Assembly (NCBI GenBank): GCA_965112155.1
Contig: OZ218098.1
Direction: 5' to 3' (one strand)
Length of the DNA: 64,000 nt
Source: Podarcis liolepis
Lineage: Eukaryota
In this document: piece after piece, positions 1 to 64,000 of the stretch
How the letters are laid out: each line of letters begins with the position of its first letter
How positions within the stretch are numbered: the stretch's first letter is position 1
Position numbers and translations under genes: made by a program
Notes under the pieces: generated by a model
What the model saw: the letters and a program-made list of their open reading frames with translations, nothing else
Told to the model about the DNA's origin: nothing
Database searches by the model: none

Positions 1-269
1 TTTGTTCTCTCTGCAAGGCAATGCCTTGGGATGTTTGATGCCCGCCGTTACCTGCAGAGCCACTCTGAGCAGGGCATGTCCCCCCAAAAGCCTCGTATCG
101 CTAAATGGGCCTAGAACTGGGAACTCCCTGTGTCCCCTTTAAAACAAAACAGAGTGTGGAGGCCTCTTTATCTACACACTTTCAAGAAATCCGGCCCTTA
201 AACTTCTTACTCTGGATTAGTTCCATTGAGAGCAATAGCCCTAATCCAGTCTGACTCTCAGCACATGAA

Positions 270-1000
270 GAGGGACCGCTACCTACAGTCGCTAGCGCCG
301 GGCAGACTGCTGCCGTTACTGCGCACGCGCCAGAAACCGTATTAGTATTTCCAATAGGCAAAGCAACAGAAAACTACAGTTTTACGTAAGACTCCGGTCA
401 AGCCAGAAGGGTGACCAAAAAAAAAACAACACCCCACACAAAGGCGCATGCGCCTCCGCTGCCTGACTCTAGGCCAAAAAGAGGTAGTCTGCGCTCTCGC
501 GCTTGCGCAGTTAGGCTGCTCTTGTTTCTGGGTGGGGAAAATTACGCCTGCGCATGGTAGGCCCCTGCCCGTAGGGAGGGGGGTCAGCGAGAGAAGGATA
601 TGTCGCGCAGGCGCAGTATGGCGGCCTTGTATGTGTGTATGTGAGAGTCTGACGGGTTCAAAATGGCGGCGGCTGCTTCTATGTGAGGGGAAGAGTCTGG
701 GGGTTGTGGGGAGGGAACGGGTGGCGGTGTCGGACGGGCGCCGGTGGGTTGGGGGCCCCAGCTGCGCGGTGCTGGGTCGCAGCTCCTTGGCCCCAAGAGG
801 CGGCGCGGCGGTGCTTGCTGGCCCAGCGCCTTGAGAGGCTGCGGTCGCGTCCCAGGGGGGTGTTAGGGCTTGGGCTCGGGTTCGAGTTCGGGGAATGCGC
901 GTGGGGCCGGCGTTGCTGAGCCCGGGTGGAGCGGGGGGCTGGGCTGGGCTGGGTGGGGGCATCTGAGGTGAGCCGAGTGGGCTGAGCTGAGGGGTGTGTG
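270..1000 (+). promoter_or_regulatory. KDM2A: CpG-island promoter of KDM2A
   Basis: GC/CpG-rich block in a CpG-poor background. NRF1 palindrome GCGCATGCGC at 444-453 with variants near 320, 548 and 605. YY1 motif CAAAATGGCGGC at 659-670. Lies 2.3 kb upstream of the ATG exon. Confidence 0.85.
600..967 (+). other. KDM2A: putative non-coding first exon (start approximate)
   Basis: Inside the CpG island and ends at donor GAG|GTGAGC (968). The TSS cannot be fixed from sequence, and the exon could instead run through to the donor at 1513. Confidence 0.45.
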
Positions 1001-1484
1001 GATGCCCTAGAAAGGCAAGTTGTGGGACTGGGAAGGCTGGACGTGTAGGTGAGAATGGTCTGGATTTGGGGCACAGGGGTCCAGGACCTGCAGCCCAAGA
1101 ACAGCGACTGAGAGCTGATTTGTTTCATGACTAGATGGAGGTGGGGAAGACTTTCTGTAAGGGCAGGAGCTGGAGAGAGAGTTGCTTTCCCTCCTGAGGA
1201 GTTATGGCTCTGGGTTCCCAACTTGGAGGGTAGGGTGAAGAGAGAGTGTAGTTCTCAGGGCAACCCCCTCCCGCCCAAGGCTGGCCTCGCTGAGAGGAGC
1301 TGAGGAACTGAGCGCCCTCCAGAGCCTACCTGATGACGCCCCCTTTCCCCCAACAGTGGGATCGGGGTCCCTTCTTTCTGAGGGGCTTATAGCCCATTTT
1401 GGATGCTAACGTTCTCCAGCCTTCAGGGTCGAAGAGTAATTCACTTGGGAATTAATTGACTTTCCGGCTTTTCTCCTGCCCTAG

Positions 1485-1512
1485 GAAGGGGCAAAGGAAA
1501 ACCAGAGACCTG
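1485..1512 (+). other. KDM2A: putative 28-nt non-coding 5'UTR exon
   Basis: Strong acceptor ctttccggcttttctcctgccctag|G and donor CTG|GTAAGA. Confidence 0.6.
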
Positions 1513-1877
1513 GTAAGATATAGCGATATTTCTATTATTTAGTTTTGCAAACAGTCCTATACAGTATCTCGTTCTTTCCCTTTTGCTCTGTGGGAGTCAG
1601 GGTGCCTCATTGCATTTATGTCACTACAAACAATGAGTGATATTCTAGTTCTTAAAATGCAGACAAAGTTTATGCTTGCTCTGATTTGTCTCTCTCTTCT
1701 GCTGGAATGGAGTTGAACTGGCATGTGGGGTGCTGATCCTCTTCGTTTTACTGACTTTGGGACTTTTAAGGCTGTTTGGAAAGAGAGGCACACACAAGAC
1801 TGATTTGGAATAGGAGGTGGCAAGTAGGAGCTTCTGAGTTTCACTTACCCCACCCAAAACCCTCCTGCTACTGTATA

Positions 1878-2079
1878 CAGGAAGCCCGCAACTTATGCAC
1901 ATTTAACTTGTGCACATTCAGCTTTATGCGTGTGGCAAAAAAATTAAATAAAAATTAAAAGGGGGTCGGGTTGAACTCAGTGTGCCATTGAACTCAGTGT
2001 GTTTTGACTATACTGTACATGATTTTGGCTTTAGGCATAATTCCCAGAATGTAACCCCTTGTACGTTGCAGGCTTACTG
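1878..2079. mobile_element. Tc1/mariner-type MITE
   Basis: TIRs CAGGAAGCCCGCAAC / GTTGCAGGCTTACTG, TA on both sides. Confidence 0.7.
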
Positions 2080-3302
2080 TACTTGAAAATGTAAACAGAC
2101 CATTTAGGCAATTTTGTATTGGCTTTAAATCGAGTTATGTTGTGGTCTATATCTTATACTACTTGCTTAACCCATGCAAATGTTAAGCGGGTGCTGAAAT
2201 GACTGTTTCCTGGTGATTGACTGCTGACCCAGTCTTGTAATGTGTCTACCTCTAAAACAGCACCACCATAACTTATATACACCATTTTGGGGTATGCTCA
2301 GGATCCATATTATTTCTTTTATTTGCTTGATGCATAAAGTACCTTTACACAGGCTTCTCTAGAATTAAATGTTCCATTCACTAACTTCTCCTTAACTGAG
2401 CAATAAAATAGTTGTGACACACATGTCCTGACTGAGATACAGTGGTAGTAAAGGTGTGAATGGACTACAGCACATATGATGGCTTGCTGTCATATATTGT
2501 TCTTACACTAGCCAATTAAAACATTATGCTGTTGAACTGCTGTAGTTGGTGTCTGACTGCATTTGGTCAGACTAGATCTAGGTTATGCCATAATCAGTAG
2601 CAGAGTTCTGCCTCTATAATGGTGGGTAACTCTTACAGTATTCAAATGAACAATGGGTTGCGTACTTTTGTCTTCTCCGCATAGAGCCAAACTGCAGTTT
2701 CAACAAATGCTGAGAGGGGTCCTTGGTTGCGGGGTGCAGTAATATAGTAAACTGAGCCCTCTGTATTGATTCCATTGTGTTTAATCATGGTATCTCTGTT
2801 GTTTTGAAACATTTCCTGGGAAAATTCCTATAGGTATTTGCAGACCAAACTGAGCATGTTTGTTCTTTAACTGACTTTTCAATTCATTTAAAAAGCAGAC
2901 ACCACATAGAATACTCTGTCGCCACCTAGCATGTATATTTACTTGGGTACTTGACAAAACTATGAAAGTATTGCTTGATGTTAAAGTATGGATACTATGA
3001 GACTGATTCCATTGTGGAATAGCCACTTGGGATTTTTGTTTTATTTGAATTGACCCTAGTTTTAAAAAATGGCCATGGCTTAATCAGGTCCTAAAAATTA
3101 AGTCATCCTGTTACTTCATAGTCATTGTTAATTTTCCATTCTTGATTCATGACATTTCATATTGTTGATAAAACCAAGGCAATAAAGAGTTAAAGTGGAA
3201 TTTCTAATCTGTTCTACTTCCTTATTCTGGTATCTTTAGGAGGAAGAAGAGGAAGACAGCAGTTCTGATATCTCATTCTCGCTCTCATCAGAAGAGTCTG
3301 AG

Positions 3303-3344
3303 ATGGAACCTGAAGAAGAGCGGGTCCGTTATAGCAAAAGGCTG
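3303..3344 (+). CDS. KDM2A: coding exon 1 ([14 protein letters not shown]); exon begins at 3240 with UTR
   Basis: Acceptor ctttag|3240, ATG 3303, donor CTG|gtcagt. Confidence 0.93.
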
Positions 3345-6300
3345 GTCAGTATATACTCTTATGCATAGTGTTTCTACCCATAACTTTTTAGATCCACTCT
3401 AACTAAAAGAAACAAAACAAAACAAAATGTAAATAAGTGCCCAGTAGTGTTAATAGGCTCAATTTCAAAGTTTGTGATTTAGTAGCCACTTCAAGCTCGT
3501 CATAAATTTTAAAATTGTGCTTCCAGAAAAAGATGAGTGTAGTAAGGCTACTAAAAGTTTCCTACAGTTGAATACAGCAAAGGCTGACTGAGGTGATGAT
3601 GGTTAGCAAAGCTGGAGGTGACTGAGCAAGAATGTGGACACACATGTTTGGCCTCCATTGTGCTTTCAGTTTTGCAGTCTTGGATTATCACAGGTGTGCT
3701 ATCTTGAATTTAACACTGTGTCCAGAAGCTCAGGTTGTGGAGGTGTCAGAGTGCTTTAATTGACTACATCTGGTGTGAAAGCTTGGGTATTTTGTCCAAT
3801 TTGGACCTGGTGAGTTGTTCATGTTTGTACCCTTAAGGCTAGTTCACCATAATGTATTTTGTGGAGCTTACCTTGAGGATGAGTCAGAAGCTTCTCAAAT
3901 GGTATACTGTGCTGCAGCTCATTTCCTGAGAAGAGTAGGTTTTATAGAGCATAGTATATCTAATGCTCCAGTGCTTGTTACTGCAGAATCTATTAGTGTC
4001 CAACATACCATATGAGGGGTTTTGTGGGATCAGTTTCAGTTATGACAGCCTGATGATATGAACGAAGTGTTTGAAGCAGTGCATCCAAACAGGGCTGGTT
4101 ACTGAAGTGCAGACAGTCACCTGGTCAGCAGGAGTTCAAAGCAGGGCCCTTCAAAAGGCCTTTGCAAAGAGCTCTGTGTTGTGCTTTGAAGTACTGAGGA
4201 TCAGCTGACCAGCAGTGCTCCAGAAGCAATTGTGAAGGATTACTGGCAGGTGGACATCCTCACCCACCTGTCAGATTTGGACTTTGGGGGTGCAGGTAAG
4301 GATCTGGCCTGTCAGCTGGATCCAGTCCCCCACCCCTGGAGTAATGCGTAGTTATGTGATATGGTCTGCCCGGCTGCTTGAAGGTGGTGGTGGTGGTGTG
4401 GTCTTTCCTGAAAAATCTTGCCTTGGATCCAATGGTATGTGGCAACTTGGACCTAATTGCAAAATACTCTATTTCAGAGGAAGGTGCTTGCTTGAGAGGG
4501 TAGTAGTGGTTTAAATACAGGTGTTTCTGTGTGAAATATATTATATTTAGCCTTACCAGTCTGGGTTCCAACCTGGCTTAGGGATTGAGTTGGCCTTAAT
4601 TGCACTGATGGGTGACCTTTATAAGGTGAGGGAAAGGAGGGTTGCAACCCAGTTAATCTTTCTTGATCTCAGCAGCTTTTGATATTAAGCTTAGTATCTT
4701 TCTGGATCAGCTCTATGGTTTGGGGGTTGGAGGTGTTGTTCAGCATATCTGCCCAGCTTGATTGCAGAGTAGTACTGGGTGACTGCCCCCTAGCAGTTAT
4801 TCTCTTGGATACCACTGTGCAGTACTTTGTCCTCAGTGCTATTTAACATCTAAGTAAAGCCATTGGGATTTAGAGCACAATGTCTTCAGTATTATTATAT
4901 TTATTCTCATCATCATCATCATCAATTATTAAATTTATATACTACCCTTTATCAAAAGGTCCCAGGGCAGTGTACAACATTACAAACCTATTTTATGGAG
5001 CATAAGATTGAAAACATAAAACAAAGCATAGTTATAGGCAGCATAATAATAAAATAATAATAGTAACAGTCCCTCTGTCCCCACAACTTTAACAGGCCAT
5101 AGATTATTTAATGGCCTAAGGTCTTGGTAAAGACGAATGTTTTAGGCTGGTACCTAAAGACATATAGTGATAACAGCAAGTGAGCCATTCTGGGGAGAGC
5201 ATTCCACAGATGGGGAGCCACCACAGAAAAGGTCAGTTCTTGTGTTGTCATCCTCCAAACCTCTCGTGGAGAGGGGCATAGAGAAGGGCCTCTGATGACA
5301 AATGCAGAATCCAGATCAATTCGTATGGGGAAAGGTGGTCCTTAAGATACACTCAACGACTGATTTAGGCATGTCCAAATGATGCATGATTGTACACAGA
5401 ACCTGGAAGTAGCCCCCAAATGTCATAAAGATGACACAAAAAGGGGCAGGGTGGAACAGATTTACACATGTTCCAGTGTATGCAGGGGTCTGGAATTTAA
5501 CCCCCATGCAAAATGAGGATTGCCTGTATTGCAGTCTTGAGCTGTGTAAGGCTCATAACAATTGACTCTCCTTCTCTCTTACATCTGAATCTGGTGGCAA
5601 GTTCTGAGCTGATATCTAAATGCAGTTGTGTGCTAAATGGATGCCAGTAGACCTTGACTGAATCCTGACAAGGTTATGGATGTTTCCCTCCCTTTGAAGA
5701 TTTGTAGTCTGGAGGTACTCATTGATTCCTCTTTGTCACAAGAATCCTCATCGGCTAAGAGTACATTCTACCAGCTTTGGTAGGCTAGATAAGGACGTCC
5801 CTGTTAGGGGTTATAGGTTCACATTGGTCCATGCATGCATTTGTAATCTTGGTTATTGGTTATTGTAATGCACTCTATGCAGGGTTGCACCATACCAAAC
5901 TCTACATAATCTGTTACTTCAAGAACATGGGATGACTGTCCCCATGCAGTATAAATAGGAAGGAAGAAGTGTAAATGGAGAATAATTGAATTGGAAGTAC
6001 TTGGTGCTTGGCTGAAACCAACACATCATAGTTATTATTGAAATTACAGAACTGGAATTTGACCTAATTACTTCCAAGAGATATTCAAAGACACTCTTAG
6101 TTTACTGATGTGTAACATATTTAAGTCTGTCTTGGTTGTTTAAGCTTACAAATGTAATCAGGCATTTTGTTTCTTGGCATCTTTGATTGTTTGTGTATAG
6201 GCAAATTGTATTACCTTCAACACCCATATTTGTGATTATGATATGTGTGTAGTGGTGGGAAGCTATATGTGCTCAGTCTTTATGGGTTTGTAAAGCTGGG

Positions 6301-9300
6301 TTTGTATAGGCTGGAGGAGTGGAATTAAGAAATGGAAGTGTTAATTGTACAAGTTATGGGAGGTGGGTTCATATTAGGAAAGAAGAAATGAGAATAAGAT
6401 CTGGTAGCAAACATTTCCTTTTTAAAAAAAGAGTGGACGGGATGGCTGTACAGCAGTTTTGAAGCATTCTAACTTCAGAGAATCCTTTTTATATTGGTTT
6501 TTCTGCTGAGGTGCCCTGTAGCAATGCCACAAAGCATATGCATGGCAAAGGACTCCTGAATATGTTTAGTGTGCTCAGCTTAGTTCACTTGATATACTGG
6601 TTTCTCCTGTTAGCCCTAGTGGTCAAACCACACCAATTGTACTGTAGAATGAATTTGACATTGCTGCATAAACCTGCACCATGGCATTAAAGAAGTACAT
6701 TGATAGTACTGAGCAAGCTTTTCTTTTGGTGAGTGTTGTCCTTTGGTAATCTAGTTGTCCTTTAGTAAGAATCCTTAGCATGTATCTAGGAACTACAAGA
6801 TTTCATAGGACTGCATTTGAAAACCATTCAAGAAAGTATTGTGGTAAAATAAGAAAAAGGAAATTAAGTTGCCCTGAACCTTCAAGATAGGCTAGAGAAA
6901 GCAAATTAAAATATATTGATCGTATCTGTCAAAATACTTGTATCTGTAGACGATTGATGGGATAAGATTTTATACTTGTTGTTGACGAGTTTTCCATATA
7001 ACTTTCAAGAAGGGTTTATTTCAGCATTCAGTTGTGCCTGAAACTAAAAACTGTCTTCCACAAATACCAAGTGGAGCTATCCTTTTATGTGTGCATTAAG
7101 AATATTGTTAAGTGGTTAGCCAGCAGAGATAAAATTGTTTTAATGGACATAGTTGAACTATTGTAAAGTTGAGGTACGTTTGCTGAGTTCTTTGTAACTG
7201 TAGCTAGCTGATGGTTTCAAATATGTCGATAATTTTTGAGTTTCTGCAAAATTGGACTCTCATTTTTAATACATACCTGCTTTCAAATAGAAAAGTATGT
7301 ACCTAGTTAGCTACATACAATAATGTTGTGCCTAGCTCTTCAGATAATACAGTGGTACCTCGTATTACGTACCATCCCCCTTACGAATGCTGCGGGTTAC
7401 ACGCCCCTTGTTGAGAATTTGCCCCGGAATGTGAGCGGAAGTCACGCTCCAGTTGCACAGCAGCAGCAGGAGGCGCCATTAGAGAAAGCGCGCCTCATGT
7501 TACGAGCAGTTTCCTGTTACGAACGGACGTCCAGAACGGAGTAAGTATGTAACACGAGGTACCACTGTAGAAGAAAGAAACCTATATAATCCAACTTTGG
7601 TTTGCTCAACATGTTTGGCCTTGGAACCAATTTTGTTTCGGGTATGTGAAATTGGTTTTTATATGGAATGGATTATAGTATTCTTACTAAATGCCTCTAC
7701 TTTATTTTCTGATCAGGTGTCCATGCCTCCCCACCAACCTTGTGATTTTTCTTCCCCTGCCCCCCTCCCCCCAAAAGCTCTTGCTTTTTATCCCTCCAAA
7801 CCAGGTTAAGGATAATCTTTGGCCCATGGACCATATCTGACCCAACACAGTTCCTACCAGTGATGCCGTTATCCACAAACAACACCCATCTGCCATTGAA
7901 TGTGGCATCAGTTATGGGGCAGGTAGAGATGCAGCTGGACTAGCATAGCTGATGTCTGCAGAAAACAGCTTTGACAGGTCAATGCTCAATGCATGGGAAG
8001 CAGTGCACAAAACACTTTGCAAGCTTTGTGCTCAATGGATCCCAAGTGCTTGCCAACCAGCTGGCTGTTGGGTGCTTGGGAAGCACTATGTGAGGTTGGG
8101 GGACAACCCACCTATCAACCACTTGGTTTCACAATGGGTTGTCCTGTTGACATGTCAAAGTTGGCCCATAAGGCTCTAGCTTGCTGGATCAAAAAGGTTC
8201 CCCTCCCCTACTCCAGATTCTCTGAATTGCTACCAAACATATTCTCTTGAATCTTTGGGACTGCAAAAGTATAGCATTATATATGTGCTTTTTATTGGAC
8301 CAACCTGAAAAAGGGTAATTACAACTTTCAAACGGGCCAATTTGACTGGAATTGTGGACTAAGAGATAAAATTGTGCAAGTAAAAGAAAGAAAGATAAAG
8401 AATGTATTTTAATTTTTCCAACAATATATACATAAGAGATATAAATGTAGTTACTAGAATGCAGTAATAATGGACACAACCATATAAAGTGATGTCTGAA
8501 CTTCAACTTCATGTGACCAGCAATAATACTGAAGGCCAGACACATTTCAATCCACAAGGGGTCTTTCTTAATGGTCAATAAATGTACAAATTTCAGTGTT
8601 GTCACCAGAAAGAAATCATACGGCTGATTTATATAAATAGCTGACCTACCTCATCCTTAGAATTTTTATACAATTCAGTCGCAAGCTGTATAGCAGGGAT
8701 GTCTAACCAGTTGACCACCGGGTAGGTTTGGGTCGACCATGGGCGATTTTTTCCCTTATCCCCCAAAAGTAAACTCAATATTTTTGACTTGCCCCTCTAA
8801 AAAAAGGCTAATAACTTTTACTTTCCTCCCTTAAAAAGCTCAACAATTTTGACTTTCCTCCCCCCAAAAACATCAACAACTTTGACCTAAACCCCCCATA
8901 AAGGGGTAGATCACTGCCAGTTTTTTTTTTTTGTGAGTAGATCGCAGTCTCTTGGGAGTTGGACGTCCCTGCTGCACCTTCTTCTTCTTTGACGATCACT
9001 CGTAGCCGAGTAAGATTGTCTTCCATAAACACAGTTTGAACACTGAGTTTGTAAGTGACTGTGGAGGCCGATTCTGGATCCACACATCCTTCCACAGTGG
9101 GGACATTGGTTTCTGGGCGGGAGTTGATCACGGTGTGGATTTGCCAAGCATGCCTTCCTCTTAGCACATTTCTCCCTTGTGTCCTGAGTTCGAGTGTCTT
9201 CAAACCCCATGACACCTTTGGTAAAGGCTGTTCTCCAACTGGAGCGCTCGCAGGCCAGTGTTTCCCATTTGTCAGTGTTTATGCTACATTTTTTTAGATT

Positions 9301-11672
9301 TGTCTTGAGACAGTCTTTAAACCTCTTTTGTTGACTACCAGCATTACGCTTTTACATTTTTAAGTTCGGAATAGAGTAGTTGCTTTGGAAGACGATCATC
9401 AGGCATCCGAACAACATGACCACTCCAATGAAGTTGATGTTGAAGAATCATTGCTTCAACACTGGTGATATTCACTTCTTCCAGTACACTGATATTAGTT
9501 CGCCTGTCTTCCCAAGTGATGTGTAAAAATTTTTGGAGACACTGTTGATGGAATCTTTTGAGGAGTTGGAGATGGTGTTTATAAGTGGTCCATGTTTCAC
9601 AAGCATATAGTAAGGTTGGTAGTACAATAGCTTTGTAAACAAGCATTTTGGTTTCCCTGTGAATGTCCTGGTCCTAAAACACTCTGCACTTCAATCGGGA
9701 GAAAGCTGCACTCGCAGAGTTCAGGCAATGCTGGATTTCAGCATCAATGTTGGCCCTTGTGGAAAGATAATTGCCTAGGTTGGAGAAGTGATCAGCATTG
9801 TCCAACGTTACACCATTGAGTTGGATTTGTGGTGCTGCAGAGGGGTTATTTTGTACTTGTTGGTGCAGCACTTTGGTTTTTTGGATGTTGAGTGATAGGC
9901 CAAGCTTTTCGTAAGCTTCTGCAAAGATATTTAGGATGGTTTGGAGGTCATCCTCTGAGCGTGCACACACTACACTGTCATCAGCATACTGAAGCTCTAT
10001 GACGGACCCCGCTGTATAGTTTAGTATAGAAGGTGGTATATTTCTAGTGCTCAGTTATATATATTTCTGGGGCTTTCAACAGGATCTCTACTTGGCAAAT
10101 GTCAGCCATCCAATCCATCTGGCAATTCACTCCCACAATTAAGTGCAAGTAGATAAATAGGTACCGCTTTCTAGCGGGAAGGTGCCGGTTCGCCGCAGCA
10201 GCTTCGTTACGCTGGCCACGTGACCCGGAAGTGTCTGCGGACAGCGCTGGCTCCTGGCCTCTAGAGTGAGATGAGCGCACAACCCTAGAGTCTGTCAAGA
10301 CTGGCCCGTACAGGCAGGGGTACCTTTACCTTTAATGCAGAATATTTTCTGTTCAGTAACACAACCAATGAGCAGAACTCCACGCATAGGACATTCCTGC
10401 TGGAGGAAGAGGAAATGTGATTTTTGCTTCATGCTCCCTGAAAAGTTTGGTTGAAGGAACCTCAAAAGAACAGTGTGAGTGAGTGGTGGTACAACAATCT
10501 GAAGAGCAAAAGGGAATTAGTTTAAGTCACCCTCTCTCCCTCAGCAGAAGCCTCTCCTGAATCTCAGTCTCTTTCACAAATGGGACACTCTGGATGCAAC
10601 CCATTGACTTTCTATCAGCTGAGGAGTGCTAGTTTCATTTGCCTGAAGCTTTTAGTATGGAAACAATAGAACTTTTGTGTTTAAACAAAGATTATGTGCT
10701 AGCATCAAATACAAAATATAAGAGAAACCACCTAAAGGTTTCTTTTCCATAATGTTTTTCTCAAACAGCTGGTCAAAGTGGTGGAGACTTTTCAAGAGTT
10801 TCAAGTCCTAAATACTTCCTTTGCTGTTCTTTCATTTAATCGGTGGGTAAACGATAATCTGAGATTAAATGAGGAGTCGAATATTTGCATTTATTAATCA
10901 ATTAAAGGCATAATCCAAACTGACAGCTTAATGAACCAACATTACCTACCACTGGTGCATTTGAATCGCTGTTGCACACACCAGCCATGGCAGAAGGTGG
11001 GAACAAGGCAAATCAATGGGCCAGCATGGAACTGGTGCAGCAGTTGGGCCTGGTGTCAGCAGGGTGGCTGTCTTGGTAGGCTCATTTTGGAGCTTTCTGC
11101 TGGCTGCTGTTGATGGGGATCCCAGCAGCAGCAGTTCTGTCTACCTACAAAGCCGGAAACTTCACATCATCAAAGTGATGCTGGCAGCACTTTGCAGGCA
11201 AAGGCTGGCAGGTCTTGGCAGAGGGAAACCACCTAATTCCCTTACCTCCAGTCCAGTGCAAATGGGGTTTAGATTGCCCCCTAAAGTTTATGGCACTAAA
11301 AAATATCTAGTCTTCTTGCTGAATGTAATCTTTTATACTCGGGGTTCATAATTAGCAGGGCACCAGGTGCATTTTGCACCTAAAGAATCTCCATTTGCAA
11401 TCCCCTCCACAAGTCTGGGTGTCATTTGTATGAGGCTGGCACTCAAAGATTACTGAAATGTATGTGCTTTGAAGCCTCATCGTATATGTTAAGGATAGAC
11501 AATAAAGGAGGTAAGGAGTTTGTTAAGGAGTTTAATAATGAAGAGTAGAGTGTGTTGAAAACTGAAGTTTGGTACAAATATTTTTATTGTAAAAACCAAA
11601 TTAAACATGTATTAACAATTTCTGCTAAAATGTGATATTAACCCCAGCCAGATGGGCGGGGTATAAATAATA

Positions 11673-11715
<43 letters not shown>

Positions 11716-14700
11716 GTTGTTGTTGTTGTTGTTGTTGTTGTTATTGTTATTGTTATTGTTATTAATTATCAATAAGTCACTTATGTGAACTGCATATTAG
11801 TTTATGCTTATCAAAATAATAACTAAAAAGGGTTGCTGACACACACACCCGGTGGCAACTAGACATTGTTTTGGCACCCACAACCCAGGTCCCAGGAGCC
11901 ATTTGGCTCCTAGCTTTTCTATGCCAGTTTATACTGCCATAAAAAGCTCAAATTGCTAGGCACAAGAATTGTAGAAATAGGAGTTCAGAAACAGAATCTA
12001 GAAGTCTGGACATAGACGATTTGAGTGCTTAATGTGTGTATTCCTGTTTACTTTTAATTTGGGGAAATTTCTCAAAGGACGAAACCTTCTCAAAGGCGTC
12101 CCCTGCCTTTTGGACCTCCTTGTAAAACTTTCTCAGGTGTGATGCTGAAAGTAGATCTTAGTTAAAGGTCTCTTGTTTACATCCAGTTATGTTTCTACAG
12201 CAACAACATGCACCCACATAGCAAAAAAGGAAATGTTCTCTATCCAGGGATTCTTTGAATCTCTAAGGAATCTGCAAGATCTTGACAAAAACAAGATGAC
12301 TTTGAAATTCTTAATTAAAAGCTTGGGCTTAAAGGATGCAAAAACCATACTAATGTAATGAAATACATTTGTGGGCTTTCTGGAAGCAGAACACAATTGG
12401 AAAACTTTACTGATCTTATCTTAACCTAAAGATTTGGGGGAGGAAGGTTCAATAGAAAATAGAGTGAACAGAAAAGTGCTGAGGAATACTGTTTGAATCA
12501 TCCAAGCAGAGTTCTGAACTCTTCATGTATGCTAGGCAGTGTGATGTGGTGTCTACAACAAAGATTTGTACTTCCATAAATAGGTAAAAAAATTGATATT
12601 TACCTTGACCAATGCCAGGACACTGTGCTAGTCTCACTTGCAGAGGATTTCATACATTGGTCACTTTGCAAAATCAAAGTATGTCTCATGTCTTATTTGA
12701 AAGCATTGAACTGTCATGGGGAAATGTCATGGGTTTTGATTTCCTTTTTAAGATGGGCCTGTCAATTCCATGCTATTCTGGTGCACTTGATAGTTTTTGG
12801 AATGAACAATTTTGTCAGTAGAAGCATTCATTTTTCGGGTCATGCTGTCTGTCTTGAAGCCCTAGACAGTATTCAAGCTTAGTTAATTACTGGTGGTTAT
12901 TGTATACTAAACAGGTCTGCTCAATTAGCCACCTGTTATTTTATCTAGGTGTGAAAGCTGGCAGCTAAGATGATAGTCTGACCCAAGAATGTGGCATGAA
13001 TCCTAATTAAACTGTATCAGACCTAATCAGGAACAGGTCTTGAATGCAGAAATGACATGCAGGTGTTTCTTAAAGTCAAGACAAGCAGTGAAAATGATTG
13101 GTAATCCTTCAGTTAACTTCTCTTAGGAAAACTGCTTCCTTACTAGTGTCTTAATATAGGCGTGTAATTTCTAGCTTTAGGTTGCGTGTGCCATATTACT
13201 CTCTATGTCAAGAGTAATATAGGTATATAACATGGATATATTTGTGTGTGTGCGCGCACACACACAGAGAGATTATATGTTATTTATCCTGGTAATCCTG
13301 ACATAGGTTCTGAAGTAACTGAAGCATGTGTGAGGGGTCATTTGGGTTAGTATGTACAACTCTTACAGATACAGTGGACGCTCGGGTTGCGAACGTGATC
13401 TGTGTGGGATGCATGTTTGTAACCTGCAGAGTTCGCAACCCGCAACAGCACATCTACACACGTGTGGGTTGCGATTCGGTGCTTCTGCGCATGTGCAAAG
13501 CACGATTTAGCGCTTCTGCTCATGCGCAACCGCGAAACCCGGAAGTAACCCTTTCCGGTACTTCCAGGTTTCGGCAGTCCGTAACCCCAAAAAAAACGCA
13601 ACTTGAAGCGTCTGTAACCCGAGGTATGACTGTATGTTGTTTCAAATGCTATGTATTGCAGGGGATTGGACTAGAGGAGCCTTGGGGTCTCTTCCAGCCC
13701 TACAGTTCTAGATTCTATGTATACAGAGGTCTATTTATGCAACAGGGCTTCCTCTCCTTTCCCTGCAATGCTCTCAAAAATTGCTCTGGAGGGTCCTCCT
13801 ACCCTCTGGAGCAGATTTTGAGGTTGCACAAGGGGGTTGCCTAAGCAAGATTGTGCAAGCAAGATTGTGCTAACAGGACAGCAGCATCGGATGTGAACCT
13901 GAGGTCTTTTCACTTCATTCTATTCTTTAAGAGTACTTTGCTTGTTTGGGTCTCAAGAAGGCAGAAAAGTTGTAAAAGCATTTTGATAATAAGGAATGTA
14001 CCCTTCAGTAGAATGGGGCAAGTCAGTTGATCTTCTGACTGTCCCACTTTGTGTATATACCAAGCACTGTAGAAGGTGAAGCATTTGATGGCATACTAAG
14101 AGGTTTGCAGGCAAACAAGTATATCCTTTGCCTCATTTAGTATGGAGAATCCATAAATAGGATAAACTTGAAATTAAGCTTGTAGTGTAGTTTGTCAGCT
14201 TTTTAATAGCAGAAAACTACATCTCAATGCCACAATAAGCTAAGCTGATGCTATCAGTGACAGTGTGCAACACAGGAGACAGGCGATACTGGGACCTGTA
14301 GTCTCTTTTTAAAATTAAACTGTTAATATTTCTACAGTTCACAAGTCAGTTTTTAAATGGCCATGTCATTTCCTGCGTAGCTTCTAAGCAAGGGAGTGAC
14401 TGCTTATTTGGCTTTGTAACTTGTTTTGTTTTTTTGTTTCCACATTGTTTGCTTTGTTAAAATTACTGCATGTATGTGAAACCAGTAAATGTCTGACTAT
14501 GCAAAACAGAATATAACAATTTGCAAAAGATCTTTTGCATCCAATCTTGTATTTAGCGGATTTTTGGGAGCAATTTTTTTCCTGACTGAATAATGGTCAT
14601 TCACCACAGTGACTTGCAGAGACGTGAAGCTGGATGGGCTGGTCAGCTTTGAGTTGCTAACCTTCCATTTCCAGCTCTTTCAAAATAGCCTAGCAAGTTT

Positions 14701-17700
14701 ATAATTGAACTGATGATGCAACAGAGGAGTTAGTCAGTTTTCCCCTGCAGGAGAAATTTAGCTCAGCAGTATACTAGATAGACACAGTTAATTCTGTCAA
14801 AATAGAATGAGCTGACCAATTCTTTTCTGGGCCAGAATTGCTAAATACCTCAGTACCTGGTTGAGTCTTAGCATCTTCGGATATGTCTGTGAGTGTTTGA
14901 AACTCCCATCGTTCTAGGTGCATTTTGCAACAGGGAATCATTAATGGTGAACAGCTTCTGAGCTCCGGGTGCAGTACTGTGCCCAAGATTTCAGATTAAA
15001 ACTGCAGAGTGGAAGGAAAGGAGGACCCTTTTCTGCCTCCTCACGTCTAGCTACTCTCTGAAGACTGGAGAAGAAACCCTCTTAAGAATATTATGGGGGT
15101 GGGTAGGGGAAGGACTAGACCATGTGAAAAATGAACATAATATTTTAGCTGCAGTTCATTCATTTTCAGCTTGTATTCTTGTTATAAAAAGGCACGCCTA
15201 GATATTCCATTGTTGCACCCATAACCTAGCTTTAAGGTGCCATTTAGCTCCTAGGTTTAATATATCTGTTTCTAACACTGGTCTGTGTAGATTTTCAAAC
15301 TGGAATGACTTCCCCATCCTGTAAGAAAGTGGGGGGGGGGGCTTACATGTATCCCACTCATGTGTGACTGTGCTTACGCAGGTCATAAATAAATAAATAG
15401 ACCTGCCCTTGCTCGGGACTACTGCCCGGAAGTCACTTGGGGCTGCCGCCCAAATGAGGGAAGGCAGCCTTTAAGTGACCAGCAGTGCGGGGTGAGAGAT
15501 GCCTTCTCTCCACCTCTGCCGCTCCACCACGTGTCTGCACCCCCATCTAGACCATCACAGCTACTTTTGCTTTTTATGCACAGAAGTAGCTTCACCCTCT
15601 TTATCTCTTGCCATGTGAAATTACTAATCCTGGTTTTATCTGGAAAACGTCCAAAAACTGTAGTAAAACTTGCATTTCAATGTGTATATCATGAGAACCA
15701 GTGAAGGGTAAGTATTAGTTTTGGATTATGCCCATTGTCCTAGGAGATCAGGGTTTGAATCCCTACTTAACCATGAATCTCATTGAGATTCTGCCAGTCA
15801 CTGTCCCTCAGCCTAACCTATCTCAAAGAGTTGTGATGATAAAATGGGGAGAACCATGTACACCACCTTGAACTGCTTGGAAGGAAAGGTGGTATATAAT
15901 AAATATAATAAATAAAATTTGTGTGTGGTAATATTAGAAACATGATTTAACAAGCTGATAAATCCTGCAGGAGACATAAATTCATATTTAAATAGATCCA
16001 TGCTCATTTAAACACAAGTGTGCAAATAACCAGTTGCCCAGGATGGCTACATTTCCCCATTAATTTGGACTTTAGAATCCAAGGAATATTAGCCTTTTGG
16101 TTAATATATAATATGTTGAGCTTTTATAGTTCCGGGGAAACTAGGTAACTGCAATGTGAAATACAGTGGTACCTTGAGTTACAAATGCTTCAGGTTACAA
16201 ACTCCGCTAACCTGGAAGAGTTACCTTGAGTTGAGAACTTTGCCCCAGGATGAGAACGGAAATTGTGTGCCAGCGGCAGCAAGAGGCCCCATTAGCAAAA
16301 GCACGCCTCTAGTTAAGAACGGTTTCATGTTAAGAATGGACCTCCGGAATGAATTAAGTTTGTAACTAGAGGTACCACTGTACAGCCACTGTGGATAAAT
16401 GTGGCCACTAGGGGGTCCAGTAGCAACATAATACCGTACTGAGCAAATCCTTTTACAGCCCAACTTGAAAAAAATAGGGAAATAAGGAAACATACCTATA
16501 TGGACAAGGCTGACATAGTAAAGTATCTGTCTAGCACTGCTGGAAGGAAGGTAGTGCCTAAGGCAGTGTTTCAGCAGGAGTATGGCTTAGGCTGGGTATA
16601 TCAGAAAGAGGAGCTATGACTTAACTTAATTAGTCACTTGTTTTTTAATATTACAGAGTTGAGTCCAGACTGAGTATTTGCAGGAAATAAACGGCTTCAG
16701 TTGAAGTGTTTGTACCTTCACACAAATGAGGCCCTCTTCAGGAAACCCTCATCCAAAAATTGCTCAAATTATTTCTGTGTCTCAAATCTTCCTAAGACAA
16801 TAGACTTGGGTGGAGAAGCTGTGGCCCTCCAGATTTTGTTGGACTCAACTTCCATCAGTCCCTGCCAGCATGACCAAGGATCAGGAATGATGGGAGTTGT
16901 AATCCATCATAACCTAAAGATCCATCCCTGCAACAGACTGACTTCATCGCAAACGTAGGCATTTCTGGATTATAGTTAATTTTCGTTTTACTACATTCTC
17001 AGGTCCGAGCTTGATTTGGTACACTTAGCTAATGATGTGCTTCGAGAAATGCAATTGGTTAATACAGGGTGAGTCCTTTAAAAGAGGCCCTATGAATACA
17101 GAGTACACATGTTCCACAGGGCCTCTTTTAAAAGACTCACCCTGTACATCTTAGGGGGCCACCAGATTCTGGTACAGTGCTTGCAGAATTTAAGGGAAAT
17201 AAAGAATCCAATTTCTTTGGAACTATCAAAAATCTGTCGATATGAGCAGGAAGTATAACACCAGGATGTTACCATCTTGTGTTGCCATTAGCCCCCATCA
17301 TGCTTTCCTCGAAGAGGCATTGTGTGAATAAAAGGGCTGTGCCACCTTTCCTCTGGGCCTACCCTGATGACACATGGCTTTTTTTGACCCTACCTTCTCT
17401 GTCCACACATTAGCATGGACATCTGAGGCAGGGAACACGATGCATGTAGACTTCCCATTTCAGGCCTCCACATTAATATGTAGATAGTGGTACTGCAGAG
17501 AGCCATGCATCAGGGTGGAACTTGAGACATAGCCATTGGCTCACTCTAGTAGTGAGAAAGGGCTATCATTCAACATCAATATGAAGTCACACGGAAAGAG
17601 CATTCAGATAAGTAATTGCACGTTTTTTAAAACTGATATAATTGTAAACAGGATCTCTTTACAGAAGGTTGTATTGGTTTAATCACCTATGCTCAAGAAG

Positions 17701-20700
17701 AACATGCAAGCACATGTTGTGCATGTACATTGCATATCTCAGGAAACTTGCTGCCATCTAGCTATTGGGTTCAAGACAATGGCTCCTCCAGTTCTCACCT
17801 GTCACTATTTCCACAGCGTGGTGCTATGAGACGACGTTATGAGGATGATGGCATCTCAGATGATGAAATTGAGGGGAAACGAACATTTGACCTCGAAGAG
17901 AAACTTACCACCAACAAATTTAATGCCGATTTTGTGGTCTTCATGGAAGGCAAAGGTAAGCATCATGCCAAGCTACCTTTCTAAGATTCAGATATCTGTG
18001 AGCTCTTTTTCCTATTGCAGTAATAAGCAACAAGTGTGTTTTGACTCTCTAGATGTGCTTAAGCACCATGTGTATTGGAACTCCAGCTTCCTATTTTAAA
18101 AGAACCAAATTGATATGCATCATGATTGCATAGAGTATTTGAAAATAAATTGTTCTACCTCTCACGTTTTACACTAAAGCATGGCAATATGGTGAGGTGG
18201 ATTTCCCTTAGGCTTGTGTAATCTTGTTTTTAAGCAGAACTCCATGGCCTGCCCAGCGTGAAGAACAATTACAAAAATGTATTTTAAGAACTTTTATTGT
18301 AGTTTCATTTCATTATTTGAAATTTAAGAGCGCCTTGTGAAATAGATCACAATTTTTAGGGTTCCAGGTAGGAAACAGGAGCCACAGTCATATCAGCCAC
18401 AGGCAAAAGTCCTCTCCCCCTCTCTCTCTCTCTATATATATATATATTCAAGATTATATTGTAAAAAGATAGTGCCCTTTAAGAAACATTTATTTTATTG
18501 TGGTCACTTATTCTCACAGTAACCAGAAATATAGGTACTTCTGAAACGCACTATCCATAACTAAATGGTGATCCTGATTATTATGTGATATTAATAAGGC
18601 GGCTTGGGGAAAATCTGCTAGCTATTTATCATCTAAATGAAAAGTTATAGTTCAGATTCTAGGAGCAGGAAGCTGGTGGTCTCCTAGAGGTCTGTCAGTA
18701 GTATACCTTGTGATCCTTATTGACATTATGCCCACCAGTACAGTGTAGTGTACAGATGTTATTTTCACAAGGAACTGTGGCCAGCCAAAGGCAATGATAC
18801 CATTTTTTATGCATCTTTCTGTGACGGACCCATTGTGATCCTTTCTAATATTGGGCTTAGTCATGGGACCTCTATCCAGACAGCAAAATGGGGCCACCCA
18901 CAGACAAGACAGTTCTGCATACAAGGTGGATTCCCCTGGGGTTGAGGAACATTTGATTCATGTGAGTGTTTTAAACTTTTTGCGTTCAGTAGGTTACCTG
19001 TGAATGGGCTGCATAGTGAATACTGCTGTTGTGAATGTAGAAGGGAAGGATGGCATATAGAAGGAAAAGCTTTTTAGAACTAGAAATGTCCCTTTCTGAA
19101 CTCAAGAGGACTTAACTCTGGGAAAATTCATTGCACCTAATTTTGCATTTTTACTACTTGTGCATCTCCTTTGTTGTCCCTTCTTGAGGCACCTGCTGGA
19201 CAATGTTGTCCTTGAAAAATAGCATCAGCTATCACTTAATGACTTGCATTACTGTGGGAAATTCTGTACGGAAATGTTTTTTGTTTTTTTTTAATTGGTC
19301 AGTTCCTCAGCTGTAGATAGGAGCCAAGATTTGGAATAGTTCTGAATCTGCTCCTTGGAAAGTGTACCACTTTGGAACGCAGCTGATTGAAATGTCTTTA
19401 AGTGAATGAGCAAGGGAATAGAGAAGGATTGGAATACTGTTTTGCCTTTCAACCTTGAAGTAGCAATTGGCCGAAATCCTTGCATAAGACCATCTGAAAG
19501 CTAGAGTGGATAATTTGGGCGGAGAATCAACATAAAGGTTTTTGTGTCAATGTCAACCCTTTGATTAACCAGTATTATATATGTATGCATGAATCTGAAT
19601 ACTCATAGATGTCTGCCAAATTAAGGGTCATGTGGTTGCAAGTGAATAATCTATTGCTCTGGACAGTGTCACTAGCATCCTTTATACTTTTTCTCCCTTT
19701 TTAAAATACAGCTTTTCCCCGGTACCTTCTTGTCAGCTGCTAGCCTCTCTTAACAAATGTTGTCTTCTCTCCTCCCGACAGACTTCAATGTGGAATATAT
19801 TCAGCGTGGTGGCTTAAGAGATCCATTGATCTTCAAAAATTGTGATGGACTTGGAATAAAGTGAGTATTGATGCAAAGTGTTTGCCATTAGTTAAGTTGT
19901 TCACTGATGCTAGTAAAGTAACCCTAATCAGGACTGGTGAAATGATGATATATAATGGGACAATTGCCTCAGGCAGTGGGCACAAGGGATAGCTAATTGG
20001 CATCTCACAGGCCCCTTATTTGATTAATTATTGGCTTGGGCAGCCAGCTGTCAACCCGGCATGGCTCTTTACCACCCCTTCTGCCACATCTTCCCTTCCT
20101 TGCTCTGAGAAATGATGAAGGTGTGAGGCCTTCTGGGTGTTGTGGCCAGAAGAATGCCTGACACCCAGATCAGTTGGCGGCAGTGGCTGTTTTAAAATTT
20201 GGGGGGGAATGTAAAGTTGCTTGTAACTTTAGAACAAAAATCAAAACCTAAGTTTAAAACTGTATTTCTAGATGACAACACAAATTGAGCTCAAGTAGTC
20301 TCCTGGCAATCTTGCTCAGAGGGCCTCACTGTGAAAAAGCCCCCTCCCCCCCCCCAAAAAAAACCCCCACATCTCTTCTTCTGAACAAGATAGGAAGGGG
20401 GTGGAGAAACTGCTGGCACTGCAAATGCAGCAGCAAAGAAAAATAAAATTTAAAAATGTATGAGAAGGCAGGGAGGAGGAAAGTGAGAAGGAAGAAGCCA
20501 GCACGACCAGCACTGCAAAAAGCAGTGGGGTACCAGCCTACCTCAGAGCAGTCCCTTGTGTGCAGAGCTTGACCTCAGTATGCAGCAAATTTCCCAGAAT
20601 GTGTCCCCTATATAGCTGTACAGAAGCTTCTAATTCAAATTCAGGATTCCATCCCAGCCAGTGGGTTAAATATTGAATCTCAGAAGCTGCAGTCATATTG

Positions 20701-23700
20701 TATCCAGTCCTGTTTGCTGGCATTTTCATCCTTGTTTAATCCCCACTACAGTAATAATCTTCTGACTCACTGAAAGATAGTGCAGCAAGGTCCTTGACTC
20801 GCAGCATGTGTAGTGAGTCTTCTGAAGTTGTACCTTCCATAAGGACCTAAGCCGGAGGTTTTCAACCTTTTTCGGTCCATGGCTCCCTTAACCAGCTACA
20901 TTCTTTCTGCGGCACCCCTGTGGGGCTCAGGAACCCAGTTATGTCACCCCTTGCCTGCAGAGCTGGGAGCCTCTCACCCTTTTTCAAACACCCTCCCTTG
21001 TGGAATGTTCCCTCAGCCTTCTCTCCCGTCTCCTTGGGAGTTACAGGGGCAGCTGCTGCTGCTGCCTCTGGTCTCTGAGCTGCCGCCCCCACTTCCCCAA
21101 AGAGAAGTGTCTCCTCACACTGCCCCACAGGGGCCTGGGAAGCACCCCCTGGCCAGCCCCAGAGGCCCCATTTGCCAGAGGAGCTTGTAGCCAGGGCTGC
21201 TGCAACAAACAGCTATGCAAGCTTTTGAGAGGCAGAGACGCAAGGAGGGAAGGAAAGAGGGACAGAGGCCAGTGTTGCCCACTGACTATCATTCAAGGTA
21301 CCCCAGGGTGCCACAGCACACTGGTTGAAAACCATTGACTTAAGCTGTGGGCCCAAAATGTTCCCTCTTGCTGCTTTAATCATGGGACAGAATACAGCCA
21401 TGGTTTGTTCTGCTTTCAAAGAACATTCATTCATTCAGTAGATTTATATCCTACTTCTCAACTAGAGTCCTCAAAGTGGCTAACAGCATTTCTAAAACAC
21501 AACAGATACCAAGAACCACAAGCACCTTCCTTGCTTCATTTTCCTCCCAGGATAATCTGGCACAAGTAATTGGTACAAACATGCCAGCCTGCCTTGCACT
21601 GATGCTACATGGCTGCAGCAATTTTCCATCTGCAAAGGTGTTTTTTAATTACATATATACACACTGCTGTCCAATATAAAATATTACTGCTACTTACTAC
21701 AGCGGCTAACTACAAGGAGTTAAAACAATAAAATGCACACAATAGTGTGGGGAAAGTCCAGATAAAATACTGAGTAAAGATGGCAGAAAAGCCTGGGGAA
21801 AATAAAAAGTTCTGGTGTCTGAACAACAGCAAAATATGCACCAGGCAAACCTACTTGGTGATAATTCCACAGCTTGGGTGCCACAACTGAGAAGGTCCTC
21901 TCAGATACCACTTGCCTTGCCTCTTTAGGAGAGCCAGACAGCAGTTCTGGGGCAGGTTTTGTGAAGGTATGTGTATCTAGGGAACTAACCCATGTGGGGC
22001 TTTAAAGGTATGTTCTAGTACTCTAAATTCTGCTTGGAAATGGACCAATAACCAGCAAAGATGTTTAATCACCTGTGAGAGATGTTCCCAGCCAGAGGTC
22101 CAGCTCTTGTGCAGTGCGTTCCAGTAGTCTAATCTGTAGGTTGCTAGCCACTGGACAGATTGAGGACAGGCTATCAGGGAGGGGCTGCAGCTGGCACATT
22201 TTTTTCAGTTTAGAGCAGTACCGAAACAGATGCACCTATAGTTGGAGAAAAGAAGCTCTAGAACTGGCTAAGACCATGTTAGGCAGTAAGTATAGCGCTC
22301 TCTCCCATCTGTATTCTTGAGAATTATTGCCCTTTAGAAAGTGAGCCACACTTGCAGTGACAGCAAACGAAGATGGGGGCACAGGATTTGTATGTTTCCA
22401 CATTTACTCTTTGAAGGCTGAAGCAAACCTATGAAGTTTTTATAGTTCGTGTCTGAAGTGCCCAGGATAAAATTGCATGGTGAAGGGCTATTGGGTGATT
22501 ATTGCATTAATTTTTATTTTATTTTTTTCATTTTACAGGATGCCAGATCCAGACTTCAGTGTGAATGATGTACGACTCTACGTAGGTAATTATGCACTCC
22601 TGTTTTTTATAGCTCAGAGTATCCACTGTGTGTAACATATGAACAATCTGAAATCTGACATGGAATTTGGTTTTCGTTACACATAATTTTTTTTATTTAA
22701 AAAAACCTGACTTTGTGGGAAAATAGCTGAAACTTCTTCAAAATCAGGGGGCTTTGAGCGGATAACCTATACCCTGTCCTCCCATACATTCTTTAATCTT
22801 TTTTCTATACTCTGGTGTCCCTCCCACCTTTCCTACTACAATTTCTAGCCAAAGTAGCCACATATTTCTGTGTCCTGATAGGGAGTCGAAGGATGGTGGA
22901 CGTCATGGATGTAAACACACAAAGGGATATTGAGATGACCATGGCACAGTGGGCACGCTATTATGAAACTCGAGAGGAGGAGCGAGAGAAGCTGTATAAT
23001 GTCATCAGCCTGGAATTCAGCCACACACGGCTCGAGAACCTGGTGCAGAGGCCAAATACAGTAAGCAGAGACCCTTGCCCTGCCAACATCACCCTGCTTT
23101 TTCCATTTCATTTGAATAGATATGGGGCTTGATAAGTTTTAATTTGAATTGTTTGAAGAAGGGAATTATTTCACATCCATTTGGGTAAATTCCAGTCAGC
23201 TGATTGATGTCAATTAGTTTTTACAGATACCTTCTGGTTCCTAACTAAATGTACCTGTAACACTACACTTCAAATACTCATAATCATATAGGGTGACTTA
23301 GATTCTCATATTTACCAATAGCCATCAATGTAAGAGAGGAATCCAAGATGTAACACATACTTTCAATAAAATCATTAGTGCTAATGAGAAATAAAGACGC
23401 TGTTTACAGTGGTGAGTGAAGTTAAGTTTGTGTAGTATGAATCATCTATGTGGCAGCGTAAGTTAACTTTTAAGGATGATACTTTATAGTAGTGTGAATC
23501 TTGTCCCTTCATTAGCTCAGTAGCAAAGTTCTGTATACATTGGCTAATGTAGTTCTGCGTGGTCATTTTGAACATTTTAAAGCTGCATGCTGTCAGTGCA
23601 CAGGTTCTTGCAAGAGCTTACACATTTAAATACAAATTAGTGTTCAGCAGTATCTCAGCTAGCTGCCCTAATTGAGTATAAATGTTGCAGGTTTTGTGAA

Positions 23701-26700
23701 GAGCAAACCAATATCCTTGAGTAAGTCATAGTTATGCAGTTAGCAAATGTGAGGGAAATGGCTTATTATTTTTAGAATGGTATGGATTCTTACAAACATG
23801 TAAACATTAAGGGCAGCTGGAGCAGAACTTTTCATTCCTGAATAATTACTTAGATGCAAGGCCACTCACCATTATTCCATCTTCTAGTCATGGTTGTAGT
23901 CTAGACTTTGTAATAAACTTCCATAGGAAAGTTATTGCTGATGGCAGTTGCAACTTGGGTGACATAGAATACACTGCTTGTAATGAAACATTGGATAGAC
24001 ATCGTACACAAGTGGAAATAAATCTGCAGAAGCTGTTTTACAAAATGGCCACAAGCCATGCTCTTGCAGCACCACTCCATCATGCAAAGATGCATTTACC
24101 ACACCTATGACCCATTCAGTCACCCCAACTCGGCTAGCTTTAATAAGCCAAGATGGACAAGGAGCTAATGAGCATGTGGTCAGCACATCACTGCAAGTAT
24201 CCTGTCCATATCCTCTGACTGCATTTACTAGACCTGATACCAAAAGACAGGGCTGGACATTACATTGGACATCTCAGTAGGCATCTAAATTGCTACGTAG
24301 TCAAGTGACTTTATCCTCAAAGTGTGCAGCCATACAGTTATAGCTAGACACCATGTACCCCAGAGGTGTATTCTCTGTTCGGAAGTAAGTAGCCTCCAGA
24401 CCACATGGAACAACTCTGCCGGACAGTTCCTCAACGATGCAATGGGGGCAGTGGAGTAGGATGTCTTTGCTGCCCTCACTGCCTCATGGTAGACCAGTTA
24501 GGAGCCCGAACACATGGAGCCCAAACCACATGGTAAACCAGTTAGGAGCCCAAACCAGTTAGGAGCCCTCCAAAGCGAGATTTATTTCACTTACGCTCCA
24601 GTCCTTGCCCAGTCCATTTCATCATCCACAGCTCCTTAGTATATCAAGGAGCAAAACAGACTCCACAGCACCAGAGTAATTGTGTCAATGGCTGTACGAG
24701 TCTCTGTTTCCTAGTGAAACTAGGACATAAACAGGATCACGCGCTTTATCCACTGGAAAACCCGCAAAGCAGTGAGGAATTCAACAGATTCCATTCATAT
24801 CGGGGAGCAGACTACCCTAACTGGTCCCCCACCCTTGCAGGGGAGAATCATTGCTGCAAGTCCAAATCTCACCAGGAAGTGGTCTGAGAATGACATGCCC
24901 CACCCCCTTTTCCAGACTACCCCGTTCAGCATGAAGCAAAGACTAAATCAAGGGCATGTCCTTCTCTGTGCATTGCACCGATGATCATTTGAGACAGGCC
25001 CATGGTTGCCATGAACGCCATGCACTCCCAAGCAAGACTTGAGGCATCCTCAGCATGAATGTTGAAGTCACCCAAAACCACAGTTCTGGGTTCCTCCAAC
25101 ATCACGCCCAAGACACCACTGGCCAGCTCAGCTATGGAGGCTGATGAGCAGCATCCCTAGCCTTTGGCCCAACACCAGATTGCAGGCCCTCCAGTCCCAC
25201 TCCAAGAAAGAAGGCTTTCCCAGTAGTGGTAAGTGAATTCCTGTGGACTACAGCAACAGCTCCGCACCCACTATGCCTGTCTGGGCTGATGTTGCCCCAA
25301 GTACCCAGATAGCCAAAGCTGAGTCAACTCTGGCCCACCCAGGTGTTGGTGATGCATCCCTGGTCAGCCTGTTCCTCCACAGTAAGATGATGAATTAGCA
25401 TGATGTATCCTCACCTCCAGGAGAGTGTCCACTATAACATAGGAACATAGAAAGTTGTCTTATACAAAGTCAGACCTTGTCATGCTTGGTATTTGCTATG
25501 CTGACTGACAACAGTTCTCCAGGGTTTGAGAGAGGGAACTCTCCCAGCCATACCTGGCAGATATAGAACCTGGCACCTTCTGTATGCCAAGCAGATGCTC
25601 TACCACTGAACTACACTCCTCCAATTGTCATCTTGTAGAGAACCCTCATTTGGAGATGTTGGCATATAATTTGTGTTGGCCCAACGCTTAGTTTGAGATG
25701 CACAATCCTAATTCTTTATTCTTGCTTTCCCCTCTACTATTGGCATTATAATATAATAAAACTAATGTACATATAACTTGTGAAGAACTGAGACATCTCA
25801 AAACATGTAGCTTGACAAATTTTATGGATGTAGATGTCATAATTCATGAGAGAAAGATTGCTGGAGGATGGCTGGCAGCCACTTTGGGAAATGGCTTTCA
25901 CAGACTTATGTCGACCAGCACATGATGTCTACTCAATTTTCTTCATTCCAAACTGTCATCTTGGTCATCCAACTGGAAATTTCTGTCAGTAACAACTTTG
26001 CTATGGAAAGCTATTACAGAATCAGGGCCATGGTTGAATAATTAATTGAGACATTAATAAGCTGAGTACTCATTTCATATCTGATACTTCAGGAATTTAA
26101 AATATATGGAGATCATAGTGCAATACTGTATTTGTAGCTAGAGAGTATGAGGTAAGTATTACTGAGAATGTACCTCAAAGTAAGTATAGCATTTTATATT
26201 CAGTTCATTAAGTTATTTTGACTGCCATTAGCAATTATGTTCTGTAGCAATGATGCCTCCTAGTAATTCTGCTGTCTACAACTTTGCTCTAATACCTGTA
26301 TGGTTTCAGGTTGATTTGATTGATTGGGTTGATAATATGTGGCCAAGGCATCTGAAGGAAAGTCAGACAGAATCAACAAACGCTATTCTGGATATGCAGT
26401 ATCCCAAGGTGCAGAAGTAAGTAGTTTCAGATGTTGTGTGTAACCACCTATGCACAAGGGCGAGATTTCAGAATGAGGTCTCTGCTAAAGCTGCCTCCTT
26501 AATATAATGCCCAAACTCTGTTTTCAGTCATCCAAGCTAGAAACCTAAAGGTTGTTTTTCCTAACATGACAGTGATACCGAACAGCCTTGCACACTATAT
26601 TGTCAAAAGGTTATCTTTATTTGATTGAAAATATCAGGAATTGCAAAAATAAAGTGGAGGTGGTTCCTGTTACAGCATTGTTGGGATGTAGTTCCCTGTT

Positions 26701-29700
26701 GCCCCTGTTCTGATGCAATAGTAGCTGTGCCCCATGGTGGTCATTTAGATCAACAGCAATTGGCATGGGGGTCAGCATCCTGAATGTGTAAATTCTGGGT
26801 GATTAGTGCTTTGATTCAAAGTGCCAGTCACCCATAAAATACTGTCAGCAAGCACTCTAATACCAAGCATTTATTCCATCTGCATAGAAATGCAAGATTG
26901 ATTGGACTTGAGTTGCAGTTTCATATTGCTGATTTCATTTCAGGTACTGTCTGATGAGTGTCAAGGGCTGCTATACAGACTTCCATGTAGACTTCGGTGG
27001 CACTTCAGTGTGGTATCACATCCACAGAGGGGGGAAGGTATTGTGACAATCCCAGCAAGTTGCTCTGTTTTGTGTGGGAGATTGTGCAGAAGGATATAGT
27101 TTTTAAATGCTTAACTGAGTAAAATTGGAATTCTGTTTCTCATTTGCCTGCTGAGGTATCCCAAAACACTGGACCCTGTGAATCATGAAGCTGTGTCTGC
27201 TTTGTTCAGAAATCCTTCAGTCTGGCTTCTGACTAAAAAAAAAAAAAAAAGGAAGGGCAGGGAGGGTGAAGGAGACATGGGAAAGGTTCTGTTGTGCTTC
27301 TAGAACACTTGCCCATTGCAGAGCTGCTGTAAAATTAATTGCTTCGCTTTCTTGAACCACCCAGGGAGCCACATGCAGCTCATTAGCTTGTGTTTGGTCA
27401 CTGTGCTTTAGAATCAGGACAACTAAGCTTATTGTACTGTTGAGTAAGATTCCCAGGTGGATACAGTGTGTAACTAACGGAACATGAGCAAATTGAAAGG
27501 GAGATGTATGAGTGATTAGTGAAACAGATGTATATTAAATCATTTGCGCTGCTAAACAAACTTGAAAACATTATACTGGAAAAGCAGGATATACATACTT
27601 TGAATCAAATAACATCCAATCTTTTTTTAAAAAAATAACATTGAAAATATAAGAGCTCACTGTATTCGCTGGTATGCTTTAAAATTTGGGAGGTTGTGTC
27701 CAACTAAATCACTGCATGCACATAACAATTGCTGTGTAGGCAACTGAACTTCCTCTCCCTTTCATCTCCTTGTGTACCCTCCAATCTGCTCTAGGGGTTT
27801 CCAAACCCTTAGAGCAAATTTAGGGATCTTGAAGGGGAAGGAGAGCTTGCAAGATTCCTAGTCCATATAGTCTTTTCTTCCTATTTCTCTTCCATTAGTG
27901 GTCACAGGCCTTTCATCCAGCCTTGGTCTGAGGAATTAATTAACATTTGTGTGCATGGACACACACACACAGTATTACAAGCTTGTTTGTGAAAACATTC
28001 AAAAGCTGTGAACATTTAAACACACATTTCTAGACAATCCATGTTATCCAAACTTTTGTTTCCACCCACCCACCCTTTTCTCCCCCTAGTCAGAAATATA
28101 ATTTTTGGCACCTCTGCTTCTTTGTAGACAACAGGTACTTGTTTCTGTAGCTTCACCAGTTTAGAGAAGTATTCCTTGGTTTTTGTTGCAAATAAGGCAT
28201 AGAGACAAATTATCAGTAGCTTAATCTGGTCTCTCTCACAAACTGAGGCATTGCTGAGGATTACACATACGGATTACTTTTAGAAACAACAAAGTGGTTT
28301 AGGTACCATATATCTCATAATATTCGGTAGGGCATGTTCTGTGTACTTGAGTGGTTAGTGTTTGTGTACATACAACTTCCTACTTTTTAAAGAAATTTGA
28401 GGAAAACTACAACGCTGAGCTCTCCAATAATTCTAATTCTGTTAGTGTGACTACTAAATATTCCTCATTCACTTTATATAAACAAACCTTTGCTTTGGTG
28501 GAAATAAGTACAAAAGGCAGGTAATTTGTTAAAACTCTTGAATGCTGAAGTAGAAATTGTCTCTGTAGGCATGAAAATAAATTACTTGATTCTGAATTGT
28601 AATTGCAACTTCCTGTTCTATTCATTTAATACTGAAAGCATAGTGTGGTTACTGCTACAAAATGCAAGCCATAAAGATTCACCAACTCACAGCCTTCATT
28701 ATGATTTGGGGTTTTTAACCTTCTGATTTGTGCACTGCCTGCTCTTGGCACATCTCATTGCTGCAATGACTCTCATTTTTCTGAGCAGTGTTGGCTGTGC
28801 ACTGTTTGTGCAATTGAAGTTTCATTTTAGTTTGTGTGTTAATACTAACCACTCAATCCAGGCGTACTATACTACACATGAAAAGCAATTTCCACATAAT
28901 GCAAAATATTGAGGCTGCCTCTTACGGTAATGAATACTGCTGGCCATTAAACAGTTAGCATTCGCAGCAAGGAGGGCACATATAGAAAATAAACGATGTG
29001 TTCTGCTCTATAGAGTGGAGATGTAGGGGGAGGTTAGTCTGTGGTACATACAAGACATATAGTGCTGAAAGATTTTGCCAGAAACCTAACCTTAAGGATT
29101 CACTACTTGGAGGAAGAGTGCTGAAAAATTATGGAGGGAAGGTTTTTAGGTAGAGTAATCAGCATGCAACAAGGCACCGATGAAAGGTAGGATGAGACAA
29201 CTCTGGGACAAGTAGTTTTAATATACCTCTTCAGTTATTTTTGTCCATGTTGCTCCAGCAACATTTGCTGCAGTCTCAAGGAGTGACCCATACTTTCCCC
29301 CATTTCCCACCCCTGCCAAGAACTGAACTTAAAATCAGGGATCCATGGTTAGCCTCCACTGCATGTTTGGATATACGCCAGATAGTGCTGAATTTCCCCC
29401 ATCACAACTGATATATTTATCAGGGTAAGCACCAGTGCACCTAAGCTACTGAGTAAAGTGTGAAGTGCTTTTATTTGGGAAGGTGGGCTTTGTCGGCCAA
29501 TTGTTGCATGGTTTATATAGCACTGCTCTTGAGTTTCTTTTAAGTCTGGCTCATATAACAAAGCAACAAATGGATCTCAGCAAACAGTAGGTTTTCAAAA
29601 GAGAAGGTTTGTTAAATCTATCTTTTTCCACTTGTAGGTCTTTTGGTTAATTCCACCCACTCCCCAGAACCTGGAGTTGTATGAAAACTGGCTGCTGTCG

Positions 29701-32700
29701 GGAAAACAAGGGGATATCTTTCTTGGTGACAGGGTGTCAAATTGTCAGCGTATTGAGCTCAAACAAGGCTATACCTTTGTCATACCCTCAGGTAGGGTAA
29801 TGTGAACAGAGCTTAAACTAATTTTCTCTTGCCATAAATAAATGTGTCCATTGAAGCATTAGAAGAGTTATTTCTTGCAGTTTGTTTGTTAGCCATGTGG
29901 TTTTGAGATTTAACTATTGTTGCTCCTTAGACCCAATGAGGCTGTCAACTACATGGGCAAATCTTATGTATGGAAGAGGACTTGAGAAGAATAAACAGTA
30001 GATCAGAGACCCCAAAAACAGTATTCCCTTTTCCAAGATAATTGGAATCAATTCCTTCTTGATCCTGCCTTTGAAAATAAGATGGCACGCATTGCTGAAA
30101 AGGAGGAAGAATCTTGTAGCTTTTAGTAGCAGGAGCTGAGATTAAGAGCAGGCCTGTTTTTCAGAAAGCACAACTCTTAGGATACTACAGAAATCAGCTT
30201 TAGTGGCACAAGGTTCTCCATTATGCAACACCAGAAAATCTTAACCTATGGGCTTTTTGCTATCAGGTTGGATCCATGCGGTGTACACTCCTATGGACAC
30301 CCTGGTCTTTGGGGGTAACTTTCTGCACAGCTTCAACATCCCTATGCAGCTGCGGATCTACAGCATTGAAGACCGCACACGGGTAAGCAGTTTCCAAAAG
30401 TTTTCAAACCTGGATAACATAGCAATTTCAGTAGCAATACTACTAGCTCCCCGCAGAATTTTCTTTGCTCACTGGTAAATGAAACAGACAATTTTTATCT
30501 CTGGGGAGCATATGCAGTATTTCCCCCCCCCCCCCCTCTGCTGTGAAAACTGGCAGTTTATTCTGACACTGCTATCTTGTTCAATCCATAAGAGGACCCA
30601 TCTTTGTAATTCCATGACTGCTAAATTTTCTTAGGAGCCTTGGTGAGGAAAGATTTTTGACAACATATATAGGCTTGGATCCTGAATCTCCTTTCACTGG
30701 CAGAGTGTCCTGCGAGCAGAGTTCCATTTATGGGATGCTCTCACCAACAGAAAGAGCAGGGTCTGAGCTGGTACTGTTACAGGTGGCACATAATATTTGT
30801 TCCACAGCTGTAAGAATTCTATCTTTTAGTGTGGTGGCATCGACACTTTGGAATCCCATGCCTATTGACATCAGGTGGGGGCTTCACTGTACTCTTGTCG
30901 GTGCCTGCTTTAAGGAAATTGTTTAGGAAAGCCTATCCAGACACGTAGATGTGGACATGTTTAAACCTCTTTTATTTTGCTGTTAATTTTAAATGTTTTG
31001 GCTGCTTTTATTGATAATTTTAATATTTCTTGCAAACCACTGAGAAGTTTAACTGCAATCAAGCAGTATATACATTTTGGTAAATAAAGAATAAATAAAG
31101 GCTCTTCTGTTTGTAGAAGGGAAGGGAAGATCTAAATGAGTGTCTGTAGCAGGGATAATCAACCCATGGACCACCTATTGCCCCTGTAAAGTTTTTTGTG
31201 GCCTACAGAGACCCCCCACCTTGATTTGTTGGTTGTATCACCAATGTAATAGGCTGAAAATTCCACCATATTCCACATTTTGTGTTTCTGGCATTTGAGT
31301 GCCCCACAGTTAGTCTCTGGTGTTTGAGTCCAATCCTCACTCCCCAAAGCAGCAGGTTTCTACAGCTGCTTTTGCCACTGTTCTTTGCCATGTAGCTATA
31401 GAGTATCAGGCTGTGATGCTTGCAAGATCAGCCCATAAAGCTATAGTAAGCCTTGTAGCCAGCAGCAGTTTGGACAATCAGGAGAGAACGTATTTCTCTG
31501 TCAGGCATCTGAGGAAGCCGAAGCAATCCGTGGCAGATGATAGAGAGGCAACATAAACAGATAACTTAATTGAAGGTTGGCAACTTTGAGAAATTGATTA
31601 GCTTTTCTGGTTGGAATGGGGGTGCTTTGCTCAGCAGTAAATAACAAACTAACTGATGAACTTCATTATTGAGAGGGGAGAAGTGGTATTTTTATTTCCC
31701 TAAAAGGGAGTGAATGGTAATGGGATGGTTTACAAGGGTGTGCAACTGGTAGCATTTTCTAGACTCAGCCTTCTCACTTCTTACACACTGACAGGTTCCA
31801 AATAAATTTCGCTATCCCTTTTATTATGAAATGTGCTGGTACGTACTAGAACGCTATGTCTTCTGCATCACCAACCGTTCCCACCTAACCAAGGACTTTC
31901 AGAAGGAGTCACTCAGCATGGGTAAGAGTTATTTTCCTGTTATTTGGCTGTCATTCTTCTGTGAATTTCTAAAAACACTTTGCTTCCAAGCTAAACTCTC
32001 ATCTGGGTTGACATTAGAATAAAAAGAATCACTTGTTTTGATGCCTTCTGACTTCAGCAAAAGTAACCTCTTAATTAAGCATTTTCTCCAAGATTGGTGG
32101 AATATGCCAGAATACAGATTACATATTTCTACAGTTTGTAGTGGTTTGTGTTCCCCATTGATAGGCAAGTAGCAAATGGGTCACACTGCTGTGTGCTGTA
32201 TTTTCCCAACTTTGAAACGCAGCAGGGTATTAGCTGTTACACTAGCACGCTCACTCTTGCCAAGAGTGTGTGCACAACAGCTAAGGAGCTGTACTCCATT
32301 TTCCCCAGGCCGCTGTGGTGGCTGAGTGAATAGTACAAATACTGAAACACCTTAATTCTCTCCAAAGCTGTTCCACAGGCAGATCTGCTCAATTATCACT
32401 GTTCTACCCTTTACATACAGATATGGAGTTATGCGGCTTGGAGTCAGGCACTGTGGAGGAAGATGATGCAGCAGCAGAAAAGGAATCGCGCCGCCCTGTC
32501 ACTAGGCGGTCGGTCCTCACTAGCCCTGTAGCCAATGGTGCTAATCTAGACTATGAAGAACTAAATAAAGGCTGCCGGAGTTTGCCAGATCTCAAGAGAA
32601 CTCTCTCCATGGACTCAGAGTCCAGTCGAGGCTCTCACAATGGCCAAGCCTGGGACACTCATAGCAACAGCCCTCATAAGGGCAACAAGGTGCATCTGAC

Positions 32701-35700
32701 CCAATTTGAGCTTGAAGGTCTGCGTTGTCTTGTAGACAAGCTGGAGTCTTTACCCCTACACAAGAAGTGTGTACCCACAGGCATAGAGGATGAGGACGCC
32801 CTTATTGCAGATGTTAAGGTATGTTGTAAAGTCAAGAGTTATCTTTTTTTTGTGTAGCACTTTTTCCCCAGCACCTGTGACAACCCAACAATGTTTGTTT
32901 ACATGGGCCGTGTGCAAGCCTAAGTGATTTGTTGCTGTGGCCAGTTTCTCTATTTGAGTTGATCAGCTGCTTATGCATCTGTTAATATTGTAAAGTTATC
33001 TAGCATGGCTCTGTGGGTGTGTTGGGCTCTGCCACCTCCGTAGTGTGTGAGCACAGTCATCAACTGGATTACATTTTTTGCTAGTGCTTCACTTCTGGTC
33101 CTGGGCCATACGAAGTTGTTTCATGCCATTGGGAGTTGAAGAAAGACTTGCCCTCCCAAGCTTTATCCATATGAAACAGTGCACGTTGATCAACAGTGTA
33201 ATTATATAGCCTCTTGTCGCTTTCTCTGTGTGAATCCCTGAATGGTAATGAGGTGCTTTGAAAATGGCTCTGAAAATCTCTCTTGAAACTTGGCCCTCTT
33301 GTTATGGCTTCTTTGGCTATGATTTGTTCCTGACCTTGTTTGTTTCCATTGTACCAGAAAGGTGTACACACACCTAACACACTTGCATAAACATCTCACT
33401 AAATCAAAATTTCCAAAAGTATGCACAAAAGAACTTGACAGATGAAGTGGCAGTAATCGCTATCTGTCCAAGGATTTATTTATTCTTCAAGAAAGCAGAA
33501 GGCAAGCAGTGTATCCACAGCTTCATTTTTTAATACCGTATTTTGCGCCCCATAGGACGCTCTGGCCCATAGGACGCACCTAGGTTTTTTTTTTTGGGGG
33601 GGGAAATAAAGAAAAAAAATTATTTCCCCCCCAGGTGCGGAGCTGGAAGAACCAGGTCGGGGAACAGTGGGAAGGCATGCTCTGCCTCCCCGCTGTCCCC
33701 TGAGCTTGTGGGGCTGGCAATGGGGAGAAGTGCGCTGATCCCGGGACTGCGGGCAGCTCTGCGCCACCATCCGGAGCGGGGCAGGACTTAGCGCCCCGCT
33801 CCCGGTGGCCGAGCAGAGCTGCGCTGATCCCGGGACTGCAGGCAGCTCTGCGCTGCCATCCGGAGCGGGGCGGGACTTCGCGCCCCGCTCCCGATGGCGG
33901 CGCAGAGCTGCGCTGATCCCAGGACTGCAGGCAGCTCTGCGCGGCCATCCGGAGCGGGGCGGGGCTTCACCCCTGGCTCCCAGTGGCCGCGCAGAGCTGT
34001 GCTGATCCCGGGACTGCAGGCAGCTCTGCGCCACCATCCAGAGCGGGACTTCGCGCCCCGCTCCCGATGGCCGCGCAGAGCTGCGCTGATCCCAGGACTG
34101 CAGGCAGCTCTGCGCGGCCATCCGGAGTGGGGCGGGACTTCGCGCCCGGCTCCCGGTGGCCGCGCAGAGCTGCGCTGAGCCGGGGACTGCAGGCAGCTCT
34201 GCGCAGCCATCTGGAGCGGGGCGGGACTTAGCGCCCTGCTCCCGATGGCCGCGCAGAGCTGCGCTGATCCCGGGACTGCAGGCAGCTCTGCACCGCCATC
34301 CGGAGCGGGGCGGGACTTCGCGCCCGGCTCCCGGTGGCCGCGCAGAGCTGCGCTGAGCCGACCCCTCTCGCTCTCCAGGCTTCAGCGAAAGCCTGCATTC
34401 GCCCCATAGGACGCACACACATTTCCCCTTCATTTTTGGAGGGGAAAAAGTGCGTCCTATAGGGCGAAAAATACGGTAAGTATCTTCTTCCTTTGGTCTG
34501 CTTACACACTCTTCTTTCTCCTTGCGCTTCTCTATCAGGTGTGGTGGCACTGAGGAAAAGGTGGGCTTACTTGGCCAAATGGGCTAGCAAAACAGCTTTA
34601 TCCAACTCAAAAGGCATCAGGATTGAATGCTGTTCTCTTCATTGAGCTGCTTACCTCCCTGGAGGGAATAAAAGCTGTCACTTATTCACCTTTCGTTTCA
34701 CTATAGTACATGCAATGTTGTCTGACCTGTCTGTAGAAAAAAGGTGATTAACCCCAAGGTTTCCAATGATGAAAAGGGAGCACTCAAACTTGACTGGGGT
34801 CATAAAAAGCCTAGTACAGATAGCTTGTGTGCTCACATGGCAGCACTGTTTCACTTCTGTTCACTTTGTTTCAGTTTGCTTTGTTATAGAAACCCATCAA
34901 CCTGTTTCAAAATGCCACCGGAAGTAAGATAATTGAGACCTGACTGTAAAAAAAAAAAATGCTTTCTTGATCTTGTGCATTTATGACAATTCTGTAGCAT
35001 GCTAAAGGAATGTCTAGACTAGAGCAAGAACAGTGTTGAACATTTTCATTGGCAATACTATGTACAGGCATTTCACTTCTCCATAGCTTCTATACTGAAT
35101 TCCCCTTGAATTCAGTCAATTACTAATACTTATGAGACTTGGGGCCACTTCATACATTACCCTTTGTAGGTAAGGTACCCTTTGTACTTGGGTATTTAAT
35201 TCCAAAGTATAAATACATGCAAATATCATATATAAGCAGTGCACACATGTATAAACTTAAGATCTTGCCAGCAAATTACACAGGAGCTGGACTCTGATTC
35301 TGAATGTAGATGCACTTGAACACCATTTTGAAGATAAATGCGCTTGGACACCATTGTATAGATTCACAGAATCATAAAATTGTAGAGCGGGAAGGGTCCC
35401 TGAGGGCATCTAGTTCAACCCCGTGCAATGCAGGAATCTCAACTAGATCATATATAACAGATGTCCATCCAACTTCTGCTTAAAAACCTCTAAGAAAGGA
35501 GAGCCTGTCACCTCTCATGGGAGTCTGTTCCACAGCTATTCCTATCATACATTTCATTTATGTAGGCTCTGAAATCTGCTCCAAACTGGCCTTAAGGATA
35601 AAATGGAGGGGAAAGGCATATCAAAGAATATATGTATATTTCATATTGGCATGGTGCAAGGTGATGTACCATTTGACAGCTGTGATACACAGAAGATTGC

Positions 35701-38700
35701 AGCTGTGAATGTGACTACTTTTAATGTCTGAGACTGCCACTTTTAAGACCCAGAGAGCTTGTAACCTAGTGCATATTTGCTCTAGCAATCTACTATTTGT
35801 GGTAGAAGCTTTACAAATACTTCACATCTAGCTTAACTACTTTTATTTCAGCTTTTAATGTGTAGGTGGAGGTTATAACCAGATAGTACTCAACTAGTCA
35901 GTTATGCCAGTTCACCTAGTAATACCTGTTTGACTGGTCTAGCACCTGCTTATCGTTGCTAGTTGCCGTCTCAAGTTTGCTAACACGTTGAATTCTGAAA
36001 CCTACAAAAATGTTGGGTGTGTGTGTGTGTTAGAGAGAGATCTTGCAGCATTGAAGAGGGTAATTCAGACGTCTTGCTTAAATAGAACGTTGCGGTGTCT
36101 AGGTTGGAGGAGGCGGTCTTAAGATTTCAAATAGATTGAATAGCTAGGGGGTTAATATGTTGAAACAAAGTATCTATTTCCACCTCTCTGATGAGGAACG
36201 GCATGGACACCTTGTGGGCATGTGCCTTCTTCGGAGTTAAAACGTCATTGTGGGTGTTGAGAGGGCGTCGTCGTTAAGCGGCAGTTGCTTCTGGGGGCTT
36301 AGCGCGGTAGGGGGACATGGAAAACGGGGACGTAGCTGCAGCGCACCGGGCGGGTGAAAAGCTTTCTGTGCTGTTCTCTATAAAGTCTGCCCCAGCCAGC
36401 CCTCGGGTGCTGGCCCCGGATTCTCCAATTGCAGTAGTGGTGGGGGAGGGGGGGAGAGGCTGCCTCGGCTGCCGCCACGACCAATCAGCGAGCAGCCAGC
36501 GGCTTGGCCCGGCCCCCTCCCAACTCTGCAGCAGAACGGCTTTGCCGTCCTGTTCCTGGCTTGGTTTTCTCGGTCTCCTTTCTCTTCTGCCATCTTCCGT
36601 TGCAAAGCATTGCTGGGAACTGCATGTGGGTGACGCAGCAGCATTGTTTGCGGGCGCAGGAAGCTTCCGCTGAAGGGTTCTGGAAGGAACATGCTGCTGG
36701 CGCCGGGCAGCCGCTGGTGCTGGCGGAGTTGGGATCGCGCTTCCTGAGCCGCTCGTGTGAAGGAGGAGGATTGTGCTGGAGTTAAAATTACATAGTGGGG
36801 GGAGGATCGAAACCGAAGCCCTGCAACTTGGCTGAATAGAAAACAAAGGGACTCGGAAACTTCCTCCGAGACTCTCGGCACCTTCCGTGGAACGAAGCAC
36901 GCAAGGTCAGGCAGACACGAACCTGGGGTGGGGGGTTCAGCACGGTTCCGCCGGCGGGTGGGGGAGGGAGAGAGCTGCTTCCCACGTCCATGCAGGATAG
37001 GATCACCCGGGACTCTCCTCCCACGGTTCCCCTCTGCATTTGTTTGAAGGGTACTTTCCATGGGAGGAGTTCGTAAGCTTGGAATGCAGGGACTCCCTTA
37101 TATCGGTTGTTACAGGGTCGGAGCCCGCGTCTTCCCTTCCCAAGTTGGTTTGCATTCTTTGGGTGTTTGGGAACGGCACGTTTTCTGCTTCAGATCAGTG
37201 ATAGACCTTTGGGGCGGGGTGGGGGCTACTCTTTCCTAACATCCGCGTGATTCGGTGAAGTTGGGTGTTCCCACCCCCGGAGTTTGCACGTCTGTGCAGC
37301 CACCCCTAAAGTGCCCCAGGCTGGTGCATATAGTGCGTTTCCCCTTCTGCCCCGTGAAGCATGTGTCTTCATGCCCTCAAATGCCGACCTTTCCTCATAA
37401 GTAGACGCTGTAAGGGAGAGGGTGGGGCTTGGGGACTGCACATTCTGCTGGGCTAGCCGAACAGCCACTTCCTTCCACCCACAACCTTCTCTTGAAGGGT
37501 GGAGAAGCAGCTGTAAAGCGGAGTGGATACAAACGGATAGTGCTTCTTTTTAAATTAAACCGGATTTAAGTTTTTTATTTTTTGAAAAATCCAGTTACTT
37601 TACAAACATTTAAACTGCAATCCCACACCCATTTACTTGAGAGTAGACCCCATTGCATTTTGTGGACTTGCTTTTCAGTAGGTAGATAAATATTATATTA
37701 GCATCTATCCTGAGTCAAACACATTGAGTTGCTTTCTTCCCCCCCTTACTTAAATTGAGGTGCTGTTCTATTTAAAATAATGATCCAGTTTAAAAATGTG
37801 GGGAAAAAGTCAGGCATTAATAAACATTCTGGCTGATTAATTACTAGCCCTTGATTATGGAAAGCTCTGGACATTTAATCTTAAATGCTTTTGCTTGGTG
37901 TTCTTACATGCTGGTAGAGAGCCAAACATTCTTTATCATAATGCATTTCTTCAAGCAGATACAGTTTGCAGCAGAAAAAGCATGTATGCTGCATGACCAG
38001 GTATTTTGGACTGTGTTCCCTGGGTAATAAGAAGACTTGCTCTATTTAGTTCTAGACAGATGTTTTAATTGTTTGTAGCAACCAATTAACATTGCTTATT
38101 TAGGAACCATTAATTGGACAGTTGGAAACTTCATTTTAAATTGTCGTTGTGAATTGGACACCTATCTTGGTGACTTTAAATTAATCTGTCCTACTGGAAA
38201 GCAACTTGCCTGTATAGGCAGCTTCAGATGGGAATATGAATCCCCTTTCTCTGGTAAGTGCCAGGGAGAGTGAGCCCAGCCCATGCAGTGTTCTTTGCCT
38301 CTTGGCAGCTAGAGACACTGCACTCCCTGCACACGGGGATGCCAGCAACGTAACCATAGTAACCTCAAGTAAATAAAGCACATCTGAAATGGCAGTCAAG
38401 AGTGGGTGGGTAAGGTGGACGACAGAATCAGGAACAAGGCTAAAAGAGCCAGGCGGGAGGAGATGCTGTCTCAGGATGGCAACCACATTTGCTAGAACCT
38501 GGTCATTGGTTGGTGGCATAGAAATTATCTAGCCCATGTGTGAGATAGAAAACAGTATGGCTGAGAATACTATGTTTCTGTGCTGTTTTGAGAAGTGTAA
38601 CTTCTGGGATAAACATGGACATACTGGTTGGGTGGAGGGCTTTGCTCCATTGTGGAAGAGACCACACTTAACCCAGACCTTCATTTCTGATCATGTTTCA

Positions 38701-41700
38701 TCATATTATTTTCCCTAACACAATGACTTTAAGTGTGTGAGTCATGAGGCAAGGGATCACTGGTCAAATCTAATCTTTGTTAGGTATCCTTAGGCAAACC
38801 ACATCTCTTGACCCTCATCAGTAACATGGGGACAAGAACACTGATCTGCCTTCCAGAATTGTTGTTAGGATTACTAAGAAAATGTACTGAATTATTCTGA
38901 AATACCACATAAGTATAAAAACTGATTTTTATTTTCTTAACCCTGCTATAGCTGCTGCTGGAGGAGTACGCAAACAGCGATCCCAAACTGGCACTTACTG
39001 GAATTCCTATTGTCCAGTGGCCAAAGAGGGATAAGGTAAATAATGGATCCATGACTTAACTCAAATAGCTTGGAGACTTGGTGGAGGGAACAGGAGTTCT
39101 GTGCTGGAAAGTGTTGTCAGTTGACAAGAATAGCCTCATAATTTAAACCAAAGAACCTTACACCAGTATAAGGTATAAGGGCAGTAGCAGAGTAGGTCTG
39201 GGCACAAATCACAGGTATTAAAATGAAGTGCAGTATAAATATGAGGATAAAGAAACCAGGAGGATCATGATCATGGCTTCACTTTCTAGGAGATGTGATT
39301 GCCCAAATCCAGAATTGGTTAATGATAAAACACAAGTTCATTATTTAGACATTGTGCCTCTGAGATCAAAGTCCTAATTCTTTCCATACACAATCTTTTC
39401 TGTTCCAAATTCCTGACTTTAAACTTCATGTATCTGTCATCTGGATCTCTTCTGACAGATTATTGTTTCCTTGGTTGATTATATGAGCCTCCTAATTTTT
39501 TGCTGTCTCCCCCCCCCCCCCCCACCAATGACAGCTCAAGCTTCAGGCTCGGCCAAAGTTAAGATTACCTACCATCCCGATCACCAAGCCACACACCATG
39601 AAACCCGCGCCACGGCCAGCAACTGTGAGACCTACAGTCTCTCCTATAGTGTCTGGTGCCCGCAGAAGGCGGGTGCGATGTCGTAAATGCAAGGCCTGTT
39701 TGCAAGGTGAATGTGGCATGTGCCACTACTGCAGGGATATGAAGAAGTTTGGGGGGCCTGGTCGTATGAAGCAGTCTTGTGTACTACGGCAGTGCTTGGC
39801 GGTGAGTCCTGTGGTATATTGGGTGGGGAAATTGCTTATCTCTGTGGAAGGTTCTAACAGTAGGGGATGAAACCTGTTGTATGTCTCGAAAGGCGAAAGA
39901 GCAACTAATGAGGTTGATTGAAAAGCCTTGGGAACAAATGTGGTTGGCACTGGAAAGTAGTTAATGTCCTTCAGTGCATTCTATAGAGGCAAATGGGGTT
40001 GGGGAAGTGGGATAACCATCCCCTGAAGCTTAGAAGCAAGCCTGTGGTATAACTTCCTGTTTCACTCTTCGTTTGCTTTGTAGCCCAGACTGCCTCACTC
40101 TGTTACATGTTCACTTTGTGGGGAGGTAGATAAGAATGAGGATTCGCAGGACTTTGAGAAGAAGCTAATGGAGTGCTGCATCTGCAATGAGATTGTTCAC
40201 CCAGGTTGTCTACAGGTAAGAAGGTTTACTTGACTCATTTCGATACAGGAGTGTCAGGAACAGATGCATTGCTGGAAATCACCTTTGTGTATTTTTCCTC
40301 TGCAGATGGATGGGGAAGGGCTACTGAACGATGAATTGCCCAACTGCTGGGAGTGTCCGAAGTGCTACAAGGGAGATGAGTCAGAAAAAGGCCAGGTAAG
40401 AAATGGATTTTCAAACATTGGCACATGCCTTCTGTGTTGCATGCTACTCTTGGGTAATGAAGAGGCACACTGTTTGCACCTAGCCTGTACCTAAGGCATT
40501 GGGGAGAGAAGGTTCTTTGGGTATCCTGGGTGTTTATCCTTGTGCACTTTGGGAAGGCTTAGTAGGAGCCACACGAGTGTGAGGTGAGCACTAGGAGAGC
40601 CTCTTCTGTTGAGTAAAAGAGTTCCACCTGGAAATGAGCACTGGTGACACCATACAATGTTAACTACATGATGGAGCCACTTTACAGCTTTTCCACCGCC
40701 ACCTTCTTGGCATCTACAGAGAGCTCATCAGCACATGAACTGTAACATCCTGCTGGAGAAACAGTTCCTGGAAGGGCAGCAAAATCAACTTCCATCAACC
40801 AAGCAGTGGACATGTTATCAATGGCAGAAACTGACAAGACTGCCCTGGGAGAAATACAATTGCAAGATCCTGCGTAGAGTTGTGCCTGCTTCCCCAGCAA
40901 AGAGCATCCCAGTGAAGGCAAGAAGGGGTGGGGGCAAGGGACTGGTAATCTCTTATTACCATCACAGGAGTTATTACGATCTGGCATTCTGTTAGAATAG
41001 TGCCCTGCAGCACTTCATTCCAGCCTTGGGGAACTTGGACCATGGCAGTCAGGGGCCTGTTTCTCCTACATGTTTAGTGATGGAGATATGCTAAATAAAT
41101 AAATAAGCCATAGCTTAGCAGAGTGAAGAAATTGGCTGAACCCTTCCCTTAACATCTGTTTGAAAATTGAATCTAACAGCACATTCTTGAATAGGTAAAT
41201 TAAGATGGTGATACAAATAAACACTGCATGGTTCAAGTCTAGTATAACAATTGACTCGTTCCTCACATCAGCTACTTATCTTCAAAGTTGGGTGCATGTG
41301 TGCATCTAGTGTTCTCACATGTATTCTGCAGCTTGGTGACATTTTATTAGATCTACATAACCCTTCAGCTTTCACTAAGTGACAAAGTCCAATTTCTTCA
41401 ACCTTAATGTAGCTAACGTGAGGGCAGTTTGGAACAGAGTTCATATTATAGCCAAATGAATGGATTCAAATGGTATGGGCCCAGCATGTCCTTTAAGGAA
41501 GTCATCTGGGAAGAGAGACGGTACTTCCAGTAACTTCACTTGCAGGTGCTCTGGAATGCCAATAGGATTTTCTGGGCCCAGTACACTCACTTTATGTAGG
41601 TTGGGACCTTTTGCCTACCCATAAGCTGACAAACTGCTACCTATATACATACTCTAAGTAATTGTAGAATTGCAAGCTTTCATGCAGTATATTGCTACCT

Positions 41701-44700
41701 AATTATTTTCTAGACTAAATTTTTTGTTTGACTACTAGCCGGGCATAGTTTCTACTGAGATGTCCCATTAAGTTCAATGGGACTTACTCCCAGATAAATG
41801 GCTATAAGTTTATAGCCTAGTTAGGTAAGGAAGAGGAAGGAGACTCTCCCCACACACCATTCTTTTTAATGGACCCTAATTAAATCATCCAAAAATATAC
41901 TCATATCACCTCTCTACTTTGCTGGTACCATTATTGAAAATTGTTGTGTGTGTTTTTACTGGTGGGAAGCGAGGAAAATTAAGTAAGATTGATTCAATTT
42001 ACTGTATTTTTCCATATATAAGTCCATCCTTTTTTGCTAATTGTTTTGAGTCAAAAACTGGGGGTCATCTTATACACGGATGGTGAATGCGCTCTGGCTC
42101 CGGTGGGGTGGCCTGGGATCAGGATTGGGCTCTGGTGCAGGTGGCCTGGGCTCAGGACCAATTTCTTAATTTTGTGTTAAAGAAAATGGGTTGTTTTATA
42201 CATGTCTGCATCTTACACTGTATTGGCCCGAATATAAGCTGCACCCTAATATAAGCTGCACCTTTAAAATTCGGCAGGGGGGGGGCGGAGAAAAAAAGAC
42301 AATATCCGAATATAAGCCACTCCCTTAAAATTCCACAGGCACTCACACCCATTCCATTTTACTGTATGTCTGTTTCAATAGCGATATCGTAAAAGCCAAT
42401 TTTTGTAAGGTCACATACTTATGCCGCACTTTAACTTTTCACGGTCGGAATTTGGAAACAAAAGGGCAGCATATATTCAGGCCAATATGGTACATGGAAA
42501 AATACGGTACTAACAAAGGGCCAAAGACAGCCTTTAACTACCTAACCACAACATCACCACTATCTCGTCTCATGTAACCTTGTTGCAATAATCTGTCCCT
42601 TCAAAAACACTACACTGTTCACTTTTTTTTACTGATACAGAAAACAAAGTAGTTCTTCTGTCATTTTGGTTTTAGGAGACCAGTGTGGGGAGGAACTCCG
42701 TCATGATTAAGACAGGTGTCCTATTTTTAATTGCCTGGGAGTGAACCCCATTGAACTCGGTGGAGTTTACTTTTGAGTCATCATCTGTAGAATTGTACAG
42801 TAATATGGCTACCCTGATATATTGCTTTCAGAAAACTTTGCTTTGAGACAGTAGGTGCCATACATAGAGCATACTTCCTCCAAGGACTTGAGACTCCCTG
42901 GGGATGATGATCATTTCCATTCATGTCAATGCAGGCTCCCATTGGCTTTCAACAATTATTTTAGGAATTCAGCTTAACTATAAATGCCAGAAAATCTGTG
43001 TTCATATGTAGTGACAAGAATGTGTTTGCATTACATATGTAGACCCTGATGTCAATAGATTGTGTGCAGCTGCTGCATTTTATGTAAATTTTGCTTCAAA
43101 GGGAAAAGGATAAGCCTGAGGTTTACAAAGGGATACAACTTGGAAAGAGCCGCAATTTTAATAATGCATTAAGCATTTCTTTCAGACATCTTCTGCAGTG
43201 GTAGAGTAACATTGTCTTTGATCTGTATCACTGTAAACTTTGTTTCCTGTCCCTCTGGTGTAGCTAATCCATAAACTAAAGTACAACAATGGTATCATCC
43301 TAAAGAGTTTTCTTAAGAGAAAAGTGGCATGTAGGTTAGCCCACTTTGTGTTCTTCCTTGGCTTCTGCAAGTTCATTTGTCTACAGGAGTGGTGAAAATT
43401 TACAATTCTTGTATCTGATCTTTTAACATAGCAACTAGATCAGGCATATGATCCATATGTTTTTGAACATCCATGAACCCCAGTCAGCGTGGCCAGTGGT
43501 CAAGGATGCTGGGAACTGTAGTCAAAATACCAGCAGGACACTGTGCTGACTAGACAAAGGGGAATTAATGGGTGGCATTCAACTAAGTTTTACTCAGAAT
43601 AGACTTGGTGAAATTAACGGACCTGACTTAGTCATGTTCATTAATTTCAAAGTTAGGTTCGTTAATTTCAATATATCTGTTCAGGGTGAAACTTAGCTGA
43701 ATTACTCTCCACCCCAATGTTTCTAACCTAAAATCTCTGAAGTAGGAAAATTAGTAAAGCCATTGCCACCACTATTTTAGAAGAGCTTATTTACGTTAGG
43801 ACTGTAATAGTGTTTATTAACTAAGAAAATAAAGACATGCTAAATTTATTTTAAAGTTTTGTCTTGCTTTCCTTTAAATCAACCCCATAAATATTTTTAT
43901 CAGCCCTAAAGATACTGAAGCACTGTTCATTTTTTGTTTGGTTGGTTTTGTTTTTAAGCTTGCCTTCTAAATGCCAATAAAGCTGGATGCACTGTTCTCT
44001 TTGTATCGTTTTTTGGAGATGAGATTGAGAGCAGGGCTGTCCATGTTCATCTCAGTAGTGGGTCTGGGGAAGCTGGCTTCTCTGTGAAGTATACTTAAGC
44101 GACCCAAGCTACTTAGAGCTTTATAGGCCAAAACGAGCACTTCACATTGTGCCCAGAAGCAAATGGAGAGCAAGCACAGTTTTAAATTCTGGTGTCCTGC
44201 ACTTTAATAGAGTTGGCTATTGGAAAAATGGAATGACAGCAAAGAGTGTAAATTTCACTTCCTTCACTGACACCAGTGTGAAAGTAAAAGAGCTTATAAT
44301 AATGAGCATCACCCACCCTGATGCATTTTACTTTTAAATGGAATGCATTCTACCATATAAATTTCAGAATTTAACTCCCTCCTGTTTTGGTCTTTACAAT
44401 GGTAACTTGTTGCCACTCGCTTTGCAGAAGCGGAAAATGGATGATGGCGATGATGACACAGTCCAAGCCAAAGTTCTGCGTCCTTTGCGAAGCTGTGAGG
44501 AACCTTTGACTCCACCACCACATTCGCCTACCCCAATGCTGCAGCTAATACATGACCCTGTGTCACCACGAAGCATAGTGACACGGTCCTCTCCGGGGGC
44601 CGGTCCTAGTGACCATCACGGGCCCAGCCGGGATGAACGCTTTAAGAGACGCCAGCTACTTCGGCTGCAAGGCACAGAGCGCACAGTGGTGCGGGAAAAA

Positions 44701-47700
44701 GAGAACAACCCTAGTGGCAAGAAAGAGCTGTCAGAAGTAGAAAAGGCTAAGCTCCATGGTTCCTATCTTACAGTCACATTACAAAGACCTACCAAAGACA
44801 TGCATGGCCCCTCCATTGTGCCCAAGCTGCAGGCAATCACTGCCTCCTCCACTAATCTGCGGCACTCTCCTCGTGTGGTCATGCGCCAAAGTTCAGCCAG
44901 AGCACCCCAGCGGGGTGGAGATGAAGAAGCAGCTGAGGATGAAGAGGAGGAGGAAAGTGCAGAGGAGGAAGAGGAAAGTGCAGAGGAGAGTGGGGCAGCC
45001 AGACTGAATGGCCAAGGAGGCAGGGCTCCAGATAGTGAGGAAATCTGGATGCAAAAAGAGGTGTGGATGTCTGTCTTCCGTTATCTCACTCGCAAGGAGC
45101 TTTGTGAATGTATGCGTGTATGCAAAACCTGGTACAAATGGTAAGTGACTGCAGAACTGGATCCACTGCCTATTTTAATAGTAGTTCTCTCTTTTTCAGA
45201 ATGTTTTTATTGAACCCCTAAGCCTCTTGGATCCAATTTTGTGTGCTGTACTACATCTTGCAAATTTATGTGTAATATGCAAATGTAAAAGGGGCAATTT
45301 GGGCAGAAGGCGGAAAGCAATTGTATTTAATAATACAGTGCATAAACTTGTGGAATTCATGTCACAGGATGTAGTGTTAGTTGCAAGCTCAGGTGGCTTT
45401 TAAAGAGGATTACACAAGGCTGTTGGTGGATTGTAACAGTTACTAAAAATTGAATCTCCACCTTCAGCACCAGTATAATGTCTAAGTACCAGGAAAATGT
45501 TGTAGACAAAGAAGCTTTTGATTTCTCATTCTTATCTTGCTTTTGAGTTCCCGTGCCTAGTCACTTCTGAAAACAAAATGGGGTAGAGGGATCTTGATCT
45601 GATCTAGTGCAGCCATTCTTCGATAATTATCCTACTAGTCTTTCCTTTCATCATTTGGGTATCGTCTGACCAAACTCCATGTGTTGCTCCTTTCTGGTAA
45701 AGCTGTGTGTAACCACTAGGAATCAAAATGATGTCCTGGGGCTATTAAATCCTAAGAACTTGCTTAAGCAACTCTATGCACTTGAGTTGCTAGTTCTATA
45801 CAACCATTGGACCTAGATTAGATGTAAAATCCTCAGATGGAGGACATGCCATATTTTACAATTGGGGAGAATTATACTTTCTCCCTTCGTGTCTTAAGAA
45901 GCCCCTCTCTGAAAAAGGGAGAGAAGCTGGGAGTTGAACTCCCAGCTTCAGTTTCCCTAAATGCTTCCATCTTTAAGGAGGACCTGTCTTCAAGCATGAG
46001 CAGAAAACCTCAGATTCCTTGCCTCCCCACCCCCCAAAAACTTTCTAAGATGAAGAGTGATTCAAAGGCTAAAAGTCAGAAAAATGAAGCATGCCCAATT
46101 CAGAAAATTCCACAGTGGCAATGTAGAGCAGATAAGATATAGCTATTCTCAGTCAGCCAGTATACACAAATGTAACTCTTAGCCTTAAGAGTTACCAGTG
46201 TAGTATCCCGCCTCAGCCAATTAATTGTATTAGAAAAGACATGTTACCTGCAATGAACACAGAATCAAAGCTGAAAGCTTCAAGGATATTCTGCTGATAG
46301 ACCAGAGGCATCCTAAATCTGATACAGAAAAACTTAGATGGCAACCTCATAATTCAGGAAGCCTTTTACGAGCCAGATTATAATTTTTTGCCAATATTAA
46401 TATGCAAATGTCATATCTGGATATAACTTAAGAGGAATATTCCAGCCCTCGAGGGTCAGCAAGAGCCCTACTACTATGAGGAGTAGATATTTAACTCAGT
46501 AGTTGAGCCCCTCTGATTTCAAAGTATGAAGTAATGTTGCCACCCTGGGATCATTTGGAAGGAAGGGTGAGGTATAAATGTAATAAATAGGATAGTATCT
46601 CAGGTGTTTCAGAATTAGAAGCTTAGGAGTCCAAGGAGAATACATGGGCATTGTTTACCCCTACAGCAAGACAGTCTTACCCCATGTGTATTCCGACCAG
46701 CAGTGTGAGAGTCAGAGAAACATACATATCAGAAAGACATTACTTTATTCATTCATCAACAACTTCTCAAAAGCACACATTTTTTTAAAGGTGATGATGT
46801 AGAATCCCTTAATATAAATTCTCTGTCACAAAGGAATGCAATAATTTTTGTCTTGGATCAATTAGAAAATATTGTAAGTTTTTTATTATCAACAAAAGTT
46901 TTATTTTCCACCCAATTTTTGTTTGTGACTGCGAATAATGAATTAGCTTTAAAGTGTCTTACAAGTTTTTTCATTTCCCAAATAAGATTTTGCGGGTTAC
47001 CTCTACCTTGAATATGTTTACACAGAGAATATCTAGGAGGATGATGTTAGGAAGGTGAACATATATCCATCCTACTACATTAATTCCGATTTTCTTTGTT
47101 AGATATATAATGTGTAGTTTTCTTGCAGTTAAAGTGTTCTTTGGTTCTATAAAGCTTCATAGATGGAAAAGAATAGACTTGAAGGTGTGTCTAGCAGTAG
47201 CCTTCATAGTCAGTTACCTTACTATTTTTCAGTGATCTTCAAGAACCATATTTCTATTATCCCTGTGGAAAGAATAAATTTAAGTGTCTCAAAGGAAACA
47301 CAATATTGTACCTGATAGACCTGTTGAAGGGCTGAGGGGAGTTGACTAAGTCCAAGAGAAAAGAATTGGGGTTACCTACCCATCACGGCTTTTCTGTTCT
47401 CCTTGGTTTCAAAAGACATAAGTACTACTGCTCAGTAAAAGATCCTGTCACAAATAATTGGTCAGAAACCAATAAGTATAAAGAGTTTGTGGAAAGGTGT
47501 ATTTCTAGTCTAATACAGTGTGTTTCAATTAGGTGTGGTGACAGGAGATTGTGGACGAAGATTGACTTAAGCAGGTACAAGTCCATCACACCTCTGGCAC
47601 TGGGTGGCATAATCAGGAGGCAGCCAGTCAGCCTTGACCTCAGCTGGACCAATATTTCCAGAAAACAGCTCACCTGGCTCATCAACAGACTACCAGGTTT

Positions 47701-50700
47701 GTGTTTTAGGCAGCTGGGTGGGTACATCTTCACTATTTGCTTTAGTTTCAACATTATTGAGTTAAACTGAACATTCCACTATACAGGTCAACTTTGTGGT
47801 GCCTGTGAGTGCAGTGGTACCCTTGAAGTTTCCCCCTGGCACCCACTACCTGAACCCCAGCTTACTGGTAGTGAAAGTGGTTACATTCCCCCCTCCAAAA
47901 AGTACATAAAGACAGAAGATGGCAGAGTGACTCCCACTTCAACTTCCAGCTGTGTGCTTTTCAATGCACAGATTAGTTCTGTTGCAGGCATATCCAACTC
48001 CCAAGAAACTGCGATCTACTCCCCGTATAAAAAAACTGGCAGATCTACCCATTGTCATTGGAGGGAGGAGGAGCATGTGTGGGGTGGGTGGATTGCCCAG
48101 AGTTGTTGAGCTTTTGGGGGGGAGGATTGCACAGTTTTTTTGCTTTTCCCCTGTAACTTTTTGTACGTGATAAGGATCCCACGATCTACCAGGATCAGCC
48201 GGGGATCTACCGGTAGATCACAATCTACTGGTTAGACACCCGTGTTCTATTGAAACAGACTTTTATGCAGGTTCCTTGGAAAAGCAAATAGTACATACTT
48301 ATACTCTCCTGGGTCCACTTGCCAGTAGTGGGTATAGTTACTGACATACTTGCCACACACAGGAGAAACCACAATGCCCTCTTAAGCTAACCTGTTGCAG
48401 GTCAGCTGAGGAAGGGGGTTATCACTCCTCTCAGTTCATCAGTTGATTGATATGATGACTGAGGTGGAAACAATTTGCATCCTTGTAAGAGCAATGGACA
48501 CCCCACCCCACCTCCCAGTGCTGTGTCTACTCTTTAAATTTCTTTTTCCTGCTGCCAGCAGAATCAGTAAAACAGAGCTTTCCAAACTGTGTTGCAACAC
48601 GTTAGTGTGTTGGTGTGTTGTGCGAATGCTCCCCGCGCTTCTCCCAGGGCAGGAAAGGGGTTAGTTTAACCTCAGGTTTGCTAGTAAAACTGAATTACTG
48701 TGTCACAAAATGAAGCATGTCTAAAAAGTTTGTCACCAACATGAAAAGTTTGGAAGCTCTGCAGTGGAGTCTTGACGAGCCTCAAAAATTGGCTCGGGGG
48801 CCAAATACATCTCCTAAACTTAGGGTGGGGAAGTCATTCCTACTTAACCTGAAATGAGGGCTCAAAATAGATCATTGGTTTTGTTTTACTCTCTGATGGA
48901 TTGAAAGTAGTGCCATGCTGTTAACTCTGCGTGAAACATAACTGTTCTGAAGTAGAAGGCACTAATATTTTCCATCTTTTGCTGTGCTACAGGCCTCAAA
49001 GACCTCATCTTGGCAGGCTGCTCCTGGTCAGCAGTGTCTGCTCTCAGTACCTCCACCTGCCCCCTTCTCAGGACACTTGATCTTCGGTGGGCAGTAGGAA
49101 TCAAGGACCCTCAGATTCGGGACTTGCTCACACCTCCATCAGATAAACCCAGTATGTTTTGCCTTCTGGATATACCAGTATGTTGTGCTTGCTAGTCAGG
49201 TGGGGAAGGCAGAAAGCTGACAAGAGTTGAATACAATGCAGGTCTTAAAAGGGAAAAAGTCTGACCAGAGGGTGTAATTTCTACTTGCATGCTCTAGAGA
49301 AACAAGAGACTGTGCCTTCCAACTTACTTGCATATCTTCCTACAGGCCAAGACAATCGCAGCAAACTCCGTAACATGATAGATTTCCGGTTGGCTGGGCT
49401 GGACATAACTGATGCCACACTCCGGCTCATCATTCGCCACATGCCTCTGCTCTCACGACTTGATCTTAGTCACTGCAATCACCTTACGGACCAGTCAACC
49501 AACCTATTAACAGCTGTGGGGTCTTCCACGCGAAACTCGCTCACTGAAATCAACATGGCAGGTTTGTGCATCTTTGATCGTTTCCCCCGACATACTAAGG
49601 GCTATGGACCATGTAAAATGGGTAGGAAACCTGTTGGCCGCATTTGATCCACCAGCGGTTCAGCTGTGAAGCAGGTAAAGATGTGGCTCCCAATTGTGCA
49701 TTTGCAAGGGAAAGTGGGCTTTGACTCAACCACCCCTCAGCTGGAGCTTTGGAAACCCTGTGCAGTGATCCAGCAGGCAGCTGTCTGTCTGTTCCGTCAC
49801 TGTGAGGGGCTTGCAAAGCTCTTGGTGCAGAGGTCCTCACCCCACCCCACCCAACAGCCAGCTGGCTATTGGGCGCAGCTGCACAGTGGGCAATTCCGCC
49901 CACCTTACAAGTTTACCCCTAATGTAAAGGCTGTATGCCCTCTTGCCTCACCGAGGTTTCTCTTTTGCTGGAAGAAAGAGAAAATATATCTAAATTTATC
50001 CAAGAAGTTTTTGCTCCAGACCAGAGGGATAAATGAAGGATTTAGTCCCAGCAGCCTCATCATGAGGCGGGTGTTATTTCCCTTTTTTACAGGCCTCCCC
50101 CGCCCTGCAGCCCTCATTGTTTGTGGGGTTAACAAAATAGTAATCTGAGGCTGCACTTAATCTTCAAGTATTCAGATCTGGATATACTGCAATACTGTCT
50201 TCTTTAAAAGCATTTGTAGTGACATATTTGAAGCTTGTATCCCTATGTAGCAGAAGCACATACCACCTCAATATGCAGTACAGGCTGCCAGATGGAAAAG
50301 GAGCCTTAGGGGAAATAATCATGTTCCAGTTTTTCTGTCTCCCTCTAGCATAAGAAACTGCTACTAAGGGTCTAATGGTTCACTGTTGCCTGATTCACAA
50401 AGAGTGGCTGCCTATGTGTGTCTTGTCAATACAAAAGTCAGACTTGTTCATATTACGCTGTCAAAAGTTGCAAGGCTTATCAGGTTGAGGTGTGTTGGTA
50501 TTCAAACAAGCAAGTGCTCTTAAGAGTTTGAATAGAAGAATCACACTTGCAAACCAGAAGAATCATTTGTGTAATGTAAGAGTCTGGACACTTCGTATTT
50601 TCTGAGTATTTATACCAGTGCATTTGTTCTCTGAACACCTTTGTGGCGCTAGGCATTATGCAAATAATGGCACTTGTCATCCTCTCCACAGGCTGCAATA

Positions 50701-50873
50701 AGCTCACAGACCAGTCCCTGCTGTACCTGCGGCGCATCTCTAACGTCACCCTGATAGACCTGCGTGGTTGCAAGCAGATCACCCGCAAGGCCTGTGAGCA
50801 CTTCATCTCAGACCTGTCAATCAACAGCCTCTATTGCCTGTCTGATGAAAAGCTGATCCAGAAAATCAGCTAG
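3303..50873 (+). CDS. KDM2A: KDM2A lysine demethylase 2A (FBXL11/JHDM1A), spliced CDS of 20 exons, 1162 aa
   Basis: Exon lengths 42,139,79,47,179,107,94,154,116,127,398,84,267,132,90,713,164,159,216,182 sum to 3489 nt with consistent phases and GT-AG introns. The translation [14 protein letters not shown]...DEKLIQKIS closely matches vertebrate KDM2A as I recall it. Fe ligands H212/D214/H284 are intact. Confidence 0.97.
4560..5890 (+). mobile_element. degenerate L2/CR1-clade LINE RT remnant, interrupted by an antisense L2 3' fragment (~4900-5340)
   Basis: Decayed LDLSAAFD-like (cttgatctcagcagcttttgat) and FNI.KPLG-like motifs with stops and frameshifts. Boundaries approximate. Confidence 0.55.
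7350..7567. mobile_element. Tigger/mariner-type MITE
   Basis: TIR CAGTGGTACCTCG / CGAGGTACCACTG, TA TSD. Confidence 0.85.
8694..8971. mobile_element. hAT-type MITE
   Basis: TIR CAGGGATGTCTAAC / GTTGGACGTCCCTG. The 8-bp TSD CTGTATAG sits at 8686 and, displaced by the RTE insertion, at 10012. Confidence 0.75.
8978..10005 (-). mobile_element. 5'-truncated RTE-clade LINE (C-terminal half of RT, C-terminal Zn-finger motif, (GAA)n tail)
   Basis: Minus-strand ELQYADD (YADD at 9977-9988), [33 protein letters not shown]. Few disabling changes. GAA tail at 8978-8990. Confidence 0.9.
10142..10333 (+). mobile_element. Sauria SINE, 3' part
   Basis: gtagataaataggtacc...ctggccacgtgacccggaag...gagatgagc body with ACCTTTACCTTT tail. 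Confidence 0.85.
11641..11765 (+). repeat. compound (TAT)n(TGT)n microsatellite grown from a LINE-like 3' tail
   Basis: gatgggcggggtataaataa followed by a long TAT run then a TGT run. Confidence 0.85.
13372..13632. mobile_element. Tigger/mariner-type MITE
   Basis: Imperfect TIRs CAGTGGACGCTCGGGTT / AACCCGAGGTATGACTG, TA TSD, CpG-rich interior. Confidence 0.75.
13655..13720 (+). mobile_element. CR1 LINE 3' end fragment
   Basis: ggattggactag...cttccagccct...ATTCTATG terminal octamer. Confidence 0.6.
15740..15917 (+). mobile_element. tRNA-derived MIR/CORE-like SINE
   Basis: B-box-like ggtttgaatcc, core ctcagcctaacct...aaaatgggg, A-rich tail. Confidence 0.6.
16164..16380. mobile_element. Tigger/mariner-type MITE
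   Basis: TIR CAGTGGTACCT / AGGTACCACTG, TA TSD; same TIR as the 7350 element. Confidence 0.85.
17065..17144. mobile_element. 80-bp mariner-derived palindromic MITE (Made1-like architecture)
   Basis: 30-bp TIRs starting CAGGGTGAGTC (2 mismatches), 20-bp spacer, TA on both sides. Confidence 0.8.
17817..17955 (+). CDS. KDM2A: coding exon 2 ([12 protein letters not shown]...FMEGK)
   Basis: ccacag| acceptor, G|gtaagc donor, 139 nt. Confidence 0.96.
19782..19860 (+). CDS. KDM2A: coding exon 3 ([27 protein letters not shown])
   Basis: gacag| acceptor, AA|gtgagt donor, 79 nt. Confidence 0.96.
20853..21337. mobile_element. hAT-type MITE
   Basis: TIR core GGTTTTCAACC / GGTTGAAAACC; 8-bp TSD ACCTAAGC / ACTTAAGC. 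Confidence 0.8.
22539..22585 (+). CDS. KDM2A: coding exon 4 ([15 protein letters not shown])
   Basis: ttttacag| acceptor, G|gtaatt donor, 47 nt. Confidence 0.95.
22882..23060 (+). CDS. KDM2A: coding exon 5 ([11 protein letters not shown]...QRPNT)
   Basis: gatag| acceptor, ACA|gtaagc donor, 179 nt. Confidence 0.96.
24590..25410 (-). mobile_element. degenerate L2/CR1-clade LINE endonuclease region
   Basis: Minus-strand VVLGDFNIH and GHALDLVF motifs of an APE-type endonuclease (ORF 24926-25111). Boundaries approximate. Confidence 0.75.
25440..25615 (-). mobile_element. tRNA-derived SINE remnant
   Basis: Reverse strand begins gtagttcagtggtagagcatctgcttggc (A-box-like) and ends in ttctatgttccta. 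Confidence 0.55.
26310..26416 (+). CDS. KDM2A: coding exon 6 ([17 protein letters not shown]...PKVQK), JmjC
   Basis: tttcag| acceptor, AA|gtaagt donor, 107 nt. Confidence 0.96.
26944..27037 (+). CDS. KDM2A: coding exon 7 ([19 protein letters not shown]...GGK), JmjC HxD
   Basis: H212 at 26984-26986 and D214 at 26990-26992; canonical splice sites; 94 nt. Confidence 0.97.
29638..29791 (+). CDS. KDM2A: coding exon 8 (VFWLIPPT...FVIPS), JmjC
   Basis: ttgtag| acceptor, G|gtaggg donor, 154 nt. Confidence 0.96.
30267..30382 (+). CDS. KDM2A: coding exon 9 (GWIHAVYTP...EDRTR), JmjC H284
   Basis: atcag| acceptor, CGG|gtaagc donor, 116 nt. Confidence 0.96.
31795..31921 (+). CDS. KDM2A: coding exon 10 ([16 protein letters not shown]...SLSM)
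   Basis: gacag| acceptor, G|gtaaga donor, 127 nt. Confidence 0.96.
32421..32818 (+). CDS. KDM2A: coding exon 11 (DMELCGLES...LIADVK)
   Basis: tacag| acceptor, AAG|gtatgt donor, 398 nt. Confidence 0.96.
33536..34476. mobile_element. Tc1/mariner-type non-autonomous element with internal minisatellite
   Basis: TIR CCGTATTTTGCGCCCCATAGGACGC / GCGTCCTATAGGGCGAAAAATACGG, TA TSD. Confidence 0.85.
33732..34360. repeat. GC-rich 89-bp tandem repeat, 7 units plus a partial, each internally palindromic
   Basis: Unit starts at 33732, 33821, 33910, 33999, 34083, 34172, 34261 and 34350. Confidence 0.95.
35366..35535 (-). mobile_element. CR1 LINE 3' end
   Basis: Reverse complement of the CR1 terminal region, similar to 54820-54965. 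Confidence 0.75.
36090..37170 (+). promoter_or_regulatory. KDM2A: intronic CpG-island promoter for the short (JmjC-less) KDM2A isoform
   Basis: Non-repetitive CpG-rich block with TATAAA 36379, CCAAT 36425, NF-Y-type GACCAATCAG 36479 and G-rich boxes. It lies in the intron where mammalian KDM2A-SF is known to initiate. Confidence 0.8.
36530..36905 (+). other. KDM2A: putative alternative first exon (exon 1b); 5' end approximate
   Basis: Donor CGCAAG|gtcagg at 36905/36906, in phase with the exon at 38952. The 3' part resembles my recollection of the human alternative first exon. Confidence 0.65.
38952..39035 (+). CDS. KDM2A: coding exon 12 ([12 protein letters not shown]...KRDK)
   Basis: ctatag| acceptor, AAG|gtaaat donor, 84 nt. 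Confidence 0.96.
39535..39801 (+). CDS. KDM2A: coding exon 13, CXXC zinc finger (RCRKCKAC...KFGGPG...QCLA); internal Met544 at 39598
   Basis: gacag| acceptor, GCG|gtgagt donor, 267 nt. Confidence 0.97.
40084..40215 (+). CDS. KDM2A: coding exon 14, PHD finger N-terminal part
   Basis: [12 protein letters not shown]...HPGCLQ; canonical sites; 132 nt. Confidence 0.96.
40306..40395 (+). CDS. KDM2A: coding exon 15, PHD finger C-terminal part
   Basis: [20 protein letters not shown]...GQ; 90 nt after a 90-nt intron. Confidence 0.96.
42002..42507. mobile_element. mariner-type MITE with a second MITE (42218-42490) nested inside
   Basis: Outer TIR CTGTATTTTTCCAT / ATGGAAAAATACGG; inner TIR CTGTATTGGCCCGAATATA / TATATTCAGGCCAATATGG. 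Confidence 0.75.
44428..45140 (+). CDS. KDM2A: coding exon 16 (KRKMDDG...acidic tract...F-box to KTWYK)
   Basis: ttgcag| acceptor, TG|gtaagt donor, 713 nt. Confidence 0.96.
47533..47696 (+). CDS. KDM2A: coding exon 17 ([12 protein letters not shown]...NRLP), F-box end / LRR
   Basis: attag| acceptor, G|gtttgt donor, 164 nt. Confidence 0.95.
47985..48244. mobile_element. hAT-type MITE, same family as 8694-8971 in opposite orientation
   Basis: Shared ccaactcccaaga.actgcgatctactc sequence; TSD TTCTGTTG / TTCTATTG. Confidence 0.8.
48573..48761. mobile_element. hAT-type MITE
   Basis: TIR CAGAGCTTTCCAAACT / AGTTTGGAAGCTCTG; TSD only partly preserved. Confidence 0.7.
48993..49151 (+). CDS. KDM2A: coding exon 18 ([11 protein letters not shown]...DKP), LRR
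   Basis: tacag| acceptor, A|gtatgt donor, 159 nt. Confidence 0.95.
49346..49561 (+). CDS. KDM2A: coding exon 19 ([11 protein letters not shown]...INMA), LRR
   Basis: tacag| acceptor, G|gtttgt donor, 216 nt. Confidence 0.96.
50692..50873 (+). CDS. KDM2A: coding exon 20 (GCNKLTDQ...EKLIQKIS*)
   Basis: ccacag| acceptor, TAG stop at 50871-50873. Confidence 0.97.
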
Positions 50874-53450
50874 AGATTTGCCACACACAGACTGAAGAGA
50901 AGGAAAGATCCCAGACAAACCCCTCTTGGAGAGCAGACCCTTTCCTCCCCTCCCCCGTTTCCCCCACATCCACAGGCAGGGAAGATGCCTGTCTGACTGT
51001 GACTGTAATGTCCCTCCTCTCCTTGGGACTTCTGCAGACCAGAAAATCTCACCAGGCATTTGAGGAAGTGGCGAGATTGCTGGACGGGTGCTCTTGTGGG
51101 GTGCTTGCTCATCAGCTACATGCTCTAACTTGATGTTTTGTAGCAGCATTTTCAAGGGGGACATGTCCCTTTCCTTTCTTCTCAACCCTTCCCCCTCTAC
51201 CATTATATCCCACAAAAAACAACTATACTTACCCATCAGATTGTGGGGGGAGGATCAGACCTGGATGGTGTAGAACAGGTGCACTTTTGCACCCTGTTTC
51301 CCTGCTGTCTTGGTATGCAATTTCTTAATATGTCATTGGGCTTGGGAGTCACTTCTCCTGCCCTTCCACACTCTGCTAAGCTTTCTTTCCTTGCCCTTCA
51401 GCAGCTGAACGGGCAGCAACTGCTCTGGGCTGATTACGCAGAGCAGTATTGTAATGTCTACAGCAGCAGTGCCTCTTGTCTGGTAAGGGACTCTCCATGT
51501 GCCCCCAGGTCAGCCTGCAGGCACCTTCCAACATGAGACTAGAGCGGGGGTGGCTAAGTGTTCATACGGAGGGAACCATGTTCTTGCAGTCAACTTTCCC
51601 AAGAAGGGGAGTTAAGCGAGCATGCTCCTCCTCTGAAAAGATGGCGGCGTTTGTAGAGGGAAAGCTGCAACAGAGCTTGGAGGCTTGGGAGGCACCTAGT
51701 GGGATTTCTTACACCAGCGGAAGTGGTCTCTGTCCCATAGTCTGTGGAAACGAGCATTCTTGGGAGATGCTGGCCGATGAAGAAATGCCTCCATCTTGAG
51801 GTGCATAGCTGTTGGCTCTTGAGCTGGGAGACGGGTCAATGCCCCATTAGCTGCCTCTCTTTCTTTGCAATGAATGGCCGGTCCAAAGAACTTCTCTCTT
51901 GGGCAGCAGAGAGCTTTTTGCACTTTAGAAAGAAAGGTAATATTTTGGAACCCTATTTTATTTCCCCCTGCCCGAGTGACTGGACACTCCTTCCAGCTGT
52001 CTGAGCTTGTCAGGGTTTGAATGCACACTTTGCACTCTGCTCTCTTCCCCATAGCGATAGCACAAATTAGACTGCCCTTCACCCCGCCTCCCCCTCTGAG
52101 CCTCGCATGGCAAAAAAGAGCTCTCCAGTGTCTGCGCAGCAAGGGAAAGGAGGAATCTGGAGGAAAGCCCAATCCACCCTCGCTGCTTCTGAAGCAATAA
52201 GGGAGGGGGAGGAATCCACCCCATAGCTCTCTCAATTGCCCAGCCCGATTGCATTGAATGCTGCGGCACCTGAGCCTCAGGGAAGAGCAGCTTCCCCTGC
52301 ACTGATGGGGGTGGGGGATAAATATCTAGATCTACTGAATCCCAGAGGTTCCCCCTCACTTCCACATGAGGAGCAGGCTTCTTTGCCGAGAGGACAATGC
52401 TAGTGTGATGAGTTCCAGAGTGCCTCAGTACACAGGAGCTTTGCTGCAAATTGAATTTTTCTACAGAAAACGCCCACTGATCTTCTTCTAGAAGTGGAAA
52501 CCTTCTGCCTTGTTGTGTTGGCTCCTGTGGAAAAAAAAATTGTAGAATCAATCTCTTGCTTTTGTTTTCTTTCAAAAGAGGAAGGTGAGAATAGCCATAA
52601 ATAGGAGGTTCAAGTGCATCAGCCCAGATAACTCCCACGGAGATCTCTAGGCTCTGGATATTTTGTGTTTTGTTTTGTTTTTCCAAAGTGGGAGCACCTT
52701 CACAACTCTCCATATGCATTGGTCAGCCGGAGAAGTGCTGAAATGCAGCAAGTTGGCATGTCAGGAGCATTAGTCTGGGAAGAATCTCGTCCTGCGGCAA
52801 GAGGGATAAAACAAGTAGCAGACTGATTGGGTGGGGTATTGGCTTCGCTGTCCTACAGCCTTCTCAAATGTGGCCCTCAAATGACTGTGGCTTAAACTTC
52901 AAAGCAAATTGTGATACTTCAATGCCTAAACTGGCCCCCACCTCAGAGGGCAAGTGATGACATAAAGGAAAGAGAAATTATATATGAAATCACTTAGTGA
53001 TTTAAAACAAAAACATGCTCCCTAAATAAATCTCCCTAAAGAAAGTCACTATTGTCTAAAAGGGTTTGGTTGTTCTTTTGTGTTCTTTTGTTTTTGTTTT
53101 TTTTTTTTGAAGAAATTGTAAATATATATTTTTTGTTGCTAACTTAGAGTCAATCTCCAATGTTGTGCTTTAAAATTAAATGTAAACATTAAGGGTAAAA
53201 GAAACCAAGTCTTGCGCTCTCTCGGTTGACATGTTTAGGGTTGGGGGATATTTGGGGCTAAAGGGAGGGGAGCTAGTTGGGATTTTTTCATTTTCTAATC
53301 ATTTGCCAATATTGGTTTTAGAGAATCTTTCCTCAAACATATTACCACAGGAATGAGAGACAAGTGAAAGGGGGAAGACAAGATACCAGCCTCTGAAGGG
53401 AGACCTTGTTTCATGGGGTGGATTTTGGAATAAAAATTTCAAGAAAAAAC
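50874..53450 (+). other. KDM2A: KDM2A 3'UTR (end inferred)
   Basis: No recognisable transposon until after ~53.5 kb. U-rich tract at 53065-53135, Pumilio motif at 53117, AATAAA at 53025 and 53429. Confidence 0.65.
53429..53434 (+). terminator. candidate polyadenylation signal AATAAA
   Basis: Last canonical hexamer of the UTR-like block. Confidence 0.55.
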
Positions 53451-54819
53451 ATGCGGGTCTGCATATTGATTGCAATGTGAGCTCAAATCCAAGGGCAACT
53501 ACAGTCTGAATGAGAGAACCCAGTGGGTAATTTATCCTCCCTATATATAGGGACTTGTGTATCCCATGCTATTAAAATTTTGTACTCAGGCAATCCAAAT
53601 TCTGTGTCCAGAAAAACTGAATTCTCTTAACTTGCATCAGTTACACAACCTTGTTCATTCTGCATAGCTTTGTAGGTTTTTTTAAAAAAATATAATTATG
53701 CCAATTTAGCTAGACATGGGAGGTGGACATTGAAGTAAACTGGGTACTTGAAGCTCTATTCTCAACCCTTGGAAATATTGCTTTAAGATTTTAGCAAGCA
53801 TTACCCCTACATTTTCAAGCATACCTTAAAAGTCACGAGGACTAGGAAGTTTTCTTTAAAAATGATGCTAAATTCTGCATTGTCTACCATTTTCTGCATG
53901 CCAAGAGTATTGCAGCATATAAACAGCACTGCTTATATCAAATAGAGGAGTGTTTCCAGGACTACCACACAATTCCAGGTCAAAGGACCCATTACTATAG
54001 TTGAAGCCCTTAAGCTTGTTTGGTCTTAGATGGAACATTGTAATGACATTTTGGGCTGTAAGCTCATTGGTAATTTGTAAAAGGTAGTGATATTGTTGCA
54101 CTTCAAGATGGTAATTGAGTTTCAAGATAAGTTTATGAGATAACCAAGGTGTGAAACTTTATTTCCTTGTAGAGCAGAATAACAAAAACTGAGCAAAATA
54201 ACATTGAGATAGAATTCCATTGCAATAGCCGCATGATTCAAACTCCCAACGCCATCTTCCAGGAATCATGTGTTTTGCTATTAGTTTTGCACTCTTTACC
54301 TAGCACATTGGGTTAGCAAATTTGTAAGGCACAGCCACCTCCCAAATACTGATATTCATCCCAATCTTCTGGCATTCTTTTGCATTCACAATTTGTTGCA
54401 TTTTCCTCTCATGCCCAATTAGTACTTTATTTTCTCCAATCCCTTTCCCCGTCAGCTTTTTAATTTTACTGGCTTCTTGCATTGCTCCTACCTGAGATAC
54501 AATGTAATCCTTTCCTAAACGAGAGTATGTTTTTATCATAATTTAATGTAAAAGTAACACATAAATTTCTTATCTGTTTTGTGTGCAAGGTACAGGTGTA
54601 TCAAGGGCATTTAAGTTGGCTGTTCTTGTTAATTAATTCTATTTGTAGACCACCCTGTACCTGTAGATCTCAGGGCTGTTGTGAGGGACTATCCAATTTT
54701 TTTTAAAAAAAAATTATCAGACATTTATTTTTAACAGGCTATAGCATCTATATCTGGCCTTATACTTTCTTAATATTACTAAATATATTGGTACTCTTCA
54801 AACTATATGAATATCAACA

Positions 54820-54965
54820 ATGAGAGGTGGTGGACTCTCCTTCCTTGGAGGTTTTTAAACAGGTTGGGTGGCTATCTGTCATGGATGCTATAGCTGAGAT
54901 TCCTGCATTGCAGGGGGTTAGACTAGATGACCCTTGGATCCCTTCCAACTCCAAGATTCTATGAT
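54820..54965 (+). mobile_element. CR1 LINE 3' end
   Basis: gactctccttccttggaggtttttaaacag...ggactagatgacc-like...cccttccaac...ATTCTATGAT. Confidence 0.8.
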
Positions 54966-57788
54966 AATATCTGAACTATTTATCCAGTCCTTTCTGGCTC
55001 ACATGCTACAACCTGTTGATATAAATGTAACTTCAGGGCACTGTGGCCAAAATTGCTGGACTCAATTTTCAAAACATATTGGAAAAATCGGAAAAGGCTC
55101 GGGAAAATGAGTACTGTAGATACCTGGGGGATAGGGGAAAGATCTCTATATAAGCTGCCCTGGGAACACTGTAGTGTTGAGGATACAGGATAAAGCTGTC
55201 AAATAAAAACAGAAGTTTTCATTCTATGTATTGGCTTCTGATAGGAGCAAGTGCTAATCTAGCAGAAGTATATGACAGCTGCTAGCTGAAAACAAATCAG
55301 GTAAATCTAGTTCATGAAGACAAAAAGTTCATAATAGCAAGGCCAACTCGTTGGAGCCCTTTACTGAATAGCCTTTGGGGCACTTATTGAAGATGCCCTG
55401 ACTTAACAAGTGACTGAGAAAATGCAGCATGAAATATGCTGGCCTATAAGGAAAGCAAAGACCATGTGAGCTCATACTCACAGATCCATAAAAGAGTGTT
55501 AAACATGTCACTTCCTTAGCATATGTATATGAAAGCCATCAAAAGAGTCTTTGTAAGAAATGGAATTAACAAAGTGTCTTCTGCAGGTTGGTTTGCAAGC
55601 TTCTCTTAGGAAATGAGGTATACTTTGTGTGCATTCTGTCAAAAGCCAATGCTGATGGTATATCCTTTATAACTGAAACCGAATGAAATGTTAGAAGGTG
55701 GAAGCAAACCTCAAAGACTGCAGCTGTCATGCAGTGATGCATTTGGACTGTCTTGAGCAGCCCCAGGTTTAATCCCTGGCATCTCCCAATTAAAAGGATC
55801 TCTAGAAGTAAGACATCTGTGTGTGGCCTAGCAGATCCACCACCAGCTCTGGCCTAAATTGACCAGTTTTCCGACTCCATATAAGGCAATATTTTATATG
55901 CACCAGCATCTTTGCTACTTTGAAAACACTGTCTCTCATTGGTTGCACAATTGTCAGATAATAGAGCACAAATAGTCGAGATTAATAGCAAATTAATTTC
56001 CTTTGATTTAAAAAAAATTATATTTCTGTTTGTGAAAATATTAATTTCTCTCTCTTTGGCAGCATTGAAGCTGTGCTTTCTATTGTCCCAGCTCCCCCCA
56101 CCCCAACCACCACCCTTCAAAAGCAAGCATTGGTGTATGTTGCCACCGTTTAACTTGAAGCCTCAAATTTGGGCAATGTTTGTGGCTACAAATTGCTTCC
56201 TCCCACTTGGAGGAAAAGTACCATCTGCTGAGCTTAATTTATAATCTCCATATTTGGGGCCTTTAAACATCTCCCTAGAGTCCAATTTCCTAAATCCATA
56301 CCACCCTCTTCCTCATCATGGATTGATTAAAACCAGAAAATTGCTACTTGAGCCAAGAGCAGCTTTTGGATGTTCTGATACTCTGCAGACAATTTCTTTG
56401 TGTATATCCACAAACCATGAGGTGGGCAAAATATTTTTGATTTAGATTAATTGATGTTTGGGGTCTCGATATCACAAGAGAAGGATATGTACTGTGTACC
56501 TCTTAATCTGTGTTCTTGGTCTGGAAGAAGTTGAGTGTTCTCTGAGGAAGTTTTTCAGGAAAGATCAGATCATAAGATTCACACTTAAATGCCCACAAGG
56601 TTCTAGATTTTGAATTTTGAAGCATCCTGATGTAAAATACAGAAGGCTCCTGCACCCTCGCTCATGGATATGTTTTGGTGTATCTGCAAAATAGCAATGT
56701 ATTTTAAAGACCAACATGAGTACAGTCTTTCATACAAGCAATTCTACACATGTATAGACAACATGTAAGCACAGTCAGTGCAAGAGGTGAACAACCCTGC
56801 AGACGCTGGCACAACCAGGTCACTGGAGGATGAAAAATAAATCCATATACCAGGGGGCTGTGCTTGGCCATTTGTCTCTACATATTTATTTGCAAATGTG
56901 CATCTCCCCTTCAAATATTCATGCTGTTCACCATGTAGTTATTGGTACCAGTTGGCCAGTATTTTCCTGGCCTAATTAGTAAAGCCATAATATCAAAAGT
57001 TGGCCACCCTGTGTGAGCACACCAGGAACATCTTACCGGGGTCAGGTGTAGAATGGTATTGAGGTTCTATATTAAAACAATGTTAATTTGCTCTATTTAC
57101 TTTATTACCTTATTTATGTATTTACTTACTAGTCATTTGTTAGCTTTGTTTTGTTCTTCCACCAAAGTATCCTAAGATGCCTGAATCAAGCCAGTGAGGG
57201 AAAATAATTAAGTCTACAATCCTTTCTACCTGGGAGCATATTCAATGGGACTTACCTCGTGTGTGCATGGCAAATAGCTTGGGATCTAAGTTACTAGATA
57301 GTATAGACATACACCATCTGTTAGATTTCTATCCACATAGATTTACTACTCAAACTTGAACCTTGTTGTAGGTAGCTAAGATAATATTTTAGTTGCTCAA
57401 ACTATAGAGTGAGTTGGTACAAGGCTTTACAGGCAGAGAGGGGATTGTTGCATAATTTTACATTTACAAATGCCCTGCGATGTAACATACATAACATGAG
57501 AAAGCTTGAAATCTGTGGGATGGGGAAAATTAAATTGTGGTGGGGAAAATTAAATAGTGGGAAAAGGGGGCCAGATCTTGAAATGGGCTTTCCAGAGTAT
57601 GTTTGTAGTATTAGTATTGTCTCTTACTTTTCCATAAGGTTGTCAGCTTTGAGTCCCCATTTCTGCAAAAACCATTTTTCAGATGAGGTTTAACCCAATA
57701 TTACTTCTCTAATTGTTACAAAGCAGAGAAAGCCCCTTGGGAGAATTTAGAAAGCCTTCAGCAAAGGCTGTTTTCTGTTGGTCTAAGC

Positions 57789-58504
57789 CAGGGTCAGCAA
57801 ACTACAGTCCGGGGACCGGATACGGCCCACCAGGCTCATAAATCCAGCCCGCGGAACCTGCCGCCCGCTCGGTCAGGCCCTGTGCTGAGCTAAACCAGCA
57901 CAGCATGGCATTTCCTTGAAAAGAAGCTGCAGACGCCTCACCGCATTGGGACTGACTTCCGTGACGCTGGCACGGCTTCAGATTGGCTGCAGGAAGCTCC
58001 TGCAGCCAATCCGAAGCCTCGCCACCCGCATGCTGAGGTAAACCCGGCTCAGCCATGGATGGAGAGCCATGGGCATCATGACGGGCACGTCGTGGGCTTC
58101 AGCCAGAGCTTGGCATGCCTGTTGGCCCCACGCCTGGCGCTCGGCTCAGCACACCTGCTGGTGGCGCACTCAGCAGCCGCGCTGGAACAGCTGGAGGGTG
58201 AGCTGCATGCGCGGCCTGCCTGCCAATCTGGCCTCAAACGATCAGCCGCAGCACATGGTGCACACCACCTGGGTGCTCTGCAGGGAAAGGCTGTGGAGAG
58301 GCTGCTGCTCGTCAACAATGCCAGTGAGCGGGGGGCACCGAAATGCACTCCTGAGCACGTGCAGAGTATGTTCCTCCAGGTCTGGAGGCAGCTGCAGGAC
58401 TGGCTTGCAGGGTATTTATATTTTTCAAAATATAGTCCATCCGTCCCCACAAGGTCTGAGGGACAGTGGACCGGCCCCCTGATGAAAAAGTTTGCTGACC
58501 CCTG
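57789..58504. mobile_element. hAT-type MITE with GC-rich interior
   Basis: TIR CAGGG(G)TCAGCAAACT / AGTTTGCTGACCCCTG; TSD GTCTAAGC / ATCTAAGC. Confidence 0.85.
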
Positions 58505-58573
58505 ATCTAAGCTCATATATCTAACCAGACTAAAGTTCTAATGTGCACTGGAGGCCTGAATATCCTAGCTGCC

Positions 58574-58576
<3 letters not shown>

Positions 58577-58632
<56 letters not shown>
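58577..58632. repeat. (GA)n microsatellite
   Basis: Uninterrupted GA run of about 27 units. Confidence 0.97.
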
Positions 58633-58635
<3 letters not shown>

Positions 58636-60234
58636 CTACCTAGATACAGAGGGATGATTTAAAATGATACCGCATCTATAAAAGCATCCAGGGCAAGAGA
58701 ATTTAAGAAGGACCTCACTGGGATCACACTCCCATGGCCCTCCTTATAAAATGCAGTCTCTGATTCCTGACCTAGAGCCCACTGTCCTAAAGGACTGTTC
58801 TGTTCAGTGAGCTGTAGAAGTTGTTTCATTTTCCTTACTGTCGTGGTGGCTTTCCTCATCCCTTAACCTCCTACAACTTTGCCTTGACTTCTGCTTGCCC
58901 CACCTGTTGATGACTTTAACAGAGGTGCTCTGAAGACAGGGCAGCCCCTCTTCCTGCCGTTGGCTTAGCTGCTGTGATGTCACAAGAAGGCCCCTGGCCT
59001 ACGTATAGTAGAGTCACGGGCCACATTAGAACCTAAACACCAAAGTCTTCCATTATTACTTTGTTCCTGTCGTTGAATTCATCTGTAATTACACTGCAGG
59101 TTTTGAATGGCACTTCATTGGTAAAGATTAATCTGTTATGTGCATGCGCAGAAACACACACATTGAGAGTCTGATAAAGGCTTGAAAACCAGTCATATAC
59201 CTGACTCACCATGGATGGCATGAGTCAAACTTACAGCTCCTGATATTGACTGCTATTTTGTGTTGTAAGAAATTAAATATGAGTTATTACTAGTGGGCTT
59301 CATCTAATAATCTGCGAAACACTTCTGCTTGTGACTAACTTGTGGAATTTGGCTGACCAATCTGGATTTTGACTTGCACATTTTGACTTGAGTGTCAGAG
59401 ACGGGATTGAATTTTGCTGTTTTAATCTGTTGTTGGCTTCCAACTTAACATATGGAAATGGTCACAAAATCTTGGGCATTCGTATTATGTTGATGACTCA
59501 CAAGTTAAACTGAAGCTAAGCAGCAATTTTCCAACCTGAACCCAATAGTCTTTATTGGAACTAAGCCTGAAATCCTGAACCAGCTTGGTTCTAATTTTTA
59601 ATAAGCTGTTTCAAAAGATCTCTATTCTGTGTTTTCTCCATTCCTAGCCCTCCTATGTGGTGTTACAATGTAATAATAAACCACCTAATTCAAGTGATAT
59701 TGAATAGCTATTCTAGGAGGTTCCAGAGGGTTTTTTTTCATCCACAATGCTGCTTTTCAAAAGTGGAAGCTACAGTCACCAAATGTTTTCCTTGCCAAGT
59801 AAGGTCATAGTGATCCCATTAATAAAAGCTGAGTGGAGTGTGTCAAGCCATCTATCCATGCAAACACCCTCAAGCATGCAGGGGACTGAAGGCTTTAAGC
59901 TATCTTCTCTCAAAGAGGTACGTGGTGTTCAACAAGCAGCTGTGTGACTGGGGAGATGGGTTTTTGATCCAGAGAAGGGCGGCTAGCCATTTTCTAGAAA
60001 AAGTCAGAATGGCAGCTTCAGAAATAACCCAATCAAGTTGTCATAAAGATCCTAGTTCTATCTCCCACTGATTTCTCAGTCAAGCTTATCTTCTGCCCCA
60101 CAGAGCTGAAGTGAAGTAACAGTGCACACGTTGTCTGCAGGGCCAAAGTACTGATCCCAAGAAAGGTTGCAGCTTAAAAAGTTGTCCAGTCATTTCCTTA
60201 CCAAGGAACAGTGTTCAAAACCAAAACATTTGTT

Positions 60235-60309
60235 GTTGTTAGTCGTTTAGTAGTGTCCGACTCTTCGTGACCCCATGGACCAGAGCACGCCAGGCACTCC
60301 TGTCTTCCA
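60235..60309 (-). mobile_element. ultra-short BovB-type LINE 3' end
   Basis: gttgttagtcgtttag...tgtccgactcttcgtgaccccatggac; TSD CAAAACATTTGTT on both sides. Confidence 0.85.
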
Positions 60310-60894
60310 CAAAACATTTGTTATTTCATTTTAAAAAAAGCACCTTATCTACGTCACCTTTGCTTCAGACTTGTTTCTTCTTTTGTCAATAGTATGTAAA
60401 ATGCTTCAAAGATTTGTCAGATTTTATCTGTTGCTCGTAATGAATTTTGCCTCTACAACTCTGAAGACCCAAAGTAATTTGTATCTCACAGTAAGATACA
60501 GTAATAGCTTTAACAGTGTAGACCAGAATTGAGGGGAAGTTGCTACATGATTACAGTATAGGGCCTCTCCCCTACTCAGATCCCTTCTATTTCTGCCTAG
60601 CAGGTAATATTCCTTTTCAGTTCAGGATACTTTAAATATACAGCAAGGGGATACATACAGCAAGACAGAAATTCCACTCCCTGCCTTCCACTGTCATTTG
60701 GTTAGTTCATAACCTCTGGTTCAGAGATTTTCTAGCAAGACTTCTCAATAAACCGTTCAGAAGCTTCCTCCATGAGATCAATACCAACAGACAAATTTAA
60801 CTGAAAGTGAAAAGGCCATAGAGTTCAGTAGGTGATACAGCACATGCCGTGCAGGCAAGAGTCCCAGGTTCAGTTCTTGGACCTTCTCCAAAAG

Positions 60895-61031
60895 CAGGCA
60901 TGGGGAACCCTTGGCCCTCCAGATGCTGCTGAACTACAATGCCCAGCAACCCTGGCCGTTGGCCAACTTGCTGGGGCTGATGGGATTTGTAGTGCAGCAA
61001 CATCTGGAGGACCAAAGGTTCCTTGCTGCTG
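60895..61031. mobile_element. palindromic hAT-like MITE inserted in a tRNA-derived SINE (~60815-61160)
   Basis: cctccagatg...actaca / tgtagt...catctggagg inverted arms; tRNA-like head upstream. Confidence 0.6.
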
Positions 61032-61762
61032 TCCTGAAAATATCAGGCAATGGGTGATGGGGGAAGAGCCTCTTGCAAAGCGCTAGTGCTTAGTCAGTGT
61101 AGTGGATTGTGCTAGGTGGCTGGAGAGTCTGACTTGGTAGAAAGCAGATTCCTATCTTCTGAAATGCAGCTTTCCCATCGCTCCCAACTTCCCTACCCCA
61201 AAGCTAAATTTGGGAGGAGTGGCATCGTCTGAACCAAAAGGGTCCCGCTAGTGCTCAGCATATGTATGCGCACACCCTATAATATCCTCTACAACACAGG
61301 GTTTCCATGATGGCCTGGCTGAATTCTACAGTAGTCTTTTGATATGGAAAGTCAAGGCAGAAAGTTTGAAAACCACTGTCCTAGTTATGCAGGGCCTAAT
61401 AAGGAAATGTGTGTTGGCTTCCCCTGGAGCCCTACAGTACTTACATCACTTTAAACATATTATTTCCTGGCCACATATATGGCATTTTGCCGGCTTCTCC
61501 TCCGCAGGAAAAATTGGTCTCCTGCCCCAGGGTGGAGAGCGGTTTCTGTTGTATGGCGGCGCTGGTCTCACTTGGGCGAGGATGATAAACAGTAGTTGCT
61601 CTTCCTCCTTCTGGCCCTAGGTGAATGAGCTGGTGTGAACAATTCTGAATTATAGTGAATTCAGATCTGGAGTAGGAGTGGGTAGACTTTGTTAACTTTG
61701 TGGCCCCTTTCTGTCGCTTAGTCTGTGCATATATGGGTGTAGGATCAGAAGCCTAACTACAT

Positions 61763-61967
61763 TAGGACTGCCATATTTCAAACAGTGAAAATCCGGACAG
61801 AAAAGTTGTTGAGCTTTTGTTGCTGTTTGGCCAAAGTTGTTGAGCTTTTTGGGCTGCCACCAAACATCCGGATTTTCCTGGACATTTACCCAATTTCCAC
61901 CTCGACACTGCTGCCGACTGCAGTATTTCATATATCTTCAGGAAAATCCAGATATATGGCAACTCTA
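61763..61967. mobile_element. hAT-type MITE (TAGGGTTGCCA-like TIR)
   Basis: TAGGACTGCCATAT / ATATGGCAACTCTA; TSD AACTACAT / AACTTCAT. Confidence 0.75.
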
Positions 61968-62495
61968 AACTTCATTAAACTTTTCTTGTTGTATTCAGAT
62001 AAAATGTTCGTTGAAGCAATATTATTTTTTGGTTTTCCTGCTGGAGCAACAGACATTTACTATACTGTGTAGTGGCCTGCTGATGAAAAACAGAGCTGCA
62101 AGAGCAAAGGTAGGGGAGAGTAATAATTCCAAGGACTGGAATGTAAATGCCTCACAGAATCCTCCTTGGAAACGTACACTGGAATTATCCATGCTAAGTC
62201 TCCCAAATGTGTGTGCTGCTCTGATCTCAAAGTCAGAAATAGGCCTCTATTTTCAGTATTATTGATATAAACAAAAGCAGGGGAAATACATGCACTTGGA
62301 AGATGTGAAGCAGTAGGTCACAGTGGAGTCCTGTGGTACCTTTCAGGTTAATTTATTAGTGCAGGATTTTTTATAAGCCAGCAAACAGGCTTGCATCTGC
62401 TGAAAGGGTAAGGTCTGGCTTACCAGAAGTAATGATGCCATTCATGAAGTACTGTGAAATCCTATCCATGTTTACTTGAAAGTAAATCCCACTGT

Positions 62496-62568
62496 TCTGG
62501 TCTGCTCTGGTCCATAGGGTCACGAAGAGTTGGACACGACTAAACGACTAAACAACAACAACAACAAA
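62496..62568 (+). mobile_element. ultra-short BovB-type LINE 3' end
   Basis: ggtcacgaagagttggacacgactaaacgactaaac(aac)n; perfect TSD AAATCCCACTGT at 62484 and 62569. Confidence 0.85.
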
Positions 62569-62779
62569 AAATCCCACTGTATCTCATGTAAATGGGTGCA
62601 CAGAATTGCTGTTTTACTCTTTTAAGGCATCTGAGAATACTCTTTTTGCTTTGAAACTGAACAGTGTTTTAAAATGAAATCCTCTTGCAATGTGTAACTT
62701 GTGGTTGGGGAGTTAGAAAACAGTTCAGAAATCGTTAAGATGACTTTAAGGACACTGCCGTAACTGCAGCTTTCAAAGC

Positions 62780-63012
62780 TAGATTCAGGTAGGTGTTGGT
62801 CTGACGCAGTCGAAATATATATTAAAAAAAATAAAGAAATTGTTCAGTAGTACCTTAGAGACCAACTAAGTTTGTTCTTGGTACAGTATAAGCTTTTGTG
62901 TGCATGCACGGTATCTGAAGAAGTGTGCATGCACACGAAAGCTTATACCAAGAACAAACTTAGTTGGTCTCTGAGGTGCTACTGGACAATTTCTTATTTT
63001 TTTAATATATTT
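62780..63012. mobile_element. Penelope-like element terminal remnant arranged as an inverted repeat
   Basis: Arms of ~90 bp (62813-62909 vs 62925-63012); ccttagagaccaac / gttggtctctgagg; contains a hammerhead core. Confidence 0.75.
62910..62949 (+). ncRNA. minimal type I hammerhead ribozyme
   Basis: GGTAT-CTGAAGA-A-GTGTGC-AT-GCACAC-GAAA-GC-TT-ATACC: core boxes, stem I, stem II and palindromic AGCT stem III all present. Confidence 0.8.
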
Positions 63013-64000
63013 TGAGCTTTCAAAGCATTTTATATTATTCTTGAACAAAACAAGGTGCTGACGGTTTGTATCACCTTTCCTGAATACAAAATGACCTCAT
63101 CTGATTATATTCACAAGTGTTTCTCCCTTACTATAAGGATTTTAAAAACTGCTCTTTAAAGGAAAAATAGTGACTTAAAATCACAAAGAATCACCCAGCC
63201 TTGCTCCAGGAAGCTTCTGCAGCTGTTTTAAGTAGAGATCTTTGTATGCAGGTGTACATTGGGTTTGAATCTCATTCCATTCAAAGTACAGGCAATGATG
63301 AGACAAACAAACAGGAAAGATGATTTCATAGGACATAGTTATGGGTTCATTCTGTGGTAGAGGTTCTTTACCTTTTTTGGGATCACAGACCCCTTCAAGA
63401 ATCTGAAGAAAGCTGTGCACATAAACACACACAAAGTTTTGCATACAATTTATGTATGCATCGGAAAAATCTTGTATGTGTGTGCCGAGTTTATGGATCC
63501 TCTGAAGCCCATTCATGCATCCCAGATTAATAAACCCTCATTTTATGGCCAAAAACAGGGACTGCAACACCAGGTTCACAAGAACCTTCCTGGAGAGACT
63601 TGACTGGTTGAGATGGAGCAATGCATCACTCTTCACATTCTTTTGATGAATATAGTAACACCAAACAAACAGGGCTTCTATAGATTGTAATTTTTATATT
63701 GTTATACAGTACAGGAAAAATGAAAAGGGATTAAAAAAATAGCTCTTATGGTATTTACTTCCAATATGCATATTTTTTTTTGTAGATATTAGAATTCAGA
63801 TGCTAATGTCTCTAGGGATCTTCTTAGCTAGAATTGAACTTTGCAGCAGCACAGCACCTAAGTTGATTAGTAGCTAAAGGGGCCATGACTCTTGTTAATA
63901 CAGAGCCATTGTGACATCAGAGTAGATCAGCCAATGACACTGAGAGGGAGGCAACCTTTGAGGGGAGCAGCAGAGAGAAAGGGGGGGGAGCACAATTTGG

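What the first reader, a model, noticed from the sequence alone, without database searches (positions are those of the whole stretch)
33732..34360. Transposon-borne tandem array of seven ~70-nt near-perfect hairpins in a KDM2A intron
Seen: each 89-bp unit has a 31-nt arm (GCAGCTCTGCGCGGCCATCCGGAGCGGGGCG), an 8-nt loop (GGACTTCG/GGACTTAG), a complementary 31-nt arm (CGCCCCGCTCCCGGTGGCCGCGCAGAGCTGC) and a ~19-nt linker. Unit 4 has a short deletion in the left arm. Unit 2 carries changes in both arms that keep pairing (GCTGCCAT/ATGGCGGC). The array sits between the TIRs of a mariner-type element, so it is a mobile cassette. Inference: stem and spacing resemble a polycistronic pri-miRNA or endo-siRNA source, an ADAR substrate, or a cruciform array. 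The very high GC content may hinder Drosha/Dicer processing.
Basis: partly seen in the sequence, partly recalled or inferred. Interest (0 to 1): 0.7.

Follow-up and report, generated by a model that had tools for sequence, protein, structure and literature searches.

The report
Hairpin array inside a lizard mini-transposon
The seven hairpins are the repeated middle of a small jumping gene that has hundreds of copies in this (likely lizard) genome and is missing from the same spot in two related organisms; its stems collect mutations as fast as its unpaired parts, so it is likely selfish DNA kept hairpin-shaped by DNA-copying errors rather than a small-RNA gene cluster.

Summary
The array is real: seven 89-bp units (unit 4: 84 bp) at 33731-34356, each a 31-bp hairpin, in a KDM2A intron. 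It is the interior of a 941-bp non-autonomous transposon (33536-34476; CCGTA ends, TA duplication) of the pogo/Passer family, not mariner proper. At least 276 copies of this subfamily exist, with 0-21 such units; about 2,200 exact end matches mark a larger family, most of whose sampled members carry other GC-rich hairpins. A full-length partner with a 425-aa DD35D transposase shares both ends and has its own hairpin array. Two related organisms (~2% diverged) have the empty site with one TA. Across 257 units, stems mutate like unpaired positions (1.8% vs 1.8%), CpG decay shows no strand bias, and the window's hairpins are no better paired than other copies. Unit 2's 'compensation' is a U-G wobble. 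Rare mirrored multi-base changes fit template switching. Small RNAs and editing could not be tested. Verdict: a new member of a known kind (tandem-repeat-bearing MITE, like Xenopus miDNA4). The scan noted similar kinds of element in other genomes, not this family.

The parts
33534..33535 (.). TA target-site duplication, left copy
   Evidence: Sequence; the empty site in two related organisms holds one TA
33536..34476 (-). Whole 941-bp non-autonomous Passer-type DNA transposon (MITE). The strand is given by homology to the full-length element L141, whose transposase reads antisense to KDM2A in this orientation
   Evidence: ends shared with L141 at 90% over 169 nt and 82% over about 112 nt, measured with the complete copy L033
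33536..33562 (+). Left terminal inverted repeat (about 27 bp, begins CCGTA)
   Evidence: the Passer TIR motif is CCGTA/CCGTA in the supplements of PMC7386202 and PMC9976928
33563..33577 (+). Subterminal repeat of the TIR core; likely a transposase-binding motif (inferred)
   Evidence: Repeat family D3; analogy with Lemi1/Emigrant, PMC1636448 abstract
33578..33730 (.). Non-repeated left interior of the MITE, with T/G runs and two short hairpins
33731..34356 (.). Tandem array: 7 units of 89 bp (unit 4: 84 bp), each a 31-bp GC-rich palindrome with an 8-nt loop; CpG o/e about 0.8
33842..33911 (+). Unit 2 hairpin, the best paired (29 Watson-Crick, 1 U-G, 1 mismatch)
34020..34084 (+). Unit 4 hairpin with a 5-nt deletion in the left arm
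34357..34361 (.). Junction of a 99-nt deletion (3-nt microhomology, read from the printed junction) that removed the family's usual terminal, different hairpin unit
   Evidence: against L033; the terminal unit ends 53 of 57 loci and 26 of 27 complete copies of the unbiased sample
34400..34414 (+). Subterminal repeat of the TIR core at the right end; forms an inverted repeat with the right TIR
34450..34476 (-). Right terminal inverted repeat; 2,204 exact matches of TA plus this end in the genome
34477..34478 (.). TA target-site duplication, right copy
32819..38951 (+). Host intron of KDM2A (after the exon ending at the equivalent of residue 494, before the short exon near 38952; the 3' end is approximate)

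Best explanation
This is one young copy of a non-autonomous pogo/Passer-type DNA transposon whose interior is a variable-number array of palindromic 89-bp units; it was likely moved by the transposase of full-length Passer elements in the same genome, and its hairpins are likely by-products of DNA copying with no selected RNA function at this site. Step 1 (shown): the element landed in a TA of a KDM2A intron and duplicated it; relatives have the empty site. Step 2 (inferred): a Passer DD35D transposase acted in trans on the shared ends. Step 3 (number change shown, cause inferred): unit number changes by slippage or unequal repair, probably favoured by the stem-loops and by gap repair after excision; deletions at short homologies also occur. 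Step 4 (inferred from mirrored multi-base changes): now and then one arm is recopied from the other by template switching, which keeps or lengthens the palindrome without selection. Step 5 (decay shown, methylation inferred): after insertion the copies decay neutrally, CpG sites four to five times faster than others, as expected for DNA methylated in the germ line.
For: TA/TA at 50 of 54 complete copies and 27 of 27 complete copies in an unbiased sample. 276 exact matches to the left-end/first-unit junction and 291 to the unit core, controls 0. Empty site: a 3,521-nt contig of organism D runs from the left flank (32830-33535, record 1702-995) into the right flank (from 34477, record 996 downward), and a 668-nt contig of organism A does the same (1-450, then 449-616); organism C has the insertion with 0 differences in the flanks. 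Helper: L141 is 3.94 kb, TA-flanked, with a 425-aa ORF and a 12.4 x 119-bp hairpin array upstream of it; its 97%-identical relative L126 has DDE_1, HTH_Tnp_Tc5 and a weak BrkDBD match and 35 residues between the last two D. Neutral decay: non-CpG changes 156/8,738 in stems vs 52/2,827 unpaired (p 0.87); stem CpG C>T 123/1,542 vs G>A 96/1,028 (p 0.25) (first set alone p 0.71 and 0.27). Window units average 26.5 Watson-Crick pairs vs 26.3 in 206 other units. Template-switch signs: 20 of 22 units of a 90-bp class have a palindrome of 40 bp or more, against 0 of 216 units of 89 bp beyond 31; one unit type in L021 has a mirrored G-C to T-A change and perfectly matched inner arms. The mechanism is described in PMC8794818 and PMC5453318 (abstracts).
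Against: Arms of the same unit are slightly better matched than shuffled arms (26.33 vs 26.19 +/- 0.04, 0 of 1,000); without L021 this falls to 26.27 vs 26.20 (68 of 1,000). Long hairpins recur in 18 of 25 elements picked only by their end, in several different sequences, against none in 75 shuffles, and in the full-length L141. Such recurrence could mean selection on the founding copies, which a test on inserted copies cannot see. No full-length element with this very 89-bp unit was found among the 23 stretches compared, which hold 20 places with transposase DNA. Units are related by descent, so the p-values overstate independence. The direction of the 89/90-bp change is inferred only from the 89-type linker standing before the first unit. 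Template switching and trans-mobilisation were not observed directly.
Confidence: 0.8

Rival explanations
1. The hairpin modules help the transposon itself: they would raise its copying rate (for example by stalling and restarting gap repair, or by forming cruciforms near the ends) or act as a GC-rich promoter or enhancer for the transposase gene, so they are selected among founding copies though not after insertion.
For: Hairpins in 18 of 25 end-selected elements, tandem duplications in 11 of 25, none in 75 shuffles. Related modules begin with the same motif but differ in blocks mirrored on both arms. Full-length L141 keeps a 98%-uniform hairpin array just inside the end upstream of its ORF. 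Each 89-bp unit holds a GC-box-like stretch (label recalled, not tested).
Against: Copies with 0 or 1 unit make up 11 of 27 complete copies in the unbiased sample, so arrays are not needed. Most full-length copies have no such array, or a different one (L124, L126 and L142 carry 112-114-bp repeats). Template switching alone can give mirrored blocks.
Confidence: 0.1
2. The array is a source of small RNAs or a double-stranded-RNA (ADAR) substrate in the KDM2A pre-mRNA, with targets in the hundreds of other copies, like the Made1-derived miR-548 family.
For: The stems are 31 bp and about 70 nt long, stable on their own, and form with probability 0.84-1.0 under local folding. They lie in an intron of a gene, so they would be transcribed with it. 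MITE-derived miRNAs exist (PMC1784062 abstract).
Against: Absent in two close relatives. No selection on pairing for either strand. All 48 Rfam matches are below the gathering score. Arms are 74-81% GC with 6-10 A per hairpin, and linkers are only 19 nt; unconstrained folding pairs units with each other and dissolves 4 of 7 hairpins. The Made1 hairpin is made of the TIRs, not of internal repeats.
Confidence: 0.06
3. The insertion matters as DNA in cis: a methylated, CpG-dense block 1.7 kb upstream of an intronic CpG island could tune the promoter of the short, demethylase-less KDM2A isoform in this species.
For: A CpG island-like stretch lies at about 36200-37400 in the same intron (o/e 0.6-0.8). 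In mammals the short isoform starts in intron 12 (PMC7000146 passages).
Against: That this island is the short-isoform promoter is inferred. There are no expression or methylation data. The copy shows ordinary decay and has a deletion.
Confidence: 0.04

Closest known systems
miDNA4 of Xenopus tropicalis (Tc1/mariner MITE bearing a satellite monomer; Scalvenzi and Pollet 2014, seen only through passages of PMC9659126, PMC12628747 and PMC12054243)
   Same: Non-autonomous ITm-group element with one or a variable number of internal tandem units; most copies have few units (61% of miDNA4 have one; here 10 of 27 have one standard unit); changes at microhomologies.
   Different: miDNA4 is AT-rich (63% AT) and its monomer is not described as a hairpin in the passages seen. 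Here the unit is about 75% GC and almost wholly palindromic, and a candidate helper with its own array is present.
DTC84 / pearl-type tandem-repeat-containing MITEs (PMC3879986, abstract and Discussion read); Xstir/Xmix of Xenopus (through reviews only)
   Same: Flanks act as a cassette for a variable array; each unit holds a palindrome proposed to drive length change; a distinct variant holds a fixed place in the array.
   Different: DTC84 has an AA target duplication, about 160-bp units, a short palindrome near the unit end and a microsatellite, and may be Helitron-related. This element has TA, CCGTA ends and a 31-45-bp palindrome filling the unit.
Passer (PS) family of the pogo superfamily (PMC7386202, PMC9976928; passages and supplement rows)
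   Same: CCGTA/CCGTA ends of 24-29 bp in the squamate rows, TA/TA, 1.6-4.0 kb, 400-500-aa DD35D transposase with Brk and HTH domains. The MITE's right end differs at 2 of 27 bases from the listed Anolis PasserC TIR. The first 60 bases of L128 match the listed Podarcis muralis element letter for letter (compared by eye).
   Different: The passages and rows seen list autonomous elements; I saw no description of these non-autonomous hairpin-array derivatives.
Made1 / hsa-mir-548 MITE-derived microRNAs (PMC1784062, abstract)
   Same: MITE sequence that folds into a pre-miRNA-sized hairpin and has many genomic copies.
   Different: In Made1 the two TIRs form the hairpin and mature miRNAs are documented. 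Here the hairpins are internal, tandem and very GC-rich, and no small RNA is shown.

Membership tests
MITE / non-autonomous TIR transposon | Terminal inverted repeats and a target-site duplication | tested here: met
   About 27-bp TIRs; TA/TA in 50 of 54 and 27 of 27 complete copies; single TA at the empty site in two organisms
MITE / non-autonomous TIR transposon | No transposase, high copy number, dispersed | tested here: met
   941 bp; only open frames that run through the GC repeat; at least 276 copies on many contigs
MITE / non-autonomous TIR transposon | Small and uniform length (about 100-800 bp) | tested here: inconclusive
   Lengths run from 416 to 2,255 bp because of the array; most are 500-800 bp
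Passer (pogo superfamily) | TIR under 30 bp with CCGTA ends and TA duplication | tested here: met
   against the supplement rows
Passer (pogo superfamily) | Autonomous partner with a 400-500-aa DD35D transposase, BrkDBD/HTH_Tnp_Tc5 plus DDE_1 | tested here: met
   L126 (428 aa): DDE_1 E 3.9e-30, HTH_Tnp_Tc5 E 1.4e-16, BrkDBD E 8.5e-5 but 22.8 bits, under the 23.4 cut-off; spacing 35; L141 (425 aa) shares the MITE's ends
Passer (pogo superfamily) | Placement in the Passer clade on a transposase tree | not tested
   No tree was built; the assignment rests on features and on the match of L128's end to the published lacertid element
Passer (pogo superfamily) | Mobilisation of this MITE by that transposase | not testable with these tools
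   Needs an excision or transposition assay
mariner (DD34D) in the strict sense | DD34D catalytic spacing (definition recalled) | tested here: not met
   The partner is DD35D with a DDE_1 domain
Tandem-repeat-containing MITE | Internal array with variable unit number between conserved flanks | tested here: met
   0 to 21 standard units plus a terminal variant
microRNA cluster | Stable hairpin of about 60-70 nt | tested here: met
microRNA cluster | Conserved hairpin with selection on pairing | tested here: not met
   Absent in relatives; stems mutate like unpaired sites; no Rfam match at threshold
microRNA cluster | Precisely processed mature and star reads | not testable with these tools
   No small-RNA run was among the 24 listed
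ADAR substrate | A-to-G differences between RNA and DNA of the same individual | tested here: inconclusive
   The RNA runs laid come from an organism without this insertion; A>G rows over the element appear in DNA-like contigs as well

The most novel reading that the evidence does not exclude
Lacertid Passer transposons are palindrome factories: template switching during repair of their excision gaps keeps creating, lengthening and re-matching 20-45-bp GC-rich hairpins, and hairpin-bearing founders out-copy others. The family would then be a natural, thousand-copy record of how long RNA-like stems with 'compensatory' changes arise with no RNA function, and it would seed hundreds of introns with ready-made pre-miRNA-sized hairpins that differ between sister species.
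Probability: 0.15. Interest if true: 0.55.

Novelty: new member of a known kind. Interest (0 to 1): 0.22.

Why it matters
At this locus it is ordinary: one of hundreds of copies, absent in close relatives and decaying. The family has modest value. It links a tandem-repeat-bearing MITE to a candidate helper that has its own array. It is a clear warning that perfect-looking stems and two-sided changes in a repeat do not show RNA function. Its many copies would let someone count template-switch events per arm and per generation of copying. The presence/absence of the insertion and its unit number are usable markers among closely related lizards.

Tried and rejected
Rfam: 48 matches at E up to 1, all under the gathering score, generic GC-rich hairpin hits on both strands; rejected as family evidence. 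Coding role: the open frames through the array have no stops only because the repeat is GC-rich; not pursued. First look for a helper: the 30 best DDE_1 loci held no CCGTA end and most had ends of another, Tigger-like type (label recalled); the helper came from lower-ranked hits. A BrkDBD search found 2 other places, not analysed beyond ends and ORFs. RNA: no RNA holder of this stretch was listed; this is no evidence either way. Two RNA runs of organism A, about 12% of each read, showed no reads on most of the intron flanks, depth 0-8 over a unit, and several hundred over the end shared by all subfamilies; since that organism lacks the insertion, this says nothing about the locus. Higher-order structure: the window's units alternate G/A at one column, but distance by lag within arrays shows no general dimer (9.4, 9.3, 9.6, 9.1 for lags 1-4). 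The pairwise comparison of hairpin types across subfamilies had only 3 types present in 2 or more loci, giving 3, 3 and 0 two-sided Watson-Crick changes: too few to count on. Length polymorphism of this array within the species could not be read from the contigs. A look-up of earlier notes by sequence gave only an unrelated hit, and by place two unrelated retroelement notes.

Full report
Observation. Tandem Repeats Finder gives period 89, 7.1 copies at 33731-34356. Each unit holds a 31-nt arm, an 8-nt loop, the complementary arm and a 19-nt linker; unit 4 has lost 5 nt of its left arm. Each hairpin folds far better than its shuffles (z -7.3 to -11.0, 0 of 200). The six full-length units have 24-29 Watson-Crick pairs of 31. 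The host gene is KDM2A on the + strand: the exon ending at 32818 and the CXXC exon hit KDM2A chains best, and the next exon begins near 38952.

The element. The array lies in a 941-bp element, 33536-34476, with inverted ends beginning CCGTA and TA on both sides. A search of the own genome gave 3,544 first-look candidates, 40 scored. Exact patterns give firmer lower bounds: 2,204 matches to TA plus the right end, 276 to the junction between the left interior and the first unit, and 291 to the unit core, controls 0. So the 89-bp subfamily has a few hundred copies within a family of thousands. TA flanks both ends in 50 of 54 complete copies and in 27 of 27 complete copies among the first 30 junction hits (3 lacked a findable right end). 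In that unbiased set the number of standard units was 0 (1 copy), 1 (10), 2 (7), 3 (2), 4 (4), 5 (1), 7 (1, the window) and 8 (1); the longest seen anywhere was 21 plus a terminal unit (L021). Nearly all copies end in a different hairpin unit (53 of 57 loci); the window copy lost it in a 99-nt deletion.

Age. Contigs of organism C match both flanks with 0 differences and run into the element. One contig of organism D (3,521 nt) and one of organism A (668 nt) run from the left flank straight into the right flank, sharing just the two letters TA. Their intron flanks differ from the window by about 2% (11 differences in 706 nt for D). This proves the target duplication and shows that the insertion is not shared by these relatives. 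It may be younger than their split or an older polymorphism. All three organisms hold other copies of the family.

Family and helper. Lower-ranked DDE_1 hits led to elements with CCGTA ends and a 425-428-aa ORF; 49 candidates, 40 scored, about 13 near full length. The protein has DDE_1, HTH_Tnp_Tc5 and a sub-threshold BrkDBD match and DD35D spacing. These are the features given for Passer in PMC7386202 and PMC9976928 (passages). Their supplements list CCGTA/CCGTA ends and TA/TA for squamate Passers; the MITE's right end differs at 2 of 27 bases from the Anolis row, and the first 60 bases of L128 equal the Podarcis muralis row (compared by eye). The genome is therefore likely that of a lacertid lizard (inference). 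The best helper is L141 (G000:C5, 3.94 kb, both ends, intact ORF): it shares 169 nt at 90% and about 112 nt at 82% with the ends of a complete MITE copy, and it carries its own 12.4 x 119-bp hairpin array upstream of the ORF. None of the 23 stretches compared held the 89-bp unit. No tree was built.

Is pairing selected? From 57 distinct loci I took 337 units: 55 terminal-type and 282 standard. Of the 220 standard units of 89 nt, 3 last units of loci without a terminal unit and 5 with more than 14 differences were dropped, leaving 212; the 62 units of other lengths were left out of the column counts. With the common variant columns and their neighbours set aside, non-CpG changes were 114/6,572 in stems and 43/2,332 in loop and linker (p 0.71). 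CpG C>T, which leaves a U-G pair in the + strand RNA, was 108/1,272; CpG G>A, which breaks that pair, was 64/636 (p 0.27). Adding 45 units from 26 new loci gave 156/8,738 vs 52/2,827 (p 0.87) and 123/1,542 vs 96/1,028 (p 0.25); dropping L021 or identical units changed nothing. Of 73 two-sided changes, 19 were Watson-Crick, 24 wobble on one strand and 30 mismatches; most of the 19 are two CpG decays, and the only transversion pair (4 units) is one event copied within L021. The window's units are no better paired than the other 206 (26.5 vs 26.3). Unit 2's change makes a U-G pair at a column that is a C.C mismatch in 89 and G-C in 70 of 212 units. Against my reading: arms of one unit match slightly better than shuffled arms (0 of 1,000 permutations; 68 of 1,000 without L021), and units share descent, so the tests are not fully independent.

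Why hairpins at all? Two signs point to arm-to-arm copying. In a 90-bp unit class the right arm and linker are the reverse complement of the left side further out, so the palindrome reaches 40 bp or more in 20 of 22 units, while none of 216 units of 89 bp passes 31. One unit type in L021 has perfectly matched inner arms, including a new mirrored base and a narrowed loop. Template switching in replication is described as making and repairing such stems in one step (PMC8794818, PMC5453318; abstracts and opening text). The habit is family-wide: of 25 distinct elements picked only by their end (30 loci, 1 without a second end, 4 duplicates removed), 18 hold long hairpins and 11 hold tandem repeats of 40 bp or more, in several unrelated-looking sequences, with none in 75 shuffles. 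This recurrence is the one feature that neutral decay after insertion does not speak to: selection among founding copies remains possible (rival 1).

RNA readings. No Rfam family reaches its threshold. Local folding gives seven hairpins (probability 0.84-1.0), but unconstrained folding keeps only units 1, 3 and 5 and pairs the rest with each other. No small-RNA run was listed. The RNA runs laid come from an organism without the insertion and are uninformative for the locus. MITE-derived miRNAs exist (PMC1784062, abstract), so leaky processing is possible but unsupported.

Known kinds. MITEs with variable internal arrays are known: miDNA4 and Xstir of Xenopus (seen only through passages of PMC9659126, PMC12628747 and PMC12054243) and DTC84 of the clam (PMC3879986, abstract and Discussion), whose units hold a palindrome proposed to drive length change. 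Subterminal repeats like those here are bound by a pogo-like transposase in Arabidopsis (PMC1636448, abstract). Searches for a description of this lizard family found none (more general searches; listings only). Repbase, Dfam, subscription journals and bioRxiv supplements were not searchable, so it may already be named. Earlier notes of this scan hold similar kinds of element in other genomes, not this family; they did not change my reading.

Verdict. A real, well-formed palindromic minisatellite riding in a Passer-derived MITE; a new member of a known kind; most likely neutral at this site. Interest 0.22.

Noticed in passing
window 36200-37400: CpG island-like stretch (GC about 0.6, CpG o/e 0.6-0.8) in the same KDM2A intron, 1.7 kb downstream of the transposon; a candidate for the promoter of the short KDM2A isoform, which starts in intron 12 in mammals (PMC7000146 passages).
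   Followed up: partly
L141:75-4014 (G000:C5:1571675-1575614): Full-length Passer-type element with both ends, TA flanks, an intact 425-aa DD35D ORF and a 12.4 x 119-bp double-hairpin array 98% alike between units, related to the interior of other MITE subfamilies.
   Followed up: partly
L021 (G000:C7:79412613 onward): 2,255-bp copy with 22 units arranged as a higher-order repeat (blocks of 4 and 10 units), showing expansion in place; an early step toward a satellite.
   Followed up: partly
L040, L059, L050, L024, L053: 90-bp unit class in which the whole unit is a palindrome, so the array is mirror-symmetric at two centres; L053 has 128- and 138-bp units with partial re-duplications.
   Followed up: partly
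window 41999-42510: A second, more decayed element of about 510 bp with CCGTA-type ends and TA flanks, holding a 33-bp and a 17-bp tandem repeat.
   Followed up: no
G000, DDE_1 hits: Dozens of intact 575-646-aa pogo-type ORFs with near-identical scores and ends of another (Tigger-like, label recalled) type: a young, possibly active family.
   Followed up: no
L124 and L126: Two Passer copies 99.7% identical in the ORF that differ in the number of a 112-bp upstream repeat (6.2 vs 2.1 copies): array length changes fast in full-length elements too.
   Followed up: no
window 33731-34356, runs X15, X17, X19: Summed contig depth over a unit relative to the flank is far higher in organism C than in organism A. 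The tool warns that this is no copy number, but it hints at uneven amplification of the subfamily among relatives.
   Followed up: no
L100 and L107: Other members of the family hold stems of about 71 bp with 5-8 mismatches.
   Followed up: no
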